The notes below the pieces were generated by a model. The model was not told the DNA's origin, ran no database searches, and was given only the letters and a program-made list of their open reading frames with translations. A stretch of 27,115 nucleotides of DNA. Source: Promethearchaeota archaeon (GTDB taxonomy: Archaea; Asgardarchaeota; Lokiarchaeia; Sigyniarchaeales; SOKP01). Shown here piece by piece: positions 1 to 27,115 of the stretch (within the stretch, counting starts at the first letter, position 1; each line of letters opens with the position of its first letter). The position numbers and the translations under genes are program-made. The stretch covers positions 1 to 27,115 of the forward strand of contig RDOA01000048.1 of NCBI GenBank assembly GCA_011364925.1, in the 5' to 3' direction.

Positions 1-582
1 AATGAAATGGTTCCCATTATGGACTACTTCGATCCTTTAAAAATCATCGATTTTGCTAACCGATTTTGGGAAAAAGTGAAAAATAAAGAAAAACAACCAA
101 TTAAATTCTTTGAAGGAATTTTAGGCGATTTTGGTAAAACTTTAGATAGCGGACTTAATTTCCTAGACAAGACACAGTTAAGAGCGAGATTCCTATTGGG
201 GATGCTACAATATACTAAAAAACCAGGTAAGTTGATGGAAATGTTCAGTAGATTATTAATGAACGGCGACTGGGAGAGTATCAGTTCATTCACTCACGGA
301 ACACTTCTTCTCTCAAGCATGCACTTCCAAGACGCGTATAATATGGATATTGAACGTGTTAAGAGATGCATTGTACATTTCGGGGTAGCAATGCCAGACG
401 GATCAGTCAAAGAGATTAGTTTTTGTACTATGAATACATTGCACAGGGAAAATATCGAGAGACAAGTCGCAAAAAAGGTTTCAGAGAAAGTAAGAGAAGA
501 ATTTGACACTACATCGGGACAATCAAGGGAAGAGATTCAGCAAGAAGTAGCCTTCAATGGTGGCGTAAAAAAGGAGGATTAA
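1..582 (+). CDS. C-terminal part of radical SAM protein, tetraether lipid synthase Tes/GDGT-MAS (MJ0619)-like; 5'-truncated by window edge
   Basis: Frame is open from base 1. The C-terminal block MHFQDAYNMDIERVKRCIVHF..PDG....FCTMN matches the MHF.D.YNFD.ERV.RC.IHY..PDG..IPFC..N tail I recall for the MJ0619/Tes family. The CxxxCxxC motif lies outside the window. Confidence 0.7.
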   Translation, partial: NEMVPIMDYFDPLKIIDFANRFWEKVKNKEKQPIKFFEGILGDFGKTLDSGLNFLDKTQLRARFLLGMLQYTKKPGKLMEMFSRLLMNGDWESISSFTHGTLLLSSMHFQDAYNMDIERVKRCIVHFGVAMPDGSVKEISFCTMNTLHRENIERQVAKKVSEKVREEFDTTSGQSREEIQQEVAFNGGVKKED

Positions 583-600
583 TTGAGGGGTGAGTTTAAC

Positions 601-888
601 ATGGTTGACGAAGTAATTGAAAATAAAGATGGATTGAAATTACGTAAATTAGTTGAATTGAAAACTGACACAGCTGAAGAATATCAGAAGGCTATGTTAG
701 ATCGCGTTGAGTACTTTAAGGAAAAAAACCTAGAAAAATCACAATTTAACAGCACAGTTCAGAATACTGTAATTCAAGCTTTAAGCACGGCGTTGGATCT
801 TAAAATTCAAGTTGATAAGGCTCTTGGTGAAGAGAATAAGAAAAAAGTACACGAATTTCTGGATAATCTCCTGTTATTCGGGCTTTAA
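601..888 (+). CDS. hypothetical helical protein (~95 aa)
   Basis: Track ORF is 583..888. ATG at 601 follows a GGGTGA RBS-like motif; TTG 583 after AGGAGG is an alternative start. Directly follows the radical SAM gene; no recognisable motif. Confidence 0.7.
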   Translation: MVDEVIENKDGLKLRKLVELKTDTAEEYQKAMLDRVEYFKEKNLEKSQFNSTVQNTVIQALSTALDLKIQVDKALGEENKKKVHEFLDNLLLFGL

Positions 889-975
889 ATCTTTTTTTGG
901 TTATATTATTTTTTAATTCTTTTATATTAGTTTCTTTTAATTTTTCATAACCCAAATATTTTTATTTTTTTTTAC
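889..975 (+). terminator. T-rich tracts, likely archaeal intrinsic terminator region
   Basis: Several runs of 7-8 T immediately after the stop at 888. Confidence 0.4.
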
Positions 976-1001
976 TTGATGATGCAATAGGTGGATATTA
1001 G

Positions 1002-1283
1002 GTGCCTATTTTAGTAAAGTTATATGGAAAGTTAAAAGAGAAAGTTAAAGATTTCGAATTATATGGAGGACTTCCGGTATCAATGCATATAAACCCGGAT
1101 GAAGTTCATATTGTCCATGATATCTTAGAAAAGTTCGCTATATACGAGGAGGAACTTAGCCACATATTTGTTAACAGCAAATATAGTGGAATTGATAAGA
1201 AAATCAATAATGGCGATAGAGTTGGATTGTTTCCTCGGAACATGGCGTTATTGTTTGTCGAATTACTCCCCCAAAATAGATGA
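1002..1283 (+). CDS. MoaD/ThiS (ubiquitin-like beta-grasp) family protein lacking C-terminal Gly-Gly
   Basis: ILVKLYGKL start and IFVN...G.DKKI.NGDRVGLFP end are typical of MoaD/ThiS. It ends FPRNMALLFVELLPQNR instead of PPxxGG. GTG start after AGGTGG. Confidence 0.75.
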   Translation: MPILVKLYGKLKEKVKDFELYGGLPVSMHINPDEVHIVHDILEKFAIYEEELSHIFVNSKYSGIDKKINNGDRVGLFPRNMALLFVELLPQNR

Positions 1284-1373
1284 GAGATTCGAAGTGATTC
1301 GCATTATTTCTCGTTTTATGAGTTAGTTGTATAATTCCACAAATTATTTTTTATATTGAAAGTTAATTAGAAT

Positions 1374-2456
1374 ATGGTTTTCACTGTAATTACCTTACCT
1401 ATTACTTTTCTATTTAGCGCAATTGGAGTAGGTATATTATATTTTGCGATTAAATTAAAGAAGAGATTCCCTAAAGAGCATGTTTTGGTTAATTCTCTTA
1501 TTGTTTCTGCTTTATGGGTTATTTCTGGTATCTTATATCCATATTTTTACCCACGCGATAACGAATTCATAAGATTTCATCAATCGTTTTCAATGAGTAT
1601 TATATGTATTTTTGCACCATTACTTGTATTCCTTATTTTATTATACCAATCTAAAATTGTTTTAAAAGATAATCCCGAACTTAGGAAGAGTCGTACAATA
1701 ACAAATTTTCTTGAAAAGTACGATTCAGTGAATGTGAATCGAATTAATGACAAAACTTACTCGTTAAGGACAGATTTCCATCGAAAGGTGTTTCATTTAC
1801 TACCTGGCTTAATTATAATTATCCTACGAATTTTTGCTATAAACATATGGGAAGGTGTCTGGAATGCAGGTCACGTTTATGGAATTACTGGGCATGAGTA
1901 TGCGATGTTTTTAATCTTAACCATAGGTTATACCGGGGTTGTTTTATTTGCAGCATTGGATTTTGTCCGATTATCGTTTATTTTCGAAAATTCAAATGTG
2001 TATAGTCTTCTACCTGATTGTCTTTCGAATTTACTAATAAAAAGCTTAAAAAGAAAAGAAAACTACGAATTTACTAAAAATATGGTTTTAGTACTTTCCT
2101 TAGTTCCAGTACTCTTCTTGCCATTTGGAATTTTTACTGCTGTTGCGTTAATTACAAGTATTGGAGATGGGGTTGCTTCCCTGATGGGCATTGGTTTTGG
2201 TAGATATCACTTTCCAAAACATAGTAGTAAAACAATAGTTGGTTATATCTCAGGTTTTCTTGCATCCTTCGGAGTTAGTTACTTTTCTTTGTGGTTATTT
2301 GAACCACATATTACCATTTTTAAGACAATAATTATGTCTTTAAGCGGAGCAGTTGTATTTTTAATAATCGATTTATTAAGTCTAAAGGTTGATGATAACA
2401 TCTTAAATCCAATCTTTTGTAGCTTAGTGATGACATTTTTCTATCTAGTTTTATAA
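1374..2456 (+). CDS. polyprenol (dolichol/phytol-type) kinase-like membrane protein, CTP_transf_1 family
   Basis: Motifs RKVFH, IGDGVASLMG..FG, KTIVG and DDNILNP, plus many hydrophobic segments. Confidence 0.75.
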   Translation: MVFTVITLPITFLFSAIGVGILYFAIKLKKRFPKEHVLVNSLIVSALWVISGILYPYFYPRDNEFIRFHQSFSMSIICIFAPLLVFLILLYQSKIVLKDNPELRKSRTITNFLEKYDSVNVNRINDKTYSLRTDFHRKVFHLLPGLIIIILRIFAINIWEGVWNAGHVYGITGHEYAMFLILTIGYTGVVLFAALDFVRLSFIFENSNVYSLLPDCLSNLLIKSLKRKENYEFTKNMVLVLSLVPVLFLPFGIFTAVALITSIGDGVASLMGIGFGRYHFPKHSSKTIVGYISGFLASFGVSYFSLWLFEPHITIFKTIIMSLSGAVVFLIIDLLSLKVDDNILNPIFCSLVMTFFYLVL

Positions 2457-2492
2457 AACTACATAATAGAATTCGATGTTCCTACCTTTATA

Positions 2493-5480
2493 TTAAAAAA
2501 AAGCATCCATTTTTTTAATCCCTTTTATTTCTTCGAATGATATGTCAAGCGCGTCTAAGACTTGCTCTAAAGCAGATTTCAACAGATCTCGATATTTTGG
2601 AGAGTCAATGTCTTGAAGTTTTGCCATTTCGATAACCTTAGCTCCAAGAGGACCTTTACTTTTTATAAATTTCACTGTGTCTCCTTTTCGATATTTATTT
2701 TTAATGGCTTGAATTTCAACTTCACTTGCGTGATTAGCTTGAGCTTTATTAAGTTCAGATTCGATAAAAGCTTTAGCTGCCCTAACATGTTGAGGGATAA
2801 CTTTAGTATAGCTTCCTAGACTTTTCTGTAAAGCGATATTTATCTCATAATCCTCTAATGTGAATGTATCTGGTTTTCCTATTTTTTTTAAGTTATTCTT
2901 GACGATCTCAATAATTTTATTTTTTGCAACTTTAAACTCCTCGTCGTTAGTGATTTCTTTAAGAATTTCTATTAATTGACTGAAAACTTTTTTAATAAAC
3001 TCTGGCGTATTTTTCTTTTTAGCGACCAAACCTTTTATGTCGACAAATTTAGTATCTTTATATATGCCTATGTAATTTTTCTTCCGTTGTGAGAGAGCTA
3101 AGAATTGGTATTTCTTTTCCTCTTCTAAGTCTAGATCAAGTTCAGCTTTACTCCAGTCTGATATTTCTTTCATTTGAGAGTTAGATGGGTTAAGAAGAAA
3201 AACGCTGTCAGTATCACCATAGAGAACCTTAACTCCAAGTTCTTCTGCTTTCTTTATCGTTTGCTTTATAGAGTATTGACCAATTCCAGTGGTGCTTTCG
3301 GCGACAGGTAAGCAAAATAAAGGAAAATTTTGAGATCCAAAGACTCCATAACTGGCGTTAATGAATACTTTAAGTGCTTGCTGAATAGTATGATAATAAC
3401 TTCGTTGTTTTTGAGTTAGAGTTTTATCGCTTGATTTTGGTTTGAAGTATTTTACACGCGTATCCCTAAAAAAACCTACAGTATAAGCGAATATTCCCAT
3501 TTTATGAGTACAGATATGATAGGGGGTACCCTTTATAAGGTTGTCTTCATCATCTTTGTGAGGACAGAGAACTGTTTCGTAAGATAAATTGAATTCTTTT
3601 ATAATCGAAGGGTATAGAGAAGAAAAGTCCATAACAACTACGTCATAATGAATTCCGGGAACAGGATCGATAACATAAGCACCTTGGAACTTCTCATCGT
3701 TAAATTTTGACATTAAAGCTCCACCTTTCTTTGCTTCTGATATTTCTGATCTTCTTGGAATAAGGAATTCTTTTCTGCGATGTTCGAAATAAAAAATATT
3801 TTGTATCCAAGTAGAAATTTGCCTTCTTATCATATCATGCATCGGCAATTTTGTAATCCTACATAATAGGATAATCAAATTCCACACGAGCGAATTATTA
3901 AATTTAGTCAAATTTAATGTTAGAATAGAATCTTTAAGATTATACCACGAAAGGGCATCGTATTCCATATCGTGAATTTCTTCTTCATGTTCATATTTTT
4001 TTTCTCCTAATAATGCCCCACTTATATCATTCAAAGAGGCACTCTGATAAGATCCTCCAAAGGCGTAGCCTGAAATACTTCGGTTGAAGAAAAAGTTGAA
4101 AACATCGATGTGAATTCCTTTCCTCAAATCACATTCTGATTTTGCCATGATCCCAAAACCTCTTCTTACATGAATTGGGTTCAAATCCTTGTTTATTTTC
4201 AATTTTTCTGCTCTGTGAAACATATAATTTAAATCGAAGTTATCTCCGTTGAATGTAATAAGCACGGGATACTCCCACAAAATCCTAAAACATTCAGTTA
4301 TTAACTCCTTTTCAGATTTAAAGAAATAAAGGTTAGCATCATCTGGGAACTTCGCGTGGAGTTTGCTAAAACTGAAACCCTCGCGTTCTAAAAGATACAC
4401 CACTTTTAAACCGTCCGAACCAACAAATGATACGGAGATAATTTCTTGTTTTGCAAGTCGAGCGTCGGGTATTCTATAATCATGTTCTCCGATTACAACT
4501 TCGATATCCATTGCTAAACGCTTTACATCGGGTATTGGTGTTAGGAAAATATCAATAAATTTTTCTGAAAATTCTTGCATTTCAGGATTTTCACTTTTAA
4601 ACAAGTTTCTTAATTCTTCTGTTAATTTCTTAGTTTCTTCCGAATCTTCTCTGAAATCTATTCTCTCAAGTTGTCCATTATTAATTTTATATATTAATCC
4701 AGGAATTAACTGTCGATCTAAGATGTAATTTAAGTGATATCGTATATCAGCCTCCCATGCTTTTTTCTCGTTTTCGGCTAGGATGTTTTTAATGTTTAAT
4801 CCTGAACCACCTACATCAATGGGAGTGTGTCCATATATCTTCGTCATATCTATCTCTTTATCAGAAAGCAAATCAATTCGCTTTATTCCTTCAAATTTAT
4901 TAAAGCCTTCAAAATCCACTAATTTTTTTCTTTTGCCTGACTTGTCTTTATAAGTTAACTTTTCTAGTACTGAAATCGGTTCCTTACTTAAACAATAAGG
5001 TTCGTGATCGGTTGTATCTATCCAGATTTTAATTTCATCAGTTTTCAAGTCGTAAAATTTGCAATAAGCTTTATTCAACCCACCATCGTAATCTACATCT
5101 AAAAGGAGACCTCTCTCTAAATTTTCAACTATTTCTCCTTTTTCAATTAAATATCGTAAGTATTTCGAGCTTACAGATTCCCTTTCTTTTTTTTGTAACT
5201 GTATTCCACCTTCTTTTAAGCCAAAGGGTGCACCATTACTTTGGAAATAAAGCTTTTCAGGAGGACCTTTTTTTTTCTCTTCTTTTCCTGCCGTTATTTT
5301 TGGTTTTTCTTGAGTGGCTTTTGGTTTCTTAATCTTTTCTCTTTCATTCTTCGAAATAGTTTTATCTTCTTCTATATTCCCTTCTTCCGTTTTTTCTACG
5401 AAAGAGAAGAGAGACTTTTGTTTCTCATCAGAGGGGACTTTTTTCTTGGGTTTTTTTGGAGTAGGCAAATAACTTACCAA
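2493..5480 (-). CDS. polB1: family B DNA polymerase, archaeal PolB1 type
   Basis: Exonuclease motifs MDIEV, TFNGDNFD and YNLKD; polymerase motifs DFSSLYPSII, QQALKVFINASYGVFG, YGDTDS and KKNY. TTG start, Lys/Glu-rich N-terminal extension, PIP-like QKSLFSF and KKMDAFF. Confidence 0.92.
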   Translation of the reverse strand: MVSYLPTPKKPKKKVPSDEKQKSLFSFVEKTEEGNIEEDKTISKNEREKIKKPKATQEKPKITAGKEEKKKGPPEKLYFQSNGAPFGLKEGGIQLQKKERESVSSKYLRYLIEKGEIVENLERGLLLDVDYDGGLNKAYCKFYDLKTDEIKIWIDTTDHEPYCLSKEPISVLEKLTYKDKSGKRKKLVDFEGFNKFEGIKRIDLLSDKEIDMTKIYGHTPIDVGGSGLNIKNILAENEKKAWEADIRYHLNYILDRQLIPGLIYKINNGQLERIDFREDSEETKKLTEELRNLFKSENPEMQEFSEKFIDIFLTPIPDVKRLAMDIEVVIGEHDYRIPDARLAKQEIISVSFVGSDGLKVVYLLEREGFSFSKLHAKFPDDANLYFFKSEKELITECFRILWEYPVLITFNGDNFDLNYMFHRAEKLKINKDLNPIHVRRGFGIMAKSECDLRKGIHIDVFNFFFNRSISGYAFGGSYQSASLNDISGALLGEKKYEHEEEIHDMEYDALSWYNLKDSILTLNLTKFNNSLVWNLIILLCRITKLPMHDMIRRQISTWIQNIFYFEHRRKEFLIPRRSEISEAKKGGALMSKFNDEKFQGAYVIDPVPGIHYDVVVMDFSSLYPSIIKEFNLSYETVLCPHKDDEDNLIKGTPYHICTHKMGIFAYTVGFFRDTRVKYFKPKSSDKTLTQKQRSYYHTIQQALKVFINASYGVFGSQNFPLFCLPVAESTTGIGQYSIKQTIKKAEELGVKVLYGDTDSVFLLNPSNSQMKEISDWSKAELDLDLEEEKKYQFLALSQRKKNYIGIYKDTKFVDIKGLVAKKKNTPEFIKKVFSQLIEILKEITNDEEFKVAKNKIIEIVKNNLKKIGKPDTFTLEDYEINIALQKSLGSYTKVIPQHVRAAKAFIESELNKAQANHASEVEIQAIKNKYRKGDTVKFIKSKGPLGAKVIEMAKLQDIDSPKYRDLLKSALEQVLDALDISFEEIKGIKKMDAFF

Positions 5481-5657
5481 ATTTAATGATTCAAATAATT
5501 TTACTATTTAATATTATTATTCTCTAGATTTTAATCTCAACTATTCTGAGTTTAATATCTAAGTGATTAAGATTATTTAAAAAAGGAGACAGAGAAATAT
5601 TAATAAAATAATTTTCATAAGATTTATCTATTATCTAGGAGAAAGAAGGTTCTAATC

Positions 5658-7115
5658 GTGGAGATTGAGAAAGATTTAGCAGACATTGCTGTCGCTTATG
5701 GTTCATCTCGTGGAGCAAGTTATGTTGAAGCACGAGTTGTTGCATCGAGAAATGAAAACTACGCTGCGAGAAATGGAGTTTTATTAGGTGGCGGAATTTC
5801 TTTTTCAAGGGGAATTGCTATTCGAGTGCTAGCTAATGGAAGCATGGGATTTTGTTCTACTCCTAATTTAACGAAAGTTGGAGTTGTGGATGGGGTTGAT
5901 AAAGCTCTCAAATTAGCTAAAGTTAGCCAAAGAAAAAACCCCATAAGATTTTCTGAAGAACAAATAGTCCAAACAAAATGGAAATCTCCTGTAAAAAATA
6001 AATTTGAAGATGTCTCAATTGAAGAAAAACAAAATTTTTTGATTGATCTAGACAAAATTTTAAAGCAAGAATTTCAACCTAAATTACCTACTAGAACTCT
6101 TTTACTGGACTTATACTCAGATCAAAAATATATTGTTACAAACGAAGGTTCGAAAGTAGAATCAGAAAATTCGATAATATCTACCCACACTTTTAATACA
6201 GCTAAAGGAAAGGCGGGCGGAGAACAGAGAATGTCAAGTTTAGGAGGAACTGGAGGGTGGGAATGGATCGAAGAAAAAAATGTGGTCAATCAAATTTTAG
6301 AGAATAATAGAGGTTTAGTTAAAGCTGCTCAACATGCAATTGAAAAACCGTTCAGCAAAATTGATGTAATAATAAGCGGAGAAGTCGCAGGAATAATCGC
6401 ACACGAGAACGTTGGTCATCCGAGCGAAGCAGATCGAATCTTAGGTCGAGAAGGAGCTCAAGCAGGAGAATCATTCTATTTGGACCTATTGCAAAACGAA
6501 AATCTTGGAGAAATTAAAATAGGTACCGAGCAAGTGACAATAATAGATGATCCAACTCGACCAGGTAATTCTGGGTTTTATCTCTATGATGATGAGTGTA
6601 TAAAAGCTCGACCTCGTTACTTAATCAAAAAGGGCATGTTAAATGAGTTATTTTTAAACCGCGAATATGCAAGTATACTTAATACTAAATCTAATGCTGC
6701 AGCAAGGGCAATTTCCTATAAAAGAGAACCAATTATACGAATGGCAAATACATTTTTTGCACCGGGAAATTTTACATTTGAGGAATTACTTAATGACGTT
6801 AAAAAAGGCATTTATATGAAGAGTTTTACTGAATGGAATATAGATGATCGTCGTTTTCAAAGTAAGTACGTTGGACTTGAAGCGTACTTAATTGATAATG
6901 GCGAAATAACTGAAACAATGATTCGAAGACCCGTTCTAGAATCAACAACTTTCGGTTTATTAAGTAGTGTTGATGGAGTTTCTAAGGATTTTTATTCACC
7001 TCACGGAGATTGTGGTAAGGGAGATCCCATGCAAGGAGCTCCTGTTTGGCTTGGAGGACCACACGTACGACTGAGAGATATAAAATTAGGAGGCGAATTA
7101 AATAACAGACTATAA
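5658..7115 (+). CDS. tldD: TldD/PmbA family metalloprotease, catalytic TldD subunit
   Basis: HENVGH (HExxGH) metal motif, DDPT....GFY.YDDE, RMANT and C-terminal CGKG.PMQ...V..GGPH. Confidence 0.9.
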   Translation: MEIEKDLADIAVAYGSSRGASYVEARVVASRNENYAARNGVLLGGGISFSRGIAIRVLANGSMGFCSTPNLTKVGVVDGVDKALKLAKVSQRKNPIRFSEEQIVQTKWKSPVKNKFEDVSIEEKQNFLIDLDKILKQEFQPKLPTRTLLLDLYSDQKYIVTNEGSKVESENSIISTHTFNTAKGKAGGEQRMSSLGGTGGWEWIEEKNVVNQILENNRGLVKAAQHAIEKPFSKIDVIISGEVAGIIAHENVGHPSEADRILGREGAQAGESFYLDLLQNENLGEIKIGTEQVTIIDDPTRPGNSGFYLYDDECIKARPRYLIKKGMLNELFLNREYASILNTKSNAAARAISYKREPIIRMANTFFAPGNFTFEELLNDVKKGIYMKSFTEWNIDDRRFQSKYVGLEAYLIDNGEITETMIRRPVLESTTFGLLSSVDGVSKDFYSPHGDCGKGDPMQGAPVWLGGPHVRLRDIKLGGELNNRL

Positions 7116-8478
7116 AGATCTCCTAAAATTTGCAATTTCAATAGCTCAGGATGAAAAAATTAATGACGTTGTTGCTCAAGGAACAATAGGGAAAGAATAC
7201 CAAATTCGATTCTCAAATTCAATGATCGATAACTCGAAAATCTGGTATAAGGATAATTTAGAGCTATTTCTCGCAAAAGAAGGAAAAACGACATACTTTG
7301 AGATTGAAGCTCCAACTCAAGAGAAGATTAAAACGCGTATTAAGAACGCATCGAAATTTTTGGATTTTCTACCTAAAAACGTACTATACAACGGGATTGA
7401 AAGCAATCAACACGATTATAAGAGTCCAGTCGAATTTTTTGATAAAAAGATATTGAAATTCTCTGATAAAGCACCTGAACTTGTAAATGTGGCGATTCAA
7501 GAATCACTAGAACATGGAGCCTCAAAAGTAGCTGGTGTTCTTTATTTTGGTCATTCTGAAACAAATTTACTGACAAGTTATGGAAATGAAGGTTCGTATT
7601 TAGGATCTTCCTATAGATTCACTATAAGATCTTTTGTCGGACCGGAGAGTAGTGGCCAAGGACTGGCTTGTGGTAGGGACCTTACAGGAGTAGAAAATTC
7701 TTTAATTAATGCCGGTACTAGTGCTGGTGAAATCGCTAAAATGGCAGTGGGGGGAACTCAAGGAACTCCAGGAAGATACGATCTAATAATGAGTCCAACT
7801 GTCGCTGCTAATGTATTAGGGCAATTATTTGATGGTTTAAATCCTCTTAAGATACTGATATATATGAGTCCTTTAAAATATGAACATATTGGTAAACAAA
7901 TAGCATCTAAAGAATTTTCTGTATCGGATGACGCTCTCCTTAATGAAGGTTTAGGAAGCCGACCTTTTGATGTTGAAGGAACACCTAAAGGTAAAACTCC
8001 CATTTTTTCTAAGGGTATCCTTGAACGATTACTTCAAAACACATCTACAAGCATTATGGATAAAGTAGAAAATACTGGGAATTCAATCTTTTTTGATTTT
8101 GGTGTTGGAACGAAATTTCTAGCTCCTGGACCTTCCAACATTGTTGTTGAAGGAGGTGATTACGCTTTAGAAGAGATTATCGCTGAAAGTAAAAAACCTA
8201 CTATATACATCACCTCTAATTGGTATACACGTTTTACAAATATAAGGGGTGGAGTATTTTCCACAATACCTCGAGATGGCATGTTTTTAATAGAAAATGG
8301 AGAAATACAGAAGCCAATTAGAAAATTACGTTTATCTGATAATATATTAAGAATTTGTTCTAATATAGATGCAATTGGAAAAGATGTTAACCAAATTTAT
8401 TGGTGGGAAGTACCAACGCCTACATTCATACCTACAATTAAAGTAAAGGATTGTGTATTAACCGCAGCAACGCAATAA
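7102..8478 (+). CDS. pmbA: TldD/PmbA family protein, PmbA/TldE subunit (start probably upstream of track ATG 7222)
   Basis: SRPFDVEG, WYTRF and TIPRDG..LIENGEI motifs; no HExxH. The frame is open from ATA 7102 and includes QIRFSNS upstream of ATG 7222. GGAGG at 7089-7093. Confidence 0.85.
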   Translation: MTDYKDLLKFAISIAQDEKINDVVAQGTIGKEYQIRFSNSMIDNSKIWYKDNLELFLAKEGKTTYFEIEAPTQEKIKTRIKNASKFLDFLPKNVLYNGIESNQHDYKSPVEFFDKKILKFSDKAPELVNVAIQESLEHGASKVAGVLYFGHSETNLLTSYGNEGSYLGSSYRFTIRSFVGPESSGQGLACGRDLTGVENSLINAGTSAGEIAKMAVGGTQGTPGRYDLIMSPTVAANVLGQLFDGLNPLKILIYMSPLKYEHIGKQIASKEFSVSDDALLNEGLGSRPFDVEGTPKGKTPIFSKGILERLLQNTSTSIMDKVENTGNSIFFDFGVGTKFLAPGPSNIVVEGGDYALEEIIAESKKPTIYITSNWYTRFTNIRGGVFSTIPRDGMFLIENGEIQKPIRKLRLSDNILRICSNIDAIGKDVNQIYWWEVPTPTFIPTIKVKDCVLTAATQ

Positions 8479-8485
8479 TTAGAAT

Positions 8486-8833
8486 TTATTGGTCACTTCT
8501 ATGTTCTTCTATAACTTTTTCTATTTCGCGAAGAAGTAATTGTTTCTCTGCGATGAAAAAGTGAAGTTTACTCTTTTCAGGATGTTCGTAGTAAATAATT
8601 TCGGCAAATTCTTTCACTTCTTCTTTTGTAGGTTCTATGAGTTCCCCATTAACATTCTCATTCAGTAATAGGACTAAATTATCCGTTTCAAGTGGCTTTA
8701 TATCGGCACCATTTTTAACATTTTTTAAGATTTTAACAACAAGTTCAGCTAAGTACCATACGGATTTGTCGTAATCTTCTCCAGAGGTATATCTTTGGTA
8801 GGCGAGGATCTCAACGTCTTCTTTAGTGAACAC
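8486..8833 (-). CDS. small protein with two DUF2934-like helical repeats
   Basis: Internal duplication TKEDVEILAYQRY...WYLAEL / TKEEVKEFAEIIY...FFIAEKQL. GTG start after AAGGAG. Confidence 0.65.
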   Translation of the reverse strand: MFTKEDVEILAYQRYTSGEDYDKSVWYLAELVVKILKNVKNGADIKPLETDNLVLLLNENVNGELIEPTKEEVKEFAEIIYYEHPEKSKLHFFIAEKQLLLREIEKVIEEHRSDQ

Positions 8834-8986
8834 GATAATCAGAACTCCTTTTCCATTATATAGAATAATTAGTATTTAATTAAACAAGAAGTAAAGTTAA
8901 CATTTAATTATTTGTGTTGAGTTTTAAATCCGTTTAAAACCAAAAAATTAAAAATTCTAGTAATATTATTTAGTTGTAACATTTGA

Positions 8987-9087
8987 GCCTCCGTGGCTTA
9001 GCGGTATAGCAGCAGAATTTCATTAACTTCTATAATTTGCTGAAACTTGTAATCTGCAGATCGCGGGTTCAAATCCCGTCGGAGGCT
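8987..9087 (+). tRNA. tRNA-Thr(UGU) with 29-nt intron (9016-9044) at position 30/31
   Basis: Acceptor stem GCCTCCG/CGGAGGC with discriminator T; D-arm GCT..AGC; anticodon stem GCAGA/TCTGC with loop CT-TGT-AA after splicing; T-arm GCGGG-TTCAAAT-CCCGT. No encoded CCA; T-tract follows. Confidence 0.92.
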
Positions 9088-9202
9088 TTTCTTTTTCATC
9101 CTTTTCTATTGTTAAACTTAATTAAAAAAAAAAAAAATTGATTATATTATAAAAACGCTTATATTTTGGTAAAATTTAATTTTAGTCTTAAGTTTTAGCT
9201 CT

Positions 9203-10795
9203 ATGAAATTGATGAACCAGATAAAGCACATAATATTTTGTATAATCGATGATGTGAGATCGGAACATTTATACGATCTTATCGAAGGGGGGTCTCTTCC
9301 AAATTTAAAAAAACTAATTGATTCTGGTCTACATTCTAGGAATTGCATAACAGATTTCCCATCCTTGACATATCCCACTCAAGTATCAATGATGACTGGG
9401 ACATATACGGGAAATTATCTGGAAGAGTTATGCCATGGAGTACCCTCATTTCATTGGATGGATCGACACAAAGTTCCGCCTGATTTAAGATCTTATAACT
9501 CTATAGGAACTAATGAGAGAATCCAAATTTATAAACTAAACGATGACTTAGGCTCGAACTGTAGAACCATGTTCGAGATGGTTGGAGATGGTAACACTGC
9601 TAGTATTGGTCAATTCATTAATAGGGGTGTTGATTATCTTTTTCCTGAGAGAAAGACTAAATTAATCTTGTATTATTTGTTGATAAAACATTCACACAAC
9701 ATTAACAAGTATATATTTAAAGCTAATATAGTTTCTGTAAAGAAGTTACTTAACACTTTTGAAAAGCCGAGAAAATTTTTTGAAACAAACGAAGCTCCAA
9801 TCGCTTCTACACTCTTATTTATTTCTTCAGATGTTGCAATGCATCTTTACGGCTTTGATTCAGAACTATATAAGTTAAATTTATTTCATATAGATAAAGT
9901 AATTGGTATCTTACTGGATGGATTAGAAAAATTAGGTTATCTGAACGAAACTGCTATTGCAATCTCCTCGGATCATGGAAACTATAAGGCAAAAGCATTA
10001 GGAGATTTTGGGAATTTTTTAATTAATAATGGTTTGACTCGTTACCACCCGCGAAGGAGGAGAAATGGAAACATGAACATAGGAGGTTTTAGTAGCGTAG
10101 GGTTTTTCAACTTTAATTCCAACAGCAATTCTAAAAGTAAAATGTGGAACCATCCAACCGTATCAGAAATGGAGAATTATGGTCCAAAGAAAATTAATTT
10201 AATCGAAAAGCTATTTAGTCTTGATGGCATCAGATTAATGTATTACTGTGATCCTGAGAACACATCTAAACGAGGAAAAATCTATTTGAGGAAAAAAGAT
10301 CGCTATATTGATAAAATTATTGAGGGTTCGATAGAATACGAGGGAAGTGGGAAAGAGTTTAAAACCAAATACTCTACGGTATCTCACGATACTGATGTGT
10401 TTAACTATCTTAGCGATGAAAATGCTAGTAAGTTGATGGATAATAAATTTCACACTATACAAGAATGGTTAGATAACACATACCAAATTGACTTTCCCTT
10501 ATACCCAGATTTACTTTCGCGACACTTTAAGAATCCCAGGAGGGCAGATTTAATAGTTAGCACTTGCGGTGATGTTGCGTATAATATAAAACACGGAAAA
10601 AAGGAAAATAAAAATTTATATTTACACGATATTGGACTCAGAAGAAGCACTGTAGTTCCACTAATCATTGGAGGATCGGAAAATATACCAAAAAAAGAAA
10701 TATCTTACTGCAAGATTACTGATATTGTTCCCACACTAATCAAAATATTAGGTAAAAAACCTCATCTAAGTGTAGTAGGGGAGAGTTTAATCTAA
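9203..10795 (+). CDS. alkaline phosphatase superfamily protein (type I phosphodiesterase / nucleotide pyrophosphatase)
   Basis: IIDDVR metal Asp, FPSLTYP...MMTG (Thr nucleophile), DVAMH..G, SSDHG and LHD motifs; no obvious signal peptide. Confidence 0.85.
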   Translation: MKLMNQIKHIIFCIIDDVRSEHLYDLIEGGSLPNLKKLIDSGLHSRNCITDFPSLTYPTQVSMMTGTYTGNYLEELCHGVPSFHWMDRHKVPPDLRSYNSIGTNERIQIYKLNDDLGSNCRTMFEMVGDGNTASIGQFINRGVDYLFPERKTKLILYYLLIKHSHNINKYIFKANIVSVKKLLNTFEKPRKFFETNEAPIASTLLFISSDVAMHLYGFDSELYKLNLFHIDKVIGILLDGLEKLGYLNETAIAISSDHGNYKAKALGDFGNFLINNGLTRYHPRRRRNGNMNIGGFSSVGFFNFNSNSNSKSKMWNHPTVSEMENYGPKKINLIEKLFSLDGIRLMYYCDPENTSKRGKIYLRKKDRYIDKIIEGSIEYEGSGKEFKTKYSTVSHDTDVFNYLSDENASKLMDNKFHTIQEWLDNTYQIDFPLYPDLLSRHFKNPRRADLIVSTCGDVAYNIKHGKKENKNLYLHDIGLRRSTVVPLIIGGSENIPKKEISYCKITDIVPTLIKILGKKPHLSVVGESLI

Positions 10796-10817
10796 AAAGG
10801 AAAAGGAAAAACAAAAA

Positions 10818-12239
10818 GTGATGACGAGATTGAGACTTAAGATACTACACATCAACGATCTCCATAGCAGATTTGAAGAATTTTCTAAAATAGCTTCTGT
10901 TATCGAAGAGATAAGAGACGATAATACCCTCGTTTTTGACGCGGGCGATTTTTACGACGAATGGCGTGTTGAGGCGAGAGGTACGAGAGGAAAAATAAGT
11001 GCTGACTTGTTGAGCGCTTCTAACTTCAATGCTAGAGTTATCGGAAATACAGAGGGTTTTTCTGAGAAAGGAAGCTTAGAGCAGCTCGTCCAATTCTCTA
11101 ATTTTCCGATTATAACATCTAATATATACGATCTGAAAGGTAAAAAAATAGATAATGTCAAAGATTACTACATTTTTAAGGTTGGATCGTTAAAAGTTTT
11201 AGTCGTAGGGGTAACTGGAGCATTTAATGAGTTTTATAACCTTTTTAATATTCATATCAACGATCCACTCCAAGAGATTAAACGAGTTCTTTCAAATATT
11301 CAAAAAACCGAATACAATCTTTTAATTATTCTTTCTCACTTAGGATTGAGCCAAGATAAAATCATAGCCAAAAAGATTCCTAATGTAGATATAATAATTG
11401 GAGGTCATTCTCACTCTCCTCTAAAAGAATGTGTAATCGAAAATGGAACTATAATCTGTCAAGCGGGTTATTACGGAGAATCTGTTGGAGAACTAACAGT
11501 AGATTATGATGAAAATCAAAATAAGATCATACATTACGAAAACAATTTAATACTAGCCAGTGATTACCCAGAACATCAAAAAATTAAGAAAATCTTGTCA
11601 GAAAACTATAAACGCGCTTATGAAAATATGTCTCAAAAACTTTTTGAACTTAAAAGAGAAATTAAGCATTCTTTCACTGAGGAAAGCGAACTTGGTAATC
11701 TTCTGGCAGATGCATTGAAAGATTTCCTAAATAGTGATTTTGGATTAATTAACAGTGGTGTATTAAACCACGGTATTAATAGGAAATATATTACTAAATT
11801 AGTTTTACACGAAATATGTCCTTCTCCACTAAATCCTACTCGTGTAGAAATTAAAGGGAGTGATATTTTGTTATCATTGGAAAAATCTCTGCTTGAGGAA
11901 TTCCAAGATCTCAACGGTTTTGGACCAGGTTTTAGGGGGAATAAACTCGGGAATATCCAAGTTTCTAGCAATGTTAAAGTATTCTATAATCCGGATAATC
12001 CACCCCAACAGAAGATTATCTCTTTAGAAATTAATAAAGAAACCATTGATCGATTTAAGTGGTACAAAGTTGCAACATCGGATTATATTCAGAGAGGAAC
12101 TGGATATACCGACTTTGCAAATTGTCGGAATGAAGAATATCGACCCGAATTTCTTAGAGATCTCCTTGAAATTTATTTACAAGAAGAGAAATTTTTAGAG
12201 TTATCTCTTCAAAAACGATTTATAAAAGTTAACTTATAA
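10818..12239 (+). CDS. bifunctional metallophosphatase / 5'-nucleotidase family protein
   Basis: HINDLHS, DAGD, GNTE, LSHLG and GGHSH calcineurin-like motifs plus a C-terminal 5'-nucleotidase domain (LGNLLADA, INSG, YKVATSDY). Confidence 0.88.
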   Translation: MMTRLRLKILHINDLHSRFEEFSKIASVIEEIRDDNTLVFDAGDFYDEWRVEARGTRGKISADLLSASNFNARVIGNTEGFSEKGSLEQLVQFSNFPIITSNIYDLKGKKIDNVKDYYIFKVGSLKVLVVGVTGAFNEFYNLFNIHINDPLQEIKRVLSNIQKTEYNLLIILSHLGLSQDKIIAKKIPNVDIIIGGHSHSPLKECVIENGTIICQAGYYGESVGELTVDYDENQNKIIHYENNLILASDYPEHQKIKKILSENYKRAYENMSQKLFELKREIKHSFTEESELGNLLADALKDFLNSDFGLINSGVLNHGINRKYITKLVLHEICPSPLNPTRVEIKGSDILLSLEKSLLEEFQDLNGFGPGFRGNKLGNIQVSSNVKVFYNPDNPPQQKIISLEINKETIDRFKWYKVATSDYIQRGTGYTDFANCRNEEYRPEFLRDLLEIYLQEEKFLELSLQKRFIKVNL

Positions 12240-12264
12240 GATTATAAGATTCTTATTTTCAATT

Positions 12265-13068
12265 TTAATCAGGAATAGTTGCTACAGCCCTTACCCACCC
12301 AGCGCTTGCTCGAGCGATTTTCACTGGAAAACAATAAATCGTGGCTCCTACGGGAGGAACTTTGTCTAAGTTATTCATTTTCTCCATTTGAAAGTACCCT
12401 AACTCTATTCCTGCAAAATGACCTTCCCAAATAATTGATGTATTAGGATTTTTTTCTCGAACTGATTGTTTCCATTTTTTCGCTGTTAATGAAAATGGAG
12501 CATCCCAAGACCATGCATCAATGCCGACTACGTGAACGCCTTGTTTAACGATGTGTATCGTTGCATCTCTACCGACTCCTACACCTGTGTTGATGTAATC
12601 TTTTGTTCCATAAAATTTAGGAGCGTTAGTATGAACGCAAAGAATATCTCCTTCTTTTAAAGTATGCCCGATGTCAGTTAGTTTCCCATCTACATCCTGT
12701 GGTGTCATGACATAGCCTTCTTCATAATTCGTGCAATCAAGAACAATTAAAGACCCTATTCCCCATTCTAAGGGGAATTCGTCTATTGTTTGTGCTTTTC
12801 TTTCTCCAATAAGGCGATCTTGAATAGGAGCAAAGTGCCAAGGAGCATCCATGTGAGTTCCACTATGAGTACCTAAAGTAATCGATTCCGTAGACCAACC
12901 TTTTCCATCGGGGAGATGCTCTTTTGGTTTGAGTCTGGTGAATACAAACCCCATTTCTTCAGCTCCTCTTTCGTGATCTCCATATTCAATACGCGGTTGC
13001 GTAAGAGGAGGATCAAAAACCGCCTCTTCTGGATTTATAATAGGTATTGAAAGATCAATAAATTTCAT
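12265..13068 (-). CDS. cyclase family protein (kynurenine formamidase-like metal hydrolase)
   Basis: IDLS start, HSGTHMDAPWHF, VGIDAWSWD, E.M.NL and RAVA motifs. Confidence 0.88.
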   Translation of the reverse strand: MKFIDLSIPIINPEEAVFDPPLTQPRIEYGDHERGAEEMGFVFTRLKPKEHLPDGKGWSTESITLGTHSGTHMDAPWHFAPIQDRLIGERKAQTIDEFPLEWGIGSLIVLDCTNYEEGYVMTPQDVDGKLTDIGHTLKEGDILCVHTNAPKFYGTKDYINTGVGVGRDATIHIVKQGVHVVGIDAWSWDAPFSLTAKKWKQSVREKNPNTSIIWEGHFAGIELGYFQMEKMNNLDKVPPVGATIYCFPVKIARASAGWVRAVATIPD

Positions 13069-13120
13069 ACATTTCAGAAGAAGAAATAAAATAAAAGATT
13101 ATTCATTAATTCGATAAGTT

Positions 13121-14215
13121 TTAGCGAACTGAAATTTTAGGAGCAGGAATAAAAACTTTCCTAAGGCCCGTTCTTCTTAATTTAATAGCATTTTCGGGAC
13201 AGGAGTGAGCACAGACTCCACATCCAAAACATCTATCCTCATTAACTTTAGCGGTGGCATCATTCAATTCAATTGAATTCATTGGACATGCATCCAAACA
13301 AGTACCACACCCAACACAATCGGTTTCGATGACATTTGCAATATACGATGTATAGGTGTGAGTTGGGGACGTTCCAGAATAAAACGCTTGAAAGTTACCA
13401 CAACAGCACGAGCAGCAATTACAAATAGCTAATTCTTCTTGTTGTGGATCCCCTCTTATATGGAACGCTTTATGAACTAAACCTATGTCTTCTGCTTCTT
13501 TTAATATTTTGAGTGCTTCTTCTTTAGAAATTGATTTTGCAAAGTTATGATCTATCACAAATTTGGCGGTTCTTCCGAAACTTAAGCAATTTTGTTTTGG
13601 AGCGTTAATTTTACAAGAATCTCCAAGTAAATCTTTTAGGTGCCGACAATAACAATATGAAACGCCTATTATATCGTATTTTTCTATAATTTTTCTTACC
13701 TCTTCCTCAGGTAATACTAGCTCTTCGTGTGGTTCTATTTGTTGTTCTATAGGGATTACTCTATCTATTGGTGGAGCTTCTTTAAACGCATTCATAACGA
13801 TATCGTAATTATTTTGAGTTACATCGGTCTCTTCTTTAAATAATGTATCCCACAATCTTGCTAGTTTCTTTTGTTTTTCTCCTGTTTCACCTTTCATAAG
13901 CGTAAATTCTAATAAACCGGGTAAGAAGGCAACTAATCGATAAACCGTTATTCCAGTAGTTTTACTTGGAATCCCCGTGATCATTCCAATGTTCATTAGC
14001 TCGTTTAACATATCGTTTAATGAAGTCTCCTCCATCTCGATTTTGGATTTTAGCTGATCAAAATTAAGTGGTTTTCTAAATTTCAAGAGAAAGACCAATT
14101 GATCTTCGTTTATTAAAGTTTTAAGTAATTCGATAAGAGTATTATTAATCGGAACGGGAGGTCCTCCAGCTCTAAGAATGTTTCTCGCCAGTTGATACCA
14201 TAACTTCTCAGACAC
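13121..14215 (-). CDS. 4Fe-4S binding protein (N-terminal HTH-like region, CxCR, ICNCCSCCC, C-terminal 2x[4Fe-4S] ferredoxin)
   Basis: CYCRH, ICNCCSCCC, CVGCGTCLDACP and CFGCGVCAHSCP. Probable GTG start at 14215 after GGGTGA (track start 14227). Confidence 0.85.
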   Translation of the reverse strand: MSEKLWYQLARNILRAGGPPVPINNTLIELLKTLINEDQLVFLLKFRKPLNFDQLKSKIEMEETSLNDMLNELMNIGMITGIPSKTTGITVYRLVAFLPGLLEFTLMKGETGEKQKKLARLWDTLFKEETDVTQNNYDIVMNAFKEAPPIDRVIPIEQQIEPHEELVLPEEEVRKIIEKYDIIGVSYCYCRHLKDLLGDSCKINAPKQNCLSFGRTAKFVIDHNFAKSISKEEALKILKEAEDIGLVHKAFHIRGDPQQEELAICNCCSCCCGNFQAFYSGTSPTHTYTSYIANVIETDCVGCGTCLDACPMNSIELNDATAKVNEDRCFGCGVCAHSCPENAIKLRRTGLRKVFIPAPKISVR

Positions 14216-14232
14216 TGTGTTAATCACCCGTT

Positions 14233-15342
14233 TTACATGGTTTTGATCCTAGGAGGTGGAACAAATACTTCACGATTTTCTACTCTTTTCAATATGATAG
14301 CCTGCTCGGGACAGTGATGAGCACAGACTCCGCAACCAATGCATTTTGAATCGTCGACTTTTGCGGTTGAGTCATTTAACTCAATGGTATTCATTGGACA
14401 TAAATCTATACAGGTTCCACAGCCTACACAGGTATCGTCCATTACTTCTGCTAAATAATTAGTAAAACAATGGTAAGGCATGACTCCATTACTATAAAGC
14501 TGAAAAATACCACAACAACAGGAACAACAATTACAAATAGCCTCTTCATCTAACTCAGTTTTTAGATGGATGTGAAATGCTTTGTGGACCAATCCTTCAT
14601 CTGAAGCTTTGCTAATTATTGCTTTAGCTTCTTCTTTTGATACTTTATTACCGAATTTATGTTCTATGGCAAATTGCGCGCTTTTACCTAGGAGAAAACA
14701 ATTTTTTCTCTCGTTTGTAACTTTACAGGGTTTTCCAAGTAAATCTCGAGAATGCCGACAATAACAATGAGCTAAAGCAATGTCGTCGAATTTGTCAACT
14801 ATTTTGGATACTTCTTCATTTGGTAAAATTTTTTCAACAGGAACATTATTTATTTCTTCTTCAACTGGAACAATTCTAACGATCGGAGGAAAGTTTTCCG
14901 ATTGTTTTACGAAAGTCTCATAATTATTTTGTGTTCCTTCTCGCATCTCAACAACCAGTTGTTCAAACAATTTAGCAATTTTCTTATGCCTTTCATCCGT
15001 TTCTCCTCTAAGATTAGTATATTCGAACATCCCTGGGAATGGTCCTAAGAGCCTATACACCATAGTACCTGTGCTCCTACTTCGCGTTCCAACGACAATT
15101 CCGTTATCCATCAAATCGTTTAGCATCTCAATTAATGCTTTTTTGTCAAGATTTGTCTTTTCTTTAATCTGTTCAATGCTTAAAGAAGGTTTTTTAAATA
15201 TCTGCAAAAAATCTGCTTGCTCTTCAGACATTATTAATTTTAATAATTCAATTAGAGTTTCGCTAATTGGCACTGGCATTTGTCCGGCTTTGACAATTGT
15301 TCGTGCTGCTTTATACCAGATTTTTTCACTTTCTAAAGTCAT
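14233..15342 (-). CDS. 4Fe-4S binding protein, tandem paralog of 13121..14215
   Basis: CYCRH, ICNCCSCCC, CVGCGTCIDLCP and CIGCGVCAHHCP; collinear with the downstream paralog over its full length. Confidence 0.85.
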   Translation of the reverse strand: MTLESEKIWYKAARTIVKAGQMPVPISETLIELLKLIMSEEQADFLQIFKKPSLSIEQIKEKTNLDKKALIEMLNDLMDNGIVVGTRSRSTGTMVYRLLGPFPGMFEYTNLRGETDERHKKIAKLFEQLVVEMREGTQNNYETFVKQSENFPPIVRIVPVEEEINNVPVEKILPNEEVSKIVDKFDDIALAHCYCRHSRDLLGKPCKVTNERKNCFLLGKSAQFAIEHKFGNKVSKEEAKAIISKASDEGLVHKAFHIHLKTELDEEAICNCCSCCCGIFQLYSNGVMPYHCFTNYLAEVMDDTCVGCGTCIDLCPMNTIELNDSTAKVDDSKCIGCGVCAHHCPEQAIILKRVENREVFVPPPRIKTM

Positions 15343-15463
15343 AACCTAATTTCCCATTCGTATATAAATCTGATTTTAATTAGATTGATTAATTCTTAAT
15401 TTAATTAAAATTCTATGTTTGAGGGTGAGTGATTTAATCTATTATTTCAAATCAATGGACTTG

Positions 15464-15889
15464 TTAAAGTGGCTCTCTAATCAAGTAATAAACTTTCTTC
15501 GATTTACAGTTTGGACATTCTACTCTGCGTTCTTTAGTAGCCAATTCGTCTTCCCATTCCTCGTCGCAATTTAAACAACCATATCCTTTATATGCTTTTT
15601 TGAGATCGATATTCCCGCCATACACGCGGATCTCTTTTCCTTCTATAAGAGCCCGCGTAACTTTTTGATGAGCTTTGTCTAAAATTCGAGAAAAAGTAGG
15701 TTGTGAAACATTCATATTTTCTGCAGAATCTTTTTGATTCAGAGAGATATAATGTTTCAGTCTCATAGCCTCAAATTCTGCAACGGTTAGGCCAATATAT
15801 TTTTCTATTAAAGGGTCTTCTGTCTCAGAGGGAAAATAAAAATTACTAGGAGGAATCTTAACATATCTCTTGCTTGTTTGACGACCCAT
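15464..15889 (-). CDS. DUF134 (HTH) domain protein with C-terminal zinc ribbon
   Basis: MGR...R.V, EFEAMRL, Q..SA..M.VSQPTFSRIL..A..KV..AL.EGK.I...GG, then CLNC...CPNC. Likely start MGRQ (track start 15898). Confidence 0.85.
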   Translation of the reverse strand: MGRQTSKRYVKIPPSNFYFPSETEDPLIEKYIGLTVAEFEAMRLKHYISLNQKDSAENMNVSQPTFSRILDKAHQKVTRALIEGKEIRVYGGNIDLKKAYKGYGCLNCDEEWEDELATKERRVECPNCKSKKVYYLIREPL

Positions 15890-15902
15890 TTCATTCACAC
15901 AC

Positions 15903-15961
15903 TTAATTCTAATTTAACAGAATAATGATTCGCAATGATGTTAACTAATAATTAGAATTAA
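15903..15961. promoter_or_regulatory. 12-bp perfect inverted repeat upstream of the DUF134 gene
   Basis: TTAATTCTAATT (15903-15914) / AATTAGAATTAA (15950-15961), with inner TAACA/TGTTA. Confidence 0.4.
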
Positions 15962-16121
15962 TAAGGATATTAATTATTTGGTTATGAAGTATAATGCATT
16001 ACTTTTTTCTGTGAAATAATTCCTTTTTAAGAGTAGTTTTTGCATTTAAAATGCCAATCATAAGATTTATAATTTTCTCTGAATGAATTTAAAATAATCT
16101 TAATTTGCAGAATTTTACGAG

Positions 16122-17306
16122 GTGTTTTATATCAATACAAAATATGCAAATAGAATAAGCAGTTTACCTGTATATATTTTCGCCGAAATTGAACAAATTA
16201 TAAATGAAAAAAAGAAGCAAGGAATGAATTTTATACCACTCGGTATTGGGGACCCAGATTTAACTACACCAGATTTAATAATAAATGAAATTATTGAACA
16301 GGTAAAACATCCAGAAAATCAAAATTATCCATCTAGCATGGGTGAGCAGGATTTTAGAGAAGCAGTTAAACGTTGGTATAGTGTAAGATTTAACTTAGAT
16401 TTTGATGCAAACGATGAAGTGACTAGTTTAATTGGAGGAAAAGAAGGAGTAGCTAATATTGCAAGAGCATTTGTTAACCCTGGAGATGTCGTATTGTGTC
16501 CAAATCCAGGATATCCCGTTTACGAAAACGGTGCCACAAAACTATGCGATGGTACACCTCATCCTGTTCCCTTATTAGAGGAAAATAACTTTTTACCAGA
16601 TTTTGAAGCTATTGATGTAGATATCCTCAAAAAAGCTAAATTAATGTATTTAAATTACCCAAATAATCCTACTGGGGCAATTGCACCTAAAAATTTTCTA
16701 AAAGAAGCTTCAGATTACGCTGAAGATTATAAATTCATTATTGTTTATGATAACCCTTATTCAGAATTCACGTACGAAGATTACACAGCACCTTCACTTT
16801 TAGAAATAGATCAAAATCATATTGAGATAAATAGCGCCTCTAAAATATTTTGCATGACTGGATTTAGGTGTGGTTGGGCAGTCGGGCATCGCGATGTTAT
16901 TAAAGGTATTCGAACTATTAAGTCCCATATCGATTCTGGTTGTCCTATATTTATTCAGAAAGCAGTAGCTAAAGGTTTAGACGAATATACATCAGAAGTT
17001 AAACCAAAAATAGTAAAAGAAACGATCGATACTTATGAAAGGAGGCGTGATGCTTTAATTACGGGATTGAATAAAATCGGATGGGAAACGAAAAAACCAA
17101 GAGCGACTTTTTATGTCTGGACTCGTATTCCCATGGAAGGAATTGATAGTATGGAATTTGTGAAAAAATTAATAGATGTTGGCGTAATCCTCACGCCTGG
17201 AATAGGTTTTGGAAAATATGGAGAAGGATACGTGAGATTTGCTCTGACTCAACCAATCGATAAAATAAAGGAAGCTTTAGAAAGAATAGAAAAATTACTC
17301 AACTAA
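16122..17306 (+). CDS. PLP-dependent class I/II aminotransferase, LL-diaminopimelate aminotransferase-like
   Basis: YIFAEI, LGIGDPD, LIGGKEG, PGYPVY, LNYPNNPTG, DNPYSE, SASK..CMTGFR.GW (PLP lysine) and PG.GFG..GEGYVRFAL. Substrate not determinable from motifs alone. Confidence 0.85.
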   Translation: MFYINTKYANRISSLPVYIFAEIEQIINEKKKQGMNFIPLGIGDPDLTTPDLIINEIIEQVKHPENQNYPSSMGEQDFREAVKRWYSVRFNLDFDANDEVTSLIGGKEGVANIARAFVNPGDVVLCPNPGYPVYENGATKLCDGTPHPVPLLEENNFLPDFEAIDVDILKKAKLMYLNYPNNPTGAIAPKNFLKEASDYAEDYKFIIVYDNPYSEFTYEDYTAPSLLEIDQNHIEINSASKIFCMTGFRCGWAVGHRDVIKGIRTIKSHIDSGCPIFIQKAVAKGLDEYTSEVKPKIVKETIDTYERRRDALITGLNKIGWETKKPRATFYVWTRIPMEGIDSMEFVKKLIDVGVILTPGIGFGKYGEGYVRFALTQPIDKIKEALERIEKLLN

Positions 17307-17342
17307 TACAATAATCCGTATTAAAACGATTTTTCTTTAAAA

Positions 17343-17522
17343 TTATTTATAATCTCTATTAATTTCATTCTCGATTTCAATTTCTCCGGGAGTCCAGGTT
17401 GTATAATCCAGATATTTCCAGAAGTTGCTTTCGCTCATACGAGATTTTTTTATCTTTATAAGATCTTTATTGCTTCCTAAAGGAAATTGGTTTTCAATTT
17501 TCTTAATAACTTCTTTTTCCAT
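17343..17522 (-). CDS. 59-aa microprotein A (MEKEVIKK...WTPGEIEIENEINRDYK)
   Basis: Strong GGAGGTG RBS (17534-17528) 5 nt before ATG 17522; lies downstream of structured leader A. Confidence 0.65.
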   Translation of the reverse strand: MEKEVIKKIENQFPLGSNKDLIKIKKSRMSESNFWKYLDYTTWTPGEIEIENEINRDYK

Positions 17523-17534
17523 TTTTTCACCTCC

Positions 17535-17749
17535 AAATATCAATTATATTTCCGTTGAGGTGCCGAAAACCTTTATGATTTCGATTTAATTAAATTTGGA
17601 TCCAATCAGGCGAGAGCAAATCCAAGAAAAAATTAAAAAGAAGATCGAAAAGGATCGACTCTCATTTATACAAATACTACCATTAATACTACTTCTAACA
17701 CGGATATAACTTTTTCAAATGAACATCGAACAGTAGTATTTATGATCAT
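17535..17749 (-). ncRNA. putative structured 5' leader, unit A
   Basis: Stem 1 AUAAAUACUACUGUU/AAUGGUAGUAUUUGU; stem 2 GAGAGUCGAUCC/GGAUUUGCUCUC around a U-rich loop with UCUUUUUAAUU; a weaker third domain follows. GU pairs form only on the minus strand. Homologous to unit B. Confidence 0.55.
17633..17665 (-). CDS. putative leader peptide MRVDPFRSSF (uORF in stem 2 of unit A)
   Basis: ATG..TAA occupies the same position as MKRINPFSFPFSF in unit B; length differs by whole codons. Confidence 0.35.
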   Translation of the reverse strand: MRVDPFRSSF

Positions 17750-17772
17750 TAAAATTAATATAGCAACGATAC

Positions 17773-17780
17773 TATTTAAA
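17773..17780 (-). promoter_or_regulatory. TATA box for unit A
   Basis: TTTAAATA preceded by purine-rich GAAACA, at -31..-24 relative to 17749, just 5' of stem 1. Confidence 0.45.
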
Positions 17781-17968
17781 TGTTTCATAGACTAAGCTAA
17801 TTTTAAGAAAACATATATTAGATAGGACTTTTTAATAAAATGAATCCAATTCTCATAATAAACAGAATATAAGCAATTCTAATCAACCCAAGGGTTGCAA
17901 CCAACTTAAAATTCCAATTTTTATACATAATTGACCAATATAATTAATATAAAAAGAAAAAATTGAAA

Positions 17969-18142
17969 CTATTTTGATAGTTTTTTATATTTTTGTCTCA
18001 GATAAGCCATTTTTTTATGATCCTCACTTTCTATTTTCCCAGGATAGTCTGAAATGTCAAACGACATCATAATCGGTGCAACATCAGAACTCCAATTTTT
18101 GTAGTACTCGACTATGGGATCTAGTTTTGCTTTATCTGCCAA
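17969..18142 (-). CDS. 57-aa microprotein B (MADKAKLDP...DYPGKIESEDHKK...)
   Basis: GGAGGTG RBS (18158-18152) 9 nt before an in-frame TTG at 18142; the track ATG 18160 overlaps the RBS. Lies downstream of structured leader B. Confidence 0.6.
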   Translation of the reverse strand: MADKAKLDPIVEYYKNWSSDVAPIMMSFDISDYPGKIESEDHKKMAYLRQKYKKLSK

Positions 18143-18159
18143 TTCATTCTTCACCTCCA

Positions 18160-18357
18160 TTTGCTATTTATAATTTTTGCGTCGAGAAGTGAATCCTATT
18201 CCCTCTTTTTCTTAGAAATTGATCGCAATTATACGCAGAGAATAAATCCAAACAATTAAAAAGAAAAAGGAAAAGAAAAAGGATTTATTCTCTTCATAAT
18301 ACTGTGATTAATGGAATATTGGTGCGCTTGCAACCAACCCATGAACCAGTATTATGT
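18160..18357 (-). ncRNA. putative structured 5' leader, unit B
   Basis: Stem 1 CAUAAUACUG/CAGUAUUAUG with inner AUGG/CCAU and GUUGGU/ACCAAU; stem 2 perfect 12 bp GAGAAUAAAUCC/GGAUUUAUUCUC around a U-rich loop with UCUUUUUAAUU; stem 3 UGCGU/ACGCA closing sub-hairpins. TATA-like TTTTTATA at 18388-18381. Confidence 0.6.
18256..18297 (-). CDS. putative leader peptide MKRINPFSFPFSF (extendable in frame to ATG 18342, 28 aa)
   Basis: ATG AAG AGA ATA AAT CCT TTT TCT TTT CCT TTT TCT TTT TAA; same position as the unit A uORF. Confidence 0.35.
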   Translation of the reverse strand: MKRINPFSFPFSF

Positions 18358-18561
18358 CGCGAAATATACATTATTAAAAATATAAAAAGAATGTACACTA
18401 ATAAATATTGTGGGCATTTATTCCCATATACTTTAATATTCTATTGAGCATTAATCAAAAATGTAACTAAAGCTGATTAATAATCTATTAAATTCATTAT
18501 GCTTTTTATTCATCATCGCAGATTATTTGCTAATATCTAAATTACAATATACTTTAGAATA

Positions 18562-19884
18562 ATGGAAAAGAGAATTGTAATCGTTGGAGCTGGGAGTACG
18601 TCTTTTGGTCCTTCTATTCTGCTAGATCTTTATCAGAGCAATATTTTGCAGGGTTCAACGATAGTTTTACACGATATTAACAAGCATTACTTAGAAATTG
18701 TTTTCGAATTAACTCAAGCTGAAAACAAGATTCACGAAAATAAATTTACTATTGAACGAACTGTAAATCGTAAAGAAGCATTGGAAGGAGCAGATTTCGT
18801 AATAAGTTCGATTGAGGTTGGGGATCGATTTAAATTATGGCGACAGGATTATGAAATTCCAAGAAAACATGGTTCAACTCAAATATTGGGGGAATGTGGG
18901 GGACCGGGCGGAACTATGCACGCGTTTCGAATTATTCCCCCAATTTTAGAGATTGTTAAAGATGTTGATAAAATATGCCCGAACGCTTTTTTCATAAACT
19001 TTTCAAATCCAATGGCTAGAGTATGTTTAGCAATAAAACGAACAGTTCCAAATCTTAGATTTGTAGGGCTATGTCATCAAATAGCAGACTTAAATCACCA
19101 TTTACCTATTATGTTAAGTAGGAATTTAGACTATTTAAAGCTAAAGCCCTATGGCTTAAATCATTTCGGATTTCTAATGGGACTTGAAGATTTAAGTTCT
19201 GGAGAGGATTTGATGCCTGATTTTAACAAAGTTGCATTAGATTATTTCACGCAACATGAGGATAGATTTCAATTCTCTAAATTGACTTTTGAAATCTACA
19301 AAAGATTTGGTTATTTCCCTTATGTAAGTGATACTCATCTTGGTGAATATTTACAATTTGGAGAAGAATTTACAGAAAAAAGAGATATGATAGATTGGAT
19401 TGATCATACCGAAAAAGGTGGAGAAAGAACTCACAATCGCATTATGAGACTCTATAATCGTTTAAACCGTGGGAAATATTATAAAAAGGGAATTTTTTAT
19501 AAGGGAACATCAGGAGAGAGGGCAATTCCAATAATCGAAGCAATTATAACTGATAAGAATTCCTATGAGAGTGCGATTAACATTCCTAACGATCATATCA
19601 TCGATAATCTCCCTCAGGATCTTGTAATTGAATGTCCAGTAATAGTGAATAAGAATGGAGTTAAAGGGGTAAAATGGGGTAACTTACCACGCCAAATTGC
19701 AGCTTTACTTCGAATTGAAGCGACCATTCAAGATTTGTGTGTTGAAGCCATCCTTCAGAATTCAAAAGACTTAGCAATAACAGCTCTAGCGATTGATCCT
19801 AATGTGGGAGACTTTGAAATAGCCGACAACATTTTCAAGGAAATGAAAGGACTACAAGAGGATTTTCTTCCAAAGTTTCGTTAG
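18562..19884 (+). CDS. glycoside hydrolase family 4 (NAD+/Mn2+-dependent alpha-galactosidase/alpha-glucosidase)
   Basis: IVGAGS Rossmann motif, ALEGADFVI, GECGGPGG, NFSNP, GLCH and GLNH. Confidence 0.9.
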   Translation: MEKRIVIVGAGSTSFGPSILLDLYQSNILQGSTIVLHDINKHYLEIVFELTQAENKIHENKFTIERTVNRKEALEGADFVISSIEVGDRFKLWRQDYEIPRKHGSTQILGECGGPGGTMHAFRIIPPILEIVKDVDKICPNAFFINFSNPMARVCLAIKRTVPNLRFVGLCHQIADLNHHLPIMLSRNLDYLKLKPYGLNHFGFLMGLEDLSSGEDLMPDFNKVALDYFTQHEDRFQFSKLTFEIYKRFGYFPYVSDTHLGEYLQFGEEFTEKRDMIDWIDHTEKGGERTHNRIMRLYNRLNRGKYYKKGIFYKGTSGERAIPIIEAIITDKNSYESAINIPNDHIIDNLPQDLVIECPVIVNKNGVKGVKWGNLPRQIAALLRIEATIQDLCVEAILQNSKDLAITALAIDPNVGDFEIADNIFKEMKGLQEDFLPKFR

Positions 19885-20023
19885 GTATTGTACTCTACCC
19901 TATTTTTATAGCTGATTAACACTTTTACCATAATTTGTTAAATTTTACACCTTTTTCAATCTAAACCTTTTTTAAGGAAAAAATCTAATTATTTAAAGAA
20001 TAGAAAAATTCAATGTGAGGCAA

Positions 20024-20968
20024 ATGAAATCTAATACAAACAATAAATCTGAAGAGAAGATTACAAAAGCTACTGAACTTCTCTGGAAGATATGGTGGTT
20101 CAGTTTTTATTTAATCATAGTGCCGTCCTTAATTGCTGTTGTAGGATTTTTCATTTACTTCTTTGTCGGAAAAGACCTTTATGTCTCAATTGGTCTATCG
20201 GTTATAACTTTTATGTTTGTTCTGTTGTTTTTCTTTAAATCTTTTGATAAATATCGAAATAATCCATTTTTTCTCAACAAGAAAAACAATCTTTCCGCTA
20301 GGATCAATATCCTTTTCCTCATTACGATTTTATCACTTATTGTTACTCCAATTTTTGTAATTTTAACTCCGGGAGAAGACATCTATTTTGAGCTCTTACC
20401 TTTAATTTCGTTCATTTTACTTTATAACATAGTGTATTACTATTTTTTTTTCCAACCTATTGATAATTTTGACTTTACTGAATCAAGATATAAACACGAA
20501 TCCCCTTTTTCTGAATGGATTAAACAACCATACAATTTCATTGTGTTATTTAATTATGTCATTCATATTCTTTTTCTTTCATACACTTTTGATACTAAAA
20601 TATCCTGGTTATTTCCGCTTATCTCTAATGTAATATTTTATCTAATTAGCCGTTTAACTACCATAAAGAACATTAAGAGACTGACTGCATCTAACATAGA
20701 TGAAAAATCATTTTTACGAGAGTTAACCGTCTACAAGAAAAAATTCATAAATATAATTCTCACCTTAAACTTTACGCTAATAATTCAATTGCCCTTTGTA
20801 ATTACTTTGGGGTTTATCTTCTCGGGTGTTGATTACCAGGTATTGGAGTTAATTACGATATCGTTTTTAGCTTTAATCTTTTTATCGTTCTACTTTAAAA
20901 TCAGGTTGTACGTAAGTTCCTACTATAACAAACTACTTAGGAGGTTTGAAATCAATGAACACGAGTGA
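20024..20968 (+). CDS. multi-pass membrane protein of unknown function
   Basis: About 8 hydrophobic segments by eye. Start ATG 20024 or GTG 20015. Overlaps the start of the giant ORF by 14 nt. Confidence 0.75.
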   Translation: MKSNTNNKSEEKITKATELLWKIWWFSFYLIIVPSLIAVVGFFIYFFVGKDLYVSIGLSVITFMFVLLFFFKSFDKYRNNPFFLNKKNNLSARINILFLITILSLIVTPIFVILTPGEDIYFELLPLISFILLYNIVYYYFFFQPIDNFDFTESRYKHESPFSEWIKQPYNFIVLFNYVIHILFLSYTFDTKISWLFPLISNVIFYLISRLTTIKNIKRLTASNIDEKSFLRELTVYKKKFINIILTLNFTLIIQLPFVITLGFIFSGVDYQVLELITISFLALIFLSFYFKIRLYVSSYYNKLLRRFEINEHE

Positions 20969-23900
20969 TTCTGAGGATTTAGATTTAGATATTAACAGGA
21001 AATATTATAAATTAAATTTTGTAGTCTCGTTATTGTTAATCTTACTCACTTTTTCAGTTTCTATATTGAATAATACTCTTGTTATTGCTATTATTGCTTT
21101 ACCAGCAATGTTTATTCTCACCTATCTAGAGGAAAAATACAATTTTACTGTTAAAAGTTATAGTAGATTTGTATATCTAATTAACTGTACAATAATCTTA
21201 ATTTTAGTAATATTTTGGATTTTCTCGGCATATTTTGGGTTTAATTTCATTAATATACAATTTATAATTTTCAACTTGTCCTTTTATTTTATTTTACAAA
21301 TTTTTGTCAAATTTGACTATTTTAAAGAAAGGAACATTTTAATTGTCCAAAATATTTTCGCAGTTGCTACTTTTACAATTATTTTGTATTCTTTCTTTCC
21401 TTTTATCGAACTTATATACATAGATTTCACTTCAAATCCTATTTTAATACTAGTCTCTAATGTTATGATTCATTCGATTATTATCTTAATCATTACTTTA
21501 ATTTCTTTTTATTTCTTATATGCTAGGATCAAGTTATATAAGAAACCATGGAAGCTTTTTAATTATATCATAATAACCGTGTTCTTGTTAATCGAGATCA
21601 TTGGATTTACTTTATTAAATATTAGAAATTTCCATCTAGGCGTTCCAATATTTCAAAGGGGTTTGAAAGTATCAACCATTTTGCTCTCAGTTTCGTTTCT
21701 TATATTTGTATTATTTAATTACATTATTCGTGTTTTTGCTCGGGAACTTAGTCTACTGCTTGTTTACTACTCTTGCTGGTTTTTAGCTTCTTCGATCTTT
21801 TTGGTGCTCATCGTCCTTTATTGGAGTAATATTGTTATAGTATTTTTTGATTTAATTCTTGTAACAGTTCTTTCGCTTTTAAATTTAAAATTTGGAACTT
21901 ATCTGAAAAAAATCAAAGAGAAGACTTTCTTAAAATTAGTTAAATTTAGCTTTTATGCACTTCTGTTAGAGATCTTCTTATTATTCTACGGGATTTTCAA
22001 TTATTTCTTCTTCTTAAATATAATTATCTCTTTATTTCTCTCCTTGTGCATTATAGGAGGTATCTTTAACCTACTATCGTACTATGAAAAAGTTATATCA
22101 AGAAAAATCAGGATCATTATAACTTCATTCATCTTTCTTTCTGATATTTCTATTGTAATATTTTACTACATCACCGCTAACATTGGGTCTTTCTATGTTT
22201 ACCTGGTTCTTCCAATTATACTTTGTTTTCTATTCTATATTCCAATCTATTATCTGTATAAAGAAGATGTACTTAAAAAGAAAATTCTTGCACTATATAG
22301 TTATCTATCCTCATGGGCACTTACAATAATAATTTTCACGCTGAATTTTTTTATTATCGTTGCATATTTCTATGCAGACCTTCTATTAGGTTCTCTTTTA
22401 AATTTCTTGTTCCTGACTTTTTGTCTCGTTGTTCTCACATCCTTTGGTAGGAAAATAAAGAGGTTAAAAGAATCGTCCTCTCGGGTTATCTTAAATTTCT
22501 TAAGTTATCCTATTATGATAGAAATATTCATTCTTCTTTTTACTGTGTTCGCATTCTATCTCAGACTAGATGGCTTCTTATCCTCGTTTTTGTCGCTTTC
22601 TATAATTAGTTTTATTTTTTATTTGTTATCGAAGCAAGAAAAATTATTTCCTAAATTTCCGAAAATAATTTTAAACACAATCACATTTTACTTTGGTGTT
22701 TTCATTGCGGGATATTACAGCGTTTTGTTTACTCTTGGAACCTACTTTCTTTATTTCATACCGCTTATTATTATTAGTGTTCTTTCATATCTGCCAATTT
22801 TTTACTTATATAAGAAAACTGTTATAAATCGTAACACATTTTTAAAATATCATTTCTTTTGCTCTATAATTATCTCGCTGGCTATTTTCGCTTTCAATTT
22901 CTTTACGATTTTTAGCTTCTTAAACGTGTTTATAGTATTCTTGATAATAGTTAATATTCTTTATATTTCTGTTGTTTCTTATTACATTTCCAAATTAGGA
23001 GTAAAAGTGAACATTGTATCGAAAGAATTTTTTAAGAAGTTTTCTGCTTTCATAAATGTTTTAATTATTATAGAAGCCTATGCAATTTTGTACTCAATTT
23101 TTAACCAGGAGTTATTAGTAGAGCCAGTTTTATCAGCTTATTTTTCAACCATCCCTATTTGCTTCTTAATCAATGTTTTATCAAGATCAAGAATTATCTT
23201 CTCAGATAAAAGCGCGATTGGAATAAACATATTAACTTTAACTTTTACTAGTGCTCTCATATCTTACTATGCTTACTTATTTACTTATAACTCGATTCTT
23301 GTTTTTATTCTCCCTCCGTTAGTCTTTAGCATACTAATGTTAGCTCCTTTATATTATTCCTTAAGTAAGAGAATATTCCGCAAATTTGTTGAAAAAGTGT
23401 TGCTAGTAGACAGTTTGTTAATATGGATGTTAGTCGTTTCCCTCCCAACTATAATAAGTCTGGAGTTAATGAGAATTGGAATTATTATTGATTATAGTTT
23501 TATCCTGATTCCGACAATAATTTTGATCTTTGGAGTTTCAAGGTATATTGAGTTTCTTGTCGACAAATATAAGGTCAAGGAGAAATATATTGTTACTCTT
23601 AAATCAATTCAGATTATAATTTTTGTAGCTTTAGCTACATCCATCTGCTTAAGGATTTTCCAATTGATTTATTCTTTAACTTATAATTATTGGTTAAGTC
23701 TAGGAAGTTCTTGTTTAACTTTTTTAGTTGTCAATCTTATCAATCTAGTTCCATTAGAAAATCTTAAGCAAAGGATTTTTGAGAACGAAGGAAGTAAATA
23801 CGATTATTATAAAATCTACAAAATATTCGAATACACCAAAAATCTCTCATTTTTTGCCATAATAGTATCTCTAGCCTTTATAATTACACTGTTAATCCCC

Positions 23901-26900
23901 ACTCAGTTCTTAGTGTCTCTTTTGCATCTTCCTGAACCAGCACTCGTTCTTGTAGTCAGCAATATCGGAGTTTTTATTGTACTATATTTAATCTTATCAA
24001 CTATTGGTGGAACTTTATTTAAAGTAAATTTTATTAAATTAAAATCCACTTTTGAATTATCTGCATGGATTTTTGTTAATTTCCTGGTTTTCTTATATAT
24101 TTTTGTTCTCCCTATGCAATTTTCTTTACTCTTACGGATAACAATACCATTGGTAATCACTATTTTTATGTTCCCTATTACGCTTTATTATCTTCAAAAG
24201 CTCACATTCATCTCTGATAGGACACTGAAGTTCTCTAAGAAACTACTCTTTTATCTTTTTTCTGGCGGATTGATCGTTATTTTTGTCTATATATTCTGGT
24301 TATACTCCAATACCATCCCATTCTTTAGTTCGAATCTGTCTCTCCAAGTTTTCCTTGCAGGATGCTGTATATACCTATTTCTGAATTTCTACTTACTTAA
24401 ATTTGATGCAGTTGTCGAAAGAGCAACGGAATTTCGAATTGTAAAAATCTTTTCTGGCTCTTTTTTAGTATTATTCTCTTTATTTTCAGTATTCCCTAAC
24501 TTTCTTGATTATATATCTTACGCAGTCTTCATAATAGCAATAATTGTATTGCTCCTTAATCGAAACCGCAACTATTTAACACGCACAATCTATTACCTCT
24601 CCCTTAGTGCTTTTATATTCATTAAAGCGGTTGTGACTCTGAATCAATATATGCTAATTCCTTCTTTTAGTTTCACTTACATAACGCTTTATTCGTTCAT
24701 TTATAGCTTTTCGCTAATGGGAATGTTATTCTTATCGATTTTAATTAACTTAAAGAAAGTAAATGTAGTCGAAAAGTTTGCGTTATATTTTTTGATCTCT
24801 TTGAATTGCCTTATATTGTTGATTCTAAACACAGTGATTCCGTTAATTTACAACCTTTCAATTTCCGTATTCATATTCCTATTATTGACAAGTAATTTTT
24901 TCTATAGGCAAAAGGATGAGCGTTATAAATGGTTTATTAGACCGTGTGTACTTCTCTTCGCATTTGGTTTAGTAAGTTATCTTTCTTTTTATATCCTTTT
25001 CAACAATCCACTTTTTCAAGCTTTTAATCCAATCTTGACTTTCACATTAACTTCTACCATAACCGGTATTGCTTACGTAGGAACGTACAATAAAACACCT
25101 GAGAAGTTCAGAAGAATATCGTTTTACATTGCATTTTCAGTCTACATAATTTCATTTCCTACTTTTATGTATTTTTTCTTGAATGCTCTTTTTTCCTTAC
25201 AGTTATGGGATACATTCTTGTTTTTGATAACGATTAACATGGGAATTGCTCTATTTTATATCTCAATTGGTGTATATTACTGGAAGTTTTCGAGGGCGAT
25301 ATGGAAGACTGGTTGGAGAATTTGGATATTAGTTCCGTTTGTTAATTTCTATCTCATTAATGAATTGTTCACAAATATCTCATTTGTGAAAAATACACTA
25401 AATTTCTTTAACATTCTTAGTATTAATGGTTCATTTATTATATCGTTTGTAATATGCGTTCTAATTTCGCTACCTTTTTGGTATTCGTGGATTAAAAAGC
25501 ATTTTACTGTAGTACTCCTAGTAGTCTGGAGTTTAAGTTTGTTTTTCTTATATTGGTTCAGCCAAAATATTTTTCCAGATAATGTGGTAATAACCAATAT
25601 CGTATTTGTTGTATTCGCTATTTCTTTATTGGTTCCCCTAATCTATAGATTAAAACTTTGGAAAGTTATCACTGTTCTATGGCTAATTTATATCTTTGTA
25701 AATGTCTCGTTCTTTTTTACATTATTTTTAGAGATTCAATTATCTTTAGAAATCAATTTATCAATCAATATAATTATAATTGGACTCTTCTTTCTCATTT
25801 TGTCGTTTTTCCCGAATCTTCGGAACATAAAAAATGTAATTCTAATCGGTTCTTATCTCATTTCTCTAACAGGAATTTTTCTTACGCTTTTTAACATAAT
25901 TAATGCGATAATTTTGAATTTTTTCATTTCAATAAATATAGCTTTTATATTAATTGCATTGAGTTTATTTTCATCCAGAATCCTTAAACTCAACAGAACT
26001 TTCTTCAATTTCTTGATCTCCGCGATTTTAATCGTTAATTTCTCGTTGTTCACTTACAACGCTCTTATTTTGATCCCTGGATTCGAAATATTTTCAATAT
26101 TTCTAGCAATTACGGTTTTTGGTGGTTCTCTTTTCGTATTTAATAAATTTAGGATGATTATTCCAATAAAGAAATTAATTCCTTTAACGATATTATCTCT
26201 TGGAGTCTCCTTAACACTATCCTATTTAACATATACATTCTTACCCGGTTTCATTTACTTAGCGATAGCTGTTTTTATTTTGGTAAATTCCGTAATTTTA
26301 AGGTCACTACTCTACGAATACCGATTTATCTTGTGGTACGCCTTTCCAATTCCCTTAATTTTAATCTTTTTGCAATTTATAGTATTATCTGATTTATTTC
26401 AATCTCCGTTTGTTTTAATTCTATTATCTTTAATATTTTATACAGCATTAAATCAAATTCCATGTAGCTTATACAGAAAAAAAGTTAAAAATCAAGAAGA
26501 TCTAAAAGATTTTGGTTTATTAAAAGTTGAGCCCGTTCTCTTTTTGCTCCTCCATTTCGAAATCGGATTATTGAGTTATAGTTTAGTGAGTCAATTTCCA
26601 CCAATAGGTTTATTTGAAGCAATCCTAATCTCCATAATAGTTTTCTTTATCTCCACAATATCCGAAATCTACCTTTTTAAGAAAGCAAATGAAAAAGTAA
26701 TATATACATTTAATATAATTGCATATATCTTTATTACTATAGGAACCTTCGTATTTATACATCAATTCACAACGATAGATTTATCTATTTTTGTATTAAA
26801 CATAGTAGTGTTCTTAATTTTGCAATTCTATACACTCTATGCTTTTGCACATTATGTTGAAGTATTAACTCAATATGAAGCAAGTAAAATAAAAAAATTT

Positions 26901-27115
26901 CGAAAACAAATTCAAAATATCTTATTGAATTCAATTTTTATTGTAGTTAGTATATATATTTCGCTACTATTAAGTAATCTATTAATAGCATATAATCCAT
27001 TACTCTCTGGATTTGCCTCATTATCCTTTTTTGGGATGGTTTTTTCCTTATTGATGTTTGTACTTAACGGGATACTCAATCGCACAATAGAAAAAAGATT
27101 TAAAAATATAATTCT
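20955..27115 (+). CDS. giant polytopic membrane protein (>2050 aa, 3'-truncated) with internal 184-aa repeats
   Basis: ATG 20955 (MNTSDSEDLDLDINRKYYKLNFVVSLLLILL...). The frame is open wherever I read it, including the last bases (VLNGILNRTIEKRFKNII), and the track lists no closed ORF in this frame. Hydrophobic helices alternate with Lys-rich loops throughout. Confidence 0.85.
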   Translation, partial: MNTSDSEDLDLDINRKYYKLNFVVSLLLILLTFSVSILNNTLVIAIIALPAMFILTYLEEKYNFTVKSYSRFVYLINCTIILILVIFWIFSAYFGFNFINIQFIIFNLSFYFILQIFVKFDYFKERNILIVQNIFAVATFTIILYSFFPFIELIYIDFTSNPILILVSNVMIHSIIILIITLISFYFLYARIKLYKKPWKLFNYIIITVFLLIEIIGFTLLNIRNFHLGVPIFQRGLKVSTILLSVSFLIFVLFNYIIRVFARELSLLLVYYSCWFLASSIFLVLIVLYWSNIVIVFFDLILVTVLSLLNLKFGTYLKKIKEKTFLKLVKFSFYALLLEIFLLFYGIFNYFFFLNIIISLFLSLCIIGGIFNLLSYYEKVISRKIRIIITSFIFLSDISIVIFYYITANIGSFYVYLVLPIILCFLFYIPIYYLYKEDVLKKKILALYSYLSSWALTIIIFTLNFFIIVAYFYADLLLGSLLNFLFLTFCLVVLTSFGRKIKRLKESSSRVILNFLSYPIMIEIFILLFTVFAFYLRLDGFLSSFLSLSIISFIFYLLSKQEKLFPKFPKIILNTITFYFGVFIAGYYSVLFTLGTYFLYFIPLIIISVLSYLPIFYLYKKTVINRNTFLKYHFFCSIIISLAIFAFNFFTIFSFLNVFIVFLIIVNILYISVVSYYISKLGVKVNIVSKEFFKKFSAFINVLIIIEAYAILYSIFNQELLVEPVLSAYFSTIPICFLINVLSRSRIIFSDKSAIGINILTLTFTSALISYYAYLFTYNSILVFILPPLVFSILMLAPLYYSLSKRIFRKFVEKVLLVDSLLIWMLVVSLPTIISLELMRIGIIIDYSFILIPTIILIFGVSRYIEFLVDKYKVKEKYIVTLKSIQIIIFVALATSICLRIFQLIYSLTYNYWLSLGSSCLTFLVVNLINLVPLENLKQRIFENEGSKYDYYKIYKIFEYTKNLSFFAIIVSLAFIITLLIPTQFLVSLLHLPEPALVLVVSNIGVFIVLYLILSTIGGTLFKVNFIKLKSTFELSAWIFVNFLVFLYIFVLPMQFSLLLRITIPLVITIFMFPITLYYLQKLTFISDRTLKFSKKLLFYLFSGGLIVIFVYIFWLYSNTIPFFSSNLSLQVFLAGCCIYLFLNFYLLKFDAVVERATEFRIVKIFSGSFLVLFSLFSVFPNFLDYISYAVFIIAIIVLLLNRNRNYLTRTIYYLSLSAFIFIKAVVTLNQYMLIPSFSFTYITLYSFIYSFSLMGMLFLSILINLKKVNVVEKFALYFLISLNCLILLILNTVIPLIYNLSISVFIFLLLTSNFFYRQKDERYKWFIRPCVLLFAFGLVSYLSFYILFNNPLFQAFNPILTFTLTSTITGIAYVGTYNKTPEKFRRISFYIAFSVYIISFPTFMYFFLNALFSLQLWDTFLFLITINMGIALFYISIGVYYWKFSRAIWKTGWRIWILVPFVNFYLINELFTNISFVKNTLNFFNILSINGSFIISFVICVLISLPFWYSWIKKHFTVVLLVVWSLSLFFLYWFSQNIFPDNVVITNIVFVVFAISLLVPLIYRLKLWKVITVLWLIYIFVNVSFFFTLFLEIQLSLEINLSINIIIIGLFFLILSFFPNLRNIKNVILIGSYLISLTGIFLTLFNIINAIILNFFISINIAFILIALSLFSSRILKLNRTFFNFLISAILIVNFSLFTYNALILIPGFEIFSIFLAITVFGGSLFVFNKFRMIIPIKKLIPLTILSLGVSLTLSYLTYTFLPGFIYLAIAVFILVNSVILRSLLYEYRFILWYAFPIPLILIFLQFIVLSDLFQSPFVLILLSLIFYTALNQIPCSLYRKKVKNQEDLKDFGLLKVEPVLFLLLHFEIGLLSYSLVSQFPPIGLFEAILISIIVFFISTISEIYLFKKANEKVIYTFNIIAYIFITIGTFVFIHQFTTIDLSIFVLNIVVFLILQFYTLYAFAHYVEVLTQYEASKIKKFRKQIQNILLNSIFIVVSIYISLLLSNLLIAYNPLLSGFASLSFFGMVFSLLMFVLNGILNRTIEKRFKNII
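21891..23546 (+). repeat. three tandem protein-level repeats of 184 aa (552 nt) within the giant membrane ORF
   Basis: Anchor codons recur every 552 nt: Gly 21894/22446/22998, Glu 21969/22521/23073, Pro 22242/22794/23346 (PIYYLYK, PIFYLYK, PLYYSLSK). Confidence 0.8.

Follow-up and report, generated by a model that had tools for sequence, protein, structure and literature searches.

Candidate ribosome-dependent attenuators upstream of two microprotein genes in a Promethearchaeota genome

Described attenuators and the locus

Classical leader-peptide transcription attenuators are known from E. coli, namely ilvL-ilvGMEDA, ivbL-ilvBN, leuL and pheM-pheST. Attenuators of leuS and trpS were predicted in Streptomyces, and the mechanism of the actinobacterial LEU element upstream of leuA was reported as ambivalent (PMC1262725). 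Other leaders of interest are the mycobacterial polycysteine sORF attenuators (10.1101/834739) and the antisense-controlled rep leader of ColIb-P9, which serves plasmid replication (PMC4705826). The archaeal 3’-end nuclease aCPSF1 needs two U4 tracts, which are read by the Loki ortholog as well (PMC8716108), and Loki aCPSF1 is functional in M. maripaludis (PMC7515710). No report of leader-peptide attenuation in archaea was found in the literature searched, whose coverage largely excludes subscription papers.

The window analysed here, a stretch of 27,115 nt, corresponds to contig C58 of a genome of 3.9 Mb with 33% GC. Two minus-strand units, A and B, are located in a gap that has a convergent gene resembling LL-diaminopimelate aminotransferase on one side and a divergent GH4 gene on the other (Table 1). 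This arrangement is kept in relatives. Elsewhere the window contains a tRNA interrupted by an intron of ~30 nt (8987-9087, matched in Rfam), two paralogs in tandem that combine HTH and 4Fe-4S and adjoin a DUF134 gene (13121-15342), and an ORF of >2050 aa that continues past the window end (20946-27113).

Table 1. Features of units A and B, given as positions in the window.
Feature	Position	Strand	Remark
B upstream box TGGGA-N7-CCCA	18411..18427	-	putative factor site
B TATA-like box	18399..18405	-	sequence
B leader ORF	18294..18371	-	25 codons, ends I-P-L-I-T-V-L-stop
B 5’ strand s5	18358..18365	-	codons 2-5; pairs with 18173-18181 (P1)
B stem 1 (P2)	18295..18356	-	arms 18347-18356 and 18295-18304, wholly inside leader ORF
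B strand a (switch strand)	18281..18293	-	directly 3’ of leader stop
B strand b	18254..18280	-	U-rich loop, four U4+ tracts; candidate terminator, partner of b’
B strand a’	18237..18249	-	local partner of a
B strand b’	18199..18220	-	partner of b
B strand a’’	18184..18196	-	distal partner of a; SD partner when a is unavailable
B P1 3’ strand	18173..18181	-	partner of s5
B Shine-Dalgarno GGAGGUGA	18151..18158	-	core invariant in alignment A4
Microprotein B	17969..18142	-	57 aa, TTG start (18140-18142)
A TATA-like box	17773..17780	-	31 nt 5’ of leader ATG
A leader ORF	17666..17749	-	27 codons, 3’ half Val/Leu-rich; kept in 11/11 homologs
A stem 1 (P2)	17670..17743	-	arms about 17732-17743 and 17670-17681
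A strand a	17652..17663	-	stem-2 5’ strand
A strand b	17631..17651	-	U-rich loop
A strand a’	17612..17623	-	stem-2 3’ strand
A strand b’	17577..17591	-	partner of b
A strand a’’	17557..17571	-	ends in anti-SD CACCUC; CCUCA invariant 10/10
A Shine-Dalgarno GGAGGUGA	17527..17534	-	before microprotein A
Microprotein A	17343..17522	-	59 aa, ATG start, paralog of B

The original prediction saw in these units tandem duplicated, riboswitch-like leader RNAs dedicated to microproteins. Its coordinates and letters all agreed on re-check. Stem 2 (a/a’) is present with a loop of 28 nt in A and 31 nt in B, its divergence (GUCG/UUGC in A versus AUAA/UUAU in B) was described exactly, and the GGAGGUG ribosome binding sites were found together with both ORFs. 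Compared to 200 shuffles, folding yields z -5.24 for B (0/200) and a modest z -1.85 for A (9/200). The abutting third paired domain turned out to be no separate hairpin; its strands pair with the loop and the 5’ strand of stem 2. A duplication is evident for the proteins (hhalign probability 93.9, E 1.6e-7) but not for the leaders, which with 46% identity are the least alike pair of the leader family (A reaches 53% with other members). Hence a simple recent duplication does not apply, and the tandem seems to be an old arrangement rather than a fresh copy.

When trained on B alone, a covariance model retrieved A at E 1.9e-6 as well as a third copy on contig C56. The stem-2 pattern does not occur elsewhere in the host genome. 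Rfam contains nothing relevant at the gathering threshold or at E<=10 (best E 0.88, far below thresholds). With three copies in the host genome and a synteny fixed between aminotransferase and GH4, a MITE or mobile repeat is excluded. SECIS, C/D and H/ACA readings were rejected, as the required motifs are absent on inspection. Our data support an RNA element instead of a DNA palindrome, and a conserved, covarying family of cis-regulatory leaders on the minus strand preceding real small genes. The family is not dedicated to microproteins, as it also precedes leuS, acyl-CoA dehydrogenase and FrhB-like genes. The composition of an upstream ORF shifts with the gene behind it, and the leaders would be leader-peptide switches in place of riboswitch-like elements or ncRNAs.

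Like the classical attenuators, the Asgard leaders combine a short ORF containing codon runs with a hairpin over this ORF, mutually exclusive helices and a stop from which a ribosome could mask the switch strand, and they are used before an aminoacyl-tRNA synthetase. Cognate runs of the classical kind are found in the leuS copies (Leu 49-62%); in A (Leu/Val-rich) and B (40% Ile/Leu/Val) a tie between the run and the gene behind it would be putative. Unlike the classical systems, the leaders are archaeal, probably leaderless and devoid of a GC hairpin followed by oligo-U; the U-tract resides in the loop of the proposed antiterminator, b/b’, a’’ and P1 are additional, and one RNA core is reused before unrelated genes. 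Intrinsic terminators (hairpin, then oligo-U) were not found, with U4 tracts rarely following b’ (8/93). Since no Rfam attenuator matches in sequence either, we do not regard the leaders as members of bacterial attenuator families.

The polycysteine attenuators have a leaderless first ORF of ~30 codons with a C-terminal cognate run and free the downstream SD on stalling, features that the Asgard leaders would share; in mycobacteria it is the run that base-pairs around the SD, whereas the Asgard leaders would use a relay strand after the stop plus a candidate terminator (10.1101/834739). A Leu-run peptide, a pseudoknot competing with an alternative hairpin and a closing stem to the SD are reminiscent of the LEU element (PMC1262725), which differs in topology, has no U-tract and shows no sequence similarity that we could find. 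In ColIb-P9 the position of leader termination drives refolding, as would be the case here, and the downstream start codon is weak, but there is no amino-acid run (PMC4705826). The arrangement of at least two U4 tracts within 36 nt after a stop codon resembles aCPSF1/FttA terminators (PMC8716108, PMC7515710), although those papers describe gene ends and the Asgard tracts are placed inside a 5’ leader where structure would gate them. By analogy, the Asgard leaders would function like the bacterial ilv/leu/pheS attenuators and like the leaderless mycobacterial polycysteine switch.

Leader ORFs and the genes behind them

Judged by its conservation, an upstream ORF passes through stem 1, which is thus coding, a property overlooked in the original prediction. 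All 93 homologous leaders (82 B and 11 A; the leader ATGs of L071 and L125 were set by hand) contain an ATG-opened frame of 20-32 codons running through stem 1. In the variable apex (1178 variable codons) no stop triplet is in frame, compared to 92 and 68 off-frame. Measured from the core of helix a, the leader stop falls between -6 and +5 nt in 93/93, and three frames and all three stop codons are used. The stop directly precedes strand a in 57 leaders; another 35 have a shifted frame whose stop lies within a, and the remaining one reads a third frame up to a TAG of its own. The two frames of unit B leaders end ..VL (class I, 47) and ..IKRE (class II, 35). Leader peptides are weakly constrained (dN/dS 0.67-1.19), suggesting that the act of translation is kept and not the peptide. 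Based on the frame switch, the selected feature is where the ribosome ends, i.e. the position of the stop.

The distance between TATA-like box and leader ATG is 28-37 nt in 88/92 leaders and about 31 nt in A and B. The ATG therefore sits where the archaeal TSS is expected, and the leader RNA is probably leaderless. A second ORF of 4-35 codons overlapping the leader stop was rejected as a family feature: it occurs in 41/47 B class I and 11/11 A leaders but in 1/35 of B class II, 10/28 of the leuS leaders and 1/20 of the others.

The third of the family copies in the host genome (G000 C56:2194-2289; L157:1504-1599) carries the same RNA core before an archaeal-type leuS, and its leader ORF comprises 31 codons, 10 of them Leu. 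Including this copy, the core was found in 28/28 leuS loci, which were picked by similarity to the host copy and are hence no random sample. Within the last 15 codons, leuS leaders consist of 49% Leu, 11% Val and 2% Ile with five Leu codons in use, and leaders of bacterial-type leuS reach 62% Leu. Val dominates ahead of an acyl-CoA dehydrogenase-ETF operon (47%) and Ile ahead of an FrhB-like Fe-S gene (43%). Unit A leaders (Leu 39%, Val 37%) match another type with Leu 38% and Val 37%, seen before a third small protein that ends in IAW. Unit B leaders are diluted, with 40% Ile/Leu/Val versus 25% in the proteome (baseline Leu 10%, Val 5.7%, Ile 9.8%). The Ile/Leu/Val codons cluster at positions -1 to -8 before the stop, and in the shifted frame of B, Ile/Val fall on these very nucleotides as well, with 89% and 78% at -4/-5. 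Codon content and pairing are coupled, since part of the Val/Leu run sits in the 3’ arm of stem 1.

The leader is common to archaeal- and bacterial-type leuS, so the switch seems to have been re-attached to a different type of synthetase. Bacterial-type leuS genes (L223, L167, L170, L171) carry the leader that is seen before archaeal-type leuS in other genera. In genus g22 (L166, L173) the leader precedes an acyl-CoA dehydrogenase-etfB operon whose enzyme has an N-terminal extension; this extension opens with residues similar to those at the beginning of the IAW microproteins, as if the cassette had been placed ahead of a duplicated gene and fused to it. The Ile-rich leaders at L164, L168, L204, L221 and L227 precede the gene of an FrhB-like Fe-S protein of 483 aa, which probably carries an additional domain at its C-terminus.

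A broader covariance model matched 9/12 genomes of the host family and 0/18 outside, with 99 candidates scored per genome, so that this range is a lower bound (84-150 candidates per genome across the covariance-model scans). Within the searches made, the leader appears to be restricted to one family of Promethearchaeia, again as a lower bound.

Mutually exclusive helices and the proposed switch

Downstream of the leader stop the strands are ordered a, U-rich b, a’, b’, a’’, P1 strand and SD. In B, 96.6% of the stem-1 cells are paired and 3/8 pairs are compensatory; for strand a the paired fraction of cells is 98.6% against a’ and 83-96% against a’’. Strand s5 is additionally complementary to the GUGAAAA end of the SD region.

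The helices were evaluated by a swap test of own against cross-species partners in 23 representatives of <80% identity, and by pair counts on 55 sequences. Own partners bind better in a/a’ (-14.7 vs -13.3 kcal/mol), a/a’’ (-7.6 vs -6.5 kcal/mol), b/b’ (-12.0 vs -8.6 kcal/mol) and 5’ end/P1 (-5.4 vs -3.5 kcal/mol). Changes on both sides are seen in 7/10 pairs of b/b’ and 6/7 of P1, and slid controls gave ~50% pairing. Support for the helices rests on these two approaches, as MI-APC on a MAFFT alignment was dominated by phylogeny and returned few helix pairs; p-values overstate, the genomes being kin. The sequence of helix a is near-invariant among B leaders. Across the family it varies with pairing retained (a/a’ -18.5 vs -11.9). 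For a/a’’ within leuS leaders no covariation was found in fixed windows. A natural variant with a weakened lock is seen in L043 and L044, where unit A has a 12-nt deletion that takes with it the GGA at the end of a’.

Covariation and constrained folding support, computationally, that a/a’ and a/a’’ exclude each other. In state 1 the local hairpin a/a’ holds b in its loop and b’ forms at most a partial pseudoknot. State 2 is a long helix of a/a’’ and b/b’ closed by P1, and its energy is close to that of state 1. Opening the SD of A costs 6.4 kcal/mol in state 1, 6.2 when the stop is occupied by a ribosome and 1.1 once state 2 has formed; the corresponding values for B are 3.0, 3.8 and 1.7 kcal/mol. 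Sequestration of the SD by a leader strand is thus clear in A (CACCUC), weak in B and absent in most leuS copies. The MFE fold of B pairs a’’ with the SD, and this complementarity is hardly better than in shuffled sequences (-5.1 vs -4.5) and does not covary.

At least two U4 tracts are located in the a/a’ loop of 75/93 leaders, and b contains on average 2.25 of them versus 1.38 after the main stop. An SD-like 4-mer was found in 4/26 leuS leaders, and two or more U4 tracts are kept in 22/27. As most leuS copies have U tracts yet no SD, the ancestral output was probably termination. The host genome encodes aCPSF1.

Taken together our data suggest that the leaders are very probably a ribosome-driven RNA switch. 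Units A and B would be, on balance, branched-chain-amino-acid attenuators that depend on the ribosome and gauge charged tRNA. We are rather confident that unit A senses branched-chain amino acids, and for unit B the chance seems slightly better than even. Control of a synthetase follows negative feedback, meaning that the stalled state is ON as in pheST and T-boxes. If the same applies to leuS here, a/a’ would be the protective fold. We consider this polarity, stall = ON, reasonably likely; whether termination at strand b is part of the mechanism is evenly balanced.

In the proposed sequence of events, a ribosome would load at the 5’ AUG and trail the polymerase, perhaps with stem 1 as a pause hairpin. 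With charged tRNA at hand it would reach the stop and cover a, thereby blocking a/a’ and leaving the U-tracts single-stranded for aCPSF1, and the transcript would end early. In RNA that is read through, a’’ would occupy the SD (OFF). When Leu-, Val- or Ile-tRNA is short, the ribosome would stall a few codons earlier, a/a’ would close around b and transcription would continue. The full leader could then refold to a/a’’, b/b’ and P1, setting the SD free (ON). Units A and B would thereby have gained a second, translational layer via a’’ and P1, and the stall-ON proposal would make the microproteins starvation-induced. If the ribosome is assumed to cover 10 nt beyond its A site, as in bacteria, modelling gives a/a’ a probability of 0.07-0.19 when the ribosome sits at the stop, rising to 0.75-0.98 when it sits at codon -3. 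A point against this order is that b is transcribed before a’ and hence is briefly exposed whatever the ribosome does.

The polarity might also be the opposite one. In this case a/a’ would be a kinetic OFF lock that is melted by a ribosome finishing the leader ORF, whereupon b/b’ would zip, strand a would bind a’’ and the ON state would be secured by P1, and expression would rise with plentiful amino acids. Such a coupling has its precedent in ColIb-P9 rep (PMC4705826). It agrees with a’ being the stronger and earlier partner of a, with two folds close in energy and with the weak start codons in B, and it would suit the catabolic-looking acyl-CoA dehydrogenase, before which a starvation-ON switch is not obviously logical. 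Still we hold it to be unlikely, because leuS would come under positive feedback on Leu-tRNA, the conserved U4 tracts and the SD-less leuS leaders would be left unexplained, and the proteins encoded behind the leaders contain few of the residues that are sensed. Retaining sensing and polarity of the stall-ON model, the leader could act on translation or mRNA stability only, b being U-rich merely to pair with b’. The mycobacterial leaderless attenuators act in this way (10.1101/834739), and the drop in the cost of SD opening between the states (6.4 to 1.1 in A, 3.0 to 1.7 kcal/mol in B) is what such control would use. The scarcity of an SD to hide in leuS leaders, the orientation with the U-rich side first, which is never reversed, and the surplus of U4 tracts in b render it distinctly unlikely.

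Another reading holds that the RNA senses the speed or coupling of translation in general, with the Leu/Val/Ile runs as by-product of an AU-rich hairpin. It is most plausible for B, where two frames give different C-termini, and the weakly constrained peptide as well as the overlap of the run with the stem-1 arm would fit. We judge it improbable, as the dominant residue tracks the downstream gene by means of synonymous codons and the second frame of B retains Ile/Val at the same nucleotides. The framing of the original prediction, a structured 5’ UTR binding a ligand or protein or a co-transcribed ncRNA for which translation is irrelevant, would account for the near-invariant a/a’ among B leaders. 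It is very improbable in view of an open frame with fixed stop in 93/93, the free variation of a/a’ across the wider family with pairing retained and the lack of an Rfam match. Finally, the hydrophobic leader peptide could itself be the product. A-type peptides end in 8-14 hydrophobic residues and fall within the size range of ShoB and TisB. A type I toxin-like membrane peptide is hardly credible, however, given that the peptide is not conserved (dN/dS about 1 in A), that the C-termini of B class II peptides are charged and that the same RNA core precedes leuS.

Returning to the stall-ON attenuator, what the locus adds are two members that would control microproteins, the selection on stop position seen from the frame switch and the a’’/P1 layer. 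If the mechanism is true, translation and transcription in Asgard archaea would be coupled tightly enough for feedback at the level of codons, and the ancestor of a eukaryotic 3’-end nuclease would serve as regulated attenuator. A more far-reaching reading, which we regard as possible and somewhat doubtful, is an archaeal attenuation of an origin independent of Bacteria: a leaderless ORF would gate the CPSF73-like nuclease aCPSF1 at a U-tract via a relay from hairpin to pseudoknot to long helix, and then the SD, such that only slow but completed translation yields protein. This would define an Asgard branched-chain-amino-acid regulon including starvation microproteins. The leader would moreover be a portable RNA switch for archaea.

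Microproteins and promoter elements

Microproteins A and B share the motif LD....PGEIE.E and are remote paralogs whose relation is visible by profiles alone; BLASTP of A against B gave no match. Homologs of B exist in 98/134 genomes of the host family and in 0/26 from other families, and A has counterparts in 9 further members of the genus. Purifying selection acts on both microproteins (dN/dS 0.27-0.34 for B, 0.40 for A). Start codons of B homologs are TTG (31), CTG (26), ACG (15) and ATG (9), i.e. 72/81 are non-ATG, while A always starts with ATG. In a small sample, non-canonical starts seem common in the host lineage. Neither Pfam nor a PDB fold search nor the ESM Atlas matched a family or fold. 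The structure model (pLDDT 73, pTM 0.34) contains one C-terminal helix. Among longer fused forms (>126 aa) there was no scoring match, which is weak evidence. The leader would supply the microprotein family with a physiological context, namely branched-chain amino-acid shortage.

Leu and Val are scarce in proteins A and C (4-5% and 2-3%), in which Ile is abundant (14-16%). Protein B is poor in Ile and Val, Leu not being reduced. It is at most suggestive that composition mirrors the proteins’ own leaders, a weak relation since the microproteins are short and related.

The third small protein, 41-46 aa long and ending PAE..I.E..IAW, is located 3’ of the leader in distant genera. At these loci (L070, L073, L144, L146-L151, L161-L165, L216) a B-like gene follows without own leader. 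Natural fusions of both proteins occur in P0011, P0016 and P0021. The A/B profile did not match the C-type microproteins (E>=0.14), and the link rests on a motif and on these fusions.

Among the promoters, 79/82 of B and 8/11 of A contain a TGGGR element <=80 nt from the leader ORF start, compared to 0/28 leuS leaders. TGGGA-TATA is not enriched before TATA across the host genome and hence is no genome-wide regulon motif. The TGGG half-sites 5’ of the TATA box (18411-18427 in the window) are inverted in some genomes and direct in others. A GTGTACA palindrome is found 3’ of the TATA box in many members of the genus.

Follow-up and report, generated by a model that had tools for sequence, protein, structure and literature searches.

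A conserved leader reading frame and a U-loop hairpin before two microprotein genes of Asgard archaea: a probable ribosome-mediated attenuator

The window, by which we mean the whole stretch of 27,115 nucleotides that was analysed (contig C58 of a 3.9 Mb genome with 33% G+C), harbors a minus-strand cassette of two units, each composed of a leader of ~230 nt and a gene of ~60 codons. In both leaders a conserved short reading frame, a hairpin with a U-rich loop, a purine-rich segment and the SD sequence of a microprotein gene follow each other in this order. With moderate confidence we propose that each unit is a ribosome-mediated attenuator in which the nuclease FttA/aCPSF1 would act at the U-loop, with an additional anti-SD layer in unit B; unit B would sense valine and leucine, and unit A probably a general shortage. 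A sequence-only reading of the same DNA had assigned such control to two tiny Phe/Ser/Pro reading frames across the loop. The peptides of that reading are wrong, and the attenuator is probably real.

The cassette and its microproteins

The upstream unit A and the downstream unit B are flanked by a convergent gene for a PLP aminotransferase, of which the nearest family is LL-diaminopimelate aminotransferase with a score below the cut-off, and by a divergent gene for a family 4 glycosidase. The features of the two units are:

18398..18405, minus strand: TATA-like box of unit A, 27 nt upstream of the AUG of leader ORF A
18294..18371, minus strand: leader ORF A, 25 codons, of a mixed-composition family; spans stem 1, with its stop at the foot of stem 2
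18295..18356, minus strand: stem 1 of unit A, within the leader ORF; its arms are 18356-18347 and 18304-18295
18256..18297, minus strand: Phe/Ser/Pro ORF of unit A, present in the window, not conserved; its AUG overlaps the leader TGA
18237..18293, minus strand: stem 2 of unit A, formed by arm S (18293-18281) and arm S' (18249-18237) around the U-rich loop (18280-18250)
18184..18213, minus strand: purine-rich segment S'' of unit A, able to form a competing long hairpin with the loop and arm S
18152..18158, minus strand: SD of microprotein A
17969..18142, minus strand: gene of microprotein A, 57 aa, without a known family; start inferred as TTG
17773..17780, minus strand: TATA-like box of unit B, from the survey of TATA-like motifs
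17666..17749, minus strand: leader ORF B, 27 codons, 8 Val; the leaders of its family close with a Val/Leu run of the form (GUA)n(UUA)n
17685..17740, minus strand: stem 1 of unit B, with arms at 17740-17732 and 17693-17685 whose complementarity is seen in the sequence
17633..17665, minus strand: Phe/Ser/Pro ORF of unit B, retained by most near relatives and missing from other genera
17612..17663, minus strand: stem 2 of unit B, arm S 17663-17652, U-rich loop 17651-17624, arm S' 17623-17612
17556..17582, minus strand: segment S'' of unit B, with the anti-SD CACCUC at 17562-17557
17528..17534, minus strand: SD of microprotein B
17343..17522, minus strand: gene of microprotein B, 59 aa, without a known family; distantly paralogous to A

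Homologs of the units were gathered through DNA and protein searches; these and the loci named below belong to the Lokiarchaeia/Promethearchaeia, i.e. the Asgard archaea. The sample for unit A comprises 134 distinct leaders (53 after 90% clustering), that of the near relatives of unit B 34 leaders (13 clusters at 90% identity), the distant sample 15 leaders, mostly from other genera, and a further set 24 leaders; all are kin, and counts of homologs overstate their independence. A blastn search of the units against their own genome at low stringency returned A+T-rich noise only.

Microproteins A and B share a D-x-S-x-x-P-G-E-I-E motif (hhalign E 1e-4). Their family is present in 101 of the 134 genomes of the host's family and was not found in 26 genomes from other families of the class. 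Pfam, NCBIfam, PHROGs, PDB sequences and the ESM Atlas gave nothing usable for these proteins. An AlphaFold model of A shows two short helices (pTM 0.27), and the Atlas shape matches to this model all have TM values below 0.5. The inferred start of microprotein A (18142-18140 on the minus strand of the window; among the homologs e.g. L018-L030) lies 6-9 nt past an invariant SD and is a non-AUG codon in 112 of 134 homologs (TTG 50, CTG 33, ACG 29); the ACG start keeps its frame when the spacer changes. An out-of-frame AUG located 4 nt past the SD of the window's unit A opens an ORF of 8 codons. At eight loci of other genera (L224, L233, L235, L236, L238, L240-L242) the two genes stand in reverse order: first a B-like gene of 45 residues with the Val/Leu leader, then an A-like gene that lacks the hairpin leader. 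Locus L225 (2501-3451, plus strand) contains four small related ORFs in a row, one of which has only the N-terminal motif of microprotein A.

Three further observations concern other parts of the window. A 101-nt Rfam tRNA match at 8987-9087 (plus strand) was missed by ARAGORN, and its surplus length in the anticodon arm suggests an intron. An ORF of >2000 codons at 20946-27115 (plus strand), very hydrophobic by eye, overlaps the preceding 317-aa ORF and runs past the contig end. Positions 13121-15342 (minus strand) encode two tandem paralogs of 368 and 369 aa, each combining a 4Fe-4S dicluster domain with a weak match to a helix-turn-helix.

Leader reading frames and the Phe/Ser/Pro frames

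All 134 homologs of unit A and all 34 of unit B possess a leader ORF just upstream of the position of the Phe/Ser/Pro ORF. It starts 69-98 nt before stem 2 and stops between -5 and +6 nt from the 5' arm of this stem in every one of these leaders, with a length of 23-32 codons that varies by whole codons; the chance of an open frame in a shuffled leader is 0.06-0.13. The leader ORF ends where the Phe/Ser/Pro ORF begins, with a TGA overlapping the AUG in unit A and a TAA directly before the AUG in unit B. In 72 of 78 representatives (48/53 for A, 13/13 for B and 11/12 for the distant leaders) a TATA-like motif lies 22-36 nt upstream of the leader AUG, and none of the 78 has an SD before the leader ORF. 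Judged by this position of the TATA-like box and the lack of an SD, the leader ORFs are probably leaderless, with the mRNA, according to the inferred transcription start, beginning at about the leader AUG. A conserved short ORF upstream of the gene under putative control is thus found in unit A, in unit B and in other genera.

The composition of the leaders varies between the units. In the leader B family, GUA or UUA account for 106 of the 130 last-ten codons; the window's own leader B, with its 8 Val in 27 codons, is more diverged than its relatives. In several further genera of the family, a Val/Leu leader followed by the hairpin is likewise found in front of A-like genes or of B-like genes with 45 residues. 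The leader A family is without a single enriched amino acid and without a run, and its leaders contain on average 17.1 distinct amino acids, against 13.8 in proteome fragments and 14.2 in nucleotide shuffles. The excess is seen in three sequence classes (median p 0.008-0.05) and in two other genera (p 0.02-0.03), and not in the window copy (15 of 25, p 0.22). As moderate evidence, this diversity suggests that leader A may be a general sensor. Tandem control codons for one amino acid family occur in unit B and in the leuS copies described below, not in the mixed leader of unit A.

The two Phe/Ser/Pro ORFs proposed earlier as conserved leader peptides are indeed found at 17665-17633 (10 aa) and 18297-18256 (13 aa) of the minus strand. 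Both cross the U-rich loop of the hairpin, their Phe codons are UUU throughout, and the difference in length is three codons. The proposed conservation is not borne out in unit A, where the AUG is kept in 79 of 134 leaders, and the AUG with a stop in the loop in 31 (11 of 53 after 90% clustering). The 134 sequences divide into 55 without the AUG, 22 with an early stop (18 of these being 4-codon ORFs), 26 with read-through and the 31 that stop in the loop. In unit A the two arms of stem 2 lie between 41 and 46 nt apart, with each intermediate distance represented, and no reading frame is therefore maintained across the loop. In the near relatives of unit B, where the AUG sits base-paired in an extension of the stem, it is retained in 34 of 34 leaders and the same stop in 27 of 34; it occurs in 0 of the 15 distant leaders and in 3 of the further 24, every time arising at the junction of a final Leu codon and the leader stop (TTA TGA). 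Homolog L006 has TAA in place of TGA, by which the leader stop is retained and the AUG of the Phe/Ser/Pro ORF is lost.

Across the homologous leaders the stem and the U-loop therefore persist where AUG or frame is gone, an outcome that the sequence-only reading had itself named as contrary to its model, and the Phe-ORF model fails on this account. As units A and B are homologous RNAs, the likeness of the two Phe peptides is not independent evidence. Any frame across a U/C tract yields Phe, Ser, Pro or Leu, and the alternative put forward along with the model, that the likeness is a by-product of RNA conservation, is supported for these peptides. Judged from the alignments, the Phe/Ser/Pro ORFs are by-products of the U/C-rich RNA loop without a conserved role. 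Translation of these frames with sensing of Phe, for example by termination-reinitiation after the leader stop, could draw on the overlap (A) or abutment (B) of the AUG with that stop, an arrangement shown to couple translation in archaea (PMC6728339), and on the AUG and stop kept by the near relatives of unit B. Against the losses in unit A and in the distant leaders, the out-of-frame loop lengths, the TGA to TAA change in L006, the lack of an SD and a residue content that follows from the U/C loop, it is highly unlikely, and as a family-wide mechanism it is already refuted by the sequence comparison. The system shares with E. coli pheL/pheM leader-peptide attenuation in general, but a conserved Phe-rich leader ORF was not found among the homologs of A and B, the conserved leaders are not Phe-rich, and the downstream genes encode orphan microproteins, with no Phe biosynthesis or PheRS gene among them. 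What stands of the earlier proposal is the general idea that a ribosome on a small ORF gates stem 2 and the U-tract, and through them the microprotein gene; the ORF in question is the upstream leader, and the control codons are Val/Leu (B) or a broad mix (A) in place of Phe.

RNA folds, the leuS copy and the attenuation model

Stem 2 consists of 12-16 pairs that enclose a loop of about 28 nt with 55-63% U and 1.6-2.0 U4 tracts, and the U-tract is conserved in all copies of the element. The stem folds 7-11 kcal/mol better than shuffled sequences (in unit A -17.6 versus -6.2 kcal/mol), and 95% of the cells are paired in an alignment of 52 A leaders; stem 2 of the window's unit B is weaker than in its relatives. 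The helix between loop and S'' is 86% paired with two-sided changes in 8 of 11 pairs, a result that no shuffle or slid register reached, in a test for which the structure was read from the same sequences and whose result is inflated by kinship. The duplex of S and loop with S'' has an energy of -24.8 kcal/mol with the cognate partner, -17.0 with swapped partners and -9.3 with shuffled ones. Since S and the loop pair with S'', and S also pairs with S', two exclusive folds share arm S, and these lie within reach of a ribosome on the leader.

In the window's unit A, positions 18193-18185 on the 3' side of S'' match the SD as a complement over 9 bp. In unit B the anti-SD CACCUC, a perfect complement of the SD with two bases unneeded for pairing with S, is present in 30 of 34 leaders and as wobble variants in 3 more, and its energy is -10.2 kcal/mol as compared to -7.0 in 38 control genes. 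The anti-SD of A and of the distant genera is no stronger than in these 38 controls (median percentile 0.47 and 0.6). In nine unit B leaders (L007, L010, L050-L054, L056, L058) ~11 nt comprising the loop end and the inner 3' arm of stem 2 are deleted; the leader ORF, the purine segment and the anti-SD are still there. The leaders gave no relevant Rfam match at gathering and E-value thresholds. Classical transcription attenuators of the trp/his/ilv type use an intrinsic terminator, and a bacterial-type G+C hairpin followed by a U-run was not found in 17300-18560. SECIS, T-box and type I toxin-antitoxin elements were considered and dropped, as such motifs and Rfam matches are lacking and the microproteins are not hydrophobic.

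A search of the genome with a stem-2 profile revealed one further significant copy, on contig C56 (E 1e-7), with 9 Leu in the last 16 codons of its leader. The gene behind it encodes an archaeal leucine-tRNA ligase (leucyl-tRNA synthetase, leuS), and a composition-based genome scan for leaders, restricted to ATG starts and 100-aa genes, also recovered leuS. The leaders of 13 leuS loci contain 6-9 Leu and 1-3 Val, those of the microprotein loci 2-7 Val. At the leuS copy the control codons thus match the function of the downstream gene, as expected of an attenuator. The same RNA element is found at L252 (G032:C14 near 48100) behind an Ile/Val-rich short ORF, where the large gene downstream has a start unlike that of LeuRS.

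The effect of ribosome position was modeled by folding nascent RNA, transcribed to the end of stem 2, with an imposed ribosome footprint; the footprint of archaeal ribosomes measures 27 nt (PMC7261190). With the A site well upstream, at a distance from the stop of at least about 4 codons in B and distant leaders and 6 in A, the probability of stem 2 is 0.8-0.96; it falls to 0.04-0.09 once the ribosome is at the stop, a melting that is partly built in by the way the footprint was imposed. Stem 2 also forms without leader translation, so the model predicts read-through by default. Upon equilibrium folding of full-length RNA, SD pairing is 0.54-0.62 for the stalled ribosome versus 0.64-0.84 at the stop; the shift is modest and hardly visible in the window's own units. 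This folding weakly supports a second layer of control by S'', described below.

The direction of the response can be deduced from leuS, which should rise when Leu is short; stem 2 would then be the ON form. This fits the properties of FttA/aCPSF1, which threads RNA from -1 to -36, with a preference for U at -23 and -30 to -36 (PMC11616081). Its efficacy grows with U4 tracts (Li 2021, as reviewed in PMC13675443). The genome encodes aCPSF1 (TIGR03675, above cut-off), and the loop, with its U4 tracts and about 60% U, has the base composition expected of an FttA/aCPSF1 terminator.

We infer the following mechanism, in which translation and stalling on the leader and the action of FttA are assumed. 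When amino acids are plentiful, the ribosome would reach the leader stop and cover arm S, the loop and S' would leave RNA polymerase single-stranded and U-rich, and FttA/aCPSF1 would cleave and terminate (OFF). In full-length unit B RNA with the ribosome at the stop, the freed anti-SD would also close the SD. A ribosome stalled earlier, at least some four codons short of the stop in B and six in A, would allow stem 2 to fold and block the threading of FttA, after which the long hairpin would bury the U-tract (ON). Segment S'' would be transcribed too late to shield the loop from FttA; afterwards it would bury the U-tract and, in unit B, free the SD. Unit B would respond to Val/Leu and unit A probably to a general shortage of amino acids or of translation, and the microproteins would be starvation-induced effectors. 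The more specific picture of a leader-peptide attenuation in Lokiarchaeia that relies on FttA, a CPSF73-like nuclease, and on a hairpin hiding a U-tract, in which leader A, with about 17 of the 20 amino acids, is a pan-amino-acid sensor that switches on a weakly initiated microprotein in a general starvation response, is tentative and rather doubtful as a whole.

The same ORFs and the same sensing could have a purely translational output, similar to that of the mycobacterial polycysteine attenuators: with the ribosome at the stop, the 3' portion of S'' would become free and sequester the SD. The anti-SD of unit B with its frequency and energy and the 9-bp anti-SD of the window's unit A agree with this, as does SD pairing, which in each of the three sets is highest for a ribosome at the stop; however, the anti-SD of A and the distant genera does not exceed the controls, the leuS leader of this genome has no GGAGG SD after the element, and the U-tract is kept in all copies. 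We regard this output as unlikely. That hydrophobic leader peptides act in trans, as membrane micropeptide or toxin, while the RNA stabilises or processes the transcript without any sensing, is quite improbable: the B peptides do end in at least 10 Val/Leu, and stem 1 by itself favours GUA/UUA repeats opposite AAU/ACU repeats, but the run varies freely in length with almost only GUA/UUA, its composition moves to Leu before leuS, and the A leaders are not hydrophobic at unchanged geometry. The structure is well conserved, and its U-rich, single-stranded loop could also be that of a ligand- or protein-binding riboregulator (e.g. Lsm/SmAP on the U-loop) with incidental ORFs. To this we attach very little probability, as every homolog maintains an open frame with a fixed stop position despite many indels and no Rfam match was obtained.

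Relation to known attenuators and significance

Ribosome-stalling control by a short reading frame and a folding RNA is known from bacteria. Among the leader-peptide attenuators for branched-chain amino acids are ilvL, ivbL and leuL of E. coli, and the leucine-rich attenuator peptide of S. aureus belongs to the same type (PMC5794164). Similar to these, the proposed attenuator has a short upstream ORF with a Val/Leu run, competing helices and, at the leuS copy, an amino acid that fits the downstream gene. Unlike these, it occurs in an archaeal host, its U-tract lies inside the hairpin loop instead of behind a G+C hairpin, read-through would go with the hairpin that forms during a stall, and the regulated genes encode orphan microproteins. 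The mycobacterial polycysteine attenuators use a leaderless short ORF as sensor (bioRxiv 10.1101/834739). They resemble the present element in this sensor, which is probably leaderless here too, in the release of a downstream ribosome-binding site by stalling, as proposed here, and in one sensor type common to several loci, whereas the codons here are Val/Leu or mixed instead of Cys, the anti-SD is clear only in unit B, and the conserved U-loop suggests a termination step. Leader-peptide attenuation by E. coli tnaC and Salmonella mgtL is Rho-dependent. There, as proposed here, ribosome position and RNA fold set the access of a termination factor to a pyrimidine-rich loading site; the factor in the present case would be the nuclease FttA/aCPSF1. 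In searches of the open literature, largely outside the subscription journals, no report of ribosome-mediated leader-peptide attenuation in archaea was found.

Competition between the ribosome and FttA on nascent RNA has been proposed (PMC8116511, PMC11616081), and the element described here offers a small, portable test of it. If real, the attenuator would mean that, in a lineage close to the eukaryotes, ribosomal amino-acid sensing is tied to the archaeal relative of the nuclease that makes 3' ends in eukaryotes. It also marks an unannotated, family-wide pair of microproteins as likely starvation effectors; our best guess, from their regulation alone, is that these act as low-level, starvation-induced effectors.
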